From contig CAURER010000006.1 in assembly GCA_963523795.1 (NCBI GenBank), positions 218-64,217 of the forward strand: a DNA stretch of 64,000 nucleotides. Reading direction: 5' to 3'. The translations under genes were made by a program, and so were the position numbers. Numbering within the stretch: the first letter of the stretch is position 1; each line of letters opens with the position of its first letter. Under the pieces are notes generated by a model, which made no database searches, had not been told where the DNA came from, and saw only the letters and a program-made list of their open reading frames with translations. Source of the DNA: an uncultured Granulicatella sp. Lineage in GTDB: Bacteria > Bacillota > Bacilli > Lactobacillales > Aerococcaceae. Positions 1 to 64,000 of this stretch are shown here, one piece after another.

Positions 1-609
1 CATCATCCAAGCTGCCATTTTCCCTCTAGCTTTTTTTGAAATAATAGAATGTTGTTTTAACTTTCCTTCTTTTTTCTCATAAAAGTCAATATTTACCCAT
101 TCATAATCTCTTTGATTTAATAAAGTAGAAAACTCACTACTTGCTAGATTGATGACACATTCCCCTTTTTCAAAAGATGTGGTTATTTTTTCTTTCCAAT
201 ATTTTTTTAACGTTAGTCCTTCAACCTTTAAATTCATTGTTAAATCTAATCGGTACGGTTTCACACATTCCTCTGGACTGATTGCACCATATAACGCTGA
301 AAGAATCCGAATATGTTTCACTGCATAATCTCGATGTTCATTCCAATCGGCTACTTGTTTAAAACTACGAAATGCTAACCCTTGATATAAATCCATCGCA
401 TGATAAGTGACACTTTCTTGGAAGTTTTGGATTTTTACCCAATTTTCTTCTAACAAAGCATCACTCACTTTTAACAACTGTTGCAACTCTTCTTTAGTTA
501 TAGTCATTAATTTAGATACAATCGCTTGACTATCTTGTGTTAATTCCCAATCTTTTTGTACAGGCAAATCTGTCGCCATTTCTTTTGCAGGAGACATAAT
601 AATTTTCAT
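1..609 (-). CDS. yaaA: Peroxide stress protein YaaA (UPF0246/DUF328), C-terminus cut by window edge
   Basis: Absent from the ORF track because it runs off the window. My reverse translation from ATG (comp. 607-609) reads MKIIMSPAKEMATDLPVQKDWEL...DLYQGLAFRSF...RILSALYG. The MKII-SPAK-M start is typical of the YaaA family. SD-like AAGGAAGG lies upstream. Confidence 0.8.
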   Translation of the reverse strand, partial: MKIIMSPAKEMATDLPVQKDWELTQDSQAIVSKLMTITKEELQQLLKVSDALLEENWVKIQNFQESVTYHAMDLYQGLAFRSFKQVADWNEHRDYAVKHIRILSALYGAISPEECVKPYRLDLTMNLKVEGLTLKKYWKEKITTSFEKGECVINLASSEFSTLLNQRDYEWVNIDFYEKKEGKLKQHSIISKKARGKMAAWMM

Positions 610-649
610 TGAATCTTCCTTCCTTTTTTAATTTCTTTTATTTTAACCT

Positions 650-689
650 AAAAAAGAAGCAAGAAACAACTCACATCATTTCTCGCTTC
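650..689 (-). terminator. Intrinsic terminator after glgP
   Basis: 11-bp stem (656-666 / 679-689; the one non-Watson-Crick position is G-U on the minus-strand RNA) followed by a U-run on the minus strand (A-run 650-655). Confidence 0.7.
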
Positions 690-709
690 TTTATTAATAT
701 TTCATTTTA

Positions 710-2971
710 CTATTTTAATTTCCAAATATCACGGTTGTAGTCTGCAATTGTACGGTCACTTGAGAAGAAACCAGCCATTGCAATATTTGTAATTACTTTT
801 GCAATCCAATTTTCACGATCGTGATAATCTACTAACATACGTTCTTTTGTTTGGATATAGTCTTCTAAGTCTAATAAAGTCATGAACCAGTCTTTATTTC
901 TTAATTCATTGAATAATCTTTCTAGACGTTCTTTATTTCCTAACGATACTAAACTATCACTTACGATAAAGTCTACTAATGGACGAATCGCTTCTCTTTC
1001 ATAGTATGAGTATGAATGGTAATCACTATTTTCATAATGTTTAATAACAGTGTCGCTATCTTCACCAAAGACATAAATGTTTTCATCCCCAACTAATTCG
1101 TGAATTTCCACATTTGCTCCGTCTAATGTTCCTAATGTTAACGCACCATTTAACATGAATTTCATATTACCTGTTCCACTTGCTTCTTTTGAAGCTAATG
1201 AAATTTGTTCAGAAATATCTGCTGCAGGAATTAAGTGAGTTGCTGCAGTAACATTGTAGTTTTCTACCATTACCACTTGTAAGTGTGGACTTACTTCTGG
1301 GTCATTCGCAATTAATTCAGATAAACATAAAATTAAATGAATAATATCTTGCGCAATCACATATGCAGGAGCAGCTTTTCCTCCAAAGATAATTGTAATT
1401 GGTTTTGCAGGAATGTTTCCATTTTTAATATCTAAATATTTGTAAATCACATATAACGCATTCATTTGTTGACGTTTGTATTCATGCATACGTTTAATTT
1501 GTACGTCAAAAATTGAATCTTCTTTCACAGTTACACCTTGGTGCTCTTGTAAGAAGTGTTTCAAACGTAATTTATTATTACGTTTAATGCCTTTTAAGGC
1601 TTCTTGGAATTCTAAATCATGTGTATGAGCTTTTAATGCTTCTAATTTAGTTGCATCATAACGATACTCTTTCCCAATTGTACGATCTAATAATTTTGCT
1701 AATTCTGGGTTAGCATGCAATAACCAACGACGGAAAGTAATTCCGTTTGTTTTGTTGTTAAATTTCTCTGGATAAATTTCATAGAAATTCTTCAATTCGC
1801 TTTGTTTTAAAATTTCTGTATGCAACGCAGCTACACCATTCACGCTATATCCATAGTGAATATCCATATTCGCCATATGAACACGATTATGTTCATCAAT
1901 AATGGCTACACTTGCATCATCAAATTGATTTCTTACACGAGCATCTAATTCTTTAATAATTGGCACTAAGTGTGGCACTACTTGTTCTAAGTAATGTAAA
2001 GGCCATTTTTCTAAAGCTTCTGCTAAAATTGTGTGGTTTGTATAAGCTGTCATTGAACGAACAATTTCAACTGCTTCATCAAATTCAATTCCACGTTCAC
2101 CTAATAAACGAATTAATTCAGGAATTACCATTGATGGGTGAGTATCATTAATTTGAACAGTTGCATATTCTGCTAAGTCGTGTAAGTTACTACCTTTAGC
2201 AACTGCTTCATCTAATAATAATTGAGCTCCATTACTTACCATGAAGTATTGTTGGTAAATACGTAATAATTCACCTTGCTCATCACTATCATCTGGGTAT
2301 AAGAATAATGTTAAGTTTTCAGCAATTTTTGTTTTATCAAATGCAATTGAATCATCATGAACTAAAGACTCATCAATTGTATCTACATCAAATAAATGTA
2401 ATTGGTTTTTATGAGATTGTTCATACCCTAAAACATCAATATTGAACATTTTTGATTTCAATGTAAAGTTTGCAAATGGTACTTCATATGAAACATCAGT
2501 TGGAACTAACCAGCTATCTGGAGTTAACCATTGATTTGGTACTGCGTTTTGTTGATTATCTTTAAATTTTTGTTCAAATAAACCAAAGTGATAATTTAAT
2601 CCAACACCATCCCCTGGTAAACCAAGAGTTGCAATAGAATCTAAGAAGCAAGCTGCTAAACGACCTAATCCACCGTTTCCTAATGATGGTTCTAATTCAA
2701 TTTCTTCGATTTCTGCTAAAGTATGTCCCTCAGCTTCTAATTCTTCTTTTACTTCATCATAAATTCCTAAGTTAATTAAATTATTAGATAGTAATTTACC
2801 AATTAAAAATTCTGCAGAAATGTAATAAACTTTTTTCTTTCCTTCATTTACTGGTAATGCTGCACTTTTCTCTTTTGTATAATGTAATAAAGCTACATAT
2901 ACTTCTTCCTTTGAACATTCTCCTAATGATTTTTGGTAGTTACTTTCTACATATTGTTTTAATGTTTGCAT
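710..2971 (-). CDS. glgP: Alpha-glucan (glycogen/maltodextrin) phosphorylase, GT35
   Basis: 753 aa. Motifs [19 protein letters not shown] and the PLP-lysine region [38 protein letters not shown] before the ATG. Directly downstream of malQ. Confidence 0.93.
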
Positions 2972-2996
2972 TGTTTTCTCCTTCTACTTGTTAACC

Positions 2997-4493
2997 CTAC
3001 AACTGTTCGTTTGAACGATCATATAATTCTGTAATCTCTAATAGGAAATCTTCCACTTCTTGTGTAATATCTCCTTCTTGCATTCTCCACACCCAATTTC
3101 CACCAAGAGTGCTTGGAATATTCATACGAGCTGTTGTATCCAATTGTAATAAATCTTGCATCGTTGCAATAGTCATCTTACTTACAGAACCATATAAACT
3201 TCTTAATAATGCGTAACTAATTGGCTCATCTGTACGATTTAAATAACGATTACAGAAATCACGTTCTTCATCTGTTGCAGATTCATACCAGCCTAAAACT
3301 GTATCATTATCATGCGTTCCCGTATAAGAAACAGAGTTTACCGGATAATAATGTGGTAAATCTGTGCTACTTGGTTCTGCTCCCATAAATCCAAATTCTA
3401 AAATTTTCATTCCTGGGAATCCTGTCGCTTCACGCAATTCAATAACCGCATCATCCATAAATCCTAAATCCTCGGCGATAATTGGTAAATCTCCAAGTTC
3501 ATTTTTCACTGCTTCAAATAAGTCAAAACCTGGACCTTTTACCCATTCACCACCAGTAGCATCTGTTGCACCTGCTGGAATTTCCCAGTAAGCTGCAAAT
3601 CCTCGGAAGTGGTCAATTCTAACTACATCAAACAATTCAAAGCTTGCTTTCAATCGTTTAATCCACCAAGTAAAGCCATCTAATTTCATCGTTCTCCAAT
3701 TATAAATTGGATTTCCCCATAATTGTCCTAATGGTGAGAAACTATCTGGTGGACATCCCGCTACACAAGCCGCATTACCAACTTCATCTGTTTTGAAGTA
3801 GTGAGGTGTTGCCCACATTTCAACGCTGTCTTCTGCAACATAAATTGGCATATCTCCAATAATTTGGATATGGTGTTCATTCGCATATTTTTTCAAGGCT
3901 TTCCATTGTTTATCAAATAAATATTGAGTGACACGATGATATTCTAATTTATCCGCTAATTTTTCACGGTAGTTTGCTAAAGCTTCTGGATGACGACGTT
4001 TGATTTCTTCATCCGTCCAATTAGTCCAACTCTTCATATCGAAGCTTTCTTTAATCGCCATATATTCTGCAAATGGTTCTAACCACTCTGCTTTTTCTTC
4101 CACAAAACGATGGTAATCCGTTAAATCTTCTTTTTCTAAGAAACGTTGAACGACTTTTTCTAAAATAGGTCTTCTCTTTTCATAAATTAAAGCATAATCA
4201 ACAGTTGTAGAATCTTCTCCCCAATTACCTGTTAATTCTTCTTCATTTAATAAACCTTCCTGAACAAATAGATCTAAATCTAAAAAATGTGTATTTCCAG
4301 CAAATGCTGAAAAAGATTGATATGGAGAATCTCCATAACTTGTTGTTCCTAATGGAAGAATTTGCCAATAAGTTTGTTTGCTACGTACTAAAAAATCTAC
4401 AAAATCATAAGCAGATTTTCCAAATGAACCAATTCCATATTTCCCCGGCAAAGAAGAAATATGCATTAACACACCAGATTGTCTTTCTTTCAT
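2997..4493 (-). CDS. malQ: 4-alpha-glucanotransferase (amylomaltase), GH77
   Basis: 498 aa. SGVLMHISSLPGKYGIG start, then VRIDHFRGF, IAEDLG and TGTHDNDT motifs of GH77. Confidence 0.93.
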   Translation of the reverse strand: MKERQSGVLMHISSLPGKYGIGSFGKSAYDFVDFLVRSKQTYWQILPLGTTSYGDSPYQSFSAFAGNTHFLDLDLFVQEGLLNEEELTGNWGEDSTTVDYALIYEKRRPILEKVVQRFLEKEDLTDYHRFVEEKAEWLEPFAEYMAIKESFDMKSWTNWTDEEIKRRHPEALANYREKLADKLEYHRVTQYLFDKQWKALKKYANEHHIQIIGDMPIYVAEDSVEMWATPHYFKTDEVGNAACVAGCPPDSFSPLGQLWGNPIYNWRTMKLDGFTWWIKRLKASFELFDVVRIDHFRGFAAYWEIPAGATDATGGEWVKGPGFDLFEAVKNELGDLPIIAEDLGFMDDAVIELREATGFPGMKILEFGFMGAEPSSTDLPHYYPVNSVSYTGTHDNDTVLGWYESATDEERDFCNRYLNRTDEPISYALLRSLYGSVSKMTIATMQDLLQLDTTARMNIPSTLGGNWVWRMQEGDITQEVEDFLLEITELYDRSNEQL

Positions 4494-4550
4494 AAAAATA
4501 TTACCCTCTTTTCTTTATCCATCTAATTGGGTACGTAAATTCAAAACTTA

Positions 4551-4563
4551 CGCAACCGTTTGC
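4551..4563. promoter_or_regulatory. LacI/MalR-type palindromic operator (CGCAACCGTTTGC) at the malQ-glgP promoter
   Basis: 10/12 palindrome GCAACCGTTTGC centred on CG. It lies just downstream (minus sense) of the minus-strand promoter TTGCTT-17-TAGTAT (comp. 4568-4596). Confidence 0.6.
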
Positions 4564-4567
4564 TTTA

Positions 4568-4596
4568 ATACTATTAGAAAAAAAATAAAAAAGCAA
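4568..4596 (-). promoter_or_regulatory. Sigma-A type promoter for malQ-glgP
   Basis: Minus strand: TTGCTT (comp. 4591-4596), 17-nt spacer, TAGTAT (comp. 4568-4573). Confidence 0.55.
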
Positions 4597-4707
4597 GTAA
4601 AATTTCAAATTTTTATAAAAACATTTTTTAAAAGAAAACGCTTATAATACCGACTTTTTACCTATTAATAAATATAGCTTTATAAATAAACAAAATACCG
4701 TTTAAAA

Positions 4708-4721
4708 TGTAACCGCTAAAA
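4708..4721. promoter_or_regulatory. cre-like (CcpA) box TGTAACCGCTAAAA
   Basis: One mismatch to TGWNANCGNTNWCA (position 13 is A, not C). About 30 bp upstream of the -35 of the sugar ABC operon promoter. Confidence 0.4.
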
Positions 4722-4748
4722 TTTTTTAAAAAATTTATAAAAAAAGTC

Positions 4749-4804
4749 TTGCAAACGATTTCCAAAAGAGGTATACTAAAGCCAGTTAAGAAATCGTTTG
4801 CGTT
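4749..4804 (+). promoter_or_regulatory. Promoter of the sugar ABC operon, bracketed by two inverted operator copies
   Basis: TTGCAA (4749-4754), 17 nt, TATACT (4772-4777). GCAAACGATTTC (4751-4762) is the exact reverse complement of GAAATCGTTTGC (4790-4801). Both share the GCAAACG core with the malQ operator. Confidence 0.65.
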
Positions 4805-4835
4805 AACTGAATATATCTCAAGGGAGGAAAAAATA

Positions 4836-6137
4836 ATGGCAAACACTTGGATTAAAAAATCATTCGTTGTTGGTTTAGCTGGTTTAGCATTAGCAGCTTG
4901 CGGCAGCAAATCATCAGACTCTTCAAAAGGAGGCTCTTCTGAAAGCAAAAAAGAATTCACTTTATATAGTAACAAGAGTGAAATTCAAGATGCCTTAACA
5001 GCATACGCTAAAGAATGGGGCGACAAAAACGGAGTTACAGTAAACATTAAAACATGTTCTGGTTCATGTAAAATTTCAGATCAATTAAAAACTGAATTTA
5101 CTGCTGGGACTGCTCCAGACGTATTCGTAATCGAAGGACAAGCTGGATACGACTTATGGAAAGATAACTTACAACCACTTAAAGGTGACTGGATTGATAA
5201 AACAGAATTCGAATTCAAACAAGGAAACGATGTTTACGGATTCCCAGTAGCTGTTGAAGGTTACGGTTTAGCTTACAATAAAGAAGTATTATCTAAAGCT
5301 GGTATTGACCCTGCTTCATTAACTTCATTTGATGCAGTTCAAAAAGCAATGGATACATTAGAAAGCAAAAAAGATGAATTAGGTTTATCTACAGTAGTAG
5401 CAACTGCTACTAAAGAAGGTGAAACTTGGATCATGGGTATCCACGACTTCGCTGCTTACTTAAGTTCTGGTTTACCAAACGGAGACCGTACAGTTACTCA
5501 ACAAGTAGTTAAAGGTGAAACTGACAAAGCTCGTTTATCTAACTATGCTGACTGGGTTGAATTATTATTCAAACATACAGAGAAAAAATTATTAACTGTT
5601 GGTACTCAAGAAGATATGGACTCTGCATTTGCTAGTGGTAAAGCAGCATTCTTACACCAAGGTAACTGGAAAGATCCTAACTTAAAACAATTAAACGCTA
5701 AATTCGAAATGGGATTCATCCCTTATCAAACTTTAGGAAAAGACAAAAATGCTGATGGATTATTCATCGGTGCTCCATCTTACTATGTAGTTAACAAAGA
5801 CACTAAAGCTTTAGATTCAATCAACAAATTCTTTGCTGACTTAGTTGATACTAAAGAAGGTCAAGATTACACAGTAAACAAAGCTAACATGATTTCAGCA
5901 TTCTCTACTTCTAAAGAAATGCCTAGCGCTCCATTATCTAAATTCTTAGCTGAATGGGTTGCTGCTAAAAAACCAGTTTACTCATTTGATAACCCATACT
6001 TCATGCCTGACAACTTCTTAATGGGTAAATTAGGACCAATCTTCGGACAATACGCTCAAGGTTCAATCGACAAAGCTAAATTCCAAGAATTGATCACAAA
6101 TCAAATCAAAGAAGTACCAAGCTTACTTCAAAAATAA
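4836..6137 (+). CDS. Sugar (probably maltodextrin/oligosaccharide) ABC transporter substrate-binding lipoprotein
   Basis: Start reset to ATG 4836 (SD AGGGAGG 4821-4827); the track start 4749 coincides with the promoter -35 hexamer. MANTWIKKSFVVGLAGLALAAC-GS lipobox. Family-1 solute-binding protein. Substrate is inferred only from the mal context. Confidence 0.85.
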   Translation: MANTWIKKSFVVGLAGLALAACGSKSSDSSKGGSSESKKEFTLYSNKSEIQDALTAYAKEWGDKNGVTVNIKTCSGSCKISDQLKTEFTAGTAPDVFVIEGQAGYDLWKDNLQPLKGDWIDKTEFEFKQGNDVYGFPVAVEGYGLAYNKEVLSKAGIDPASLTSFDAVQKAMDTLESKKDELGLSTVVATATKEGETWIMGIHDFAAYLSSGLPNGDRTVTQQVVKGETDKARLSNYADWVELLFKHTEKKLLTVGTQEDMDSAFASGKAAFLHQGNWKDPNLKQLNAKFEMGFIPYQTLGKDKNADGLFIGAPSYYVVNKDTKALDSINKFFADLVDTKEGQDYTVNKANMISAFSTSKEMPSAPLSKFLAEWVAAKKPVYSFDNPYFMPDNFLMGKLGPIFGQYAQGSIDKAKFQELITNQIKEVPSLLQK

Positions 6138-6158
6138 CAATTAAGTATGTAACACAGG

Positions 6159-6197
6159 CCCACAACTACTTACAACGGTCGTTGTGGGTTTGCTGTT
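6159..6197 (+). terminator. Intra-operon hairpin/partial terminator after the binding-protein gene
   Basis: CCCACAAC (6159-6166) pairs with GTTGTGGG (6181-6188), followed by TTTGCTGTTATT. Confidence 0.5.
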
Positions 6198-6236
6198 ATT
6201 AATACCTCATCGATACATAAAAGGAGGAACCCTAAC

Positions 6237-7163
6237 ATGTCTAAGAATAAAAAAGCTCTTAGTCGTGACGATCGCGCAAGACGTACGTTTTACTGGCTTG
6301 TGCTACCGGCATTTATCATTTTCGCACTCGTAATTATTGTACCTTTCTTCTTAGGTTTCTACTATTCTCTAACAGACTGGAAGAGTGTTACTCAAACTAA
6401 AATTAACTTTGTTGGATTAAAAAACTTTACAGACAGCTTTGCTGATACTCGTTTCCAATATTCATTAATGATTACTGTTATTTTCGCATTATTTAACGTA
6501 GTCGTTGTAAACTTTGTATCATTCGGTTTAGCTTTACTAGTAGCTAGTAAAATTAAATTCAGTGAAATTTTCAGAGCTGGATTCTTTATTCCTAACCTTA
6601 TCGGGGGACTTGTATTAGGGTATATCTGGCAATTCATTTATAACTCAGTATTCCCTGCTTTAGGTTCAGCTATTGGTAGTCAATTCTTAGTAGATAATCT
6701 ATTTTTAGGTGACGTTAAATTAGCAGTATTAGCTTTAATTATTACGAACACATGGCAATATGCTGGTTATATTATGATGATTTACTTTGCTGCATTACAA
6801 AATGTACCTTCAAGTTTAGTAGAATCTGCTTCTCTTGATGGTGCAAATGCTTTACAAAGATTAAGACATATTATTATTCCTATGGTAATGCCTGCATTTA
6901 CGGTATCACTATTCTTAACGATTACAAACTCATTTAAAATTTTCGATGTAAACTTCTCACTTACTGGTGGTGGTCCATCTCTATTATGGCATGATAAAGC
7001 TATCCAAAGTACAGAGTTTATTACAATGAATATTTATAACACTGCTTCTGGAGACAACTTAATGGCACAAGGACAAGCTCGTGCAGTTATTTTATTCTTC
7101 ATCTTAGTAATTATCAGTGTTGTTCAAACTTCAATCACTAAACGGAAGGAGATTGACTTATAA
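6237..7163 (+). CDS. Sugar ABC transporter permease (MalF-like)
   Basis: 308 aa, multi-TM, EAA loop ESASLDGANALQRLRHIIIPM. SD AAAGGAGGAA. Confidence 0.9.
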   Translation: MSKNKKALSRDDRARRTFYWLVLPAFIIFALVIIVPFFLGFYYSLTDWKSVTQTKINFVGLKNFTDSFADTRFQYSLMITVIFALFNVVVVNFVSFGLALLVASKIKFSEIFRAGFFIPNLIGGLVLGYIWQFIYNSVFPALGSAIGSQFLVDNLFLGDVKLAVLALIITNTWQYAGYIMMIYFAALQNVPSSLVESASLDGANALQRLRHIIIPMVMPAFTVSLFLTITNSFKIFDVNFSLTGGGPSLLWHDKAIQSTEFITMNIYNTASGDNLMAQGQARAVILFFILVIISVVQTSITKRKEIDL

Positions 7164-8038
7164 TGAAAAACCAAAAACTCGGCTTGTTACTTTTAGAAAT
7201 TTTTGGAGCTGTTTTATTCTTATTATTCTTAAGCCCAATCTTTTTATTAGTGATTAACTCAGCTAAAAGTTCTGCCGAAATCTTGGCTAGCCCATTATCA
7301 TGGCCTGCAAGTTTCGGTCAACTATGGACAAATGCGGTAACAATTTGGAATAATCCTTCCATTAAATACCCATCATCATTTTTTGCTTCAACAATTATTA
7401 CAGTGATTTCATTAGTAACGATTACATTATTCTCAGCATTAGCTGCTTGGGGATTAGTTCGTTACCGTTCTAAACTATCAACTGTTGTATTCTTTATCTT
7501 TGTAGCATCAATGGTAATTCCTTTCCAAGTTGTAATGTATCCATTAGTAACTTGGTTCAAAATTTTAAGTGATACAATTACAAATCCTTTATTCGGATTT
7601 AGCTTATTACGTACTTATCCTGGTATCATCTTTGCTTACACTGGATTTGGAATGTCTCTATCTGTATTCATGTTCCACGGCTTCATTAAAGGTGTTCCAC
7701 TTGAAATCGAAGAAGCAGCTGAATTAGATGGATGTAATAAAATGCAAACATTCTTCTATGTTGTATTACCAATTTTAAAACCAATCTATGTAACAATTTT
7801 AATCTTAAATGGTATTTGGATTTGGAACGACTTCTTATTACCACTATTATTATTAGGTAAAGGAAATGCGATTCAAACACTTCCAATCGCAGTATCTAAC
7901 TTTGCAGGATCATTTACAAAACAATGGGATATGATTTTAACATCAACTCTATTAATTATGTTACCAGTCATCATCCTATTCTTAATTGCTCAAAAACATA
8001 TCATGAAAGGTATGGTTGATGGAGCTATCAAATCTTAA
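7163..8038 (+). CDS. Sugar ABC transporter permease (MalG-like)
   Basis: 291 aa, EAA loop EEAAELDGCNKMQTFFYVVLPI. ATG overlaps the upstream stop (TAATG), consistent with translational coupling. Confidence 0.9.
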   Translation: MKNQKLGLLLLEIFGAVLFLLFLSPIFLLVINSAKSSAEILASPLSWPASFGQLWTNAVTIWNNPSIKYPSSFFASTIITVISLVTITLFSALAAWGLVRYRSKLSTVVFFIFVASMVIPFQVVMYPLVTWFKILSDTITNPLFGFSLLRTYPGIIFAYTGFGMSLSVFMFHGFIKGVPLEIEEAAELDGCNKMQTFFYVVLPILKPIYVTILILNGIWIWNDFLLPLLLLGKGNAIQTLPIAVSNFAGSFTKQWDMILTSTLLIMLPVIILFLIAQKHIMKGMVDGAIKS

Positions 8039-8050
8039 GATGATTATTAC

Positions 8051-8090
8051 TCTGGGCTGGTTAACATTGTTTTCCTGCCCAGATTTTTTT
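8051..8090 (+). terminator. Intrinsic terminator after the ABC permease genes
   Basis: Stem 8051-8060 / 8074-8083 (one mismatch) followed by a T-run at 8084-8090. Confidence 0.75.
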
Positions 8091-8117
8091 ATATTCACAC
8101 AAAAAAGGAGAATTTAA

Positions 8118-9101
8118 ATGGCTGTCACCATTAAAGATGTTGCTCGACTGGCTGAAGTATCACCTTCAACTGTTACCCGTGTCATTCAAGATAAATCAAG
8201 TATTAGTGAAGCAACTAAAAAAAGAGTACGCCAAGCAATGGAGGCTCTTAATTACCATCCTAATTTCAATGCTCGAAGCTTGGCTAGCAATAAAACCAAT
8301 GTCATCGGTGTCGTTCTACCAAGAGATACGGATGCATTTTATCAAAACTCTTTCTTCCCAGAAGTTATTCGAGGGATTTCTCAAATTGCCGCAGATCATC
8401 ATTATTTGATTCAATTATGTACAGGCAAAGACGACGAACAGCGTTTAAAAATTTTAAAAGACACCATTTTAGGGAGACGTGTTGACGGAATTATATTTCT
8501 TTACGGGGAAACAGACGATCCATTAGTGGAATTAGCAATTGAACAAGAATTCCCTAGTGTCGTAATCGGAAAATCTTTATCACCCTTTATTTCATTTGTC
8601 GATAATAATAATGAAAAAGCTGGATTCGATGCAACTGAATATATGATAAAAGAAGGATGTTCTTCTATTGCATTGATTAGCGGACGTCATCAATTATTCG
8701 TTTCGCAAGATCGTTTAATTGGGTATAAGAAAGCACTCGAACATTATGCTATTCCTATTAAAGAAGGATTAATATCTCATGTTGGGGAATTTACGAGAGA
8801 ACGTGGCTATCAAACGATGAAGAGTATTATCGAACGAGAAACCATCGATGGAGTTGTAACAACCGATGCTTTAATTACAGAAGGAGCTCTTAGATACTTA
8901 AATGAGAATCAAATTTCTGTTCCAGTTCTAACATTTGACTCCAACCCCCCACTACTTCCAATGACTGCATATGTTAATATTCATACATTGGAACTTGGTA
9001 GAAGTGCCTTTCAAATGTTATTAAAAGTCATCGATTCTTATAACAACAAGCAAATAATGTGTTATCGTACATTTGTTGAACATTCTATCATTAGACTATA
9101 A
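8118..9101 (+). CDS. LacI family transcriptional regulator (MalR-like)
   Basis: 327 aa. N-terminal HTH MAVTIKDVARLAEVSPSTVTRVI, then a periplasmic-binding-protein-like core. Adjacent to the mal genes and to the CG-centred palindromes. Confidence 0.88.
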   Translation: MAVTIKDVARLAEVSPSTVTRVIQDKSSISEATKKRVRQAMEALNYHPNFNARSLASNKTNVIGVVLPRDTDAFYQNSFFPEVIRGISQIAADHHYLIQLCTGKDDEQRLKILKDTILGRRVDGIIFLYGETDDPLVELAIEQEFPSVVIGKSLSPFISFVDNNNEKAGFDATEYMIKEGCSSIALISGRHQLFVSQDRLIGYKKALEHYAIPIKEGLISHVGEFTRERGYQTMKSIIERETIDGVVTTDALITEGALRYLNENQISVPVLTFDSNPPLLPMTAYVNIHTLELGRSAFQMLLKVIDSYNNKQIMCYRTFVEHSIIRL

Positions 9102-9104
9102 AAA

Positions 9105-9139
9105 TAAGCATGAAAGTTATTTTGGGCTTTCATGCTTAT
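9105..9139. terminator. Bidirectional hairpin terminator between convergent genes
   Basis: ATAAGCATGAAAG (9105-9117) pairs with CTTTCATGCTTAT (9127-9139); T-run on plus after it, A-run before it. Confidence 0.75.
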
Positions 9140-9145
9140 TTGTTT

Positions 9146-9502
9146 TTAAAAGAATAACGATATTAATGTCAAAATTGCTATCCCATCTTGTTTTAAAAGA
9201 ATCATTTTATCACTCGTTACACTACCATATAATGCTACTAAAATGATATATGCTAATAAAAAAACAAGCCAAGTAATACTCGGAATCACATAAATAGAGA
9301 TTAGGATTAAAACTCCAATTAACCCATTATAAACTCCTTGATTTTTAAATAATGTAGTGACTGACGGACGTCTTAATTCTTCTTCTTCCATTTTAAAAAC
9401 TCGTGCTGTACTAGCAGATACCGTAGCAACTGTTTCTAAGTAAAAAATATAAAAGAATTCTATAGCTACTAAAGTTCCTAAAATTGTTGTTATCATTGAC
9501 AT
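9146..9502 (-). CDS. DUF1304-family small membrane protein
   Basis: 118 aa, 4 TM, FKNQGVYNGLIG motif as I recall for DUF1304. SD GGAGGA. Confidence 0.55.
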   Translation of the reverse strand: MSMITTILGTLVAIEFFYIFYLETVATVSASTARVFKMEEEELRRPSVTTLFKNQGVYNGLIGVLILISIYVIPSITWLVFLLAYIILVALYGSVTSDKMILLKQDGIAILTLISLFF

Positions 9503-9634
9503 TATAAATCCTCCAATATATCTAATTTTATTAATTTTATTATATTAAACATGACGATAACCATTGTCAATCATTCTGTTTTTTTGATAAAATAGTATCA
9601 ATTCAAATAAGGAGAAAGATAATAAAACTTTATT

Positions 9635-10993
9635 ATGTTTAAAAAAACGTCTGTAAATTTATTAGATGGACCTATTTTACGCTCTATTATTGCTTTTGCA
9701 ATTCCCATCTTAATTTCAAATATTTTTCAACAATTATATAACACCGCGGATATTATGATTGTAGGTCGTTATTTAGGAGCAAATGCTCTTGCAGGTGTTG
9801 GTGCTACTGCTGCCATTTTCGAACTTGTTATCGGGTTTGCACTTGGAGTAGGAAATGGCATGGGCGTTGTCATCGCTCGCTGTTTTGGTGCACAAGATAT
9901 GACACAATTAAAACGAGCAGTTGCTTCAACATTAGTAATTGGGCTAGGTCTTAGCTTCTTAGTTTCAACAATCGGTCACTTTGGAATGTATCCTTTATTA
10001 GAATTTTTAGGAACTCCAACTGAAATCATTGATTTATCGTACCAATATATTCATATGATTGTCCTATGTGTAGGAGTCACATTTGCTTATAATCTCTGCG
10101 CTGGTTTACTTCGTGCAGTTGGAGATAGTCAAGCAGCATTATATTTTTTAATATTTTCTGCTATTGTTAATATTATTTTAGATTTATTCTTTATTACTCA
10201 ATTACACTTAGGTGTGCAATCAGCAGGTTTAGCTACCATTATTTCTCAGGGACTTTCTGCTATTCTTTGTTATTTTTATATTCGAAAAAGAGCCAATTTC
10301 TTATTGCCACAGCGAAAACATTTTATATGGGATAAAGAATTGTATCTTGATTTATTAGGACAAAGTCTAGCAATGGGACTAATGACTTCAATTGTTTCTA
10401 TCGGAACAGTTACCTTACAAACTTCGATTAATGCGCTAGGAGCAACGATTATTAGTGCACAAACATCTGCTAGAAGAATTATGTCGTTTTCAATGCTACC
10501 TGTTTCAGCGATTGCATCATCTTTAACAACCTTTACTTCTCAAAATTTAGGAGCGAATCGTCCTCAAAGAATTCAACGAGGCATTTATTTAGGAAGTATG
10601 GTTGCAATTGTATGGACAATCTTTGTTGCCATTACATTATTTTTTGCCAGTCCATCATTAAACGAATTAATTTCTGGTTCGACTGATCCTGAACTAATCT
10701 CGAATGCATCTCTTTATAATCGTATTAGTTCATCATTTTATCCAGTATTAGCCGTTTTACTAGTCCTTCGAAATAGTTTACAAGGATTAGGACAAAAAAT
10801 TACGCCATTAATTTCAAGTTTCATTGAATTATTTGGGAAAATTTTATTTGTTATTTTTATTATTCCATCAACTGGATATATTGGAGTTATTTTCTGTGAA
10901 CCTCTCATTTGGGTTCCTATGACGATTCAGCTATATTATTCTTATAAACATCAACCCATTATTCAATCATTAAAAAACGCATCTCATTCATAA
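9635..10993 (+). CDS. MATE family efflux transporter
   Basis: 452 aa, 12 TM. N-terminal GPILRSIIAFAIPILISNIFQQLYNTADIMIVGRYLG is typical of MATE/NorM-like proteins. Confidence 0.88.
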   Translation: MFKKTSVNLLDGPILRSIIAFAIPILISNIFQQLYNTADIMIVGRYLGANALAGVGATAAIFELVIGFALGVGNGMGVVIARCFGAQDMTQLKRAVASTLVIGLGLSFLVSTIGHFGMYPLLEFLGTPTEIIDLSYQYIHMIVLCVGVTFAYNLCAGLLRAVGDSQAALYFLIFSAIVNIILDLFFITQLHLGVQSAGLATIISQGLSAILCYFYIRKRANFLLPQRKHFIWDKELYLDLLGQSLAMGLMTSIVSIGTVTLQTSINALGATIISAQTSARRIMSFSMLPVSAIASSLTTFTSQNLGANRPQRIQRGIYLGSMVAIVWTIFVAITLFFASPSLNELISGSTDPELISNASLYNRISSSFYPVLAVLLVLRNSLQGLGQKITPLISSFIELFGKILFVIFIIPSTGYIGVIFCEPLIWVPMTIQLYYSYKHQPIIQSLKNASHS

Positions 10994-11010
10994 AACGAGA
11001 TGCGTTTTTT
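10975..11010 (+). terminator. Intrinsic terminator after the MATE gene
   Basis: AAACGCATCTC (10975-10985) pairs with GAGATGCGTTT (10997-11007), then a T-run. Confidence 0.8.
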
Positions 11011-11016
11011 ATGTAC

Positions 11017-11373
11017 TTATTTATCCGGAATAACTTTAAATAGATAATACGTAATAAATATCGTTAATAAACCTAGACCGATTTTTACATAAATAATTGG
11101 GGCAAAATAAATAGAAATCCCCATTAAAATGTAAATATAAATAATAATTTTCTTTTTACGAGATCGAGCAATGGATTTTGTTTCTAAATAATCCGATACA
11201 TAAATTCGGTATAATTTTGTATTTGCAAACCATTTTTCAAATCTTTTGGAGCTTTTTGAAAAACAGAACACTGTTAATAATAAAAATGGTGTCGTTGGCA
11301 AAACTGGAAGAACAATTCCAATTATCCCTAATACTAATGAAATCCATGCTACAACAAAATAAAATCCTCTCAT
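11017..11373 (-). CDS. YbaN family (DUF454) inner-membrane protein
   Basis: 118 aa. GIIGIVLPVLPTTPFLLLTVFCFSKSSKRFEKW matches the YbaN signature LP-LPTTPF-LL. Confidence 0.7.
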   Translation of the reverse strand: MRGFYFVVAWISLVLGIIGIVLPVLPTTPFLLLTVFCFSKSSKRFEKWFANTKLYRIYVSDYLETKSIARSRKKKIIIYIYILMGISIYFAPIIYVKIGLGLLTIFITYYLFKVIPDK

Positions 11374-11382
11374 ATTTCCTCC

Positions 11383-12738
11383 TTAAATCACTCGTTCTAA
11401 TACAGCTACTGTTTCAATCGCTGTCGTCATTGGGAACATATCTACTGGCTGAGCATACAGCGCCTGATAACCTTCTTCTTGGAATAAAGCTAAGTCACGT
11501 GCTAATGTTGCTGGATTACAGCTAACGTACACAATTTTTCTAGCTTTTGTTTTAACGGCTGCCTCGATAAATGCTCCATCTAATCCTTTTCTTGGTGGAT
11601 CGACTACAATCACATCCGGTTGTAATCCTGAGTCTACCCATGTCGGCATGACTTTTTCAGCTGCTCCCACTTCAAATGTTACATTGTCAATCTTATTCAA
11701 TCGAGCATTTTCCTTCGCCATTTGAATGGCATCCGGTACAATTTCCATGGCATAAACTTTTTTAACACGTTTGGCAAAAGCTAAACTCATTGTTCCAATT
11801 CCACAATAAGCATCCACTACTATTTCATCCCCAGTTAACTCAGCTGCCTGAATTGCTTCACGATACAACACTTCCGTTTGAATGGTATTAACTTGGAAAA
11901 ATGAACGTGAACTAATGGTAAAATTAAATTCCATTAATGCTTCTTGGAAAGCATCTTCTCCAAATAATACTTTCTTTTGAGAACCCATAATAACATTTGA
12001 TTGATGAGGTTGAATATTTTGAACAATTGACACTACTTCTGGTAATTGCTGAGTAATTTGCTCTACAACTGCCTCTTTTTGAACAAACTTCTCTGTACGA
12101 GTGACTAAAATAATCATCACTTGAGAAGTGCGCAATCCTCTACGTACAATTATATGACGTAAATCGCCAGTATGTTTTTCTTCATCATAAGCTTCAATTG
12201 CATATTTTCGTAAAATATCTCTAACAACTAAAATAATACGATCAATTTCTGGATCTTGAATATGAAAATCTTCGATTGGAACTAAGTCGTGTGAATTTTT
12301 CTTGAAAAAGCCAGTCGTTAATAAGCCATCTACCATTCTTACAGGGATTTGTGCTTTATTCCGATATCCAAATGGATGTTCCATTCCAATCGTTGGACGA
12401 ACTTCTAACTCTGGTATTTTCGCAATTGTATTCATGACATGTTTCACTTGTTTTTGTTTGAAGGCTAATTGAGCTTCATATTTCATATGTTGTAAAGGCA
12501 TTGTTCCCACTCGAGTTCCATTTGGATCAACTAATGGAATACGGTCAGGACTCGTCGATACCCATTCGACAACTTTGGCATAGCCAAATTTTTTCCCAAT
12601 TTTTAAAACATGCGCCACTACTTTTTCTCCAGGCAGCGCATTTTCAATAAAAAGAGGAAATCCATCGACTTTTGCAACACCCATTCCTTCATACGTTAAA
12701 TCATCAATTTGTACTTCTATACGATCATTTTTTTTCAT
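11383..12738 (-). CDS. rlmD: 23S rRNA (uracil-C5)-methyltransferase RlmD/RumA family (TRAM + SAM MTase)
   Basis: Start reset to ATG 12738 (SD GAGGA 5 nt upstream); the track starts at a GTG 12 nt earlier. N-terminal TRAM domain, AYCGIGT SAM motif, C-terminal VSCNPATLARD. Confidence 0.88.
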   Translation of the reverse strand: MKKNDRIEVQIDDLTYEGMGVAKVDGFPLFIENALPGEKVVAHVLKIGKKFGYAKVVEWVSTSPDRIPLVDPNGTRVGTMPLQHMKYEAQLAFKQKQVKHVMNTIAKIPELEVRPTIGMEHPFGYRNKAQIPVRMVDGLLTTGFFKKNSHDLVPIEDFHIQDPEIDRIILVVRDILRKYAIEAYDEEKHTGDLRHIIVRRGLRTSQVMIILVTRTEKFVQKEAVVEQITQQLPEVVSIVQNIQPHQSNVIMGSQKKVLFGEDAFQEALMEFNFTISSRSFFQVNTIQTEVLYREAIQAAELTGDEIVVDAYCGIGTMSLAFAKRVKKVYAMEIVPDAIQMAKENARLNKIDNVTFEVGAAEKVMPTWVDSGLQPDVIVVDPPRKGLDGAFIEAAVKTKARKIVYVSCNPATLARDLALFQEEGYQALYAQPVDMFPMTTAIETVAVLERVI

Positions 12739-12821
12739 CTCAATCCTCACTCACTACTATTTATCTGACTTATTATATCTTATTTTTATATAATTTTATA
12801 GTGAAGTATGAAATTCAAACT

Positions 12822-12857
12822 AAAAAAAGGTATTTTGACTGACCCGCCAAAATACCT
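12822..12857 (-). terminator. Intrinsic terminator of the ABC-2 exporter operon
   Basis: AGGTATTTTG (12828-12837) pairs with CAAAATACCT (12848-12857). A seven-A run on plus (12822-12828) gives the U-tail on the minus strand. Confidence 0.8.
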
Positions 12858-12897
12858 AATTCGTAACTCTCTCTCATTATATCCTTTCCACAAGAAC

Positions 12898-12976
12898 AGA
12901 CTTTCCACTGTAGTATTATCATGCATGAGATTCGCTCGCAAAGCTGCTGCCGTCCTTTACTACAGTGCAAAAGTCT
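12898..12976 (-). repeat. Long imperfect inverted repeat (18/19-nt arms, approx. 42-nt GC-rich loop) in the 3' region of the ABC-2 operon
   Basis: AGACTTTCCACTGTAGTA (12898-12915) versus TACTACAGTGCAAAAGTCT (12958-12976). Located between the permease stop (12987) and the terminator (12857). Confidence 0.6.
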
Positions 12977-12986
12977 ATTTCATATT

Positions 12987-13715
12987 TTACACAGCTTTTC
13001 TTGTCAGTTTCGCTAAAAAGAGTTCTTTTCGTGTTGGATTTAATACAATTAAGTTTACTAAGAATAAGCCTACTAACCAAGCTAATGCTACACCAATTGT
13101 TTCAAAGCTTAATTCAAAACTTTCTTTAGTAAAGAAGTCTACATAAACTCCCATAAATGTATAATGAGCAATTTTTGAAGCAGTCTCACTTAATCCAGAG
13201 AACAATGGTAAGAATGAAATAGCCATCATAGGTACTAAACCATTCACTTGCGCTTGTGATTGAGTATTAGAAAGAGAAGCAATTAATAAGTTTAATAAAA
13301 TAACACATAATGCCACAACAATCGCTACTACAAAATATTCTCCTGAATGTTTTCCAAAGTCTGCATCTACAATCATTGGAAAACTTACAATCGTTACTAG
13401 TCCAATAATAACTGGATAAAATAGTGCAGATAATAAATATTCTCCATTTCTAACACCACTGAGTAATAAAGATTTCAAGTTTTTCTTTTCCTTATCTTCA
13501 GCAATTGTTAAAGAAGTTAAACTTCCTAGTGAGACTGAGAAGGCTAATGATAAACACATAAATACCATATATGAAGAATGTAGTCCATCCTTATTCATAA
13601 ATTGGTTATATAAGATTAACATTCCATACGGTAATAAAATCGTTGCTAATAAAGTGCTATTACTTAATAATACTTGTGTGCGTAGCCAAATTAAGGCAGA
13701 TAATCGTTTAATCAT
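12987..13715 (-). CDS. ABC-2 type transporter permease
   Basis: 242 aa, 6 TM. Overlaps the upstream ATPase gene by 8 nt. Confidence 0.8.
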   Translation of the reverse strand: MIKRLSALIWLRTQVLLSNSTLLATILLPYGMLILYNQFMNKDGLHSSYMVFMCLSLAFSVSLGSLTSLTIAEDKEKKNLKSLLLSGVRNGEYLLSALFYPVIIGLVTIVSFPMIVDADFGKHSGEYFVVAIVVALCVILLNLLIASLSNTQSQAQVNGLVPMMAISFLPLFSGLSETASKIAHYTFMGVYVDFFTKESFELSFETIGVALAWLVGLFLVNLIVLNPTRKELFLAKLTRKAV

Positions 13716-14532
13716 TTAATTTCTCTCCTGTCAATTGAATAAATATTTCTTCTAAAGTTGGTTCACATGAGTGAATCGCAACGACTTGTGTTAAATCTGT
13801 TTGTCCTAATTCTTCAAATGTAATTTCTGTTTGTGTTTCATCTGCGAAAGTTAATTGAACTTTTTTCTCGTGATTATATTTTTGAATAATCGAAGAAGGT
13901 GTTCCATATTCAATTAAATGTCCTCGATTCAGTAAACTTAGACGGTCACATAATAATGTTGCTTCGTTCATATCATGTGTTGTTAAGAATATCGTTGTTC
14001 CTGCTTCTTTCAGATCTAATAATAATTCATGGATTTTCTTAGAAGTAGTTGGATCTAATCCACTTGTTGGCTCATCTAAGAATAATACTTTCGGCTTATT
14101 GATTAAAGCTCTTGCTAGAAACATTCTTTGTTTCATCCCTGTTGATAGTTTTTCTGCTGCTAAGTTTTTACTCTCATATAAATCAACTTGTTTTAACACT
14201 TCATCTACTCGTGCATTTGGTTTTCCATATAATTTTGCATAAGCTTGTAAATTTTTATAAAGGCTTAGTTTTTCATAAAATCCACTTGTATCACTCACTA
14301 ATCCGATTTGTTCTAAATCTGCTGGAGTTAACTTCTCTGATATTTTTCCTAACAATTCTGTTTGCCCGCTATCGGCATTTAATTGCCCCGTTAAGATTTT
14401 AATCATCGTTGTTTTCCCTGAACCAGATGGCCCTAAGAATCCGAAAATTTCTCCTTTATTAACTTCAAAAGAAATTTCTTCTAAAGCTACTTTTTGTCCA
14501 AATTTTTTTGTTACATTTTTTACTACAATCAT
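13708..14532 (-). CDS. ABC transporter ATP-binding protein
   Basis: 274 aa. Walker A GPSGSGKTT, signature LSTGMKQR, Walker B VLFLDEPTSGLD. Confidence 0.92.
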   Translation of the reverse strand: MIVVKNVTKKFGQKVALEEISFEVNKGEIFGFLGPSGSGKTTMIKILTGQLNADSGQTELLGKISEKLTPADLEQIGLVSDTSGFYEKLSLYKNLQAYAKLYGKPNARVDEVLKQVDLYESKNLAAEKLSTGMKQRMFLARALINKPKVLFLDEPTSGLDPTTSKKIHELLLDLKEAGTTIFLTTHDMNEATLLCDRLSLLNRGHLIEYGTPSSIIQKYNHEKKVQLTFADETQTEITFEELGQTDLTQVVAIHSCEPTLEEIFIQLTGEKLND

Positions 14533-14630
14533 GTTTATCCCCTCTTTACTGATTTCCTAACTGATGACCTTATTATAGAAAAGTTTTCTTTATTCCAGTA
14601 GTGCCTAAAGTCACTACCTACCATGACTTT

Positions 14631-14661
14631 CGTCACGACTTCTCATGCAAATCGTCACGAC
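14631..14661 (-). promoter_or_regulatory. Two exact 9-bp direct repeats (CGTCACGAC; GTCGTGACG on the coding strand), 22-bp period, upstream of the ABC-2 operon promoter
   Basis: Copies at 14631-14639 and 14653-14661. Weaker GTCATGG and GTGAC follow on the minus strand. A TATAAT -10 lies downstream with a poor -35 (TACTGG). Confidence 0.5.
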
Positions 14662-14690
14662 AAAAAAGCATACCGAAATTGGTATGCTTC
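14662..14690 (-). terminator. Intrinsic terminator after the DUF218 gene
   Basis: AGCATACC (14667-14674) pairs with GGTATGCT (14681-14688). The A-run 14662-14667 gives the U-tail on the minus strand. Confidence 0.8.
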
Positions 14691-14710
14691 GTTATTATTC
14701 ATTTAATTTT

Positions 14711-15739
14711 TTACCACAATATGCCTCTATAGGATAATATAACCAATAGAACATACAGCAATTCAAACCCTATAAAGAGTTTTTTCATTTTCACACACAT
14801 TGCTACATATTCACGAATAAAAGCGGATGGAATATAATAACTTGCAGTGGAGCAACCTAAACCATCACCTTGCATTCCAATTTGACGAGCATAAGTGCTT
14901 GTGCGAAATACATGATAGTCATTTGTTACAAATAAAAATCGAGGATTTTCAATCAATTGCTCTCCTAGTTCTTTAGAGAACAGTAAATTTTCATAAGTGG
15001 TTGTAGATTTTTCTTCTAATATAATAGCTTCTTTTGGCACATCTGTATGTTCCACTAAATAGTTATAAATCGCTTGTGCTTCAGATATTTTTTCATCACT
15101 ACCTTGTCCACCACTGGCAATAAGTTGAATATGAGGATTTTTTGATTGATGAAATGCTTGTACAGCCTTATCAATTCTCTTTTTTAGAAGAGGCGTAACT
15201 CTTTCCCCATCTAACAATCCGGCACCATGAATAATAATAAAATCATAATGCTGTTTCTTCGGCACCCATAAATAGACACAGGAGTACATCATAAATCCTA
15301 CAAATGCAAATCCAAAAATAATATAAGAATAAATGATAAACATAAATAGTATATTAATCCACGGATTATAAATGAAAAAATTATTTGTAACTAGCCCAAC
15401 TCGAATCCACATAAAAACAAAGAATAATAAAATTACAATTCCCATAATAGGTGACAAAAGATTTGCTTTAGAGAACCCTTCTTTTTTCAACAAAATAAAG
15501 CCATTAACGATTAAAAATAAACCACTCAAAAGAATCAGAACGGGAATGAGTAAAATTCCTACTATCATCACCAAATGCGCATTTTCATATCCAAAACTAA
15601 AAAAGGCATTCGCAATCGATAAAAATAAAAACAATACTTCAATCACTAATAAAGCTGGATTCCATAAACTACGATTATCTTTCCACATAGAAAAAAGTAG
15701 AGCTATCAATACGATTATCGTAATTCCATATAAAAACAT
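14711..15739 (-). CDS. Membrane protein with C-terminal YdcF/DUF218 (SanA/ElyC-like) domain
   Basis: 342 aa. About 5 N-terminal TM segments, then IIIHGAGLLDGERVTPLLKKRIDKA...LIASGGQG...STTTYENL...FVTNDYHVFR, typical of DUF218. Confidence 0.72.
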   Translation of the reverse strand: MFLYGITIIVLIALLFSMWKDNRSLWNPALLVIEVLFLFLSIANAFFSFGYENAHLVMIVGILLIPVLILLSGLFLIVNGFILLKKEGFSKANLLSPIMGIVILLFFVFMWIRVGLVTNNFFIYNPWINILFMFIIYSYIIFGFAFVGFMMYSCVYLWVPKKQHYDFIIIHGAGLLDGERVTPLLKKRIDKAVQAFHQSKNPHIQLIASGGQGSDEKISEAQAIYNYLVEHTDVPKEAIILEEKSTTTYENLLFSKELGEQLIENPRFLFVTNDYHVFRTSTYARQIGMQGDGLGCSTASYYIPSAFIREYVAMCVKMKKLFIGFELLYVLLVILSYRGILW

Positions 15740-15753
15740 ACTAACCTACTTTC

Positions 15754-17115
15754 TTACTCTGCTAAGATTTTTTCAAAATCAAAAATTTCACCTTTTTGTT
15801 TATCACTTAAAATTAAAGCAATCACTATCCCTACAAATGCTGGAACAACCCATCCTAACGATAAAGTAGAAAACGGTAATTGGTTCATCACAGTAGATAA
15901 TGCCGATAATTTTAGGGTATCTCCTAATACTGTTAACACTGATACTAGTACTGTCAAACCTACTGTTAACTGCATTCCAATTTTAGAAAGTGGAACAAAT
16001 TTATTTAAAATGATAAGTACAACGATAATAATTGTAATTGGATATAAAATTAGTAATACCGGTAATGAAACCTTGATGACAGTATTTAATCCTAAATTAG
16101 AAATTCCAAATCCAATCAATGAGAAAACTGTTGCATATACTTTGTAAGAATATTTAGGGAATAACTCTTCAAAAAACTCTCCAGTTGAAACAATTAATCC
16201 AACCGTTGTTGTAAAGCACGTTAAAATAACCATTGCTCCTAAAAATACTTGTCCAAACACTCCAAAAATATCTTTTGAAGCAGCTGCTAAAATATATGAC
16301 CCTTTATTCACCGCTTTATCTGCTAACACATCTGCAGGTACTGTAAAATGATTTCCTAGATTTGCTAATCCTAGATATAAAATACTAAATCCTACTGCAG
16401 TTACTAAACCTACCCCGATAATCGTTTTTGTAAATTCTTCTTTTGAAGAGAAATGGAATTTTTTCAATGTATTTACTGCTACTACGCAGAAAGCAACAGA
16501 TGCTAAGGCATCTAGTGTATTGTATCCTTCAATAAATCCATTTCCAAATGAACCACCATTTTGATAAGCTGTTGCTGCTTGCATTGGTGCTACTCCTGCA
16601 TATTTAATCGCTCCTAATAATACTAAGACTAAAATTAATCCGGCAAATAATGGTGTTAAAATTTTTCCAATACTATTTAAAATTGTTGAACGATGAATCG
16701 CAATCCAATATGCTGCAGCAAAATATAAAACGGTGTAAATCAACAATGATACTGTATCTGAAATTCCCATTGAGGCTAAAGCTGACTCAAATGGCTGAAT
16801 ACTAATCGAATACGAAACAGTTGCTGTTCTTGGAATTGCAAAAAATGGTCCAATCGACAAATATAAAACAGCTAAAAATGCTACCGCAAATACTGAATGA
16901 ACTTTAGTTTCTAATTCATGTTTAAAACTTCCATTACTCGTTGCACCTACAATTAATGTAATAATGGGAATACCGACACCGGATAAAATAAATCCCGCAA
17001 TCGCTGGCCAGAAATACTCACCAGAAAACAATCCTAATGAAGGAGGAAAGATTAAATTCCCTGCTCCAAAAAAGAAACCAAATAATAATAAACCTGTTAA
17101 TAAGCCCTTCTTCAT
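15754..17115 (-). CDS. brnQ: Branched-chain amino acid transport system II carrier (LIVCS family)
   Basis: Start reset to ATG 17115 (SD AGGAGA 7 nt upstream). MKKGLLTGLLLFGFFFGAGNLIFPPSLG is the BrnQ N-terminal signature. Confidence 0.9.
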   Translation of the reverse strand: MKKGLLTGLLLFGFFFGAGNLIFPPSLGLFSGEYFWPAIAGFILSGVGIPIITLIVGATSNGSFKHELETKVHSVFAVAFLAVLYLSIGPFFAIPRTATVSYSISIQPFESALASMGISDTVSLLIYTVLYFAAAYWIAIHRSTILNSIGKILTPLFAGLILVLVLLGAIKYAGVAPMQAATAYQNGGSFGNGFIEGYNTLDALASVAFCVVAVNTLKKFHFSSKEEFTKTIIGVGLVTAVGFSILYLGLANLGNHFTVPADVLADKAVNKGSYILAAASKDIFGVFGQVFLGAMVILTCFTTTVGLIVSTGEFFEELFPKYSYKVYATVFSLIGFGISNLGLNTVIKVSLPVLLILYPITIIIVVLIILNKFVPLSKIGMQLTVGLTVLVSVLTVLGDTLKLSALSTVMNQLPFSTLSLGWVVPAFVGIVIALILSDKQKGEIFDFEKILAE

Positions 17116-17149
17116 CTTACATTCTCCTTTTTCTCTTATATACACGAAA

Positions 17150-17184
17150 GAGCACGTTGTAAAGCAACGTACTCTCCCTACAAT
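17150..17184 (-). terminator. Probable terminator after metG
   Basis: Minus-strand GAGTACGTTG / CAACGTGCTC stem (one G-U pair), then TTTCGTGTAT. Confidence 0.55.
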
Positions 17185-17202
17185 AACTGCGTTCCCTATT
17201 AA

Positions 17203-19230
<2,028 letters not shown>

Positions 19231-19310
19231 TTAAATCTATAGATAGTGTTATTTTACCATAACGATTACTAGAATTAAACCACTAACTCTTTTCTGAGCA
19301 AGTCATTATT

Positions 19311-19733
19311 TTACATCTTTTTGGGTGAGAATGCCCAAAATCTTTGTCCGATATAATTAAACCCAACAAATAAAACCATTCCAACGAATAACGCAGCATT
19401 TCCTTGTATGTTTGTAGTAACATCAGAAAGCAGCCATGCAACAAATGGCTTCGCTAACCCATAGGCAAGGACATAACAAACAGAAACATTCACGATAAAT
19501 TTCCATACAGTATACCAATCATGCCCTTTTTGTTGGAAAGTAAATCGTTTATTTAATCCATAACTAACCATACTTCCAATAATATAATTCAATGCACTCG
19601 ACACCCAATAGCTCCATGCTAATACATTAAAGCAAAAAAACATCACCGCTGTTCCCACCAGGGTATTAACGACTCCTACTAACATAAATTTTAGAAAAGT
19701 CGTATCGAAAAATAATGATAGAACTCTTTTCAT
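19311..19733 (-). CDS. GtrA family membrane protein
   Basis: Start reset to ATG 19733 (SD GGAGG). FLKFMLVGVVNTLVGTAVMF...YGLNKRFTFQ is GtrA-like. Confidence 0.75.
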   Translation of the reverse strand: MKRVLSLFFDTTFLKFMLVGVVNTLVGTAVMFFCFNVLAWSYWVSSALNYIIGSMVSYGLNKRFTFQQKGHDWYTVWKFIVNVSVCYVLAYGLAKPFVAWLLSDVTTNIQGNAALFVGMVLFVGFNYIGQRFWAFSPKKM

Positions 19734-19803
19734 AACTTTTCCTCCTATAAAAAAGAGGAGCGCTAAGCACCCCACTTTCTAACTTATAATGGATTAAAAA
19801 GGA

Positions 19804-20421
19804 TTATAATTCATCCTCTTCTTCGTCAAAATCACTATCTAACTCGTCATCACTAATAATCGATAAATCTTCATCCGCACTAACGTCTTCTTCTAAATCT
19901 TCGTCAGCACCTAATTCACTTAAATCTGAACGATATGCATCTAATTCTGTTTCTTCTTCATCATCTACATCATCGTCTAAGTCGATAACATCATCATCTT
20001 CTTCATCTTCTAACAAGCCATCTTCATCTTCTGGATCATCATCATTGTAGTCGATAAGATCTTCTTCAGATCCAAAGGCATTAATTTTTTTACGTTTTTT
20101 ACGACGTTTTTTAACATCTTCATCATCCATTGAAGATACGATTTCTTCATCAATTGAATCGATTGGATACCATGAACGTAAGCCCCAACGATTTTCTCCA
20201 AGTGAAATGAAGCTTCCATCAATATTTAAATCTGTATAAAAACGAGCCATACGTGCTTCTAATTGCTCATCGCTTAACTCCATATATGATTGAACTTCTA
20301 CTAATAATTGATTAAAGTCCATTACTTCTTGTTTTACTTCCAAGATAGCATGTGCTACTTCAACCATTGATAATTCATTTTTGTTGATTCCATCCAGTGC
20401 TTTTAATTCCAAAGGATACAC
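19804..20421 (-). CDS. rpoE: DNA-directed RNA polymerase subunit delta
   Basis: FYTDLNIDGSFISLGENRWGLRSWYP core followed by a long D/E-rich tail. The track start is GTG 20421; TTG 20412 behind SD AAGGAAG is an equally plausible start. Confidence 0.9.
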   Translation of the reverse strand: MYPLELKALDGINKNELSMVEVAHAILEVKQEVMDFNQLLVEVQSYMELSDEQLEARMARFYTDLNIDGSFISLGENRWGLRSWYPIDSIDEEIVSSMDDEDVKKRRKKRKKINAFGSEEDLIDYNDDDPEDEDGLLEDEEDDDVIDLDDDVDDEEETELDAYRSDLSELGADEDLEEDVSADEDLSIISDDELDSDFDEEEDEL

Positions 20422-20474
20422 TTCCTTTCCACATATTCCTTAACAGTATAGCATACAAAAGCCATAACACGCTA

Positions 20475-20885
20475 CTATTGCACAATGTTTTCTTTAAGAA
20501 TTTCCATATTTACTGTAAATTCTCCTAAATTTTCTCCTTGTTGAGATAATTGGTATTCAAAAGAAATTTGTTTCCAATCAGAAGAAACCTCTACTTTCTT
20601 CGTTTTAATCTCAAATAAAATTTCTTGTCCTTGAGCTAATTGATAACGACCATTTGTTTTCTTTTGATGTTGGAATAATAATTGACTCGCTACTTCACCT
20701 TCTCGGAATAATTGAACTTCTCCAGTAGATACTAGTAAATCCACTTTTGTCTGTGTTTCTTTCTCTTGATATGACAATGCTAATTGTTCGTTTTCAACTT
20801 TCCATTCAATGGATTCAATCGGTGCTTCTAATTTTGTTTGTAAGGTTTCTCCAGCTTGAATAATTTTTGTGTACACTCGAATCAT
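20475..20885 (-). CDS. DUF1934 (YwiB-like) beta-barrel protein
   Basis: Start reset to ATG 20885 (SD GGAGGTG). The approximately 136-aa size and sequence pattern resemble DUF1934, from memory only. Confidence 0.5.
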   Translation of the reverse strand: MIRVYTKIIQAGETLQTKLEAPIESIEWKVENEQLALSYQEKETQTKVDLLVSTGEVQLFREGEVASQLLFQHQKKTNGRYQLAQGQEILFEIKTKKVEVSSDWKQISFEYQLSQQGENLGEFTVNMEILKENIVQ

Positions 20886-21027
20886 TTTGACACCTCCATT
20901 CATTCGTTATGAAAAAGAGAGAAGGAGTGAATAAGAAGTCGGAAATTCCGTTTTCTATTCACCCCCAGTGACTATTTCACTTTGAAACAGTAGAAGACTA
21001 TCTACTGCGTTCAAGTTCTCTCAGTTA

Positions 21028-22458
21028 TTAATATTTTGCTAATTCTTCTTGTAATAATTGGTTTACAATTCCAGGATTTGCTTTTCCTTTTGTTTGTTTC
21101 ATAATTTGACCCACTAAGAAGCCAACTGCACGATCTTTACCATTTTTGAAATCTTCAATCGATTGTGCGTTATTAGTTAACACATCTTGAATAATTGGTA
21201 ATAATTGTGATGGATCACTTAATTGAATCATACCATGTTTTTCAACAACTTGACGAGCTGTCCCGCCCTCTTCAGCTAATAATAAGAAGACTTTCTTCGC
21301 TAATTTAGAGCTGATTGTTCCGTCTCCAATTAATTGAATCATTTCTGCTAAACTTTGTGGTGTTAATAATAGATCTTGTAATTCTAATTTTTTACTATTT
21401 AAGTGAGCAGAAATATCTCCCATTAACCAGTTAGAAGCTAATTTTGGATCACTACCTGCTGCAACTGTTTCATCAAAGAAATCAGACATTTCTTTTGATA
21501 ATGTTAAGACCATTGCATCATATTCTGGTAATCCAAATTCACGAACATAACGTTCACGACGAACGGTTGGCATTTCAGGAATTGATTGACGAACTTCTTC
21601 TACCCATTCATCTGAAATTTCTAAGTTTGGTAAGTCTGGCTCTGGGAAGTAACGGTAGTCACTTGACCCTTCTTTCACACGCATTAAAATTGTTTGACCA
21701 TTTGATTCATCAAAACGTCTTGTTTCTTGACCAATAACGCCGCCGCTACGTAATACTTGAGCTTGACGAACTTCTTCATATGCTAACCCTTTACGAACAT
21801 TGTTGAATGAGTTTAAGTTTTTCAACTCTGTTTTTGTACCGAATTTTTCTTGACCATAAGGACGTAAAGAAATATTCGCATCACAACGCATTGATCCTTC
21901 TTCCATTTTCACATCTGATACGCCTGTAAACATAATAATTTGACGTAATGCTTCTAAATAAGCATAGGCTTCTTCAGGTGAACGCATATCCGCTTCAGAT
22001 ACAATCTCAATTAATGGAGTTCCTTGACGGTTTAAGTCTACATATGAGAATCCATCCGTTCCGTGAGTATTTTTACCAGCATCTTCTTCTAAGTGAACAC
22101 GTTCGATACGGATACGTTTTGTTTTTCCTTCTACTTCAATATCAATCCATCCATCATGACCGATTGGATAATCAAATTGAGAAATTTGATACGCTTTTGG
22201 ATTATCAGGGTAGAAATAGTTTTTACGGTCAAATTTTGTATGTTGTGAAATTTCACAGTTTAACGCTAATGCAGCACGCATTCCAAATTCAATCGCACGT
22301 TTATTAATAACTGGAAGTACCCCTGGATAACCCCAGTCAATCACTGTTGTATTTGTATTTGGCTCTGCTCCAAAATGAGCTGGTGAAGGAGAGAAGATTT
22401 TTGAATCTGTTTTTAACTCTACGTGAACTTCTAGCCCAATAATTGTTTCAAAATTCAT
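21028..22458 (-). CDS. gatB: Asp/Glu-tRNA(Asn/Gln) amidotransferase subunit B
   Basis: 476 aa. [17 protein letters not shown] start and C-terminal YqeY-like tail. Confidence 0.96.
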
Positions 22459-22471
22459 CTTATATTCCTCC

Positions 22472-23929
22472 TTATACGTTTGCTTGTTTTAAGTAATAGT
22501 CATTTGCTTGTTCAAATGCAAATGCTGCTTGATAAATCGTTTGTTCTTGGAAGTAATTTCCGATTAATTGAATCCCAATTGGTAAACCTTCGCTAGAGAA
22601 TCCCGCAGGTACAGAAATTGCTGGAAGTCCTGCTAAGTTTACAGGAACTGTTAATAAGTCAGCCATATACATTTCAATTGGATCATCATTTCTTTCGCCA
22701 ATTCCATATGCAGTTGAAGTTGTTACAGGTCCTAAAATTAAATCATAGTTAGCAAAGACATTCGCAAAATCTTGTTTAATTAATGTACGAACTTGTCCTG
22801 CTTTTTTGAAGTAAGCATCATAGTAACCAGAACTTAATGAGAATGTTCCTAACATAATACGACGTTTCACTTCCATACCAAAACCTTCAGTACGGCTCAT
22901 AACATATAAATCTTCTAAAGTTTTTGCTTCAGCTGAACGGTGTCCATAACGAATACCGTCAAAACGTTGTAAGTTAGAAGATGCTTCTGAAGAAGCAATA
23001 ATATAGTATGCAGGAATACCGTATTTAGAATGAGGTAAGCTCACTTCTTCCACAGTTGCTCCTAACGCACGATATTGTTCAGCTGCTTTTAAAACTGCTT
23101 TACGAATCTCAGGATCAATTCCATCTCCTAAATATTCTACTGGTAAGGCAATTTTTAACCCTTTAATATTACCATTAATTTGTTGGTAATAATTTGGAAC
23201 AGGTACATTTACACTTGTAGAATCACGGTGATCATATCCACTAATGGCTTCTAATACTAATGCATTATCTTTAACCGTACGAGTTAATGGTCCAATTTGG
23301 TCTAAGCTTGATGCAAAGGCAATTAATCCATAACGAGATACACGACCATAAGTTGGTTTCATTCCAACAATCCCTGTAAAACTTGCAGGTTGACGAATCG
23401 AACCACCTGTATCAGAACCTAAAGTTACTAATACTTCCCCAGCTGCAACAGCTGCTGCAGAACCACCTGAAGATCCTCCAGGAACTTTTGTTAAATCCCA
23501 AGGGTTTCTAGTTTTCTTGAAATAAGAATTTTCTGTCGAACCACCCATGGCAAATTCATCCATGTTTAATTTTCCGACATTCACAGCACCTGTTTTTTTC
23601 AACAAGTCCATCACATGCGCATCATAAATTGGATTGAAATCTTCCAACATACGACTTGCAGCTGTTGTAATTAAATCACGAGTTACAATATTATCTTTAA
23701 TTCCGATTGGCAAACCTTGAAGAGAAAGAGTTGAATCATAACCTTTTTCATCAGCAGCTTTTGCTTGAGCCATTGCTTCTTCTTCATTTAGAGCTAAGAA
23801 AGCTCCAACTTTATCATCTACTGCTTGAATTTTTTCAAATGTTGCACTTGTTAATTCTTGAGAAGTAAATTTCTTTTGAACTAAACCTTCATGCAAGCTT
23901 ACTAATGTTTGATTTTCTAATAAACTCAT
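22472..23929 (-). CDS. gatA: Asp/Glu-tRNA(Asn/Gln) amidotransferase subunit A
   Basis: 485 aa. Amidase signature [14 protein letters not shown]. Confidence 0.96.
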
Positions 23930-23934
23930 GCGTC

Positions 23935-24234
23935 TTACTCCTCTCCTTCACCCATAATTGCAGGTACTTGGATAAATCCATCCTCGCTTGTTTTTACATT
24001 TCTCATTAATAAATCACGATCTGTTCCTTTTACCGGCACATCTTCACGTAAAACATTCACTAATGAATATCCATGAGTTGTCACTTCTACTCCTGTTGTA
24101 TCCACTTCTTTTAATTGTTCTACCATATCGATGATATCACTCATTTGCTCTGTGAAATGTAAAATCTCATGATCTGCAAATGATAATTTCGCCAATTTTG
24201 CAACGTGACGTACTTCTGATTCTTCAATTGCCAT
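23935..24234 (-). CDS. gatC: Asp/Glu-tRNA(Asn/Gln) amidotransferase subunit C
   Basis: 99 aa. [12 protein letters not shown] motif. First gene of gatCAB. Confidence 0.93.
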
Positions 24235-24302
24235 GACTGTTCCTCACTTTCTACTTTTCTTTCTATTCTATTGTAAAAGCCACATACCTTTTATGTCAAT
24301 CT

Positions 24303-27430
<3,128 letters not shown>

Positions 27431-29725
27431 TTACAACTCCTCTATTCTTTCAATTGGGGCAAAACTTGCTAATAAGCGTTTAATACCCATTCCAGCAAAA
27501 GCTACATCAATTTCTTGATTCGTACCTTCACCCGTCACTTTAACAACTGTACCGACGTTCCATTTCTTATGCATGACTTTGTCTCCAACTTTCCATACAG
27601 CACCATCATTTGCAGCAACTGGTTGTTTACGTACTGGTTGGATGCTAGAAGGCTGTACTGTTTTTGGTTGATACGCAGTTGCCTGAGATTTCGCTCTATA
27701 TTTGTCAAATAATGAACCCGAAGACGAAGTTTTCGAAGCAAATGAAGAAGACTCTCTACTTGTATAACTGTAGGATTGCTGTTGGTTTGAATCAAATAGT
27801 TCTTCTCCAATTTCTAATACAAATCTCGATGGACGGTTTGTTTGTGTACGTCCATATAATAATCTAGAATATGCATTTGTTAAAAATAATTTTTGTTCCG
27901 CACGAGTAATTCCTACATACGCTAGACGACGTTCTTCTTCCACATCGTCATGCTCCATCATACTTCTTAAACTTGGGAAAATTCCTTCTTCTAATCCAAT
28001 AATAAATACAACTGGAAACTCTAATCCTTTAGCAGCATGAAGGGTCATCAATGTCACCATACGACCATCCCCATCATCGCTATCCACATCAGAAACTAAA
28101 GATAAATCTGTTAAAAATTGTAATAATGGAGATTCTTCCGACTCTTCTTCTAGTCGATCTTGTTCGAATTGTTTTGCCACCGAGATAAACTCTTGAATAT
28201 TTTCAATTCTCGCATCAGCTTCCATTGTATGTTGTTGTTCTAAAGCAGCAAGATACCCTGTTTTTTCAATCACTTGCTCTACAAATTCACTAATGGATAG
28301 AAACTCTTGCATTTTTCTTAATTCTTCAATCGTTGTTGCAAATTTTTCTAAAGCCTTTGCTGCTTTCCCCGATAAAGGAGAGATTGCTGTTTGCGAACTG
28401 GCTTCTAATAATGAAAATTGATGCATAGAAGCAAAATTACTTAATTTCTCTAAAGAAGTAGCCCCAACCCCTCTTTTCGGACTATTAACAATTCTTCTAA
28501 AACTTAAATCATCTTGAGGATTTACAATTAACCGTAAATACGCTAGTAAATCTTTAATTTCAAGTCTTTCGAAGAATCGTTGCCCACCTACTAATCGGAA
28601 TGGGATATTTGATTTTAGTAAATTTTCTTCCATGACACGAGATTGCGCATTTGTACGATACAAAATGGCAAAATCATCATAATGATAGCCATCTCTTAAT
28701 AAACTTTGAATTTGTGACAATACATACCGACCTTCATCTTGCTCCGATTGAGCACGGTAATACGTAATAGCTTGTCCCTCTTCATTTTCAGTCCATAATT
28801 TCTTCACTTTACGATTAACATTATTCTCAATAACATGATTAGCTGCTTGTAAAATTATTTTTGTAGAACGATAATTTTGTTCTAATAAAACAACTTTTGC
28901 GTTTTGATAATCTTTTTCAAATTCTAAAATATTACTCATGTCAGCACCACGCCAACCATAAATACTTTGGTCTGCATCCCCAACAACACAAATATTTTTG
29001 AATTTCTTCGCTAACATCGCTACTAATCGATATTGAGCATGGTTCGTATCTTGATACTCATCCACATGAATATATTGGAATTTTTGTTGATAATAGTGCA
29101 ATGTTTCGGGATGTTTTTGGAATAGTTGTACCGTCAACATAATTAAATCATCAAAGTCTAATGTCATACTTTTTGCTAATTCTTTTTGATATTCACGGTA
29201 ACATTTTCCAATAATCTGTTCTACATATCCCGTATATTTCTTATTAAATTCTTCCACATCTTCTAAATCATTTTTAGCTTGGCTAATTCGATTTAAAATC
29301 ATACGATAATCATATTTTTCACTATCAATATCTAATTTTTTCAAAATTCTCTTCATTGCCGTTTGTTGTTCACTAGGATCACAAATCGTAAATGAACGTT
29401 GATAGCCTAATAATTCGATATCTCTTCTTAAAATACGCACACACATGGAGTGGAAAGTAGATACCCACATATCTTCTGCTTGCGGGCCAACTAACTGACT
29501 CACCCGCTCTTTCATTTCACGTGCTGCTTTATTCGTAAAGGTAATCGCTAAAATATTCCAAGGATGAACCTCTTCTTCTGCTAAAATATACGCCATACGA
29601 TGCGTTAATACTCTCGTTTTTCCACTTCCAGCCCCTGCCATAATCAGCAATGGACCTTGAGTATGTTGAACTGCCTCTTTTTGACGTTCATTCATTCCTT
29701 CTAGTAATTTCGCTGAAATACTCAC
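27431..29725 (-). CDS. pcrA: ATP-dependent DNA helicase PcrA (UvrD family)
   Basis: 764 aa. GTG start behind SD AAAGGA. Walker A AGAGSGKTRVLTHR and the UvrD helicase motifs. Confidence 0.95.
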   Translation of the reverse strand: MSISAKLLEGMNERQKEAVQHTQGPLLIMAGAGSGKTRVLTHRMAYILAEEEVHPWNILAITFTNKAAREMKERVSQLVGPQAEDMWVSTFHSMCVRILRRDIELLGYQRSFTICDPSEQQTAMKRILKKLDIDSEKYDYRMILNRISQAKNDLEDVEEFNKKYTGYVEQIIGKCYREYQKELAKSMTLDFDDLIMLTVQLFQKHPETLHYYQQKFQYIHVDEYQDTNHAQYRLVAMLAKKFKNICVVGDADQSIYGWRGADMSNILEFEKDYQNAKVVLLEQNYRSTKIILQAANHVIENNVNRKVKKLWTENEEGQAITYYRAQSEQDEGRYVLSQIQSLLRDGYHYDDFAILYRTNAQSRVMEENLLKSNIPFRLVGGQRFFERLEIKDLLAYLRLIVNPQDDLSFRRIVNSPKRGVGATSLEKLSNFASMHQFSLLEASSQTAISPLSGKAAKALEKFATTIEELRKMQEFLSISEFVEQVIEKTGYLAALEQQHTMEADARIENIQEFISVAKQFEQDRLEEESEESPLLQFLTDLSLVSDVDSDDGDGRMVTLMTLHAAKGLEFPVVFIIGLEEGIFPSLRSMMEHDDVEEERRLAYVGITRAEQKLFLTNAYSRLLYGRTQTNRPSRFVLEIGEELFDSNQQQSYSYTSRESSSFASKTSSSGSLFDKYRAKSQATAYQPKTVQPSSIQPVRKQPVAANDGAVWKVGDKVMHKKWNVGTVVKVTGEGTNQEIDVAFAGMGIKRLLASFAPIERIEEL

Positions 29726-29754
29726 AAAGTCATCCTTTCTTCTCTTATATAATC

Positions 29755-30867
29755 TTAATCATGTAATCCACTTAATTCTAATTCATTCACTAAATCCACA
29801 CTTGAAGCCCCTGTTAATCGAATCACTCCGACTGCTTCTCCTGGATTCCCGCCTTCTACTTGGAAATATTCAAATTCCCAGTGTGGTTTTAAAATTGTTA
29901 AAACATGCGCCTTTTCTAGCATTTCTCGATAAATCGGAACAATTAATGCTTCTTCTACTAAACTGCATTCCAACACCCCTAATCCAGTTGATAACCGTAA
30001 TAACACTTCACTAAACGAATGTGCCATCTGTTTACTACTAAATTGATGTTGAATCAATGGAATTTGATCTACCTTTGTAACATAAAAAATACCATTTTTT
30101 GCCATGACAACTTGAATCGATACTAAAGTCGATCCCGAAATAGAACGCATCATTTTAGAAGCAATCGTTCTTAATTCTCCGACCCATTCAGGATTCATCC
30201 GTTTTGATGCAATCGAATATTTTAATGTTCCATCTACATAAACATCTTCTGTAATCGGCAATATTGTAATATGATCTTCATAATCACGAAGAATGGTTAG
30301 GCTAAAATGACGTTGCGCAGGAACAAAAGCTGTTACCATACAAGATTGTTCCTCTACTAATTGAAATACTTGATCATCCATATCGTGATCATATAGCATC
30401 ATTTCCTTATAATTTTTATGGAAACGATTCGTTTCTAACTTGGCAGGAAACCCTATACTAGATAATAAACTAGGAAGTTCTCCAATACTTGTAATCATTC
30501 CATAAGGAGCTACATTAATGGCATGTTCTTCTAAAAATAATTTTTCAACCATACGATTTTGAGAAATTTCTGCTAGTTCAAATGATTGATAATAACGACT
30601 TTTACCACTTAGTGCTACAATTGTATCAATTTCAATGGCATTCGTTAAAATATATACCGTATCTACATGCAGTGCAAAATGAAATAATGCCTGTCGATCC
30701 TGATAACGACCAATCACTTCTTTATCTGCAAGTAAAATCTTAGCTTCGTCCTCTTCTCGAAAATGATGAATACAATACCCTAATCGTTTCGCCATTAATA
30801 CAATTGAAGAAATTTGTGGATCTCCACCAATAATTCCAATACTACTTCCTGGTAATAATTGACTCAT
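29755..30867 (-). CDS. Divergent PurK-like ATP-grasp domain protein (function unknown)
   Basis: 370 aa. Overall resemblance to N5-CAIR synthase PurK, but the N-terminal G-rich loop reads IGIIGGDPQISS instead of GGGQLG. Confidence 0.45.
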   Translation of the reverse strand: MSQLLPGSSIGIIGGDPQISSIVLMAKRLGYCIHHFREEDEAKILLADKEVIGRYQDRQALFHFALHVDTVYILTNAIEIDTIVALSGKSRYYQSFELAEISQNRMVEKLFLEEHAINVAPYGMITSIGELPSLLSSIGFPAKLETNRFHKNYKEMMLYDHDMDDQVFQLVEEQSCMVTAFVPAQRHFSLTILRDYEDHITILPITEDVYVDGTLKYSIASKRMNPEWVGELRTIASKMMRSISGSTLVSIQVVMAKNGIFYVTKVDQIPLIQHQFSSKQMAHSFSEVLLRLSTGLGVLECSLVEEALIVPIYREMLEKAHVLTILKPHWEFEYFQVEGGNPGEAVGVIRLTGASSVDLVNELELSGLHD

Positions 30868-30874
30868 ACGTGCT

Positions 30875-31585
30875 CTACTCCTTTACAGATTTTACTTGAA
30901 TTTGGTCATATTGCGCTAGATGATAGGTTTCAATAACATGAATAATTTTTTGTGCATAAGTTGGATCTGTTGCATACCCTGCTTTTTGAAGAGCATGTGC
31001 TGCTTCTTTATAATTTTTAGCCTTTAAAACTGGTTCATATAATTTTGGATTCCAATCTACTCCATAGGTTAATAACTTTGCATGGGCTTCTACTGATTCC
31101 GCCCAACTATTATAAACTCGAAAAGGCGCCATAATCGTAATCCATTTTCCATCGATAAATTCACTCGTTTCTAATTGAACACTCGGCTCAGCAGCTCCTG
31201 CTTTGACTCCATATAAATTATAATAATGTTGTGACAATCCACTTTCTCCCCAATCAGACTCCAATATCGCTTGCGCTAAACTAATACTTGGCAAAACTTG
31301 GTATAGTTGATAGGCTTTTTGAGAAGAAGGTACAAGATTTTGAATAAATTGTTGATGAGCAATTTCCGTAGGATCTTTCCTTATTTCTTGAAATTGTAAA
31401 GTTCCCATAATAATGACACTACAAATGGCAATCAACACTAAAACAACTCCTAGCGTTAATCTTTTAAAGCCCCATTTCATATGTGATTTCCATTTGATTG
31501 ATTTTCGTCTTCCCACAGCAACACCACTTTCTATACATACCTCTAATTTTATCATAAACCTTAATTTTACGCTTGAAATTTCCAT
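30875..31585 (-). CDS. Membrane-anchored GH73 N-acetylglucosaminidase (peptidoglycan hydrolase)
   Basis: LAQAILESDWGESGLSQHYYNLYGVKA matches the GH73 catalytic region. Preceded by a TM segment LTLGVVLVLIAICSVIIMG. Start is uncertain: ATG 31585, 31555 or 31480, none with a strong SD. Confidence 0.75.
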   Translation of the reverse strand: MEISSVKLRFMIKLEVCIESGVAVGRRKSIKWKSHMKWGFKRLTLGVVLVLIAICSVIIMGTLQFQEIRKDPTEIAHQQFIQNLVPSSQKAYQLYQVLPSISLAQAILESDWGESGLSQHYYNLYGVKAGAAEPSVQLETSEFIDGKWITIMAPFRVYNSWAESVEAHAKLLTYGVDWNPKLYEPVLKAKNYKEAAHALQKAGYATDPTYAQKIIHVIETYHLAQYDQIQVKSVKE

Positions 31586-31711
31586 GTTTTTTTATGAAAT
31601 TTAATATCTCACACAAGAACAAGTTCATTGTGACATTTTAAATCTCCTTCATTGTCGCTTCATACATTTTATGATATGATATTCAAGAATTTTAAACAAC
31701 GAGGTGAAAGT

Positions 31712-32209
31712 GTGCCTAATCAACAACAAAGTCCTTTTCACATTGGACTAAGAACTTTCAAAACAGCTGTATCAGCTTTTATCTGTATTGTACTTTTCAA
31801 GGTACTCCATCGTGGTTCTCCAATGTTAGCTGTGTTATCAGCAGTATTTAGTTTAAGAACAGATCATAAACAAACATGGAAGTTTGGCATTGCTCGTTTC
31901 TTTGGAAACATGTCAGGTGGGGTATTAGCCATTATCCTTCTTCAAATGTATCAACATTTTACTCTTCCAGATTACACAGACTTACTATTAGTTCCTTTTG
32001 GAATTATTTTATTAATTTTATTTTGTAATCGATTCAATAAAACTGCTGTCATTAATTCGTCAGCGACTTTCTTAGTGATTTTTTATACGATTGAAGCTGC
32101 AGTAAATGTAGAATATGCAATTCAACGGGTATTAGATACATTAATTGGAGCAGTGATTGCGATGATTGTAAACCGACTATTACCAAGTCCACATTTACAA
32201 GAAAAATAG
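31712..32209 (+). CDS. FUSC/aromatic-acid-exporter-like membrane protein (membrane domain only)
   Basis: Start moved to GTG 31712 (SD GAGGTG); the track starts at TTG 31652. FHIGLRTFKTAVSAFICIVL...ARFFGNMSGGVLAI resembles the UPF0421/ArAE family N-terminal half. Confidence 0.5.
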   Translation: MPNQQQSPFHIGLRTFKTAVSAFICIVLFKVLHRGSPMLAVLSAVFSLRTDHKQTWKFGIARFFGNMSGGVLAIILLQMYQHFTLPDYTDLLLVPFGIILLILFCNRFNKTAVINSSATFLVIFYTIEAAVNVEYAIQRVLDTLIGAVIAMIVNRLLPSPHLQEK

Positions 32210-32237
32210 AGCATCCCAAACGGAATGCTCTTTTTTG
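32208..32237 (+). terminator. Intrinsic terminator
   Basis: AGAGCAT (32208-32214) pairs with ATGCTCT (32225-32231), then TTTTT. Confidence 0.75.
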
Positions 32238-32255
32238 TTCGTTAGATTTTTAAAA

Positions 32256-32504
32256 TTATTTATTGGTTAAATGTGTAAAAAATCCTGTAGCACCAAATAA
32301 TGCGATTACAGCGATAAACACAATAAATCCACAAAAGAATGATCTTGAAAAGTTTCGGCGATTGATATTTGAATCGTTAAAACTAAAAATAATCATCATA
32401 ATAAAGCCTATCAGTGGAATACTGTAAAGAATGGAATATCCAAAATATTCCCACGCACCTAATGGTCTAAATTGTTCTGGTCCTTCATAGTTTACGTTTG
32501 CCAT
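32256..32504 (-). CDS. Small 2-TM membrane protein, unknown function
   Basis: 82 aa. SD GGAGGAA before the ATG. Two hydrophobic spans. Confidence 0.6.
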   Translation of the reverse strand: MANVNYEGPEQFRPLGAWEYFGYSILYSIPLIGFIMMIIFSFNDSNINRRNFSRSFFCGFIVFIAVIALFGATGFFTHLTNK

Positions 32505-32617
32505 ATTGAATTCCTCCTTTTTCTATCCTCAAGGTTGTTATAGTTGTTTTTATAAATATTTCATCAACGCTATTAACCAAATTTATTTTCGTAACTTAAA
32601 CGAGTCGTCAACCTAAG

Positions 32618-33874
32618 CTACTCTTTTTTACCTTCATAAACTTTATATCCATCCGAAGATAGTTGAGCTCGTAATCCTTCTAAATCTTTAGTTCCCCAAC
32701 GATCTGAGATTTTAGAAGCTGTGTCTATATCTAAATTACCATCTTTTAATAGATATGCTGAGTAACCGTAGTATTTATAATGCACAGATTTATTATCCTT
32801 ACTATCAGTTTTTGTTACTTTATAAATAGTAACTAAAGAAATACTTCCATTTTCGTGATTATTTACATTGATTCTCATATAACTGCCTTGAGATTCTATT
32901 GTATAAGTATCATAAGAATCATTTTTATGTTCTGATTTAACATAATCATCATTTTTCTTGAGTAAATCTTCAAAATTCTTAATATCTTTTATTTCTTTTA
33001 ATCCAGAAACTGTGATGTCTACATTTTTGTTATCAACAATTTTTCCACTTTCTTTTAAAGTTTTAATATAACTTTCATTTACTGTTAAAGTGATTTTATC
33101 CCCATTTTTTAAATTAGAATAACTATTATTTGTATTTAATTGGAAATAATTTTTAATACTATTCCCAAATGAAACTGTACCATATCCATTAAATCCAGAG
33201 AAAGTGACAGTCACTTCTTTTAACAAGTTTTCCGCAGAAACTTTTTCATATTCTTTTAAATTTTGAACTTTAAAAGCTTTCTTTTCTGCTTTAATTGGAG
33301 AATTTTTTGAACTAGTTGTAATTGTAAATGTAACTTCTTCTCCATTTTTTAGATTATTTGTTTTATTAAATTCATAATGAATCGTCTTAAGCATAGATTC
33401 AGCTTTCATTAGCTTAAATGACAATTTTCTATCTTGTGCAAGCATAGAATAAGCTACAGGATCATCTTTCGTTAATGCCTTAGCTTGATCTTTATCAAGT
33501 CCTACTTTTTTATAAACTGCTTCTTCTACTAAAGATGCAATTTCTTCACTATTATATATTAAATTACCAGATTCATCATATCCGGTAAAATCTACTTTAA
33601 CTTCATTTATAATGCTTTTTGGAAGTGAATTATAATAACTGTATCCAAAATATGCTACAAGAACCACTGCAAGAATTACTAAAGCTCCAATTACTTCTTT
33701 TTTCTTTTTTTGAAATATCTCTTGTGCTTTTTGTAAAAATTGATCTCCATCAAATGAAGTAGTAGATTCAGAAGTTGTATCTGTATAGTTTTCTTTCTCT
33801 ACTTTTTCTACTTCTACTGTTTCTTTTTCTACCATTACTTCTTCATTTACAATATTTTTCTCTGATTCCGTCAT
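32618..33874 (-). CDS. Membrane-anchored protein with acidic N-terminus and repeated extracellular beta-rich modules, unknown function
   Basis: 418 aa. Single TM VIGALVILAVVLVAYFGYSYY. Internally similar segments (KNGEEVTFTITTSS versus KNGDKITLTVNES; VDFTGYDESG versus VTFSGFNGYG). Confidence 0.6.
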   Translation of the reverse strand: MTESEKNIVNEEVMVEKETVEVEKVEKENYTDTTSESTTSFDGDQFLQKAQEIFQKKKKEVIGALVILAVVLVAYFGYSYYNSLPKSIINEVKVDFTGYDESGNLIYNSEEIASLVEEAVYKKVGLDKDQAKALTKDDPVAYSMLAQDRKLSFKLMKAESMLKTIHYEFNKTNNLKNGEEVTFTITTSSKNSPIKAEKKAFKVQNLKEYEKVSAENLLKEVTVTFSGFNGYGTVSFGNSIKNYFQLNTNNSYSNLKNGDKITLTVNESYIKTLKESGKIVDNKNVDITVSGLKEIKDIKNFEDLLKKNDDYVKSEHKNDSYDTYTIESQGSYMRINVNNHENGSISLVTIYKVTKTDSKDNKSVHYKYYGYSAYLLKDGNLDIDTASKISDRWGTKDLEGLRAQLSSDGYKVYEGKKE

Positions 33875-33924
33875 AAAAAATCCTCTTTTCCATTTTTATT
33901 ATAAATCAAACAAAGCCTTACTAA

Positions 33925-33962
33925 GAAAAAAGGAATTAAGCAACTACGAGCTGTTTAATTCC
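33925..33962 (-). terminator. Terminator-like hairpin inside the leader of the 418-aa gene
   Basis: GGAATTAA (33932-33939) pairs with TTAATTCC (33955-33962). The A-run 33925-33931 gives a U-tail on the minus strand. It sits 50 nt upstream of ATG 33874. Confidence 0.55.
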
Positions 33963-34189
33963 CTCACTAAAAATCTAATAATATTCCCAAATAAATATTT
34001 TCATTTATCAGATATAGATTTTAGCTAAATAAAATCTTTTTAATACTATTACTTATTTTTAACCATTAATTGCTTCTTAAGATTTCCTCCTCAAAACTAT
34101 TAACAAGCTAATTATACAATATTTACTTTAAATATCAATAAGTTCGATAAAAACATAACAAATTGATCGTATTATGAAAAGTAACCTAA

Positions 34190-34348
34190 AAAGTAGCAAA
34201 ACCATCTAATCCAGTAATACCTGTTCAATTAAACTCTAAAAACGGTTGGGCAGGAGATTACTACCTCAAATGAAAGGGTAAGATGGCAATCAACGAACGC
34301 ACATCAGATATACTCCTTATGATAAATAATTTCGACTTTACCCAGTAA
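34190..34348 (+). pseudogene. Remnant of the C-terminus of a cell-wall-binding-repeat protein
   Basis: Frame starting at 34208 reads NPVIPVQLNSKNGWAGDYYLK*KGKMAINERTSD... The GW-x-D-YYLK-x-G-MA-N pattern is typical of CW_binding repeats. It is interrupted by TGA at 34271 and has no start or SD. Confidence 0.5.
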
Positions 34349-34374
34349 ACTTTTAAACCATCCACTAACCCATA

Positions 34375-34490
34375 AAAAAAGGCACCCCATACGGAGTGCC
34401 GTCAATAAATAGTCGGACGGAGTCGCACCGCCATCTCCTCTCTATTACTAGAAAGGCGTCTTCCTTCTTGGACAACCGCCCTATTTATTA
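34375..34490 (-). ncRNA. Candidate structured RNA (GC-rich long hairpin plus intrinsic terminator), class unknown
   Basis: Minus strand: possible promoter TTGTAA-17-TAATAA directly after the stop of the 406-aa gene. Closing stem AUAGGGCGG / CCGUCCGACUAU. Apical UUUCUA-GUAA-UAGAGA (GNRA loop). Terminator GGCACUCC-GUAU-GGGGUGCC plus U7, where the wobble is valid only on the minus strand. Confidence 0.45.
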
Positions 34491-34517
34491 CTTTGATTGT
34501 ACTATATTTACAACCTA

Positions 34518-35738
34518 TTAGTAAATCACATATTCACGTTTTCTTTGGAAATATAACTTCGCATCAGCTTTTGGTGTAATTTTTGCTGAGAAAACTTCTT
34601 CTTTCTTATTCAAATCAAATACTCGAAGTGCATTTTGACCTTGATCAAGTCCGACATAGACAAATGTATCATTATTTAAAAGTTCTTCTGCAGAATATGG
34701 ATCACGTTGAAGTGTGCCAATTTTTTCTAAAGATAAGTCTGCTGTAACACGATAAACTGTTTCTAATTCTGCTTGACGGTCTTTCGTTGCAATATATTCC
34801 GGACGTTCAACCGCATGGTCTCTTCCTGATTTTCTGCCGCTTACTCTTGGATGAGTCGTTTCTACTGCATAAATTTGAGAACCTGAAATATAGAAGTTTG
34901 CTGTATTATTTAGTGAACTAATATCCAACTTACGAAATGCATTGGTAAATAAATCATATTGATAATACTCATCTTTCTCTGGTTTTTCAGAAGATTTTCC
35001 CCCTTCTTTTGTAGGAAGTACATTAAACACAATTGTTTCTGGATTATAAGAACGATTCCCAAATGCTGCATTGAAGAGTAAACCATCTTTTTCAAGTGTT
35101 AATTCTCCCACATCTTTCACAGTACCTTCTTCAAAAGATAAAATAAATTTCACGAATTTTCTTTCACTCGATTTTCTTTCTACAAAAGGAATAATGACTC
35201 CTAATTCTTTTCCCTTACGTTGGAAGATTGGTTCTTCTCCCCAGCCAAATGATGAATCTAAATGAATTGGAATTTGTTTTTCAATGATTCGTTTATTTTC
35301 ATTCGAGTACATCGCATAATTAAATGTAAAGTCTCCAGTATTACTAAAATATGAAGCCCAATGAATATCATAAAATAGTGAAGAATTGTCTAATTGTAAT
35401 ACATGTCTATGACCGACAAGTAATGAACGTTCTAAAAGAGGAATACGACTTAATATCGCTTGTTCTCTCGCTTGCCCATTCCAAGTTCCTAATGTTTGGA
35501 ATAGTTTTTTCACTTTTCCATCCACAATGGCTGATGTCGAAACACTATTACTGATTTTTCCTGCGCCTTCTTTTCCAACTTCAAAAACTGTCCCTTTTAA
35601 ATATTGATTACCTTCTGCTGAAGTTTCTATGGTGTAAGGAGCATCTGACATTGAAGTCCAAACCATATTCCCAATTCCTAAAACTAGAAAACCAACAACA
35701 ATTACGAGTAATCCCCATGCAAATTTAATTGATTTCAT
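34518..35738 (-). CDS. Membrane-anchored extracytoplasmic protein, unknown function (last gene of the YtrA-type operon)
   Basis: Start reset to ATG 35738 (SD GGGGTGA). N-terminal TM FAWGLLVIVVGFLVLGIG, then about 380 aa predicted outside. No family recognised. Confidence 0.6.
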   Translation of the reverse strand: MKSIKFAWGLLVIVVGFLVLGIGNMVWTSMSDAPYTIETSAEGNQYLKGTVFEVGKEGAGKISNSVSTSAIVDGKVKKLFQTLGTWNGQAREQAILSRIPLLERSLLVGHRHVLQLDNSSLFYDIHWASYFSNTGDFTFNYAMYSNENKRIIEKQIPIHLDSSFGWGEEPIFQRKGKELGVIIPFVERKSSERKFVKFILSFEEGTVKDVGELTLEKDGLLFNAAFGNRSYNPETIVFNVLPTKEGGKSSEKPEKDEYYQYDLFTNAFRKLDISSLNNTANFYISGSQIYAVETTHPRVSGRKSGRDHAVERPEYIATKDRQAELETVYRVTADLSLEKIGTLQRDPYSAEELLNNDTFVYVGLDQGQNALRVFDLNKKEEVFSAKITPKADAKLYFQRKREYVIY

Positions 35739-35751
35739 ATGCTCACCCCCA

Positions 35752-36546
35752 TTAAACACTGACCTTATGTTCTAATAAATAATAATCGACTAACCAATGA
35801 ATGCCCATAAATCCAACTGCATAAGACATTGTCATAAAATATTGTTCCGTTTGAGTAAGAGATAAATGCAGCATCAATTGAACATAACTTGCTAAAATAC
35901 CACAGCAAATAACAAAGTATCCCACTAAAGACGCCACCATCAAAGCCCAACCATACGCTTTCAATCCTTCTTCTAAAATGGCTAATTGGAAGAAGAAAAC
36001 AATGACAACCATTAAAAATGCCATACAATACAAATAGGCAGTTCCATTTAACGGTAATAAATATTGTAACATTGAACCCGAATTCAAGAAGTCCGTGTAA
36101 TGAATATGGTCTGCTAAAACTGGAAATCTCCAAAGCAATAGCGCCTTATTCACTCCAAGAATCATAAATTGTGTTATTTGAAGTACTAAAATGTAAGATA
36201 AAATCGTTAAGAATTTTGCAAAATACACTTGCATTCGATTACCAGGTAAAATGAATAATCGATTAATAAAATTCCCCTTACTACGAAATTCTTTTACCCA
36301 AATATAAACAGAAGCAATGATAATAATGATAAAGGCTGCCATCAGCGCTAAATTCATTCCCAATCTTGATTGCACTAAATCCGTCACACTTCTTGTATCT
36401 TCGACATTTATATTTTTAGGATCTATTCTTAAAATTCGAATCAGATGAACTAATACCTGTATTACAAAGAATACAATCGTTAGAAATCCTAACATAAATT
36501 TACTTTTTCCCAACTCATACAACCATAAATTAAAAGTCTTTTTCAT
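35752..36546 (-). CDS. Multi-TM membrane protein (putative permease partner of the ABC ATPase)
   Basis: 264 aa, about 6 TM. Overlaps the ATPase stop by 4 nt. Confidence 0.65.
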   Translation of the reverse strand: MKKTFNLWLYELGKSKFMLGFLTIVFFVIQVLVHLIRILRIDPKNINVEDTRSVTDLVQSRLGMNLALMAAFIIIIIASVYIWVKEFRSKGNFINRLFILPGNRMQVYFAKFLTILSYILVLQITQFMILGVNKALLLWRFPVLADHIHYTDFLNSGSMLQYLLPLNGTAYLYCMAFLMVVIVFFFQLAILEEGLKAYGWALMVASLVGYFVICCGILASYVQLMLHLSLTQTEQYFMTMSYAVGFMGIHWLVDYYLLEHKVSV

Positions 36547-37232
36547 GATTGATACACCTCCCTCATCACATCTACAATGGATTTACCTTCTTCTTCACGC
36601 ACTTGTTCTGCGTAAAATTCTTTAATTACTTTTCCTTCATCTAATAAGATGGCTTTATCAACAATATATTCAATATCTTCAATTTCATGCGAGGTTAAGA
36701 TAATTCCAATTCCCTCTAATAAATCTGAAGTAAATAATTGTACAATTTGTTCTCTTGAAAAAATATCAATTCCAGAAAATGGTTCATCCATTAATACGAA
36801 ATCAACATCTAGGGATAAGCCTAATAACAAGTTAACTTTTGCAACATTTCCTTTTGATAATTGTTGAATCACTTCATTCCCTTTGAATTTGAAGAAATGT
36901 AATAATTTTTTAGCTTTCTCATCATTCCAATTCGGATAAAAAGTTCTCATAAAAGCCATCGCTTCAAAAATCGTTTCGCCCTTATTCACAACAATTTGAT
37001 CACAAATGTAAGCTAACTTCTTCGAGCGATCCCCTTTGATCACCTGTCCATCAATACTTACTTCCCCTTTTTGGATCGGAATTAACCCCATGATCATATT
37101 CATAATCGTTGTTTTCCCAATCCCATTCACTCCGATTAATACGGTAATTTCTCCACGTTCTGCTGTGAAAGAAATTCCATTTAACACCGCTTTGTTGCCA
37201 AATCTCTTATGTAAATGTTTCACTTCTAACAT
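36543..37232 (-). CDS. ABC transporter ATP-binding protein
   Basis: 229 aa. Walker A GVNGIGKTT, signature LSKGNVAK, Walker B FVLMDEPFSGID. Confidence 0.88.
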   Translation of the reverse strand: MLEVKHLHKRFGNKAVLNGISFTAERGEITVLIGVNGIGKTTIMNMIMGLIPIQKGEVSIDGQVIKGDRSKKLAYICDQIVVNKGETIFEAMAFMRTFYPNWNDEKAKKLLHFFKFKGNEVIQQLSKGNVAKVNLLLGLSLDVDFVLMDEPFSGIDIFSREQIVQLFTSDLLEGIGIILTSHEIEDIEYIVDKAILLDEGKVIKEFYAEQVREEEGKSIVDVMREVYQS

Positions 37233-37233
37233 G

Positions 37234-37605
37234 CTACTCTCCCTCTCTTCTCTTCATCGCTTGTTCCAACTGTTCCATGACTTCCTCGTTCGAAACATGT
37301 AATGGATAAATCGAATCTGCAAAAATTTGTATTGCTTCTTGTAACATTTCTTGCTTTAATTGCCCAATTAATTGGGGATTGTCTGTCACTCGACTCATGA
37401 CATTATTTCCTGTTGAAATCAACCCCATCTCCTCCATTTCTCGAAATGCCCTTTGAACAGTATTCGGATTGACTTGCAGTTGACTAGCAAATTCTCTTCG
37501 ACTGGGCAATTCTTTTCCTAATTCCCATTCACCCGATACAATTTGCTTTTTAACATAGTCAATAATCTGTTCATATACCGGCAATCGTTTATCAAATTGG
37601 ATCAT
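37234..37605 (-). CDS. GntR family transcriptional regulator, YtrA subfamily
   Basis: 123 aa. Winged HTH LPSRREFASQLQVNPNTVQRAFREME plus a short C-terminal helical tail. First gene of a regulator-ABC operon. Confidence 0.85.
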   Translation of the reverse strand: MIQFDKRLPVYEQIIDYVKKQIVSGEWELGKELPSRREFASQLQVNPNTVQRAFREMEEMGLISTGNNVMSRVTDNPQLIGQLKQEMLQEAIQIFADSIYPLHVSNEEVMEQLEQAMKRREGE

Positions 37606-37635
37606 AACATTTCATCCCCTCCTTGTACTATTGTG

Positions 37636-37647
37636 TTAATGCATTAA
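37636..37647. promoter_or_regulatory. Perfect 12-bp palindrome TTAATGCATTAA; candidate YtrA-type operator
   Basis: Lies between the minus-strand promoter (TTGACG-18-TATAAT, comp. 37669-37698) and SD AAGGAGGGG of the GntR gene. Flanked by GTG/CAC extensions. Confidence 0.5.
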
Positions 37648-37792
37648 TACACTTTGTTCCTTGACTGTATTATACGCTTGATACACTCATTTCGTCAATC
37701 ATTTTTTGAAAACATTTTAAAAAAATCCGAAAAATTCTTTTGCGAGCTGCTTTTTGTGATAGATTTGTCGATTGGATAGCGATTTTGACAAT

Positions 37793-37829
37793 AAAAAAAC
37801 TTTAGACAGGAAATTCCCATCTAAAGTTT
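37793..37829 (-). terminator. Intrinsic terminator after the tautomerase gene
   Basis: ACTTTAGA / TCTAAAGT stem. The A-run 37793-37799 gives the U-tail on the minus strand. Confidence 0.75.
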
Positions 37830-37839
37830 CCACTAGGCA

Positions 37840-38019
37840 TTAGCCACGTAGTTGACCGTTTTGCCCTAAGTTTTCATGTTTGATTTCTTGAATAATAATG
37901 TGAATATGTTCTGTAGGAGCGCCCGTGTTTTTCGAAACAACTTCTGTTACTTCTTTGACAAGCACTTCTTTTTGTTCACGTGTACGTCCTTCTAACATTT
38001 CAATATGAATAAATGGCAT
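37840..38019 (-). CDS. 4-oxalocrotonate tautomerase family enzyme (59 aa; below ORF-track cutoff)
   Basis: My translation is MPFIHIEMLEGRTREQKEVLVKEVTEVVSKNTGAPTEHIHIIIQEIKHENLGQNGQLRG. It has catalytic Pro-1 after Met and the family-typical pattern. SD AAGGAGGGA. Confidence 0.85.
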   Translation of the reverse strand: MPFIHIEMLEGRTREQKEVLVKEVTEVVSKNTGAPTEHIHIIIQEIKHENLGQNGQLRG

Positions 38020-38053
38020 GGCTATCCCTCCTTATTGTAAGAATAGTATACGC

Positions 38054-38581
38054 CTATACTCGATATTTCTCAATGATCTGTTGCATGGTTTTATTACGAA
38101 ACAGCACATATAAAATCACAGTGTTTAACGGTAAACTGATGATATTTTTCAAAATTCGAATTCCCATAAAGGCTGAAAAAGCTTTTTGCGTCATTATATA
38201 AATCCATAAAGAATTCAATCCAAGATTAATAACTAGCGTAATGATGAATACTGTTACAAAAATACGTGGAAGTGTTAATTTTTTACGATACAAGCAATAA
38301 CCGTAAATTAATCCTCCTAAGACAGCTGTTAAAGTAAATCCAGGGAAAAAGTTACTTGCTTCCCCTCTTAGAAAGTTCCCTAAAATATCTACAAAAAATC
38401 CTACTACAGCTGCTCGATAAGGACCTAAAATTACCCCAGCAAGCGCTGCTCCGATAAATCCGAATCCGATTTGAACAAGATTCCCCATTTTAATCGATGG
38501 AATCATTTCAATGATTAAACGCATGGCAATCATTAATGCGGTTACCGTTAATGTTTGTGTTAATGGTGTTTGTTTTTTCAT
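38054..38581 (-). CDS. folT: ECF transporter S component, folate family
   Basis: 175 aa, 5-6 TM, immediately downstream of a THF riboswitch. Confidence 0.75.
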   Translation of the reverse strand: MKKQTPLTQTLTVTALMIAMRLIIEMIPSIKMGNLVQIGFGFIGAALAGVILGPYRAAVVGFFVDILGNFLRGEASNFFPGFTLTAVLGGLIYGYCLYRKKLTLPRIFVTVFIITLVINLGLNSLWIYIMTQKAFSAFMGIRILKNIISLPLNTVILYVLFRNKTMQQIIEKYRV

Positions 38582-38644
38582 ATTAGCATCTCCTTTTATC
38601 TGTCATAAAGAGCTGCTCCATTTAATAAATGGTCTGTCATTAAA

Positions 38645-38742
38645 TGCAGCGAATGCGAATACACTACCGCAAAGAATTCTCTTTTTCGTCCAATCGGCAA
38701 CATCCCATCCGTTTGGCACTTAACGCAATGTATTCTACTCTG
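38645..38742 (-). promoter_or_regulatory. THF (tetrahydrofolate) riboswitch
   Basis: Minus strand: CAGAGUAGAAUACAUUGCGUUAAGUGCCAAACGGAUGGGAUGUUGCCGAUUGGACGAAAAAGAGAAUUCUUUGCGGUAGUGUAUUCGCAUUCGCUG. It shares the conserved blocks GAGUAG, GCGUUAAGUG, AUGGGAUGU, ACGAA, GCGGU and CGCAUUCGCU with the folT-motif consensus. Downstream, CUCUUU can pair with the SD AAAGGAG. Confidence 0.85.
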
Positions 38743-38895
38743 ATTTGTTTTGGCTTGTCTCTTAAATTGACAAAACCTTTTCCATGCACTCCTTTCTACC
38801 AGAAAATAGCATACCTGTTTTTATATCTGTCGTCAATGAAACTGATACTTCCCTCCATTCAAACTTCTACAATCAATCATTTTTTCTAAAGGGAA

Positions 38896-38924
38896 TTGCT
38901 GAAAAATGCGCTTTCAAGTATAAT
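38896..38924 (+). promoter_or_regulatory. Sigma-A promoter of the AraC-GNAT-YhcG unit
   Basis: TTGCTG (38896-38901), 17 nt, TATAAT (38919-38924). Confidence 0.6.
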
Positions 38925-38952
38925 AACAGTATCAGACAAGGGAGAGTGCACT

Positions 38953-39795
38953 ATGAGTAATGAACGTTATTTAGTTATCGAATCCAATATGAGAAGCTTA
39001 TCTTTTCATTTAGAATCGATTACAAAATCAAAATATGATAGCGATTGGCATAGTACCTTACATTCGCATCCTTTTATGGAATTATTTTATGTATTAGATG
39101 GAAAGGGAGAATTTTTAATTGAAAATCGACGTTTTCCAGTAAAAGCACAAGATTTCGTCATCATTAATCCTCAAGTAGAACATACGGAAGTTTCTTCTCC
39201 AGATTCTCCATTAGAATATATCGTTCTAGGAATTACAGGATTATCCTTCTCCAATTTTTTTAATACTCAAACAAATATTGAACAACCTTTTTCATTTTTC
39301 AACTTACGGGATGAACAAAAGGATATTTTAGTGTACTTAAATGCCATGGTCACTGAGGCCACTAATCATTCCATGAGTTATGAATTAGTTTGTCATAATC
39401 TATTAGAAATATTATTAATTAAAATTCTTAGAAATAAATCGTTTGAAATTGATGTAAGCCCGCTAAATAAAACTACAAAAGATATTAGTCTCATCAAACA
39501 TTATTTAAAAACACATTATCGAGAACAAATTTCTTTACAAGACTTAGCAGACTTAACTCATTTGAGTCGATTTTACATTTCGCATAGTTTTAAAAATGAA
39601 ATGGGGCAAACTCCAATGGAATATTTAACCGATATCCGAATTGAGGAAAGTAAAGTACTGCTTTCTACAACAAATTATTCAATGTCACAAATTGCTTCCA
39701 TTGTAGGATTTTCAACTCAAGCTTATTTTTCAAAACAATTTAAACAAAAACTCGGTATGACTCCACTCGCATACCGTAAATCGCAATTAGAATAA
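38953..39795 (+). CDS. AraC family transcriptional regulator (cupin sensor + HTH)
   Basis: Start reset to ATG 38953 (SD GGGAGAG); the track start 38896 is the promoter -35. C-terminal double HTH ends with YFSKQFKQKLGMTPLAYR. Confidence 0.85.
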   Translation: MSNERYLVIESNMRSLSFHLESITKSKYDSDWHSTLHSHPFMELFYVLDGKGEFLIENRRFPVKAQDFVIINPQVEHTEVSSPDSPLEYIVLGITGLSFSNFFNTQTNIEQPFSFFNLRDEQKDILVYLNAMVTEATNHSMSYELVCHNLLEILLIKILRNKSFEIDVSPLNKTTKDISLIKHYLKTHYREQISLQDLADLTHLSRFYISHSFKNEMGQTPMEYLTDIRIEESKVLLSTTNYSMSQIASIVGFSTQAYFSKQFKQKLGMTPLAYRKSQLE

Positions 39796-39804
39796 GAGGA
39801 AACC

Positions 39805-40380
39805 ATGATACGACAACCACTACCTGAAGAAAGAACGCAAATTATACCACTCATCCAAACGATTATGGAAGATATGGAATTACCAATTTTAACAAAAATT
39901 TCGCCTAGCACCCTTCATACAATGCTAGAAAAAGCCATGCTACAAGAGGACTTTCGCTACAGCTTAACGAATACTTTGGTTTATATCGAACACGGAACTG
40001 TTGCAGGAGCCATCTTTGGATACCATGGGCATCTCGAACCAAAAATTGACGATCCATTTTATCAATTATACGAAGCTTACGATATCCCTTCTTCCATTCG
40101 TCTCTATGAAGATTCTGAAACACAAGCTGGAGAATGGTATATTGATATCCTTTCGGTACATCCAAATCACCGCAGAAAGGGCATTGGAATGAAATTATTA
40201 CAAGCCGTTGAGAGCTTAGCAAAGCAACAAGGTGCTAGTGTCATCGCTCTAAATTGCGAAGAAATCAATCATAAAGCGTATCAGCTCTATCAAAAACTAG
40301 GCTATACGGTAACTAGGACAAAACTATTAAGCGGACATTCTTATTATCATATGACAAAAAAACTGGAGTTGTTAGGATGA
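39805..40380 (+). CDS. GNAT family N-acetyltransferase
   Basis: 191 aa. Acetyl-CoA motif HPNHRRKGIGMKLLQAVE. Confidence 0.82.
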   Translation: MIRQPLPEERTQIIPLIQTIMEDMELPILTKISPSTLHTMLEKAMLQEDFRYSLTNTLVYIEHGTVAGAIFGYHGHLEPKIDDPFYQLYEAYDIPSSIRLYEDSETQAGEWYIDILSVHPNHRRKGIGMKLLQAVESLAKQQGASVIALNCEEINHKAYQLYQKLGYTVTRTKLLSGHSYYHMTKKLELLG

Positions 40381-41450
40381 ATAAAGAAGATTTATCTATT
40401 ATAAAAGATGACGAATATAAAAAATTTTTTTCGATATTAAAAGAAAAAGTTAGAAGCAGTCAGTTAAAAGCAGCTATAAAAGTTAATTATGAATTACTTG
40501 ATTTATATTGGAACTTAGGAAAGGAAATTGTTGAAAAACAAAAACAATATTCTTGGGGTGATAATTTTCTAAAAGTATTAAGCGCTGATTTAAAAGAAGA
40601 ATTTCCAGATATAAAAGGATTTTCACCTGCAAACCTAAAACATATTCGATATTGGTTTAACTTTTATAACGATTTCCTAATAGGGTTACAAGCTGTAACC
40701 CAAAAATCAGATATTGAAACAAAAATAAAAAGTATTCCATGGGGACATAACCAAAGAATTATGTATAAAAGCAAAGATATCAAAGAAGCTTTATTTTATG
40801 TAGATAAGACGATAGAGAACGGATGGAGCAGAAGCGTATTAGAACATCAGATTGATGGGGAATTATATAAAAAACTTGGAAATGCAATTACAAATTTTGA
40901 CAATAGATTACCAGCGCTCCAATCTGAATTAGCCAAACAAACTATAAAAGATCCCTATAATTTTGATTTTCTAACCATACGAGATAAATATGATGAAAGA
41001 GAGTTGGAAGAGGCATTAGTTAATCAAATAACTTCTTTCCTTTTGGAACTGGGTACAGGTTTTTCCTTCATCGGTAAGCAAGTTCATATGAAGGTTGGAG
41101 AAAGTGATTTTTTCATAGATTTACTTTTCTATCATGTTAAACTACACTCCTATATTGTAATAGAATTAAAAACAGAAAAATTTAAACCAGAATTTGCAGG
41201 ACAACTTAATTTTTATGTAACGGCTGTAAATAAAAACATAAAGTCAGATAACGATAACCAAACTATAGGTTTACTCATTTGCAGAGACAAAGATAACATA
41301 GTTGCCGAATATTCGCTTGAAAACATCTCACAGCCAATAGGAATAAGTCAATATGAAATCAGTAAACTACTTGATCAGGAATTCAAAAGTAGTTTACCTT
41401 CTATTGAGGAGATAGAAGCATCTATAAAAAAATTCGATTCAAAATTATAA
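40377..41450 (+). CDS. PDDEXK nuclease-fold protein, YhcG/DUF1016 family
   Basis: 357 aa. WGHNQRIM, ENGWSRSVLEHQI, and a C-terminal FIDLLFYHVKLHSYIVIELKTEKFKPEFAGQLNFY (D...ELK restriction-endonuclease-like core). ATGA overlap with the GNAT stop. Confidence 0.8.
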   Translation: MNKEDLSIIKDDEYKKFFSILKEKVRSSQLKAAIKVNYELLDLYWNLGKEIVEKQKQYSWGDNFLKVLSADLKEEFPDIKGFSPANLKHIRYWFNFYNDFLIGLQAVTQKSDIETKIKSIPWGHNQRIMYKSKDIKEALFYVDKTIENGWSRSVLEHQIDGELYKKLGNAITNFDNRLPALQSELAKQTIKDPYNFDFLTIRDKYDERELEEALVNQITSFLLELGTGFSFIGKQVHMKVGESDFFIDLLFYHVKLHSYIVIELKTEKFKPEFAGQLNFYVTAVNKNIKSDNDNQTIGLLICRDKDNIVAEYSLENISQPIGISQYEISKLLDQEFKSSLPSIEEIEASIKKFDSKL

Positions 41451-41463
41451 CTGAAGATTAACA

Positions 41464-41506
41464 AAATAGAGGTGAGCACTATTATAGTAATCACCTCTAT
41501 TTTAAT
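41464..41506. terminator. Bidirectional terminator between convergent genes
   Basis: AAATAGAGGTGA (41464-41475) pairs with TCACCTCTATTT (41491-41502). Confidence 0.8.
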
Positions 41507-41513
41507 ACTTTTA

Positions 41514-43133
41514 TTATTGCGCACTTGCTTGACGTAAATTAATTGTACGTCCAAATGGTAATACTTCAAAGCCTTTTACATTTTCAGCTAATAAATAACT
41601 TTGAGAAGCTTGGTAAATTGGAGCTATTGCTGCATCATTCATAATAATTTTTTCTGCAGCTAGCATTTGATTCCAACGATTTTCTGGTTGAGTCGCATAA
41701 GTAGATTTCACAGCATCTACTGTTTTATCATATTCAGCATTTGAGTATTTCCCAAAGTTAATACCGCCGCCTGTAATATATTGCTCTAAGAAGTTCAATG
41801 GATCTTGATAATCTGGAGCCCAAGTTCCATAGAAAATATCAAAGTCGCTTGCACGTTGTAATTCTAAACGGTTTTTCAATGGTACAGGTTGTAATTTAAA
41901 GGTTACACCTGGTAAGTTCTTTTGAATTTGCGCTTGTAAATATTCTCCGACAAGTTTTGAAGTACCTGTATCAGAAGTTAATAAAGTAACGGTTACTTCA
42001 CTAACCCCTAATTCTTTTTTCGCTAATTCCCATTCTTTTTGAGCTTCTTGTACATCAAATTTCAAGAAATCACCTGATTCATCTACAAAATCTTTTCCAG
42101 TTGCTTCATTTGTTGCAAAACTTTTTGGAATTAATCCTGTCGTAGGAATTGAACCATCTTTTAAGACATTATTTGTTAATGCTTGTTTGTCATAAGCCAT
42201 CGCAATGGCACGACGGAAGTGTTGATTTGCTGTTGTTGGTTTCAATGTATTAAAATTCATATATCCCATTGTTGCTTTTGGTTGCGCATGGAATGTTGGT
42301 TGAGATTTATATTGATCCACAAATTGGTCACTAATCGTTGTATATTGAACTTGTTTTGAATCAAATAATTGAACAGAAGTTGCTACTTCCTTAGATACAT
42401 TCACTGTTACTTCGTTTAAAGCAACATTGCTAGCATCCCAGTAGTCTGCATTTTTCACTAATTTCCAAGTTAATTCTGAACCTGTCCATCCTTCTAATTT
42501 GAATGGTCCATTTACAACTACATTTGAAACATTTGAACCATATTGGTCCCCTAATTTTTGAGCTACTGCTTCAGATTGTGGTAAGAAACGTGAACCCGTT
42601 AATAATTTTGGTAAATATGGAGCTGGATTTTCAAGCGTAATTTCTAATGTTTTATCATCAAGAGCTTTCACGCCTAATTCTTCCACTGGTAGTTCTCCAC
42701 TACGAATTTTTTTCGCATTTTTGAACACATCCGCTGATTGCGCTACATGCCCTTCTTGTGGATTCACTAATTTACGATATGTAAATACAAAGTCTTGTGC
42801 TTTTACAGCAGAACCATCTGACCATTTTGCATCACGTAATGTGAACGTATAGACTAATCCATCTTCACTCACTTTTGGTTCTTGAGCAGCCATTCCTAAT
42901 TCAACTTTATTATTCGCTGCTACACGATATAATCCTTCAAAAATTTGTCCCATCATATCAGAACTTGGAACATCATCATAATCTGCACTATCTAATGTAG
43001 TTAATTCCCCAAAGGTTGTCATTGTTAAACGATTTGCAGCATTGGTTGAAGTAGATGATGAATTGCTACCACAAGCTGCTAAACCTACCGCCACTAATAA
43101 ACTGGACATTAACATTTTGGTTGTTTTTTTCAT
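41514..43133 (-). CDS. Peptide/oligopeptide ABC transporter substrate-binding lipoprotein (OppA/SBP family 5), orphan
   Basis: Start reset to ATG 43133 (SD AAGGAG). MKKTTKMLMSSLLVAVGLAAC-GS lipobox. No cognate permease or ATPase genes are adjacent. Confidence 0.85.
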   Translation of the reverse strand: MKKTTKMLMSSLLVAVGLAACGSNSSSTSTNAANRLTMTTFGELTTLDSADYDDVPSSDMMGQIFEGLYRVAANNKVELGMAAQEPKVSEDGLVYTFTLRDAKWSDGSAVKAQDFVFTYRKLVNPQEGHVAQSADVFKNAKKIRSGELPVEELGVKALDDKTLEITLENPAPYLPKLLTGSRFLPQSEAVAQKLGDQYGSNVSNVVVNGPFKLEGWTGSELTWKLVKNADYWDASNVALNEVTVNVSKEVATSVQLFDSKQVQYTTISDQFVDQYKSQPTFHAQPKATMGYMNFNTLKPTTANQHFRRAIAMAYDKQALTNNVLKDGSIPTTGLIPKSFATNEATGKDFVDESGDFLKFDVQEAQKEWELAKKELGVSEVTVTLLTSDTGTSKLVGEYLQAQIQKNLPGVTFKLQPVPLKNRLELQRASDFDIFYGTWAPDYQDPLNFLEQYITGGGINFGKYSNAEYDKTVDAVKSTYATQPENRWNQMLAAEKIIMNDAAIAPIYQASQSYLLAENVKGFEVLPFGRTINLRQASAQ

Positions 43134-43229
43134 AACAATTCTCCTTTTCATTTCATTCATCGTTTTCACGATAGAGTTATAGTAACAGATTTTATCCGAT
43201 TTCCCAATTATTCTGCTCAAAATTTTGAA

Positions 43230-43244
43230 AATTTTCTGAAAATA
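43230..43244. promoter_or_regulatory. CodY-box candidate AATTTTCTGAAAATA
   Basis: 14/15 match to AATTTTCWGAAAATT. About 100 bp upstream of the OppA-like start. A second overlapping half-match AATTTTGAAAATTTT lies at 43221-43235. Confidence 0.55.
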
Positions 43245-43269
43245 AAAAAGGCTGCCCCTAAAGGCAACC
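43244..43269 (-). terminator. Intrinsic terminator after the FNT gene
   Basis: Minus-strand GGUUGCC-UUUAGG-GGCAGCC (one G-U pair) followed by U6. Confidence 0.75.
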
Positions 43270-43279
43270 CCGATTAATA

Positions 43280-44089
43280 TTATTCATGATAAATACTTTT
43301 TGTTTTATTTAAGAATGAGTACGCTAACCCAACGATAACTCCACCACCAATAGTGTTCCCAATGAAAACAACTACCCAGTGACGAATTAAGTTGAACCAG
43401 TTCATAAAGTCTAAAGTTGAAGAAACAGGCGCAAATTTAACAATTGAGAATGAAGCAAAGTTTGCTACCACGTGTTCTTCTCCTAAAAACACAAACATGA
43501 AAATTGCAGAAATAATAATCCACATTTTAGCTGTTTCATCTTTAATTAATAAGAATGCTAAAGTTGCTACGTTAACAAAGATATTCGCTAAAATACCTTC
43601 TAATAAAATTTGTCCATTTCCTCTTAATGCTTTTAATTGAACTAAACCAACAATAAAGTTCTGAGCATCAATTGAATGGAATGACCAACTATACGCAAAC
43701 GCTGCTCCAATAAGCATTGCACCGATTAAGTTGAAGAATCCACAATATAATAAAATCGCTACAGCTTTTCCTAATCGAATATTTTTTTGATAAACCCCTG
43801 CTGTTAAATACATCATATTAGATGTTGCTAATTCAGCATTTAAGAAAACGATATAAACTAATCCCCAAGTAAAAATAAATGCAAAGAAGAATCTACTTAA
43901 TGCTGGACTTAATCCAGCAATTACTTGTGCTGCCGCTGCTCCTGCTGCTGTACTCATTGTTAGAAAAGCTCCAGCAAACATTGAACGTAATGCATAACGT
44001 GCTTTACTTTCGTCAAATAATGCCTCTTTCTTCTGACAAGCCTTTTCTACTTTTTCTGAAAATTCATAACCTTGTGCCATATAGGTCAT
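43280..44089 (-). CDS. Formate/nitrite transporter (FNT) family channel
   Basis: 269 aa, 6 TM, FocA/NirC-like pattern. Start is either ATG 44089 or ATG 44080 (SD GGAGGAA is 2 or 11 nt away). Confidence 0.82.
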   Translation of the reverse strand: MTYMAQGYEFSEKVEKACQKKEALFDESKARYALRSMFAGAFLTMSTAAGAAAAQVIAGLSPALSRFFFAFIFTWGLVYIVFLNAELATSNMMYLTAGVYQKNIRLGKAVAILLYCGFFNLIGAMLIGAAFAYSWSFHSIDAQNFIVGLVQLKALRGNGQILLEGILANIFVNVATLAFLLIKDETAKMWIIISAIFMFVFLGEEHVVANFASFSIVKFAPVSSTLDFMNWFNLIRHWVVVFIGNTIGGGVIVGLAYSFLNKTKSIYHE

Positions 44090-44196
44090 TTCCTCCTTTT
44101 AATTATTATTCCCTATTAGAATGAAACAATCTTAGTATATCACTTTTTTCACAATGTGAGAAGATAAGATTTTATATTTTTATTCTACCTTCTAAG

Positions 44197-44222
44197 AAAC
44201 ACAAGTAAAAATGTCCCATGTA
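44197..44222 (+). repeat. 26-nt repeat, copy 1 (AAACACAAGTAAAAATGTCCCATGTA)
   Basis: Direct repeat with 44521-44546 (25/26 identical). The first 21 nt are identical to the reverse complement of 47458-47478. Confidence 0.9.
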
Positions 44223-44310
44223 TACCATGGAATAAAGCAAAAGGAGATGATATAATCATTAATGCTGAAGCCAAACCTTCCGCAAGTCTATGCGAAAGGA
44301 GGTGGAGCAA

Positions 44311-44403
44311 GTGCACTACATTTTCGACGTCTTACTTGCTATTGTGGCAGAAGTAACAGCACATTACATTTGCAAGTGGTTAGATAGCAAGGACAAAGGC
44401 TAA
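44311..44403 (+). CDS. Type I toxin, Fst/PepA1-like small hydrophobic peptide (30 aa)
   Basis: GTG start 6 nt after SD AGGAGGTG. Peptide is (M)HYIFDVLLAIVAEVTAHYICKWLDSKDKG: a hydrophobic helix followed by a W-L-D-x-K-D-K charged tail, as in Fst/PepA1. An in-frame ATG at 44290 would add 7 charged residues. Confidence 0.75.
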   Translation: MHYIFDVLLAIVAEVTAHYICKWLDSKDKG

Positions 44404-44420
44404 AGCTAACCCATCACCGA

Positions 44421-44488
44421 CAAAAAAGCCCCTAGGGAACTGACATTTCCTTAGGGGCTTCGGTGTGCTTGCGCACTACATTTTCGTA
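44421..44488 (-). ncRNA. Antitoxin RNA (RNA II-like) of the type I TA locus
   Basis: Minus-strand promoter TTGACA (comp. 44517-44522), 17 nt, TACAAT (comp. 44494-44499) with a TG extension. The 5' region CGAAAAUGUAGUGC (comp. 44473-44486) is complementary to the toxin start-codon region 44313-44326. Ends at the shared hairpin 44426-44460 plus U6. Confidence 0.7.
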
Positions 44489-44520
44489 AGGTCATTGTAT
44501 CATGTGAAAATTAGAGTGTC

Positions 44521-44546
44521 AAACACAAGTAAAAATATCCCATGTA
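44521..44546 (+). repeat. 26-nt repeat, copy 2 (AAACACAAGTAAAAATATCCCATGTA)
   Basis: One mismatch to copy 1. Overlaps the -35 of the RNA II promoter on the opposite strand. Confidence 0.9.
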
Positions 44547-44795
44547 ATGTTACAATAAATTCATTCTAATATTATGGAGGAGTATCTAAACATGAATGAA
44601 AACTTAAATACGAAGTCATTCTTTTTGTTACTCTTCCTTTTTCGGAATCATACTTCGTTAATATCCCATTATTCTTACAACGTGAGAAAATACGTTTTAG
44701 CATTTTTTACCCGTCTTCGATTGAAAATCACTTTACATTCTGACAAGCTTTCGCTATGATGGTATAGGTTTAAATAAACACCATAGGAGGATTTT

Positions 44796-45197
44796 ATGAA
44801 AAAATTATTAGCTTTAGCCTTATTAACATTATCTTTAGGAGCATGCGCACAACCAGCAACACCTACCAAACAATCAACTCAAGAAACAACAACTACCGCA
44901 AAAGTAGAACAAACGATTACAGTAAATGTTAAAAAAGATGGGGAACCAATTTCAGGTAGCCCATTTACCTTAACATTCAAAGATGGCGATAAATTGTTAA
45001 CTGTCATGAAAGAACAAATGCAAATCGTTGAAAAAGATGGATTCGTATCTGCAATTAACGGAATCGAACAAGAACCTGCGAACCAAAAATATTGGTTATT
45101 TGATGTCAACGGAGAAATGAGCCAAGTCGGAGCTAACCAAGTTGACTTAAAACAAGGCGACGTGATCGATTGGAAATTAGAAGCATTTAAACAATAA
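44796..45197 (+). CDS. DUF4430 domain lipoprotein
   Basis: 133 aa. Lipobox LSLGAC. C-terminal WLFDVNGEMSQVGANQVDLKQGDVIDW is typical of DUF4430, from memory. SD AGGAGGA. Confidence 0.7.
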   Translation: MKKLLALALLTLSLGACAQPATPTKQSTQETTTTAKVEQTITVNVKKDGEPISGSPFTLTFKDGDKLLTVMKEQMQIVEKDGFVSAINGIEQEPANQKYWLFDVNGEMSQVGANQVDLKQGDVIDWKLEAFKQ

Positions 45198-45736
45198 TGA
45201 AAAATACAGCTATTTTTTCAATCCGAAAAATCACACTGGTCGCATTACTATCAACCTTAGCATATATTGGTAGATTGCTATTTGCATGGATCCCAAATGT
45301 CCAACCAGTGACGGCTATTCTATTAATAATCACCCTCGAAATGGGATTGGTTGAAGGGATTCTAACGGCTAGTTTATCCATGATTTTGTCGAATATCTTT
45401 TTAGGCATGGGGCCTTGGACCTTGTATCAAATTGCAAGTTTTGCGATTGTCATTCTTGTATTCTCTTGTTTGAAACCTTTATGGAGACGGACTTGGAAAC
45501 ACCCCTTATTAAAATTAGCCTTTTTTACAATGATGGCTGGTTTGACGGGATATTTGTATGGATTTGTCATTTCAATCTTTTCTGTATATTTTTATCATAT
45601 CCCTAAATTTTGGGTATATTACTTACAAGGATTGCCGTTTGATACGTTACATGCTTTTGGAAATATTGGCTTTTGGATTATTTTATCTCCATTATTGCCA
45701 CGTATTATTCAAAAATATCAACATAAATTTCAATAA
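45197..45736 (+). CDS. ECF-transporter S-component-like membrane protein (substrate unknown)
   Basis: 179 aa, 5-6 TM. ATG overlaps the DUF4430 stop (TAATG). Confidence 0.6.
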   Translation: MKNTAIFSIRKITLVALLSTLAYIGRLLFAWIPNVQPVTAILLIITLEMGLVEGILTASLSMILSNIFLGMGPWTLYQIASFAIVILVFSCLKPLWRRTWKHPLLKLAFFTMMAGLTGYLYGFVISIFSVYFYHIPKFWVYYLQGLPFDTLHAFGNIGFWIILSPLLPRIIQKYQHKFQ

Positions 45737-45742
45737 ACCAAA

Positions 45743-45778
45743 AAGGAGATTGATATCGTTCAATCTCCTTCTTTTTTG
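45743..45778 (+). terminator. Intrinsic terminator
   Basis: AAGGAGATTGA (45743-45753) pairs with TCAATCTCCTT (45760-45770), then a T-run. Overlaps the 3' end of yidD on the other strand. Confidence 0.8.
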
Positions 45779-46059
45779 ATTTCTATTGGTTCACAACAAC
45801 TACAATTTCTCTTTTTCCGATAATCTTTGTGTCGTCTAAGTGTAAATTCATCCGGAACAGGATCTTGCCCCCCTAAAATAAACGGATGACATCTTAGAAT
45901 TCTTCCAATCCCCATCATTACACCTTTGATAACGCCATGTTTTTCAATTGCTTGAATCATATACGTTGAACAAGTTGGTCGATAAATACAAGTTGGTGGA
46001 AATAATGGTGAAATCCACCTTTGATACCCTCGTACTAAACCAATCATTATTTTTTTCAC
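45760..46059 (-). CDS. yidD: Membrane protein insertion efficiency factor YidD
   Basis: Start reset to GTG 46059 (SD AGAGGTG). [31 protein letters not shown] is the YidD signature. Has a basic, Cys-containing C-terminal extension. Confidence 0.85.
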
Positions 46060-46069
46060 TGAAACACCT

Positions 46070-46681
46070 CTACCCTTGAATCCATTTAAAGAGGACTTGT
46101 ACTCCTTCTGCTGCAATCAATGTATACACATAAAGAGTGACAGGTTTTGCTACTAAACAAATCGCTACGAATTTCTTAAACGTCATCTTCCCTAATCCTG
46201 CTACCATACATAAGAAATCATCAGGAAATCCTGGCAACACTAATGCCCAGAAGAAGAACCGTTCGAATTTCTTCCCATCATTTAAATAGCCAATATATTT
46301 ATCATAAGTTGCTTGAGAAACAAATGCTTGAACAACTGTCTCTCCATGCCTTCTTGCTAACCAAAAATTGATCATAGAGCCAATCATAATGCCAATAAAA
46401 TTATAAATAAACCCATACAAAGGTCCGAATACAAGATGCCCTACTACACAAGTTAAGCCACCTGGAATAATCGGATAAACGACTTGTACAATTTGAATGA
46501 AGATAAAGAATAGAACTCCATACATTCCCCAATTGCCGACCAACTGCTGGAATACTCCTCCAACTTCAAAATAATGATATTTCGCAATGATGTATCCTAA
46601 ATAAATCGTAAGGATAATCCCTGCTATCGTTAATAATTGGATAATTTTTCGATTTAATGCAATGGCACTTTGTTTATTCAT
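46070..46681 (-). CDS. TVP38/TMEM64 (VTT/DedA-like) family membrane protein
   Basis: 203 aa. [22 protein letters not shown] and [15 protein letters not shown] motifs. Confidence 0.8.
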
Positions 46682-46795
46682 AATTTCCTCCAGTAATCTT
46701 CTTCCGTATGAATTTTGATAAGACTACTTTAACAAATCAAATATGAAAAATCCTTGATTTTTTCTAACAAAAACGGTGATAACCTTACATTACTG

Positions 46796-47326
46796 TCACA
46801 ATGACTCCATCCAAGGTTTATGAATAGAGACATGATTCATTAATTCTTCTTGTCGTTTCAATTGTTCTAATCGAGCTAAACGTCGCTCTTCATAACCACT
46901 ACAAATAAATTTTTCTTCTGCAGTTTCTGGTTCGATCGCTGGAACTGCAAAATCTGTTTCCCCTTCACGAGGTAAAGCTACAAATGTCCAAAAACTAGTT
47001 GCCGCCAAATAACGTTCACCTGTTAAAACATCTTCTCCTACCACTTTACAAAAGACTTCCATACTTTTCTTTCCAACACCAGAAATATACGTTTCCACAC
47101 AAACAGAATGTCCTAATGGTAATGGTTTTAAGTAGTTCATCGCATCAACGGAAGCTGTCACTGCTAAACGACGACAATGACGAGATACTGTAATTGATGC
47201 ACAATCATCAATAATACGTGTTAAGTTCCCTCCAAATAATGTTTGATGCATATTCACATCAAATGGGAAAATTCTTCTAGATTGAATCGCACGTGTTTGT
47301 GCACATGTTTTGATTGTTGTATTCAT
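46796..47326 (-). CDS. Acyl-CoA thioesterase (hotdog fold, YciA/BFIT-like)
   Basis: Start reset to ATG 47326 (SD AGAGGAG). NMHQTLFGGNLTRIIDDCASI...VTASVDAMNYLKPLPLG. Confidence 0.82.
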   Translation of the reverse strand: MNTTIKTCAQTRAIQSRRIFPFDVNMHQTLFGGNLTRIIDDCASITVSRHCRRLAVTASVDAMNYLKPLPLGHSVCVETYISGVGKKSMEVFCKVVGEDVLTGERYLAATSFWTFVALPREGETDFAVPAIEPETAEEKFICSGYEERRLARLEQLKRQEELMNHVSIHKPWMESL

Positions 47327-47457
47327 ACTAACTCCTCTAATGTTCAATAACGTTATTGTACCATTCCTTTTCTTTTTTTCAAAAAGTATGGCTTTGAGAT
47401 AATAGTTCCTTTTTTTAATTTCTCATCACTCTACAAAATTAGAATAAATATTATTCG

Positions 47458-47478
47458 GGACATTTTTACTTGTGTTTA
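47458..47478 (-). repeat. Repeat copy 3, inverted (GGGACATTTTTACTTGTGTTT)
   Basis: Exact reverse complement of 44197-44217. Confidence 0.9.
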
Positions 47479-47543
47479 ATTAGGACATAATCACTTGGGT
47501 TGGCGAAGTTTGCAATTCATTTTGTTTTTGGTATAATGAAGAT

Positions 47544-47665
47544 ACAAAAAGAGCCAAGCTCCAACTCGACTCTGATGTAGACCGTTGAAAAGACGGTAGC
47601 TGAATTACGATATTATAAAATAACACCGCTAACTCTGCCAAAGTTATGAGCGGTATTATTTTTTC
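47544..47665 (+). ncRNA. Candidate orphan sRNA (approx. 120 nt), class unknown
   Basis: Promoter TTGCAA (47510-47515), 16 nt, TG-extended TATAAT (47532-47537). No ORF on either strand. ACCGU/ACGGU hairpin. Terminator ACCGCU/AGCGGU with flanking pairs (47619-47657) plus a T-run at 47658-47665. Confidence 0.5.
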
Positions 47666-47718
47666 GTTAGTAATTCTATTACTTTGACAATCATGGATTT
47701 TACAAGTACAATATAAAC

Positions 47719-47908
47719 AAATTAAAAATTACTTGTGGGCTAGTGGATATGGTCTGCACCCGCCTGTGGGCTCATCAATCAATTTAACTATTTGATGAGA
47801 AAAAAAATAACAGGACTGCCTACCCTTGAGGAATAGATAGGGCATATCTAGCGTGAGGTGAAACTCAATACGTGGAAGAGAAGGGTGCAGATGCGCCCTT
47901 CTTTTTTT
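47719..47908 (+). ncRNA. Structured approx. 190-nt RNA/leader ending in an intrinsic terminator, upstream of the orphan 211-aa ORF
   Basis: Promoter TTGACA (47684-47689), 17 nt, TACAAT (47707-47712). Hairpins at 47771-47778/47792-47799 and 47834-47839/47845-47850. Terminator stem 47880-47888/47893-47901 plus T7. UCUGCACCC (47753-47761) is exactly complementary to the 5' terminator arm GGGUGCAGA (47883-47891). Confidence 0.55.
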
Positions 47909-47929
47909 ATATTTTAGGAGAAGATTCAA

Positions 47930-48565
47930 ATGACATATACTTTGGAATGGATTAAAAATTTTAATGGAAATATCAATATTCATAACGTTAATATGTCTTG
48001 CTTAGCCAATGTGATTGAGACATATGTTTCACAGTACAAGTATGTTTATCTAACAAATATGATAGACTATCCTGAAATAATTCTCTCTGTTCCTAACTCG
48101 TCCATTCCTCATCTATTAGGATTATCAAGAGAACATCATGTGAATTTACCATCAAATAATGCAGGAAGCATTTTTGAAGGTTTAAAAGATGATTGGACAC
48201 TAGAACGTTTGCAAAAAGCGGATAATGGGTGGTTTAATGAAAACAAGTTCAAAATTATTGGAACTCTATTACTTTACCAAATGTTGCATTTAATCCAATG
48301 TAAATTCTACACAACAAATAATATTTTAAACAAAGAAGTTGGCAAACGATTTAGAAGAGATAATATTTATTTTGTAGTTTTCAAATTAAATAACGAGATA
48401 AGTTATACCGTTGAATTATCACGTGAGCAAGGAAATCTTTACTTCCCAAGAAGTCTTAAAATCAATGATAACTCTATCAAAAATTGTAAGGAAATAAAAT
48501 TACAACTCGTTGACAAGAAACGTTTCAAACCTACGAAAGCAAGAAAAGTTAACTGGTCTTCTTAA
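47930..48565 (+). CDS. Orphan basic 211-aa protein, no family recognised (candidate toxin/effector)
   Basis: SD AGGAG 9 nt before the ATG. AT-rich coding sequence. Lys/Arg-rich C-terminus. The SIPHLLGLSREHH segment faintly recalls phage BECR-fold nuclease (PBECR) motifs, an impression only. Confidence 0.6.
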   Translation: MTYTLEWIKNFNGNINIHNVNMSCLANVIETYVSQYKYVYLTNMIDYPEIILSVPNSSIPHLLGLSREHHVNLPSNNAGSIFEGLKDDWTLERLQKADNGWFNENKFKIIGTLLLYQMLHLIQCKFYTTNNILNKEVGKRFRRDNIYFVVFKLNNEISYTVELSREQGNLYFPRSLKINDNSIKNCKEIKLQLVDKKRFKPTKARKVNWSS

Positions 48566-48715
48566 AAAAATATTAGAAAAAAACTACTTCCATTTCTTCC
48601 ACATATTACATCTACCACTGACCAACACGCGGGTTATAAACGATCGAGTTATAACCTTTAGTCCTTCGCATAATTGCGGGGGATTTTTTTACAAACCACA
48701 ACAAATCCCTCACCA

Positions 48716-48744
48716 CAAAAAAGAGAGCAACTCTCGTTACTCTC
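48716..48744 (-). terminator. Intrinsic terminator after glmM
   Basis: Minus-strand GAGAGUAAC-GAGA-GUUGCUCUC (one G-U pair), then U6. Confidence 0.8.
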
Positions 48745-48762
48745 CCTTTCAAACTTCAATTC

Positions 48763-50118
48763 TTAATCTAATCCAATCTCTTGACGAACGACATCTGCGA
48801 TACGTGTTACATAATCATGACATAATTCATCTGTTGGTGCTTCTACCATGACACGTACTAATGGTTCCGTTCCACTTGGACGAACTAGAACACGACCATT
48901 TCCTGCCATTTCAGCTTCTACTGTGTCGATAATTTCTTTAATCGCTGGGACTTCCATTGCTCCGTTTTTATCGCTCACTCGAATATTCACTAATTCTTGA
49001 GGATAAGTTGGCACTTCGCTAGCTAATTCGCTTAATTTCTTACCTGTTTGTTTCATAACATTCATCAATTGAATTCCTGATAACAATCCATCACCTGTTG
49101 TATTTAAATCTAAGAATACAATATGTCCTGATTGTTCTCCACCGAAGTTATAGCCATTTTTACGCATTTCTTCTACAACATAGCGATCTCCTACCGCTGT
49201 TTGAAGAGCAATCATTCCTTCTTCTTCAACTGCTTTATGGAATCCTAAGTTACTCATAACTGTTGAAACAATGGTATCTTGGTTTAATTGACCTACACTG
49301 CGTAAATATTTTCCACAGATGAACATAATTTTATCGCCATCCACGATTTCACCATTTTCATCAACTGCAATACAGCGGTCTCCATCTCCATCAAAACTTA
49401 AACCTAAATCTGCGCCATTTTCTTTTACAAATTCCGCTAAAGCTTCTGGATGTGTTGAACCCACTCCATCATTAATATTTACACCATTTGGTTTATTTCC
49501 CATTGTGTAAAATTCTGTTTCTAAATCTGCAAATAAACGATTTAATACTGAAGCAGTTGCTCCATTTGCCCCATCTAATGCTACTTTCATATCTGTTAGA
49601 GGGCCATCAATTGTATGTTGCAAGAATTGACTATACTTCATAGTTCCTTCTAAATAAACATCTACTGTTCCTAATTCATCTGTTGAAGGACGTGGTAATG
49701 TATCTTCTGGACTATCTAATAAAGCTTCAATTTCTGCTTCGGTCTCATCAGATAATTTAAAACCATCTGATCCAAAGAATTTAATTCCGTTATCTTGTGC
49801 TGGATTATGAGATGCAGAAATCATAACCCCTGCTACTGCTCCTTGCACTCGTGTTAAATAAGAAACTCCTGGTGTTGGAATAACTCCTAATTGCATGACT
49901 TCAATTCCGACTGATAATAAACCTGCAATTAACGCATGCTCTAATAATTGTCCTGAAATACGAGTATCTCTTCCGACTAAAACACGGGGATGCTTATCTC
50001 CGCCTGCTTGTTGTAATAAGACATAGCCACCAAAACGTCCTAATTTAAATGCTAATTCTGGTGTTAATTCTGAATTTGCTACTCCTCTTACACCATCTGT
50101 TCCAAAATATTTGCCCAT
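48763..50118 (-). CDS. glmM: Phosphoglucosamine mutase
   Basis: Start reset to ATG 50118 (SD GGAGA). [15 protein letters not shown] start, and the active-site [16 protein letters not shown]. Confidence 0.95.
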
Positions 50119-50148
50119 ATTCAATCTCCTTTAAAATTCTATCATTTT

Positions 50149-51147
50149 TTATTGTCTTGTTGTTTGTGTTGTCTGTGTGGTTTCTGTTGTTTGTGTTGTC
50201 GTAGGTGTGACTACAACTTCTACAGATATGTTTTCTGGATTGACACTATCGACTCCTGTTGGTAGTGTTAATTTCACTACTTGTGTCGCTGTTTTTGTGA
50301 TTTGACTGACATCTATTACTACAGGAATGGCTGTCAATCGATCTAATATTTCTTGAGCTCCTAAAATTGTAACCTCTTTGATATCTGATTTCAACTGATA
50401 GGTATATTGAGTCCCTACACTACCAGTAGTTGTTAATACTAAAGGTACTTTCTTACTATTTGTTGTGATTGGAATTCTCACTTGTACGTGATCTGGTTCT
50501 ACTTTTACTGCTAAAGGTTTTCCTGTTGCATCTATTGCTTGTGCGACAACAGAAGCTGTAAAATCTGCTTTTGTACTTTCCGGAACTGTAACAGTTGCTA
50601 ATACATTTTCAACTTGATTCACAAGTGATTCTGGACCAGAAATGGTTACTCTAGCAGGATTTACCATGGCTTGTCCATTTTTATAAGCTCCAGGTAAACT
50701 TCCACGATTGACATTTACAGAAACCGGTAATTCAATCGTTGCCTTCTTCTCTATTACAATTTCCACTGTTTCTGGAGAAACCGTCCCTTTTACTCCTGGA
50801 GGTAATCCTGTTACTTGTAATAATATCGTATGTTTTCCAGAACCTAATTCATTTAAATTGGGAGTTTTGACACGATACGAACCATTCCCTACAACTGTTA
50901 ACAAGGAACTACTCGAACCTTCTATTCTTAGAGTAACCGATTCTGGTAATCCCGTCACCGTATATAATTGACTATCCATATCTACATATACTGGCACATT
51001 TCCAATCGTATTAGAAGTGGTTTGAATAGATACCGAAGATGATTGTCGATTCGGACTTAAATCACTTGCATATACAAACAATGCCATTGTTAAAATAAAC
51101 GATAGAAATACTAAAAATGATTTCTTCGTCATCCATTTACTAATCAT
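50149..51147 (-). CDS. cdaR: CdaA regulatory protein CdaR (YbbR-domain repeats)
   Basis: 332 aa. N-terminal TM plus repeated YbbR-like modules. Thr/Gln-rich C-terminal tail. Located between cdaA and glmM. Confidence 0.85.
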   Translation of the reverse strand: MISKWMTKKSFLVFLSFILTMALFVYASDLSPNRQSSSVSIQTTSNTIGNVPVYVDMDSQLYTVTGLPESVTLRIEGSSSSLLTVVGNGSYRVKTPNLNELGSGKHTILLQVTGLPPGVKGTVSPETVEIVIEKKATIELPVSVNVNRGSLPGAYKNGQAMVNPARVTISGPESLVNQVENVLATVTVPESTKADFTASVVAQAIDATGKPLAVKVEPDHVQVRIPITTNSKKVPLVLTTTGSVGTQYTYQLKSDIKEVTILGAQEILDRLTAIPVVIDVSQITKTATQVVKLTLPTGVDSVNPENISVEVVVTPTTTQTTETTQTTQTTRQ

Positions 51148-51985
51148 TCATACGACCTCCTCTAAAGAAATCGATAATCATTGTTAAAATGGTTGAGTCC
51201 TTTTGAGAAGTTTCTGTTGCAATTAAGTGTTCACTTAAAACTTCAACAAACTGATCTGGAGTTAGCTCCCGTAATAATTTTTCACGTAAAGCCACACTAA
51301 CTTTTCCTGTTTCTTCTGAAATTACAATAATCAACGCATCCGTTACTTCACTTAAACCGATAGCAGCACGGTGTCTTGTCCCTAATTCTTTTGGAATAAA
51401 TTTACTTTCTGATAATGGTAAATAACAAGCTGCTGCTTCCACTTCATGACCACGAATAATGACTGCTCCATCATGAAGAGGCGTATTCGGAATAAAAATT
51501 TGCGTCATTAATTGATTTGAAATTCGTGATTGTAACGCAATTCCTGTATTAATATACTCTTCTAAAGAATTCGATTGCTCAATACAAATTAAAGCTCCAA
51601 TTCTTCGTTTTGCCATATATTGTACTGAAATATTTAACTCCTCAATCATTCTTTGAGCTTGATTCGTTCCCGAAGATTTTCTAGAGAAAAAGTTTGAACG
51701 TCCAATATGTTCTAAACCTCTTCGAATTTCTGGTTGAAAGACAATAATTGCCCCAACAACTCCCCATTGAATTACTAAATTCATAATCCAATCCAAAGTG
51801 ATTAACCCAAACATATAACTAATGAATTTTACTCCAGCAATCACTGCTAATCCTTTCATTAGTTGAACCGCTCTTGTACCTTTGACAATGAGTAATAGAT
51901 TATATAATAAGTACCAAACAATGACAATATCTACAACATTACGAATACTGCTCCAGGCACCTAGACTACTCCAATTAAATTGCAT
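51140..51985 (-). CDS. cdaA: Diadenylate cyclase CdaA (DacA)
   Basis: Three N-terminal TM segments. DAC domain motifs DGAVII and GTRHRAAIGLSEVTDALIIVISEETG. Start ATG 51985 (the track uses GTG 51988). Confidence 0.93.
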   Translation of the reverse strand: MQFNWSSLGAWSSIRNVVDIVIVWYLLYNLLLIVKGTRAVQLMKGLAVIAGVKFISYMFGLITLDWIMNLVIQWGVVGAIIVFQPEIRRGLEHIGRSNFFSRKSSGTNQAQRMIEELNISVQYMAKRRIGALICIEQSNSLEEYINTGIALQSRISNQLMTQIFIPNTPLHDGAVIIRGHEVEAAACYLPLSESKFIPKELGTRHRAAIGLSEVTDALIIVISEETGKVSVALREKLLRELTPDQFVEVLSEHLIATETSQKDSTILTMIIDFFRGGRMND

Positions 51986-52146
51986 CACTCAACCCCCATT
52001 TCTATATCCTCTTTAGTTTATACCTTTTCTGAAAACATTACAACTGACGTCATCCATTCGTCTGATATTTTACCTTTTCATAATTTTTTGACAAAAAATC
52101 CTCCTACATGCTACACTACACACAACTAATGGAGGGAGGATTTATC

Positions 52147-52452
52147 ATGCAAAAAAGTTATTTTGATGGTGGAATGTTAACCTATATTCTAAGTTATATC
52201 ATTTCATTTTTTATTATTACACTTACCTTTGGACTAGGAACTCCTTGGGCAATCTGCATCATGTATAAATGGGAAATTGAACACACCGTGATTGAAGGTC
52301 GCCGACTTGGATTTGATGGTACTGCTCTTGAATTATTTGGGAATTGGATTAAATGGTTTTTCTTATGTATTATTACATTTGGAATCTACGGTTTTTGGAT
52401 TCGTATTAAAGTACTAGAATGGAAAACCAAACATACATATTTCTTAGATTAA
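52147..52452 (+). CDS. Small 2-TM membrane protein (YjgN/DUF898-like repeat unit?)
   Basis: Start reset to ATG 52147 (SD GGAGGGAGGA). Promoter TTGACA-18-TACACT at 52088-52117. Family call is from memory only. Confidence 0.4.
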   Translation: MQKSYFDGGMLTYILSYIISFFIITLTFGLGTPWAICIMYKWEIEHTVIEGRRLGFDGTALELFGNWIKWFFLCIITFGIYGFWIRIKVLEWKTKHTYFLD

Positions 52453-52456
52453 ACTA

Positions 52457-52492
52457 AAACCCACTCCGTTTATGGTACAGAGTGGGTTTTGT
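52457..52492. terminator. Bidirectional terminator
   Basis: AAACCCACTC (52457-52466) pairs with GAGTGGGTTT (52480-52489). Confidence 0.8.
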
Positions 52493-52494
52493 TA

Positions 52495-53421
52495 TTAAGC
52501 ATTCTTTTCTTTTTGCTGAACTCGTTTAGCGATATACGCTGTTAAGATTGGTGTTAATATAGCTGTCACAATAACAGAAGCTGTGATTTGAGTTGTAGCA
52601 GTTGCTTCAATTGCTTTGAATGATGCATCTACCGCAGAAAGTGCCGCTGGTGTTGCAATGGCACTTGCAGCCGTACTAGAAATCGCAGCACCGGCAACTC
52701 CATTTCCTCCAGATAATTTATCTGCAGCAATCGCTGCAACCCCACCAATTAAGGTTGTGATTACCCCTAGTAAAATACCAGGAAGTCCACCTTCAAGAAT
52801 TTGTCCAAAGTTCATATTTGCCCCTAGGCAAAAACCTACGACAATAATAATTGCTGTAATCCCATTTGATAGAACTTTTTTCATATAAGGAAAAGCATTT
52901 CCTAAAATAATCCCAATAACTAGCGGTAAGATTGTTCCAATCAAATTCCAAATAGAAATGTTTGCAAGCCCTGCTGTACTTAATACCGCCATTGTTACCA
53001 TTGGGCCAACACTTAAAGTAGTAATTCCAACCGCACCAGCATCAATTTCATCACCGTATACTTCTACAATCCCAGCATACATCGCATTATTCGCTACTGA
53101 AATCGCCCCAATCACTGCTACTGCACTCAATCCTAAGAAATTATCATTGAACACTTTCGCTACCAATAATCCTAGAATAATCGATACAATAATTTTTGCG
53201 ATAATAATGGACGCCCCACGAACAACAGCCTTCGGTGTATTTTTAAGGGAAATTGTTCCCCCAATGACAAATAAGAACGCCCCAACTAATGGACCTGCAC
53301 CTTTTACAATCGGAGTGGTAAACCCACCAATTTGCAAGATTTGAGGAATAAATGTATTAATAAAACATCCAATAAACATTGGAACAATAATAGTATCCCC
53401 AGGAATTTTAATCTTTTTCAT
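52495..53421 (-). CDS. kdgT: 2-keto-3-deoxygluconate permease
   Basis: MKKIKIPGDTIIVPMFIGCFINTFIP start is typical of the KdgT family. About 10 TM. Start ATG 53421 (the track uses GTG 53430). Confidence 0.82.
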   Translation of the reverse strand: MKKIKIPGDTIIVPMFIGCFINTFIPQILQIGGFTTPIVKGAGPLVGAFLFVIGGTISLKNTPKAVVRGASIIIAKIIVSIILGLLVAKVFNDNFLGLSAVAVIGAISVANNAMYAGIVEVYGDEIDAGAVGITTLSVGPMVTMAVLSTAGLANISIWNLIGTILPLVIGIILGNAFPYMKKVLSNGITAIIIVVGFCLGANMNFGQILEGGLPGILLGVITTLIGGVAAIAADKLSGGNGVAGAAISSTAASAIATPAALSAVDASFKAIEATATTQITASVIVTAILTPILTAYIAKRVQQKEKNA

Positions 53422-53466
53422 TGCATTCACATACCTTTTTGAAAATTTTACTAAACGGAAGAAGAA

Positions 53467-54216
53467 TCAACCATCTAATGTAATACCGCCATCGCAGTCG
53501 CCGATTTCTCCTGTAATAAAGCTTGCTAAATCACTAGCAAAGAATAAAATCATTTGAGCAATTTCAACAGGTTCAGCACGACGTCCTAAAGGAATCATAC
53601 TAATCACTTTTTGACTCTTTTCTTTATCTTCAGAAAGCACGGTTGTCATATCTGTTCTTGTAAAGGATGGACATACTGCATTACAAGCAATATTGTATTT
53701 TCCACCTTCTTTAGCAACTGCTTTTGTTAAACCATTCAAACCTGCTTTAGAAGAGGCATATGCCGCTGTCCCTAGAAGACCTCCCCCTAATTTTGCAGCA
53801 ACAGAAGAAACATTCACAATTCTACCGCCTTTATTTTCAATAAAGTGAGGGAAAATCGTACTAATCGTTGAGAAACATCCAGAAAGATTAATACGAATGG
53901 TTCTTTCCCACTCTTCATATGTTAATTGATCAAAAGGTTTCGCACTAATAACTCCTGCACAATTGACTAAAATATCTACTTTACGTTCGGATAGAATCTT
54001 CTTCATGCTTGCAACAATGGACTCATGATTTCCTAAATCCATATATTCAAACACAGTATGTTCTGCTCCAAACTCGGCTACTGTTTTCGTAGCAGCAGCT
54101 TCATTAATATCTGCAATGACTACAAAACCTCCACCTTCAACAATACCTCTTACTACTTCTTTTCCAATCCCATTTGCTCCACCTGTCACGATAGCAACTT
54201 TTCCTGAAAAATTCAT
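53467..54216 (-). CDS. SDR family oxidoreductase (substrate unknown; KduD/FabG-like)
   Basis: Start reset to ATG 54216 (SD AAGGAAG). TGGANGIG cofactor motif and YASSK catalytic motif. Confidence 0.85.
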   Translation of the reverse strand: MNFSGKVAIVTGGANGIGKEVVRGIVEGGGFVVIADINEAAATKTVAEFGAEHTVFEYMDLGNHESIVASMKKILSERKVDILVNCAGVISAKPFDQLTYEEWERTIRINLSGCFSTISTIFPHFIENKGGRIVNVSSVAAKLGGGLLGTAAYASSKAGLNGLTKAVAKEGGKYNIACNAVCPSFTRTDMTTVLSEDKEKSQKVISMIPLGRRAEPVEIAQMILFFASDLASFITGEIGDCDGGITLDG

Positions 54217-54306
54217 AAAAATCACTTCCTTTGATTGATTGATTACATTCTATTCCTATGAAAAAATCAGTTTGTTATCATTTGTTACTATTTTCACAGT
54301 TTTTGC

Positions 54307-54358
54307 AAAAAAAATAAATTACAACCCATTGAACCTACGCACTATAATTCAATGGATT
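54307..54358 (-). terminator. Intrinsic terminator after kdgK
   Basis: Minus-strand AAUCCAUUGAA / UUCAAUGGGUU stem (G-U only on the minus strand), then a U-rich tail. Confidence 0.65.
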
Positions 54359-54376
54359 GCTTGCTTCTAATAAAAA

Positions 54377-55381
54377 TTATCTATCAACTTGTAAATTTTT
54401 TTGACTCATAAAACTTAATATTTCTTCTTCATCAAATGGATTCCAGTCCCCAAATACGGAATGTTTTAAAACAGAGGCTGCTGTTCCAAACTCTACTATC
54501 TGAGCATCATCCCATCCTTTTAAAATCCCATGAATGATACCAGCTGTAAAAGCATCTCCACTACCAATTCGATCAATAACAGGATTTATATCATAATTTC
54601 TAGATTGGGTAAATTGATGATTTACTCCAGATATATACCCTTGAATTTGATGATGATTTGTTGTATAAATTGTTCTCTTAGTGGAATAAATCACTTGAAT
54701 ATTAGGATATTTACATTTCATTCTTCCATAAATTTCCTCCAATGAAATATCTTCATCCTCTTTCAAAACTTCAGCAAAGTACATTGCATCTAATTTACCA
54801 GCTGACAAAATATCCACATATGGGATAATTTTTTCAAAAACTTCTTTTGCTCTATCATGATTCCATAATTTACTTCTATAATTATAATCAAAACTAATTT
54901 TACATTGATGTTCTTTCGCTTTTTTCAATAATTCAATAATCCAGTTTTCCCAATTTGAATTTAAAGCTGGAACTAAACCAGAAATATGAAATACATCTGC
55001 TTCTTTAAAAAGATTATCTAAATCCCATGGTAATTTTTCTACAGAAGAAAAAGAAGAAGAATCTCTATCATATAAAACCTTAGATACTCTCTGTGAATTT
55101 CCTTGTTCTAAATAATAAGTGCCCAATCTACCTTTTCCATACGCTACAAATTCCGTATTAACTCCTGTTTTTCTTAAAACAGAAACAACAGATTCAGATA
55201 ACGGATTGTCTTTTGGTAAAATAGTGGCTACTGAAACTTCATTTCCAAGTATAGATAACGAAATTCCCACATTTGCTTCTCCTCCACCATAGCAACTTTT
55301 AAAACAATTAGCATATTTAAGCCTAGTATCTTGTTCAGTTGATAACCTTAATAATATTTCACCTAATGTAATAACTCGCAT
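54377..55381 (-). CDS. kdgK: 2-dehydro-3-deoxygluconokinase (PfkB family)
   Basis: Start reset to ATG 55381 (SD GTGAGGA). PfkB motifs GGGEANV and DRIGSGDAFTAGIIHG. Hexuronate context. Confidence 0.85.
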   Translation of the reverse strand: MRVITLGEILLRLSTEQDTRLKYANCFKSCYGGGEANVGISLSILGNEVSVATILPKDNPLSESVVSVLRKTGVNTEFVAYGKGRLGTYYLEQGNSQRVSKVLYDRDSSSFSSVEKLPWDLDNLFKEADVFHISGLVPALNSNWENWIIELLKKAKEHQCKISFDYNYRSKLWNHDRAKEVFEKIIPYVDILSAGKLDAMYFAEVLKEDEDISLEEIYGRMKCKYPNIQVIYSTKRTIYTTNHHQIQGYISGVNHQFTQSRNYDINPVIDRIGSGDAFTAGIIHGILKGWDDAQIVEFGTAASVLKHSVFGDWNPFDEEEILSFMSQKNLQVDR

Positions 55382-55456
55382 ATTATTCCTCACTTCTTTA
55401 AAAAGCCAACAAATCGAAGTAGCATTTATGTACCACTTCGATTCATTATCATACGA

Positions 55457-56296
55457 TTAAACTCCAGAATATGCAGCAAATCCTCCATCAATAGGAAGCA
55501 CTACTCCATTCACAAAACTTGCTAATGTTGAGTCCGCTAAGAAGAAAACTCCTCCTACAAGTTCATTTGATTCACCAAAACGACCCATTGGTGTATTTCT
55601 TAAAATTTTATCAGCACGAGGTGTTGGATTTCCATCATTATCAAATAATAATTTTTCATTTTGTGCTGTCACTAAAAATCCAGGTGCAATAGCATTACAA
55701 CGAATTCCTACTTTAGAGAAATGAACTGCTAACCATTGTGTAAAGTTACTGATAGCCGCCTTAGCTCCAGAGTATGCTGGAATTTTTGTTAAAGGTGTAT
55801 AAGCATTCATACTTGAAATATTAATAATATTTGCCCCTTCTTTACCAACCATATCTTTTGCAAAAACTTGAGTAGGTAATAAAGTTCCTAAATAATTTAA
55901 ATTAAATACAAATTCAATACCTGATTTATCTAAATCAAAAAATGTTTTAGTTCCTTCTGCTAAATCCACTTCATGGAATTCATTATCTGTAGTTGCTCTT
56001 GGATTATTTCCTCCAGCACCATTAATTAAAATATCAACTGTTCCTAATTCAGCATTTACTAAATTACGTACTTGTTCTAATGATTCTTGATCTAATACAT
56101 TAGCTTTATACGCTTTAGCAACTCCACCCTCTTGTTTAATTAAATTCTCAAATTTTTGAGCAGCTTCCTCATTCAAGTCTAATAGAGCTACTTTTGCTCC
56201 TTGTTTAGCAAAATTACGAGCTAATTCTCCACAAATCACTCCACCAGCTCCAGTAATTACTACTACTTTATCATTAAAATCAAAAAATTTAGTCAT
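55457..56296 (-). CDS. uxuB: SDR-type D-mannonate oxidoreductase (fructuronate reductase)
   Basis: Start reset to ATG 56296 (SD AAGGAGAG); the track ORF adds 38 aa that overlap uxuA. TGAGGVICG and GAGGNNPRATT motifs. Adjacent to uxuA. Confidence 0.7.
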   Translation of the reverse strand: MTKFFDFNDKVVVITGAGGVICGELARNFAKQGAKVALLDLNEEAAQKFENLIKQEGGVAKAYKANVLDQESLEQVRNLVNAELGTVDILINGAGGNNPRATTDNEFHEVDLAEGTKTFFDLDKSGIEFVFNLNYLGTLLPTQVFAKDMVGKEGANIINISSMNAYTPLTKIPAYSGAKAAISNFTQWLAVHFSKVGIRCNAIAPGFLVTAQNEKLLFDNDGNPTPRADKILRNTPMGRFGESNELVGGVFFLADSTLASFVNGVVLPIDGGFAAYSGV

Positions 56297-56307
56297 AAGT
56301 ACTCTCC

Positions 56308-57357
56308 TTATTTTGATAGTTTTAAAATAGCTTCTTCTAAGCCATATAAATACGTTGCTCCTAAGGCACGATCGAATAATCCATATCCTGGACGTCCAGT
56401 TTCTCCCCAAATCATTCTACCGTGGTCAGGTCTAATTGGACCATCCCATTTAGCATCACATAATGCTTTCACTACCTCATACATATTAATTGATCCATAT
56501 TCACTTGGATGTGCTGATTCTTGGAAAGATTTACCCTCTCCAGTTAATTTTATATTACGTGCATGCATAAAGTTTACACGATTCTTAGCTAACATTGCTT
56601 TTAACATTTCAACCGCATTATTATTAGGGTCTGATGCATAAGAACCCACACACACTGTCACACCATTATAAGGACTATCATATAAATTAATAAATCTTTC
56701 TAGATTTTCTTTACATGTAATAATACGAGGTAATCCAAAAATACTATATGGTGGATCATCTGGATGAATAGCCATTTTAACTCCTGCTTCTTCTGCTGCT
56801 GGAATTACTTTTTTAATAAAATACTCAAGATTTTTCCATAAAGTTTCTTCATCTACATCAGCATATGCATCCATAATTGCTTTCATTTCTTCTTTTGAAT
56901 AACTTGAATCCCAACCAGGTAATGACAATTCACCTTTAACAGGATCCATTTTTTTAGCTACTTCTTCTTCGAAAATTAACGCTGTAGATCCATCTTGCAA
57001 CTCATAAGCTAAATCCGTTCTAGTCCAATCAAAAACGGGCATGAAGTTATAACAAACAACATTAATACCTTCTGTACCTAGGTTCTTGATTGTTTGAATA
57101 TAATTATCAATCAACTCATCTCTAGTAGGACGTCCTAATTTAATATCTTCATGGACTGGAACACTCTCAATAACTGATAATTTCAATCCTGATTGTTCTA
57201 CATCTGATTTTAATTGTCTAATTCTTTCTCTACTCCACACTTGTCCAACAGGAACATCATAAATTGCTGTAACAATGCCTCTCATCCCTGGGATTTGTTT
57301 AATATTTTGTAATGTTACTGGATCATCATTTCCGTACCAACGAAATGTCATTTCCAT
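56308..57357 (-). CDS. uxuA: Mannonate dehydratase
   Basis: 349 aa. MEMTFRWYGNDDPVTL start is typical of UxuA. Confidence 0.93.
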   Translation of the reverse strand: MEMTFRWYGNDDPVTLQNIKQIPGMRGIVTAIYDVPVGQVWSRERIRQLKSDVEQSGLKLSVIESVPVHEDIKLGRPTRDELIDNYIQTIKNLGTEGINVVCYNFMPVFDWTRTDLAYELQDGSTALIFEEEVAKKMDPVKGELSLPGWDSSYSKEEMKAIMDAYADVDEETLWKNLEYFIKKVIPAAEEAGVKMAIHPDDPPYSIFGLPRIITCKENLERFINLYDSPYNGVTVCVGSYASDPNNNAVEMLKAMLAKNRVNFMHARNIKLTGEGKSFQESAHPSEYGSINMYEVVKALCDAKWDGPIRPDHGRMIWGETGRPGYGLFDRALGATYLYGLEEAILKLSK

Positions 57358-57372
57358 TTAAATTTCCTCCTT

Positions 57373-58776
57373 TTAAGATAATTCAAAAAATTCTACTGCA
57401 TTTTTATAACAAATAGCACTTAAAAATTCATCAATAAGTTTTTCATCATACGGAATTCGTCCACTTTCAATCCATTCAGTTACTAACGAAACTAAAATAC
57501 GACGGAAATAATCGTGTCTTTGATAAGATAAGAAACTTCTAGAATCTGTCAACATTCCAACAAAATTCCATAATAAACTTTGATTCGCTAAAACTAACAT
57601 TTGTTCTCTCATACCTCTTTCAGTATCAGAAAACCACCATGCTGCTCCATATTGTAATTTCCCTTTAATTCCTTCCTCATTTGCTTGGAAATTCGCCAGT
57701 GTATTTGCTAATACATCATTATAGGCAGGATTTAAATTATAAAATATACATTTTGGCATTGAATCATTTTTTTCTAGACAATCTAATAATAGATTTAGAG
57801 ATTGCGCCAAATTAATTTGATCACCTGTAGAATCAAATCCTGTGTCTGGACCCAATTTTTCAAAATATTTTGAGTTTGTATTTCTTACAGCACCAAAATG
57901 AACTTGCGTTACTAAATGATATTTTTTATATAATGAACAAAGTTTTAAAAATACTTCTGTTTGCCATTTTTCAACTTCTTCAAATGTGATTTCTTCATAT
58001 TTAAATACTTTTTGTAAAATTTCATTTAATTCATTTTCTGAAGCTCTTCTAAATTGAATTTCTCCAAAGCTAATATCACTAGCTTTGCAACCATGTTGTA
58101 CAAAGTATTTTATTCTTTCTTCTAAAGCATTCATAAATTCAACAAATGTATTCACTTTTTTATTCGTTAATTCTTCCAACTTTTCAACAAATCGAATAAA
58201 ATTAGCATGAGAAATAAAAGCTTCATCTGGTCTAAATGTTGGTGCAACTACCGTTTCAAATGATTTATCTTCCGCTATTTTTTTATGCCATTCCAATGAA
58301 TCTAATGGATTATCAGTAGTACCAATAAATTTTACATTTGCTCTAGAAATTAATTTTCTAGGACTTAATTTTTCATTTTCGATGTACGTATTCATTTGAT
58401 TATAAATAGATTCCCAATTATCAAATGTTACATACTCATTAATCCCAAAAACTTGTTTTAATTCTAAATGACTCCAGTGATACAGCGGATTTCCAAAAGC
58501 TTTCGCTAAAGTCTTTGCCCAAGCTTCAAACTTTTCTTTTGGAGAAGCATTTCCTGTTATGAATTCTTCTTTAACACCGTTTGCTCTCATTAGTCTCCAT
58601 TTATAATGATCTCCGCCTAACCAAACTTGGACAACATTTTCAAAAGGTTTATCTTCATAAATTTCTTGTGGAGATAAATGACAATGAAAATCTTCGATTG
58701 GTAACGTTGCTATTTTAGCATATAAATTTTGACTAATTTCTGACTGTAGTAAGAAATTATTTTGATTAAATGACAT
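57373..58776 (-). CDS. uxaC: Glucuronate isomerase
   Basis: 467 aa. LPIEDFHCHLSPQEI and GMLTDSRSFLSY motifs. Confidence 0.93.
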   Translation of the reverse strand: MSFNQNNFLLQSEISQNLYAKIATLPIEDFHCHLSPQEIYEDKPFENVVQVWLGGDHYKWRLMRANGVKEEFITGNASPKEKFEAWAKTLAKAFGNPLYHWSHLELKQVFGINEYVTFDNWESIYNQMNTYIENEKLSPRKLISRANVKFIGTTDNPLDSLEWHKKIAEDKSFETVVAPTFRPDEAFISHANFIRFVEKLEELTNKKVNTFVEFMNALEERIKYFVQHGCKASDISFGEIQFRRASENELNEILQKVFKYEEITFEEVEKWQTEVFLKLCSLYKKYHLVTQVHFGAVRNTNSKYFEKLGPDTGFDSTGDQINLAQSLNLLLDCLEKNDSMPKCIFYNLNPAYNDVLANTLANFQANEEGIKGKLQYGAAWWFSDTERGMREQMLVLANQSLLWNFVGMLTDSRSFLSYQRHDYFRRILVSLVTEWIESGRIPYDEKLIDEFLSAICYKNAVEFFELS

Positions 58777-58778
58777 CT

Positions 58779-59408
58779 TTATCCCTCCAAAGCTGATACA
58801 AATTGCTGAGCAATCTCTGTTACACTTTCATATCCTTCAGAACCAACTTTTGCACTTAAAGCACTACCAACGCCTACGGCAACAGCACCCTTATTCTTCC
58901 ATTCTTTAATATTTTCTAAAGAAACTCCTCCGGAAGGCATTAATTGTACATTTGGAATAGGACCATGAATATCTTTAATAAATGAAGAGCCTAATACTCC
59001 ACCTGGGAATAATTTAATAATATTTGCTCCACCATTCATTGCTTTAACTATTTCTGTCGTAGTTGCACAACCAGGGAAATACTCAATCTCAGCTTCTAAT
59101 GCAACTTTTTGAATCTCTTCATCATAATGAGGACTAACTAAAAATTTTGCTCCAGCTTTAATTGCCTCTTTTGCTAATTCTACACTCATAATTGTTCCCG
59201 CACCAATTACAACATCTTCCGAGGAGATATAATGCGCTTTCAAATTAGAAATAGCTTTTGATGCATTAGGGGTAGTATAAGTTACTTCTATATTCTTAAT
59301 TCCACCTAACACTGCAAATTTTGAAATATTTTCAGCGTCATCTGACGATTTCCCTCGAATTACTGCAAATATATAATTATCTTTCAATCTTTCTAACACT
59401 TTACTCAT
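58779..59408 (-). CDS. eda: 2-dehydro-3-deoxyphosphogluconate (KDPG) aldolase
   Basis: Start reset to ATG 59408 (SD GGAGAG). VIRG, EVTYTTP and KLFPG (Schiff-base Lys region) motifs. Confidence 0.88.
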   Translation of the reverse strand: MSKVLERLKDNYIFAVIRGKSSDDAENISKFAVLGGIKNIEVTYTTPNASKAISNLKAHYISSEDVVIGAGTIMSVELAKEAIKAGAKFLVSPHYDEEIQKVALEAEIEYFPGCATTTEIVKAMNGGANIIKLFPGGVLGSSFIKDIHGPIPNVQLMPSGGVSLENIKEWKNKGAVAVGVGSALSAKVGSEGYESVTEIAQQFVSALEG

Positions 59409-59430
59409 AATTTCACTCTCCAAACAAAAT

Positions 59431-59469
59431 AAAGTCATCTGATATATTTATAATACATCAGATGACTTT
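59431..59469. terminator. Perfect 13-bp-arm palindrome (terminator and/or operator) between the GntR regulator gene and eda
   Basis: AAAGTCATCTGAT (59431-59443) pairs with ATCAGATGACTTT (59457-59469). The 13-nt AT loop contains TATAAT. A U-rich tail is present on the minus strand. Confidence 0.6.
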
Positions 59470-59510
59470 TGGTGTCAATGAGAATTACTCTCGCCATTTA
59501 TTAATATTCA

Positions 59511-60200
59511 TCAGATAAATTTTTCATAATTAAGTGTTCTTCTATTATCTGCTAAATGTAATAACATAGCATCTCGTGCAGCTACAGCATCTCTATTTTT
59601 AATAGCTCTAACGATTTCTCTATGAGCTCGTATTGTATTTATTTTACTTTGCTCACTCGTAAAGAAGTCATTGTATAAAGTAATCGATTGAATAATAATC
59701 GGTATCAATTGCTGTATCGCTACATTACGACTTGCTTCTGCAATGGCACTATGAAATTGGATATCAAGTCTAAAATGGGCGTCACCTTCTTGGTTAATCT
59801 CCCTTTCAAGTGCTTTCTCCAATTTTTCTAAAACTTCTATTTCTTCTTCAGTAATATATTGAGCTGCTAAACTAGCCATTTGAGGTTCAATTAAAAATCT
59901 AACTTCAAATAAATCTTGAGTTAATTTCATATGATTATCCACTTCACCAAAGCCTAATGGATCCTTTACTGTTGCAGTTAAATTAACAATGTACGTTCCT
60001 GAACCTTGTCTAACCTCTAATATATTTTGAGAAACTAACATTTTTACAGCTTCACGAAGTGTGCTTCTACCAACTTCAAGTTCCTGCGCTAAAGTATATT
60101 CATTTGGTAATTTACTTCCAACTTTTAAATTTTCACGTTCAAAATAGTCAATAATTTTATTGGCTGTGGACTCTACTAACGAAATAGATTTTTCTTTCAT
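59511..60200 (-). CDS. GntR family regulator, FadR subfamily (FCD domain); likely hexuronate regulator
   Basis: 229 aa. HTH LPNEYTLAQELEVGRSTLREAVKML plus an all-helical FCD domain. Embedded in the uidA-uxaC locus. Confidence 0.85.
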   Translation of the reverse strand: MKEKSISLVESTANKIIDYFERENLKVGSKLPNEYTLAQELEVGRSTLREAVKMLVSQNILEVRQGSGTYIVNLTATVKDPLGFGEVDNHMKLTQDLFEVRFLIEPQMASLAAQYITEEEIEVLEKLEKALEREINQEGDAHFRLDIQFHSAIAEASRNVAIQQLIPIIIQSITLYNDFFTSEQSKINTIRAHREIVRAIKNRDAVAARDAMLLHLADNRRTLNYEKFI

Positions 60201-60268
60201 TCCAATACCTCTTAAAGTGTTTTTCTATATTTTACCAGTTCTATATATTCTTCACAATAAGTAAATAT

Positions 60269-62068
60269 TTATTTTTTATATTCATAATTTGGAATTTCTT
60301 GCCATCTTTTCTTAAACATTTTTACGATTGATTTTGGTTCTCGTGATCTTGAATATAGACCTTTATGATTTCCTTGAATTCGGATTAAACCCGTATTTGT
60401 TTCAAAATCTGCAAAATTCCACACATGTTCTCCAACAAAATGCGGGATTTCATCAAATACTTCATGACTCATTTCATGGAATTTTTCTTGATATTCTTCT
60501 GTATATGGAATATCCCAGTTTGAATGATATCCAGGCAAAGTATCTGCTCCATATTCTGTCATTAGAATTGGTTTTTCAGGATATTTTGTTTGCCACTCTA
60601 ATAATTCTGCTCGTAAACCTTTACGTGCTTTTTCTATTTCTCCATGGTATAAATACCAACCATAGTATCGATTTAAACATAAAACATCAATATAATCCGA
60701 TACTAAATCTTTTTCTGGTGTTGCCATCATAATATTCACAACAGTTGTTGGTCTACTTTGAGGATCTAGTTCTTTTACATATTTTACAAGTGGTTCAAAA
60801 TATTTATCTGCACCTTTTCCTGCACCATCCGGTTCATTTGCAATACTCCATAATACAACACAAGCATAGTTTTTATCTCTTTGAATTAATTCCTTAAGAG
60901 CTAATTTATGATTTTCTGTTGTTTTCATTACTTCCCAAGTTTTAACAACTTTCTTTTCTCCTGGACTCATATCTAAGGCTGCGCTAAAGTTCGCAAACAA
61001 ACCTACAGCTGGAACTTCATCTATTACTAAAAATCCCATACGATCTGCTAATCGCATCATTTCTTCTGAATAGGGATAATGTGATGTTCTAAATGAATTT
61101 GCTCCTAATGATTTCATTAAGTTTAAATCCATTAAATTCACTGCTTCATTAAATCCTCTACCATTCACAAAACTATCTTCATGCTTACCAAAACCTTTGA
61201 AGTAGACTGGCTTATTATTAATTAAAAATTGTCCATCTTTCACTTCAACCGTACGTACACCAAAAGGTTCTTTATATTCATCAATCAGACAACCATTTTC
61301 TACCAAACGTACTTTAGCTGTATATAGATAAGCATCTAGCACTTCCCATCTTCTTAATTTTTGAATATGCAATTGTTCATTTTCTTTACTCTCAGCAACT
61401 ACATTTCCATCTTCATCCAAGATAGATATCTCAACACTAGCATTTTCAGAAGTATGTTGAACATTAACAAATACATCTGCACTATCATCATTCACTTGAT
61501 AAGAAATTTCAACATCTTCAATTCTCTTTTTAGGAAGAATTAATAATTGAACAGGTCTTTGAATGCCAGCATAGTTAAAGAAGTCAAAGTTTTCACGTAC
61601 TTTTTTTACAATTGACCCATCTTCTGCTTTTTCTTCAATATAATTTCCTACAGGTAAGGTACTATAATTTAATTCATTATTCGCACAGACACTAATTAAT
61701 AAATAATTTTTTTCAGTAAGCTCTCTTGGGATAATAACTTCAAACGGAGTAAATCCTCCAACGTGTTCTCCCAATAATCGTCCGTTTACAAAAACTTTTG
61801 CTTGATGAGTTACTGAACCAAAACGTAGTACTGCTTCTTGTTCAGAAGAATATTTAGGAATTGTAAAGGTTCTTTCATACCAGTTATCCCCAATATAATT
61901 TCTTTTTTCTTGTGCTACGCTAATATCATTAAAAGAACTTGGAACAACCATTAATTCATCTGAAGATAACGGCTCATCTACTCCAGGTTTATAATCCCCT
62001 TGTTTAAAATTCCAAATCCCATCAAGTGAATATTTACTTCTAATTTCATTTAATATTGGGTATAACAT
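60269..62068 (-). CDS. uidA: Beta-glucuronidase (GH2)
   Basis: 599 aa. SFRTSHYPYSEEMMRLADRMGFLVIDE, WSIANEP and TEYGADT catalytic regions, as in GusA. Confidence 0.92.
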   Translation of the reverse strand: MLYPILNEIRSKYSLDGIWNFKQGDYKPGVDEPLSSDELMVVPSSFNDISVAQEKRNYIGDNWYERTFTIPKYSSEQEAVLRFGSVTHQAKVFVNGRLLGEHVGGFTPFEVIIPRELTEKNYLLISVCANNELNYSTLPVGNYIEEKAEDGSIVKKVRENFDFFNYAGIQRPVQLLILPKKRIEDVEISYQVNDDSADVFVNVQHTSENASVEISILDEDGNVVAESKENEQLHIQKLRRWEVLDAYLYTAKVRLVENGCLIDEYKEPFGVRTVEVKDGQFLINNKPVYFKGFGKHEDSFVNGRGFNEAVNLMDLNLMKSLGANSFRTSHYPYSEEMMRLADRMGFLVIDEVPAVGLFANFSAALDMSPGEKKVVKTWEVMKTTENHKLALKELIQRDKNYACVVLWSIANEPDGAGKGADKYFEPLVKYVKELDPQSRPTTVVNIMMATPEKDLVSDYIDVLCLNRYYGWYLYHGEIEKARKGLRAELLEWQTKYPEKPILMTEYGADTLPGYHSNWDIPYTEEYQEKFHEMSHEVFDEIPHFVGEHVWNFADFETNTGLIRIQGNHKGLYSRSREPKSIVKMFKKRWQEIPNYEYKK

Positions 62069-62086
62069 ATTGAAATTTCTCTCCTT

Positions 62087-63811
62087 TTATAATTTTGCTT
62101 GCCATTTGTCAGTCCAAACTAAATCATTTGCACACCCTTTAAATTCTGATTTTCCTTCTAATTTATCGATAACAGCTTTTACAGAATTTTCATTTCCATG
62201 ATAAGCATTAATAAATGTTTTTACCATAGTAGCATCATGTAGATGTGTTGTAAAATTTGTTGAAATAAATACTGTCGGAGCTTCATGTACATACCATGGA
62301 ACTTCGTTAGACATTGCTGTTTTCCATTGGATACGATAATTATTTTGAGCACCATAGCCAATAACATTTGCAACAACTAAAGCTAAGTCTACTTGTTCAC
62401 GGTATTCTAACGTTCTTCCTTTAATACGACTATTACCATCATTAACAGTTACTTCATAACCTCTTGCAGTTAATTCATCCACATAACGATTTAATACTGA
62501 ATCATCATTAGCAATAATTCCGCCCTTTTCACCATCTAAATAATACAAGCGTACTCTCTTATGATCAACAGGGTTAATTGGTAAGTTATTTTGTGTATCT
62601 TTCACAAGAGTAATCCCTCTTTCTGCAGCTTCTCTTTGCCACTCAAGATGTTCTTTACATCCAATCACTGATAATTCTTTTAAAGATTTTAATAATGTGC
62701 CATTCTCTTGTTTTTCAGGCAAATGTAATTTAGCTTTCAATCCTAAAATTCTTCGAAGAGCATCTGTCATTCTTTCTTCAGTAATAACACCATTTTTATA
62801 TCCGTTCATCATGAAATTAAAATCTTCTTCCATATTATTGAAGAATAAGAACATATCACAACCAGCTGCAATTGCACCAGGAACGTAATCTTCACGACGC
62901 ATTGCACTACTCATCCCTAACATATGACTAGCATCTGTAATAACTATTCCGTTGAAGTCTAATTTTTCTTTTAATAAATCTTGAATTAATTCTTCTGCTA
63001 AAGTTGCAGGTAAAATATCTTTGTCTTCTAATCCTGGGCATAAAGCTTTTTGGTATTCTGGTAACGCAATATGTCCTGCCATAATCATTTCTACACCATT
63101 ATCAATATGATTACGGTAAACTTTTCCAAATGAGTTTTCCCATTCTTCTACGCTCAACTCATTTACCCCTAAGATTAAGTGTTGATCACGTTCTTCTGTA
63201 CCGTCACCAGGGAAATGTTTTACACAACAAACTACTTCTCTTTCAGATTTTAGACCTTCTACATAAGCATTTGTATACTTAATAACATCTTCAGCAGTTG
63301 TTCCATAAGAACGAGTATTTACAATAGTATTTCTCCAGTTTTGTAGAATGTCTACACAAGGATCAAAATTCACATTTACACCTAAAGCTGTTTCTTCACG
63401 AGCAGAAACTAACCCTGCATGATATGGAACCCAAGTATCTCGGCTTGCTTCTGATTGTGCTCCAGAAGAAATGTATGTCCCACCTTTTACGGCACCATCT
63501 CCACCTGAATCGCAATTGGCTGCTACTAATAAAGGAATTTTTGTTTTAGACTGTAATTCATTAATTAGACCTTGGACATCTTCTGGAGCTCCATTCATGT
63601 AGCGAACTCCACCAATATGATATTTATTCAAAATCTCTTCATTTGATAAATTATTTCCGCTGAATGCATCTCCACCAAAGAAAAATAGGTTTGTAAATAA
63701 TTGACCTACTTTTTCTTCATCTGTCATACCTTCAATTGTTTTTTCTACCCAAACAATTTGATTTTCATCTAAATAGTATGGTTTTTTACTTAAATCTACT
63801 AATTTTGCCAT
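62087..63811 (-). CDS. Glycoside hydrolase family 3 protein
   Basis: 574 aa. KHFPGDG and ITDASHMLG (nucleophile region) motifs of GH3. Specificity unknown. Confidence 0.85.
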   Translation of the reverse strand: MAKLVDLSKKPYYLDENQIVWVEKTIEGMTDEEKVGQLFTNLFFFGGDAFSGNNLSNEEILNKYHIGGVRYMNGAPEDVQGLINELQSKTKIPLLVAANCDSGGDGAVKGGTYISSGAQSEASRDTWVPYHAGLVSAREETALGVNVNFDPCVDILQNWRNTIVNTRSYGTTAEDVIKYTNAYVEGLKSEREVVCCVKHFPGDGTEERDQHLILGVNELSVEEWENSFGKVYRNHIDNGVEMIMAGHIALPEYQKALCPGLEDKDILPATLAEELIQDLLKEKLDFNGIVITDASHMLGMSSAMRREDYVPGAIAAGCDMFLFFNNMEEDFNFMMNGYKNGVITEERMTDALRRILGLKAKLHLPEKQENGTLLKSLKELSVIGCKEHLEWQREAAERGITLVKDTQNNLPINPVDHKRVRLYYLDGEKGGIIANDDSVLNRYVDELTARGYEVTVNDGNSRIKGRTLEYREQVDLALVVANVIGYGAQNNYRIQWKTAMSNEVPWYVHEAPTVFISTNFTTHLHDATMVKTFINAYHGNENSVKAVIDKLEGKSEFKGCANDLVWTDKWQAKL

Positions 63812-63824
63812 AATTTATTTCCCC

Positions 63825-63861
63825 CTAAAAATACACTCCGTAAACGCACGTTTACGGAGTG
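63825..63861 (-). terminator. Hairpin terminator/attenuator between the transporter gene and the GH3 gene
   Basis: CACTCCGTAAA (63834-63844) pairs with TTTACGGAGTG (63851-63861). U-run on the minus strand. Only about 15 nt separate it from the GH3 SD. Confidence 0.6.
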
Positions 63862-63871
63862 AAAACTTTTC

Positions 63872-64000
63872 TTATTCTGCTAAAGCTTCTTCTTTAATAC
63901 GTGCAATTTCCATTTGAATTTCTTCCATTTTTTCTTTATTTAATGGATAGAATTTCATCGCAATTACATTACAAATATATCCAAAGATAATGAACCCTGA
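63872..64000 (-). CDS. C-terminal end of a probable GPH-family (glycoside-pentoside-hexuronide) glucuronide transporter
   Basis: My translation of the last 42 codons is SGFIIFGYICNVIAMKFYPLNKEKMEEIQMEIARIKEEALAE*. The final TM plus the KFYPL...I...L tail is typical of GPH symporters. The call rests largely on context. Confidence 0.5.
   Translation of the reverse strand, partial: SGFIIFGYICNVIAMKFYPLNKEKMEEIQMEIARIKEEALAE

Follow-up and report, generated by a model that had tools for sequence, protein, structure and literature searches.

Introduction

The window, a stretch of 64,000 nucleotides from contig CAURER010000006.1 of an uncultured Granulicatella sp., contains a 211-aa ORF preceded by a structured RNA, and the locus raises the question of what this RNA does for the protein encoded behind it. 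A sequence-only reading had proposed an undescribed cassette resembling type III toxin-antitoxin or abortive-infection systems, and comprising a repeat, an sRNA unit, a promoter with its RNA and terminator, the ORF, and hairpins on the 3' side; all of these elements are present in the sequence. The succession of promoter, RNA, terminator, and toxin gene has precedents in ToxIN, AbiF/RCd22 (bioRxiv 10.1101/2025.04.15.648962), and AvcID (PMC10511110). RCd22, an abiF-motif RNA of C. difficile, acts in cis as well as in trans and binds the protein (bioRxiv 10.1101/2025.04.15.648962; PMC11381338), and AvcID is activated upon phage shut-off of transcription (PMC10511110). Moreover, the single-gene system Hesat (pUCCL620_156, BioProject PRJNA1086404; Grafakou et al. 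2024, PMC11381338), encountered on lactococcal plasmids, is an experimentally validated Abi-like antiphage system, which could be cloned only in a low-copy vector and together with its native signals from upstream (PMC11381338). The mechanism of Hesat is listed as unknown in a 2026 review (PMC13064643), and neither this review nor the original report (PMC11381338) mentions an RNA for it.

Results and Discussion

Anatomy of the module

Positions 47684 to 48565 of the plus strand encompass, in this order, a strong promoter, an RNA of approximately 190 nt that is closed by an intrinsic terminator, and the 211-aa ORF (Table 1). Transcription is expected to start at approximately 47720, as judged from the promoter position, and 47684 is also the point where homology to another locus (L009) begins. 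The -35 and -10 boxes are kept across the Streptococcus, Gemella, Granulicatella, and Enterococcus loci and the AGGAG Shine-Dalgarno sequence is likewise conserved (alignment A2), while pairing in the terminator stem is preserved by compensatory changes at other loci. The positions of promoter, terminator, and AGGAG bear out the type III-like layout proposed earlier. As the AGGAG abuts the terminator U-run, there is no space for a separate ORF promoter, and a promoter scan of the stretch from terminator to ORF start (47907-47930) found none; the ORF is reachable solely via read-through of the terminator of the RNA, as the sequence-only reading had it. The G+C content of the region amounts to 27-34%, versus 35-40% in the flanks. 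The 0.9-kb cassette is a mobile, self-contained, two-part module, and the combination of RNA and ORF is far beyond chance because both are found together again in dozens of unrelated contexts.

Table 1. Features of the locus and its direct surroundings in the window.
Feature	Position	Strand	Basis or remark
Inverted copy of 21-nt word	47457-47477		word flanks SpF66-like sRNA unit (44197-44546)
RatA-like orphan sRNA	47534-47622	+	Rfam RatA 46.3 bits, E 6e-5; gathering score 49
Sigma-70-type promoter, TTGACA-17-TACAAT	47684-47712	+	11/12 matches
Conserved structured RNA, core	47731-47877	+	covariance model R1, 149.5 bits, full length
RNA helix S1	47734-40 / 47752-58	+	covariation
RNA pseudoknot (from S1 loop)	47746-50 / 47844-48	+	covariation
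RNA helix S2	47763-67 / 47810-14	+	covariation
RNA helix S3, variable hairpin	47771-75 / 47795-99	+	covariation
RNA helix S4	47823-26 / 47839-42	+	covariation
RNA helix S5	47852-57 / 47864-72	+	covariation
Intrinsic terminator closing the RNA	47874-47911	+	15-bp stem and U-run
Shine-Dalgarno sequence AGGAG	47916-47920	+	immediately 3' of terminator U-run, 9 nt 5' of ATG
ORF, 211 aa, predicted PBECR4-type (BECR-fold, colicin-D-like) endoribonuclease	47930-48565	+	sequence, AlphaFold2 model
AT-rich hairpin and intrinsic terminator 3' of ORF	48641-48690	+	locus-specific, not conserved with module

Structure and conservation of the RNA

Folding of the single RNA sequence gave a z-score of -3.4, and covariation backs five helices and a pseudoknot, with double changes in 24 of the 33 pairs and 98.4% of the cells paired. 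This covariation was matched by none of 500 shuffles, and slid controls reached 32-48% pairing. The pseudoknot covaries in five sequences, though it is absent from the covariance model, and the variable hairpin covaries as a stem, next to which no other variable, guide-like segment is present. The RNA is one single-copy pseudoknotted unit of approximately 150 nt with long invariant stretches; the earlier statement that it is not a tandem-repeat array is confirmed by Tandem Repeats Finder, which detected no arrays in 47400-48800, and internal direct repeats were also absent. These long invariant stretches in a single-copy RNA, unlike ToxI-type repeats, could signal a role in sensing a ligand or factor.

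Comparison of the RNA with Rfam 15 yielded no family match, neither to the abiF motif nor to a known riboswitch or leader class. At E<=10 the leader as a whole matched sub-threshold, unrelated families only, the best of which covered the terminator hairpin, and the RNAs of nine other loci gave no Rfam match either. Of the two components that had been proposed as undescribed, the RNA appears to be so, whereas the protein belongs to an already known family (Pfam PF18813, probably Hesat). Sequence comparison indicates that the constraint on the RNA exceeds that on the protein: nucleotide identity of the RNA is 70.7% at L038 and 54.5% at L115, versus amino acid identities of 43% and 32%, respectively. 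As a genomic marker of this small family, the RNA is sharper than the protein, which evades Pfam and PADLOC.

Two further elements were considered within the leader. A leader peptide (12-codon ORF from the ATG at 47749) was dropped on basis of the ATA found at that place in most homologs, and an antiterminator (CTGCACCC at 47753-60 with the terminator arm GGGTGCAG) was dropped as the Streptococcus terminators differ in sequence and lack the complementarity.

Coupling of RNA and ORF and genomic context

Searching 50 protein-selected loci with model R1 revealed a single RNA in 44 of them, each time on the strand of the ORF and 45-60 nt upstream of it, and the six exceptions consist of three contig-edge cases and three broken genes. 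Among the intact family members with upstream DNA present, the RNA precedes the ORF in all 44 protein-selected loci. In PLSDB, the RNA search and the protein search returned the identical 15 plasmids (15/15 with RNA), and an RNA-first scan of metagenomes encountered the ORF downstream in 52 of 57 loci. Even the remotest relatives, with 32-43% protein identity, retain the RNA at 75-91 bits. The ORF is broken in all three copies that lack the RNA, by a deletion spanning the promoter to codon 41 (L029) or by frameshifts (L033 and L034). Certain loci have kept the RNA with a truncated ORF, and one orphan RNA (L103) has no gene downstream. Strict co-occurrence and co-loss would be equally expected if the RNA were merely the sole promoter and leader of the gene.

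The distribution of the family is patchy and linked to mobile elements and plasmids. For example, the cassette is located at the edge of an ICE in the Streptococcus mitis group, adjoins AbiEi/AbiEii in S. varani, lies near AbiEii on pLG50, and adjoins MazEF on a 10-kb plasmid, while in relatives of the Granulicatella locus this site also holds an additional type II toxin-antitoxin pair. Some copies stand alone amid housekeeping genes.

The protein and its relation to Hesat

The 211-aa protein includes the segment SSIPHLLGLSREHH and a basic C-terminal tail, KKRFKPTKARKVNWSS. The Pfam search of this protein gave no match even at E<=10, PBECR4 included, and PADLOC, NCBIfam, and PHROGs returned nothing usable; the absence of a Pfam or PADLOC match agrees with the earlier view that it is not a ToxN/AbiQ protein. 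The faint resemblance to BECR nucleases that had been noted is substantiated by its family, since 11 of 28 aligned relatives match PBECR4 (PF18813, gathering score 27 bits); P0062, P0077, P0073, and P0065 score 28.5-32.7 bits with most of the model covered, and P0062 shares 50% identity with the window protein. It is thereby a predicted divergent member of the PBECR4 (BECR-fold RNase) family, an assignment made by transitive homology only. The invariant residues across relatives include H61, H69, H70, R143, D144, E162, and R198. The BECR active site combines a histidine in the N-terminal core helix with a C-terminal Ser/Thr (PMC5512222); in the window protein H61 lies within helix 58-62, and S164 and S175 are nearly invariant. 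The AlphaFold2 model has a pLDDT of 94.7. Its comparison by Foldseek, which the sequence-only reading had put forward, gave no significant match in the PDB (best E 0.49) and a single borderline, unnamed match in BFVD (A0A097BYD4, E 2e-3, TM 0.45), and a sequence search of the PDB gave nothing. An exhaustive search also turns up second-tier relatives of approximately 200 aa.

The window protein is probably a homolog of Hesat, an equivalence based on size, fold, host range, and plasmid collection. Hesat is likewise a single protein of approximately 212-213 aa, which has a colicin-D-like fold and in which HHpred and InterPro recognise no domain, and the homologs reported for it (Lactococcus, S. 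thermophilus, S. varani) occur among the window-protein matches as well. Moreover, a 212-aa member of the window-protein family, WP_032398646.1, is encoded on five UCC dairy plasmids (pUCCL630C, pUCCL637D, pUCCL642B, pLL303C, and pLLDRC3A), and the 103 clusters of the family are comparable with the 111 HMMER hits reported for Hesat (PMC11381338). The window copy differs in that it is chromosomal, resides in Granulicatella, and has an identity of about 46% to the lactococcal protein. Provided that the family is indeed Hesat, the earlier guess of abortive infection is consistent with the literature (PMC11381338), and the RNA is a candidate for the missing second component of Hesat.

Comparison with other RNA-toxin systems

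With the type III systems ToxIN, CptIN, TenpIN, and AbiQ/antiQ the module shares the succession of promoter, non-coding RNA, intrinsic terminator, and (here predicted) endoribonuclease gene, as well as carriage on plasmids and mobile elements and, via the probable identity with Hesat, a role in abortive infection. It differs from them in that the protein does not have the ToxN/AbiQ fold (no Pfam, PADLOC, or NCBIfam match) and in that the ToxIN-type antitoxin is a tandem array of repeats of approximately 36 nt instead of one pseudoknotted unit of approximately 150 nt. The likeness to AbiD1/AbiF resides in a single-copy structured RNA 5' of an RNase toxin, and in the strong upstream promoter and terminator that AbiD1/AbiF require for function; however, AbiF has a HEPN/Abi_2 fold and an abiF-motif RNA, whereas the window protein is of the BECR type without an Abi_2 domain and its RNA gave no abiF-motif match in Rfam. 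AvcID (PMC10511110) also places a non-repeat sRNA antitoxin upstream of a non-ToxN toxin, but this toxin is a dCTP/dCMP deaminase and the RNA is unrelated. PBECR domains have been described mainly from polyvalent proteins of phages and conjugative elements and from solo proteins of phages (Iyer et al. 2017, PMC5512222), whereas the window subfamily consists of solo proteins that are encoded by hosts or plasmids, always 3' of the RNA, and that are absent from GenBank phages.

RNA copies on phage-like contigs

The RNA was also found on two phage-like contigs, in both cases without a terminator or ORF. The first of these, a Weissella-like phage contig with a gene for an RNA ligase (L056), bears it at 12908-13035, 3' of tRNA-Trp; in the second (L091) it lies inside an array of 11 tRNAs. 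Both RNAs score 143-146 bits and share 93.8% identity with the RNA of a Lactobacillus plasmid; the evidence for phage-borne RNAs comprises these two contigs only, which are metagenomic and related to each other. GenBank phages contained neither the RNA nor the protein, and two longer RNA patterns had zero matches in IMG/VR. A 17-nt RNA pattern had five matches in IMG/VR, which were judged to be chance as flanking similarity was absent. No significant signal of structure emerged upon folding of the inter-tRNA region of the phage. That antitoxin-like RNAs can be carried by phages is exemplified by pseudo-ToxI (PMC3475682), and the orphan copies make the RNA a candidate for action in trans.

Role of the RNA

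The module probably represents a type III-like toxin-antitoxin or abortive-infection system in which the RNA restrains the RNase, a reading to which a probability of roughly 0.55 is assigned. The single promoter would drive the pseudoknotted RNA, and occasional read-through of its terminator would yield the mRNA of the PBECR4/colicin-D-like endoribonuclease. Being in excess, the RNA may act as a type III-like antitoxin that binds and restrains this presumably toxic RNase. Once a phage infects or the module is lost, the supply of the RNA would halt or the RNA would be degraded, upon which the freed RNase could cut cellular or phage RNA, with tRNA as the most likely target by analogy to colicin D, which cuts tRNA anticodons. 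Translation would stop, and as a consequence infection would be aborted, or the plasmid stabilised, and some phages may counter by their own copy of the RNA within a tRNA array.

A more elaborate version of this reading is tentative and somewhat improbable as a whole: the Hesat-type defence would be two-component and form a new type III family in which the toxin is a BECR-fold RNase and the antidote a pseudoknotted RNA present in a single copy, and Lactobacillaceae phages would have captured the RNA into their tRNA arrays, from which tRNA-processing enzymes would free it as an anti-defence decoy.

Alternatively, the RNA could be a cis-acting leader (attenuator or sensor), in which the toxic RNase is held off by termination or by occlusion of translation until a phage product or signal permits read-through or translation, as has been demonstrated with the abiD1 leader of lactococci and phage Orf1 (PMC2661086). 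Besides this precedent, the location of the terminator directly 5' of the Shine-Dalgarno sequence without a separate promoter, the invariable position of the RNA upstream of the same gene on the same strand, and the highly conserved unpaired stretches, which look like a binding pocket, all fit such control, and the phage copies are compatible with it since a decoy RNA could also titrate the phage trigger. This explanation is nevertheless considered unlikely, as there is no conserved antiterminator (the complementarity described above is missing from the Streptococcus versions), no known riboswitch class is matched, and orphan copies exist without an expression platform (L056, L091) or a downstream gene (L103).

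Less probable still is that the RNA serves as a positive cofactor of the RNase, i.e., a scaffold, specificity element, or sensor in an active ribonucleoprotein that is needed for defence and not for restraint. Such a role would suit the universal coupling, the better conservation of the RNA as compared with the protein, the pseudoknotted multi-helix fold, which goes beyond what an inhibitor would seem to require, and the fact that Hesat worked from a clone that included its native upstream signals (PMC11381338). However, an activator of a host nuclease would be no gain to the phages that carry it (L056, L091), and a guide-like variable segment is absent save for the hairpin that covaries as a stem. 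Moreover, several loci contain the RNA with a decayed ORF and none an intact ORF without the RNA, an asymmetry that better fits an antidote. That the ORF represents an ordinary accessory gene whose 5' UTR is long and conserved and that has no toxin or defence role in its host, the RatA-like sRNA and repeats being debris of a variable intergenic region, is very improbable in view of the predicted PBECR4 nuclease fold with its invariant histidine, arginine, and glutamate, the patchy distribution tied to mobile elements and plasmids, the defence genes among the neighbours, the Abi-like phenotype of Hesat (PMC11381338), and the RNA copies on phage contigs, even though the Granulicatella copy has no known phenotype, several copies are alone among housekeeping genes, and the flanking sRNA and repeat are unrelated to the module.

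If the RNA indeed restrains the RNase, a universally associated RNA would supply a testable mechanism for Hesat and would explain why Hesat could be cloned only with its native upstream region and in a low-copy vector. The combination of a BECR toxin fold with a single pseudoknotted RNA unit would join the short list of RNA-antitoxin systems, and the phage copies would be a natural example of a phage bearing an antidote RNA within a tRNA array, as a new route of counter-defence.

Neighbouring elements

The sequence-only reading had counted the shared repeat, the RatA-like sRNA, and the hairpins 3' of the ORF as parts of the cassette. These elements are common to loci of the same species only (L001, L080), and because of this limited occurrence they are regarded as neighbours of the module and not as parts of it. 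The 21-nt word GGGACATTTTTACTTGTGTTT is a perfect inverted copy of 44197-44217, and its region is 84% complementary over 31 nt to 44521-44551; the copies at the latter two positions are 26-nt direct repeats around a SpF66_sRNA match (44272-44469). Downstream of the ORF, where the DNA is matched by L001 only, the hairpin GGTTATAA/TTATAACC (48641-48668) is followed by an overlapping terminator at 48660-48685. The RatA-like sRNA, which scores just below the RatA gathering score, comes with a promoter-like site of its own (47509-47537) and lacks a toxin ORF; the sole minus-strand ORF that overlaps it (53 aa, TTG start) is unlike TxpA by eye. On the minus strand, a promoter at 47641-47612 and a terminator at 47573-47550 would yield an antisense RNA.

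Conserved module and local neighbours

All elements that the sequence-only reading had listed between the thioesterase-like gene and glmM, i.e., a repeat, an sRNA unit, a promoter with its RNA and terminator, a 211-aa ORF and hairpins, are present and were each located. Tandem repeats were absent from this intergenic stretch, in agreement with the claim that the RNA is not a tandem-repeat array. Comparison across loci splits a conserved module from its local neighbours: homology to a second Granulicatella genome (L009) and to Streptococcus loci extends from 47684 (-35 box) to 48571 (stop codon), whereas only loci of the same species (L001, L080) share the repeat, the RatA-like unit and the 3' hairpins. 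Thus, promoter, RNA, terminator and ORF retain their membership of the proposed cassette, and the other three elements lose it. In L001, the protein is 99% and the leader 100% identical to that of the window, which makes Granulicatella the most likely origin of the window.

Features of the module and its surroundings in the window
Feature	Position	Strand	Remarks
THF (tetrahydrofolate) riboswitch	38645-38744	-	88 bits, gathering score 36
26-nt direct repeats	44197-44222, 44521-44546		bracket the SpF66_sRNA match
SpF66_sRNA match	44272-44469		45 bits, gathering score 42
Thioesterase-like gene	46796-47347	-	left flank of intergenic stretch
21-nt word	47457-47477		exact inverted copy of 44197-44217
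RatA-like sRNA	47534-47622		own promoter; 46.3 bits, gathering score 49
Convergent promoter	47641-47612	-	opposite RatA-like sRNA (47509-47665)
Convergent terminator	47573-47550	-	opposite RatA-like sRNA (47509-47665)
Module promoter	47684-47712		near-consensus
Intrinsic terminator	47874-47907		15-bp stem; closes structured region
AGGAG	47916-47920		between terminator and ORF
211-aa ORF	47930-48565
AT-rich hairpin and terminator	48641-48690		3' of ORF
glmM	48763-50124	-	right flank of intergenic stretch

Because the RatA-like unit is devoid of a toxin ORF, it may represent a type I toxin-antitoxin unit that has been orphaned or has decayed; the convergent promoter and terminator opposite to it would yield an antisense RNA of ~65 nt. 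The repeat word flanking SpF66_sRNA recurs inverted at the left of the intergenic stretch, as if marking cassette borders. Moreover, L001 (1581-2370; a related Granulicatella MAG) and L080 carry an extra insert of ~790 bp at the junction matching window 47397/47458; judging from its translations, read by eye and without domain scan, it encodes a RelB/DinJ-like antitoxin together with a ParE/RelE-like toxin. The thioesterase-glmM spacer therefore gathers toxin-antitoxin-type cassettes and is a hotspot for them.

Structure of the RNA and its coupling to the ORF

The RNA starts with a 7-bp hairpin with an 11-nt loop (S1), followed by S2, which encloses the variable hairpin S3, and subsequently by S4, S5 and the terminator, while the S1 loop forms a pseudoknot with the segment after S4. 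Among 22 diverse sequences, 98.4% of the cells pair and both sides have changed in 24 of 33 pairs, values attained by none of 500 shuffled controls; moving the partners by 1-3 columns reduced pairing to 32-48%. The nested helices were built into the alignment model, which biases these figures in their favour; the pseudoknot, which was absent from that model, still covaries (GAUAU/AUAUC to ACUAAC/GUUAGU, GGCUAAC/GUUAGUC and other pairs). Neither in the window nor in nine further loci did the RNA match any Rfam 15 family, in line with the initial impression that it belongs to no recognised family.

Leader identity is 84-90% across Streptococcus and Gemella, where protein identity is 73-82%, and the leader is recognisable even at 43-50% protein identity. 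Starting from the protein, R1 (the covariance model of the conserved RNA) detected a single RNA ahead of the ORF (same strand, distance 45-60 nt) in 44 of the 50 loci, confirming a conserved upstream RNA; of the six remaining loci, three have the ORF at a contig edge, two hold frameshifted pseudogenes and one is a deletion derivative. This coupling extends to relatives with 32-43% protein identity. Conversely, a 24-nt RNA pattern retrieved 57 metagenomic loci, including 52 with the ORF downstream, three with the RNA only, and two that lack any downstream sequence. On plasmids, the RNA and protein queries retrieved the same 15 records.

Protein family and probable relation to Hesat

Direct scans of the window protein against Pfam, PADLOC, NCBIfam and PHROGs returned no match, and the sequence-only reading had likewise recognised no family for it; its relatives nevertheless place it in a catalogued one, PBECR4, which was matched by 11 of 28 aligned members and of which the gathering score was exceeded, over nearly the whole domain, by four of nine individually scanned relatives. 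The faint resemblance to BECR-fold nucleases noticed earlier is thereby substantiated. The prediction for PBECR domains is a metal-independent RNase activity of colicin-D type (PMC5512222). Invariant residues include H61 (within IPHLLGLS), H69, H70, R143, D144, E162 and R198. Foldseek with a confident AlphaFold2 model (pLDDT 94.7, pTM 0.91) gave no significant PDB match and a single borderline match in BFVD.

Homologs are scarce: at 90% clustering, a single-sequence query gave 77 clusters and a profile query 103, and an exhaustive search covering 1.84 billion representatives gave only 61 clusters at 50% identity. In 185,579 species genomes, 38 loci were counted. The family is represented in Streptococcus, Granulicatella, Gemella, Enterococcus, Lactobacillaceae, Lactococcus, Listeria and Clostridia. 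About fifteen solo second-tier relatives of ~200 aa score 60-98 bits. The giant proteins P0168 (4201 aa), P0177 (2241 aa) and P0187 (1217 aa) each have 8-14 weak family-profile matches and may, as a guess, be polyvalent proteins in which PBECR-like domains are repeated.

The family is very likely that of Hesat, as judged from description, shared collection, hosts and family size. Hesat (pUCCL620_156) emerged from a screen of 198 candidates from 321 lactococcal plasmids by Grafakou et al. as a 213-aa protein without HHpred or InterPro domain, with an Abi-like phenotype, seven copies in the authors' plasmid collection, and homologs in Lactococcus, S. thermophilus and S. varani (PMC11381338). A 212-aa member of the window protein's family (WP_032398646.1) is found on five plasmids of that collection, S. 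thermophilus and S. varani proteins are among its members, and its 103 clusters compare with 111 HMMER matches for Hesat (PMC11381338). A 2026 review gives the mechanism of Hesat as unknown and does not mention an RNA (PMC13064643), and Hesat was omitted from an escape-mutant study (PMC12184496).

Genomic context, losses and orphan copies

In the S. mitis group, the module is located at a conjugative element's edge; in Listeria it adjoins ArdC/SSB genes, and metagenomic loci combine it with integrase, resolvase or Mrr genes. Defence-type neighbours, as surmised earlier, are AbiEi/AbiEii beside the module in S. varani, AbiEii and an 'abortive infection protein' near it on pLG50, and MazEF beside it on pCBA3605-3. 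In Lactobacillus and Apilactobacillus the module also stands alone among housekeeping genes. The 10-kb pCBA3605-3 also carries a Bacillus-plasmid RNA motif (RF01691; L113 7655-7715; 69.9 bits).

All three RNA-less copies (L029, L033, L034) have a disabled ORF. In L029 (Streptococcus sp. Marseille-Q5986), a clean deletion via ACAAATATG microhomology joined the -35 box and spacer to codon 41 (3990-4020), so that the -10 box, RNA and terminator are gone, together with the Shine-Dalgarno sequence and 40 codons; the cluster of such 171-aa remnants has 28 member sequences. L033 (S. mitis) and L034 (S. oralis subsp. tigurinus) contain pseudogenes with several frameshifts (4001-4635), and their upstream DNA is unrelated and lacks the RNA. 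The converse, in which the RNA is intact and the ORF truncated, was seen at several loci (L070 and L077 being those individually checked). At L103 (2169-2345), an orphan RNA scoring 142 bits lacks an ORF and has a terminator-like hairpin of its own; it lies between CBS-domain-like and RNase J-like genes (both named by eye from their translations) on a 71-kb metagenomic contig.

RNA copies were also found on two phage-like contigs, on the tRNA strand and without terminator or ORF (143-146 bits). In L056 (12396-13155) the RNA directly follows tRNA-Trp inside a ~610-nt gap preceding tRNA-Asn, and in L091 (2223-2707) it follows tRNA-Trp within an 11-tRNA array; they are 93.8% and 92.2% identical, respectively, to the copy on the kimchi plasmid pCBA3605-3 (Lactobacillus sp. 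CBA3605). L056 also encodes a tail fibre, an RNA ligase (phrog_548) and an endolysin with 80% identity to the one from Weissella phage WCP_01. Approximately 70 further nt are conserved between both contigs (CCTTAACTAGCTAGGCATTACAT...CCACGGTAACTCGTGG).

Interpretation

The best-supported reading, to which we assign a probability of roughly 55%, is a type III-like toxin-antitoxin or abortive-infection unit, in which the RNA would restrain a PBECR4-type RNase. The module matches ToxIN in gene order, as the sequence-only reading had it, and also the layout of RCd22-AbiF and of the AbiD1/AbiF leaders; anatomy and comparative pattern are observed, and every mechanistic step beyond them, including this restraint, we infer. 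[quoted passage not shown] The copies on phage-like contigs recall pseudo-ToxI (PMC3475682). The probability is not set higher because a purely cis-acting leader could produce the same co-occurrence of RNA and ORF, and a phage decoy could also counter a leader of the sensor type, as in AbiD1 (PMC2661086). A role of the RNA as cofactor of the RNase fits the phage copies and the asymmetry of losses less well.

The kind of system (RNA and RNase toxin, Abi) and the protein family, catalogued as PBECR4 and probably named Hesat, are already known; what appears to be new is the RNA family, that it is universally coupled to this protein, and that phage tRNA arrays contain it. As a candidate RNase target, tRNA is suggested by analogy with colicin D and by an RNA-bearing phage contig that also has a tRNA array and an RNA ligase.

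Follow-up and report, generated by a model that had tools for sequence, protein, structure and literature searches.

What is the function of a GC-enriched leader RNA that starts at a promoter of its own and ends in a transcription terminator directly before a 211-aa open reading frame? The question arises from a window of 64,000 nucleotides (the whole stretch of DNA that was analysed, to which all positions refer) from an uncultured Granulicatella sp. (contig CAURER010000006.1, assembly GCA_963523795.1). A first-pass annotation had proposed that mutually exclusive terminator, antiterminator and anti-antiterminator pairings compete in this leader, with the logic of a riboswitch or of a protein/RNA-dependent attenuator.

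Layout of the cassette and fold of its RNA

In the window a promoter comes first, followed by the structured RNA, an intrinsic terminator, a Shine-Dalgarno sequence and the gene of a predicted nuclease, and there is no internal promoter (Table 1). The first-pass annotation had placed the promoter TTGACA-17-TACAAT correctly, with 11 of 12 matches, as well as the Shine-Dalgarno sequence ahead of the 211-aa frame, and the start of transcription can be inferred near 47719-47721. At the equivalent position, the other loci have a near-consensus TTGACA-17-TAnnnT promoter. On the + strand no promoter-like site was found between 47713 and 47929, that is, the gene has no promoter after the terminator. 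The G+C enrichment reported for the leader also holds, as the value is 0.46 for 47750-47899 and 0.25-0.35 for the flanks. Regarding the limits of the cassette, blastn homology to the Streptococcus cassettes begins exactly at 47684, the start of the -35 hexamer, and since the segment that window and Streptococcus loci share extends only over 47684-48574, this whole segment is the unit of horizontal transfer.

Table 1. Coordinates of the cassette and of its elements in the window
Feature	Position	Strand	Description
Whole cassette	47684..48574	+	promoter, RNA, terminator and gene; blastn homology between window and Streptococcus loci confined to this segment
SigA-type (sigma-70) promoter	47684..47712	+	-35 TTGACA 47684-89, 17-nt spacer, -10 TACAAT 47707-12
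Conserved structured RNA core	47731..47877	+	P1-P5 and two pseudoknots; covariance model R1, structure counts
P1 hairpin	47734..47758	+	47734-41 pairs with 47751-58; 9-nt loop AGUGGAUAU; found by RNAalifold
PK1 pseudoknot	47746..47848	+	P1 loop 47746-50 (GAUAU) pairs with 47844-48 (AUAUC)
PK2 pseudoknot	47759..47770	+	CCC 47759-61 pairs with GGG 47768-70, flanking the 5' strand of P2
P2 helix	47763..47814	+	47763-67 (CCUGU) pairs with 47810-14 (ACAGG)
P3 hairpin	47771..47799	+	8 bp in the window, 47771-78/47792-99; length and sequence vary
P4 helix	47823..47842	+	47823-26 (CCCU) pairs with 47839-42 (AGGG); 12-nt loop
P5 helix	47851..47873	+	47851-54 pairs with 47870-73, 47855-57 with 47864-66; loop GUGAAA
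Intrinsic terminator	47874..47908	+	15-bp stem 47874-47907, loop AGAU, T7 47902-47908
Shine-Dalgarno AGGAG	47916..47920	+	9 nt 5' of the ATG at 47930
211-aa ORF	47930..48565	+	stand-alone PBECR4-family protein, putative toxin; homologs with PF18813

The comparative test of structure that had been suggested for the leader was strongly positive. The conserved fold pairs in 97.3-97.7% of the alignment cells, with compensatory changes in 25-26 of its 38 pairs in two alignments, whereas the slid-alignment controls pair in 27-46% of the cells. Furthermore, the RNA folds better than shuffled sequences (z = -3.3), and covariance model R1 has a single match in the window (154 bits, E 3.7e-37). What is supported is a real and conserved RNA that is highly structured and has both a promoter and a terminator of its own. 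Its core of ~145 nt, within a full transcript of ~190 nt, consists of five helices and two pseudoknots.

P1 pairs in 99.5% of the cells, with compensatory changes in 4 of 8 pairs, and in L. lactis it is formed by UACGAAUU/AAUUUGUA. After RNAalifold had revealed P1, two elements drawn by hand were abandoned: the lengthening of the long-range helix by GCUA/UAGC and, in locus L043, a hairpin formed by CAGG and CCUG. The loop of P1 takes part in PK1, where 99% of the cells pair and GAUAU/AUAUC is replaced by ACUAA/UUAGU or ACUG/CAGU. Of its 5 pairs, 4 covary when the sequences are aligned with MAFFT and 3 in the covariance-model alignment, the latter not being fitted to PK1 because this pseudoknot was left out of the model. 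PK2 pairs in 100% of the cells, with compensatory changes in 2 of 3 pairs (CUC/GAG in L050, CUG/CGG in L043 and L106), and it is the weakest element of the fold because it has only three base pairs. P2, which encloses P3 and an A-rich joiner (47800-47809), shows compensatory changes in all 5 pairs (CCUAC/GUAGG, CUCAG/CUGAG, CCUUG/CAAGG, CCUGA/UCAGG). P3 is the 8-bp hairpin already noticed in the first reading of the sequence; it covaries in 5 of 6 counted pairs and its length goes from about 14 to 45 nt across loci. In P4 covariation was found in 3 of 4 pairs (CUCC/GGAG, CCCC/GGGG, UCUCCU/AGGAGG), and its loop holds a near-invariant GAGG at 47828-31. Finally, P5 pairs in 96-100% of the cells across the two alignments, with GCGU/ACGU changed into GAGG/CCUC or GCGA/UCGU in its outer part and GAG/CUC into UGG/CCA or CGG/CCG in its inner part.

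The earlier statement that no known riboswitch class could be recognised agrees with Rfam 15, where neither a riboswitch nor any other family matched the RNA when the whole window was searched at gathering thresholds. At E<=10 on 47340-48000 nothing relevant appeared either, RF03085 included, and OmrA-B, the L20 leader and RT-16 were weak chance matches. ARAGORN gave no tRNA or tmRNA, and literature searches by RNA sequence and by PBECR4 retrieved no earlier description of this RNA. Judging from the comparative evidence, there is good support for regarding it as a new class of structured RNA (five helices, two pseudoknots), absent from Rfam, whatever its function.

The terminator and the proposed switch

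The terminator of the first-pass annotation is real and strong, with its T7 tract, although the 9-bp arms described there are only part of the full stem. It stands directly 3' of P5, the RNA core ending 1-3 nt before it, and 24 of 24 representatives have a counterpart of it whose stem is unrelated in sequence. Such a terminator would end a free RNA of ~190 nt.

Nevertheless, the logic of terminator, antiterminator and anti-antiterminator is not conserved, and the conserved fold differs from the one that had been drawn. The 9-nt complement between 47753-61 and 47883-91, proposed as the antiterminator, is present and perfect in the window, but only 2 of 42 unique homologous RNAs carry it, both of them from the Granulicatella lineage, and in the other RNAs the complement has 5 nt at most. 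When the arms of the terminator were compared with the upstream RNA by duplex energy, they paired no better than shuffled arms in 21 of 21 representatives (z from -2.0 to +2.2). The antiterminator logic is thus unsupported, because the terminator stem varies freely while the proposed antiterminator strand stays fixed. The pairing of GUGGG with CCCGC, which was supposed to lock that strand, lacks covariation, and in divergent members it is disrupted. Both copies of UGUGGGCU exist, but the pairing of the second one with GCCUAC is found in only 73% of the cells. Regarding the 6-bp hairpin at 47834-50, it is disrupted precisely at the places where the 3' arm shows covariation with a remote partner, and in the conserved fold a long-range pseudoknot takes its place. 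The 3' strand of P1 could also form an alternative hairpin with the second copy of UGUGGGCU; this pairs in 93% of the cells, with little covariation and nearly all G-U pairs in L. lactis, and we consider it a possible, weakly supported alternative pairing.

These results bear on the reading of the leader as a riboswitch or ligand-sensing attenuator, in which an aptamer for a small molecule, perhaps a nucleotide related to stress or phages, would alter the read-through into the nuclease gene. The compact multi-helix fold would fit this reading, since ligand-binding aptamers also look like this complex fold with its two pseudoknots and invariant loops, and here covariation and near-invariant loop and junction nucleotides accompany it. 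The position in the 5' leader immediately before an intrinsic terminator, the lack of a match to any known class and the possible alternative hairpin point in the same direction. However, a conserved antiterminator was not found, the arms have no excess of complementarity in 21 representatives, the 9-nt complement is confined to one lineage and the alternative hairpin hardly covaries. Taking also into account the partner gene, described below, we regard a riboswitch as unlikely.

The partner gene and its linkage to the RNA

The window protein itself has no match in Pfam at E<=0.1, and PADLOC, NCBIfam and PHROGs also left it unmatched. Its membership in the PBECR4 family is transitive, because PF18813 is matched by its homologs and not by the window protein: of 46 homologs in the alignment 31 reach E<=0.01, the best of them 3e-9, and several homologs carry a precomputed PF18813 domain. 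In its treatment of the PBECR domains, Iyer et al. 2017 (PMC5512222) describes PBECR4 as a family whose members are predicted RNases of the BECR fold that serve in genetic conflicts, and the protein is predicted to be a metal-independent endoribonuclease with BECR fold and a putative toxin. The AF2 model (pLDDT 95) has a helix (136-143) followed by strands 146-154, 157-167, 170-178 and 187-198, an arrangement compatible with the BECR core topology of a helix and then a four-stranded antiparallel sheet (bioRxiv 10.64898/2026.08.28.747851). The invariant residues include H61, H69, K86, R143, D144 and E162. Foldseek found no significant structural neighbour of the model in the PDB, the RNase fold being a prediction, and in BFVD it found two unnamed viral proteins. 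The sequence matches in the PDB, mostly haemagglutinin with E about 0.05, were discarded as noise. A sister subfamily of relatives, of about 200 aa, also exists.

Copies of the RNA were sought with nhmmer and the covariance model in the loci, in about 0.7 Mb of flanks and in the window. Every locus has exactly one copy, on the strand of the gene and directly 5' of it, and orphan copies were found neither in the flanks nor elsewhere in the window. Among the retrieved loci, which come from Streptococcus, Lactococcus plasmids, Lactobacillus, Enterococcus, Listeria and others, the RNA accompanies 92 of 92 intact homologs and no intact gene lacks it; this linkage persists at 32-43% protein identity (L122, L121, L043, L106). 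All 12 loci without the RNA have truncated or frameshifted genes, and at least 14 loci retain the RNA beside a disrupted gene. The losses of the RNA represent about three independent events only, and a loss of the RNA that removes the sole promoter, followed by decay of the gene, could be another route to this pattern of co-occurrence. The divergence of the RNA follows that of the protein, and by DNA identity the RNA core is more conserved than the gene (98% versus about 80%, and 88% versus about 67%). Its partner is one gene family only, and never metabolic or transport genes.

The gene was found on 15 plasmids, 11 of them from Lactococcus, and on one of the 15, of 9.97 kb, it adjoins MazEF. 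Also in its vicinity are ICE and conjugation genes, genes for integrases and resolvases, AbiEii and AAA_15+Mrr, and the cassette as a whole is found on plasmids, ICEs and islands. A phage origin has evidence against it, as the gene is absent from a phage genome collection of 50,697 records and IMG/VR gave one matching contig only.

That the RNA occurs exclusively with one gene, for a toxin-like nuclease carried by mobile elements of lactic acid bacteria, points to an RNA-protein partnership of the toxin-antitoxin type rather than to a metabolite riboswitch. Therefore, in the original wording of "riboswitch or protein/RNA-dependent attenuator" the second term comes closer to the mark, the metabolite riboswitch being disfavoured.

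The exclusive linkage and the parallel divergence of RNA and protein are also what speaks for a cis-acting autoregulatory leader, which the PBECR4 protein would bind or cleave in the manner of ribosomal-protein leaders, with no free RNA acting as antitoxin. In addition, the RNA sits in the leader of the only transcript able to encode the protein. Nevertheless, the strong terminator should free most of the RNA as a separate molecule, and the loci with an intact RNA beside a dead gene do not fit a leader of this kind, which we find improbable. We give an equally low probability to the RNA being a cofactor, scaffold or guide, in which case the nuclease would be an active ribonucleoprotein that needs the RNA as a subunit, and not an inhibited complex. 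The strict linkage and the conservation of the RNA above the protein would suit this role, and the literature ties the RNA-associated AbiF to the ancestry of the RNA-guided Cas13. However, the RNA has no variable single-stranded segment that could be a guide, since its sole variable part, P3, is a closed hairpin; an excess of RNA over protein enforced by the terminator suits inhibition better than stoichiometric assembly, and the frequent protein pseudogenes with the RNA kept suit a toxin.

The promoter and terminator of its own could also make the RNA an independent base-pairing small RNA whose vicinity to the gene is incidental, either a type I-like antisense to the mRNA of the toxin or one that regulates other targets. 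Actually, the RNA is not found away from the gene, and between the core and the translation-initiation region of the gene there is no excess of complementarity in 19 representatives (mean z = +0.56). This result and the location of the RNA on the same strand as the gene, with no overlap, speak against antisense control of the type I kind. The chance of an independent small RNA is very slight.

A candidate RNA antitoxin and its relation to known systems

The reading that we favour, at somewhat better than even probability, is that the cassette is a type III-like toxin-antitoxin or abortive-infection module, in which the RNA is most likely the antidote of the toxin rather than a metabolite-sensing riboswitch. 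A strong constitutive promoter would produce the RNA, with the five helices locked by the two pseudoknots as deduced from covariation, and the terminator would stop most transcripts, so that free RNA becomes abundant. The minority of transcripts that read through would be the only available message for the predicted endoribonuclease. By analogy with ToxIN and AbiF/RCd22, the RNA would bind and neutralise the nuclease, the terminator setting the excess of RNA over toxin. If transcription stops or the element is lost, as in phage attack or plasmid loss, the RNA would not be replenished, and its depletion would free the nuclease and arrest the cell.

A variant of this reading, with a rather small probability, makes the RNA both antidote and sensor: the aptamer-like double-pseudoknot fold would sequester the BECR-fold RNase and be remodelled in response to a specific cue, which could be a small molecule derived from phage or stress, a protein, or a switching of the RNA between P1 and the hairpin that it may form with the second copy of UGUGGGCU. 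In such a case remodelling would release or induce the toxin, and the RNA would be a ligand-gated antitoxin, founding a new RNA class.

If the toxin-antitoxin reading that we favour is true, the cassette would represent a family of toxin-antitoxin or abortive-infection modules, made of RNA and protein, that had so far escaped notice. RNA antitoxins would then not need to be tandem repeats, and loci of this kind would escape the repeat-based searches by which type III systems were defined. Stand-alone PBECR4 proteins, now annotated as "hypothetical", would also gain a first functional partner and a testable role. The carriers have practical weight, as they include S. pneumoniae, S. agalactiae, S. 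suis, S. thermophilus and oral streptococci, as well as dairy Lactococcus plasmids, where abortive infection matters for phage resistance.

Regarding the known systems, transcription-terminating riboswitches likewise have a conserved, covarying, pseudoknotted leader directly 5' of a terminator and an open reading frame. However, the leader described here belongs to no known class, has no conserved competition between terminator and antiterminator, and its sole partner is one toxin-like gene family.

PBECR domains occur in polyvalent proteins of phages and conjugative elements, and solo versions have been noted (Iyer et al. 2017, PMC5512222). In contrast to the domains known from phage proteins, the gene studied here is absent from the phage genome collection, and it encodes a stand-alone protein of ~211 aa paired with a dedicated RNA, a partner that the PBECR text of that paper does not mention.

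Type III loci consist of a constitutive promoter, an antitoxic pseudoknotted RNA, an intrinsic terminator and a promoterless gene for a toxin endoRNase (PMC3401426). The window shares with ToxIN, AbiQ-antiQ, CptIN and TenpIN this layout of promoter, RNA, terminator and gene (47684-47712 and 47874-47907 for promoter and terminator), as well as the location on plasmids and other mobile elements, including Lactococcus plasmids. Nevertheless, the type III antitoxin is an array of 34-45-nt tandem repeats, whereas here the RNA is one double-pseudoknot fold of ~145 nt: Tandem Repeats Finder gave 0 arrays at a minimum score of 30, and the sole direct repeat is one 8-mer that occurs twice. Furthermore, Pfam, PADLOC, NCBIfam and PHROG searches detected no relation of the protein to ToxN/AbiQ, CptN, TenpN or Abi_2. 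The cassette therefore lies outside the known type III families, because there are no tandem repeats and the protein is unrelated.

AbiF/RCd22 differs in both partners, since its RNA is made of two 36-nt hairpin motifs and AbiF belongs to the Abi_2/HEPN superfamily, whereas here we have a single large fold, unmatched by RF03085, and a BECR/PBECR4 protein with no Abi_2 domain. However, the layout is common to both: AbiF/RCd22 has a SigA promoter, a structured ncRNA, a Rho-independent terminator where most transcripts end, no internal promoter, a ribosome binding site and the toxin, and in that system it has been experimentally proven that RCd22 neutralises AbiF in cis and, through direct binding, in trans (PMC12373285).

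The RNA and its conserved fold

The features that the first-pass annotation had read at this locus are all correct, namely the promoter, the G+C enrichment (0.46 across 47750-47899 vs 0.25-0.35 in both flanks), the terminator, the Shine-Dalgarno (SD) sequence and ORF, the 9-nt complement, the hairpin and the octamers. Furthermore, the 192-nt transcript folds better than its shuffles (z = -3.3), and the promoter scan of the window gave no promoter-like site on the + strand from the terminator to the ATG.

Coordinates of the features discussed (window positions)
Feature	Positions	Strand	Remarks
Promoter TTGACA-17-TACAAT	47684-47712	+	near-consensus, 11/12 matches
Octamer UGUGGGCU, two copies	47734-41 and 47765-72
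P1	47734-41 with 47751-58
PK1	47746-50 with 47844-48		involves the P1 loop
PK2	47759-61 with 47768-70		only three pairs
P2	47763-67 with 47810-14		encloses P3
P3	47771-78 with 47792-99		variable hairpin, 8 bp in the window; A-rich joiner after it
P4	47823-26 with 47839-42		12-nt loop with near-invariant GAGG
P5	47851-57 with 47864-73		loop GUGAAA
9-nt perfect complement	47753-61 with 47883-91		present in the window
Intrinsic terminator	47874-47907	+	strong; 15-bp stem, loop AGAU, T7 at 47902-47908
SD AGGAG	47916-47920	+
211-aa ORF	47930 (ATG) to 48565	+
RatA-like element (RF01776)	47534-47622	+	sub-threshold, 46.3 bits vs gathering 49, E 2.6e-5
Promoter of RatA-like element	47509-37	+
Hairpin and T-run	near 47627-47665		seen by eye; terminator scan listed none there
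Antisense promoter and terminator	47641..47612; 47573..47550	-	would yield a short antisense transcript
THF (tetrahydrofolate) riboswitch	38645-38744	-	full-length match, 88 bits
SpF66 (RF02442, Streptococcus sRNA family)	44272-44469	+	45 bits vs gathering 42; precedes genes for a lipoprotein and a membrane protein (44796-45736)

The statement that no known riboswitch class was recognised in the leader also held when it was checked against Rfam 15: there was no family for the RNA at gathering thresholds over the whole window, and at E<=10 on 47340-48000 there were weak chance matches only. ARAGORN found no tRNA or tmRNA, no tandem repeat was found in the RNA, and the literature, which we covered incompletely, yielded no paper on this RNA or on an RNA partner for PBECR4.

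The comparison of homologs that the annotation had proposed revealed a conserved, covarying fold, which was derived with RNAalifold on a plain MAFFT alignment and by inspection of divergent members. Standard pairs occupy 97.3% of 905 cells and in 26 of the 38 pairs both positions change, values reached by 0 of 500 shuffles; when the partners were slid by 1-3 columns, 28-45% of the cells were paired. An independent covariance-model alignment of 31 distinct rows, whose model left out PK1 and PK2, gave 97.7% paired and 25 of 38 pairs with changes on both sides. In P1, UGUGGGCU/GGUCUGCA is replaced by UACGAAUU/AAUUUGUA in L. lactis and by GUCGGCCU/AGGUUGAC in the divergent member L043; in PK1, GAUAU/AUAUC becomes ACUAA/UUAGU or ACUG/CAGU, and in P2, CCUGU/ACAGG becomes CUCAG/CUGAG. 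These compensatory changes stem from a handful of divergent lineages and represent a modest number of independent events.

Alternative pairings and the terminator

The first-pass annotation had also proposed a switch in which a terminator, an antiterminator and an anti-antiterminator compete, and these pairings are not conserved. The antiterminator, 47753-61 with 47883-91, is present in only two sequences, both of the Granulicatella lineage, among 42 unique RNAs, and the other 40 have at most 5 complementary bases at those positions. This complement is limited to one lineage because the terminator stem varies freely while UCUGCACCC is fixed within P1 and PK2. The GUGGG/CCCGC lock shows no compensatory change and is broken in the divergent members L043 and L106; in L. 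lactis the first GGG is changed to GAA, which is compensated in P1 and not in CCC. The pairing of the second octamer copy with GCCUAC is formed in 73% of cells, and the local 6-bp hairpin at 47834-50 disappears in just those members in which its 3' arm covaries with the P1 loop. Regarding the terminator arms, neither of them beat shuffled arms against the upstream RNA in 21 representatives (z -2.0 to +2.2, at inconsistent sites).

There is one further alternative hairpin, between the P1 3' strand (47751-58) and the second octamer (47765-72), which the duplicated UGUGGGCU allows and which would exclude P1, P2 and PK2. It is paired in 93% of cells across representatives, with little covariation and nearly all G-U pairs in L. 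lactis, and may act as a switch, or else be a by-product or an intermediate of folding.

A riboswitch is an unlikely reading: the fold is aptamer-like but comes without a conserved expression platform, and a riboswitch serving one toxin-like gene only would be odd. In every representative a strong terminator stands immediately after P5, with the SD within a few bases. A purely cis autoregulatory leader is less well supported and looks rather improbable. In 19 loci, complementarity between the RNA core and the translation-initiation region was not above expectation (mean z = +0.56). An independent base-pairing sRNA, also less well supported, seems very improbable.

Linkage to the gene and mobile contexts

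We sampled 35 loci from species-representative genomes, 61 from metagenomes and 1 from viral contigs, together with contigs carrying specific distant homologs and plasmids (15 records with the gene, 11 of them from Lactococcus, three fetched). By nhmmer, exactly one RNA copy was found in 105 of 118 sources (117 loci and the window), in all cases in the gene's orientation and immediately 5' of the gene. A covariance model based on 24 representatives gave one match per locus and one in the window (47731-47877, 154 bits); upstream of two distant homologs, a 43%-identical protein of Listeria booriae and another with 32% identity, it scored around 100 bits. Flanking DNA totalling about 0.7 Mb contained no orphan copies, and pattern scans of viral contigs gave no additional genuine ones. 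The hosts are Granulicatella, where a MAG encodes a protein 99% identical to that of the window, Streptococcus, Gemella, Lactococcus, Enterococcus, Lactobacillus, Lactiplantibacillus, Leuconostoc, Apilactobacillus and Listeria.

Across all loci, 92 intact genes have the RNA and 0 lack it, and it is still present at 14 or more genes that carry a frameshift or truncation. The genes of the 12 loci without the RNA are all truncated or frameshifted. In L028 the promoter (-35 box) has been joined to codon 41 by a deletion; L032/L033 have, in place of the RNA, another short hairpin leader that possesses a promoter of its own, and several frameshifts in the gene; in L107/108 only residues 120-211 remain, beside unrelated sequence; and in L109-L113, L116 and L117 the RNA is deleted and only around 72 codons remain. 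L028, L032/L033, L109-L113, L116 and L117 are decayed cassette copies in oral Streptococcus. The losses amount to only about three independent events, and they could alternatively reflect decay of the gene after loss of its only promoter. The co-occurrence pattern supports the toxin-antitoxin-like reading proposed below but is not decisive.

Homology to Streptococcus loci begins at the -35 box (47684) and extends to 48574, nine bases beyond the stop codon, and therefore promoter, RNA, terminator and gene travel as one unit. Within it, conservation is higher in the RNA core than in the gene (98% vs around 80% DNA identity; in a second comparison, 88% vs around 67% DNA and 52% protein). The contexts are mobile and rich in toxin-antitoxin (TA) genes: the cassette adjoins MazEF on a 9.97-kb plasmid, and other plasmid neighbours are AbiEii, recombinases and IS elements. 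Elsewhere we found integrative-element Rep_trans, FtsK and NikA, ArdC and TrbL, integrases, and AAA_15 with Mrr. The gene was absent from a phage collection of 50,697 records.

At window 47397-47458, two related Granulicatella contigs (L001 1581-2370; L104 1709-2517) have an additional stretch of about 0.8 kb. This variable spot lies immediately 5' of the RatA-like element, in the intergenic island that separates the thioesterase gene from glmM. The RatA-like element, by which no convincing txpA-like toxin ORF was found, may represent a type I TA, as a remnant or a variant, right beside the cassette.

The protein and comparison with known systems

The 211-aa protein has no direct match in Pfam, PADLOC, NCBIfam or PHROGs. 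Nevertheless, homologs carry PF18813 (PBECR4, 'phage-Barnase-EndoU-ColicinE5/D-RelE like nuclease 4') in precomputed annotation, and 31 of 46 matched it at E<=0.01 on rescanning. In PMC5512222, the PBECR domains found in phages and conjugative elements are defined as predicted metal-independent RNases, and solo versions are mentioned. In the confident AlphaFold2 model (pLDDT 95, pTM 0.90) the C-terminal half consists of a helix and, after it, four antiparallel strands, in line with published descriptions of the BECR core (bioRxiv 10.64898/2026.08.28.747851). Foldseek gave no significant neighbour in the PDB; its only matches were two unnamed viral proteins. With 67 representatives at 50% identity among 1.84 billion proteins, the family is small, and its invariant residues include H61, H69, K86, R143, D144 and E162. 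The protein is a predicted RNase. That the RNA is its cofactor or guide is less well supported and appears rather unlikely. A sister subfamily (P0170-P0195) of stand-alone proteins of around 200 aa, with motifs SQLPHLMGLQHW and ELRE, is related at E 1e-25 to 1e-10. In vancomycin-resistant E. faecium E8202, a plasmid_2 gene for a PBECR4 domain-containing protein was reported to be upregulated on human colonic epithelium and was assigned a presumed role in plasmid maintenance (PMC11134301).

We lean towards the reading that the cassette works like type III TA systems or AbiF/RCd22 of C. difficile. The promoter, conserved fold, universal terminator, absence of a competing pairing, strict linkage and mobility are what we found here; on this reading, free RNA would be abundant, the protein would be a toxic RNase, and the RNA would bind and neutralise it. 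[quoted passage not shown] However, type III systems have tandem repeats and AbiF systems the abiF motif, whereas the cassette RNA has no repeats and no match to that motif, and the protein has no homology to ToxN, CptN, TenpN or Abi_2; so the cassette would work like these systems without being one of them. Its architecture is type III-like, but it combines a single complex, non-repetitive RNA with a predicted toxin of a different superfamily (BECR).
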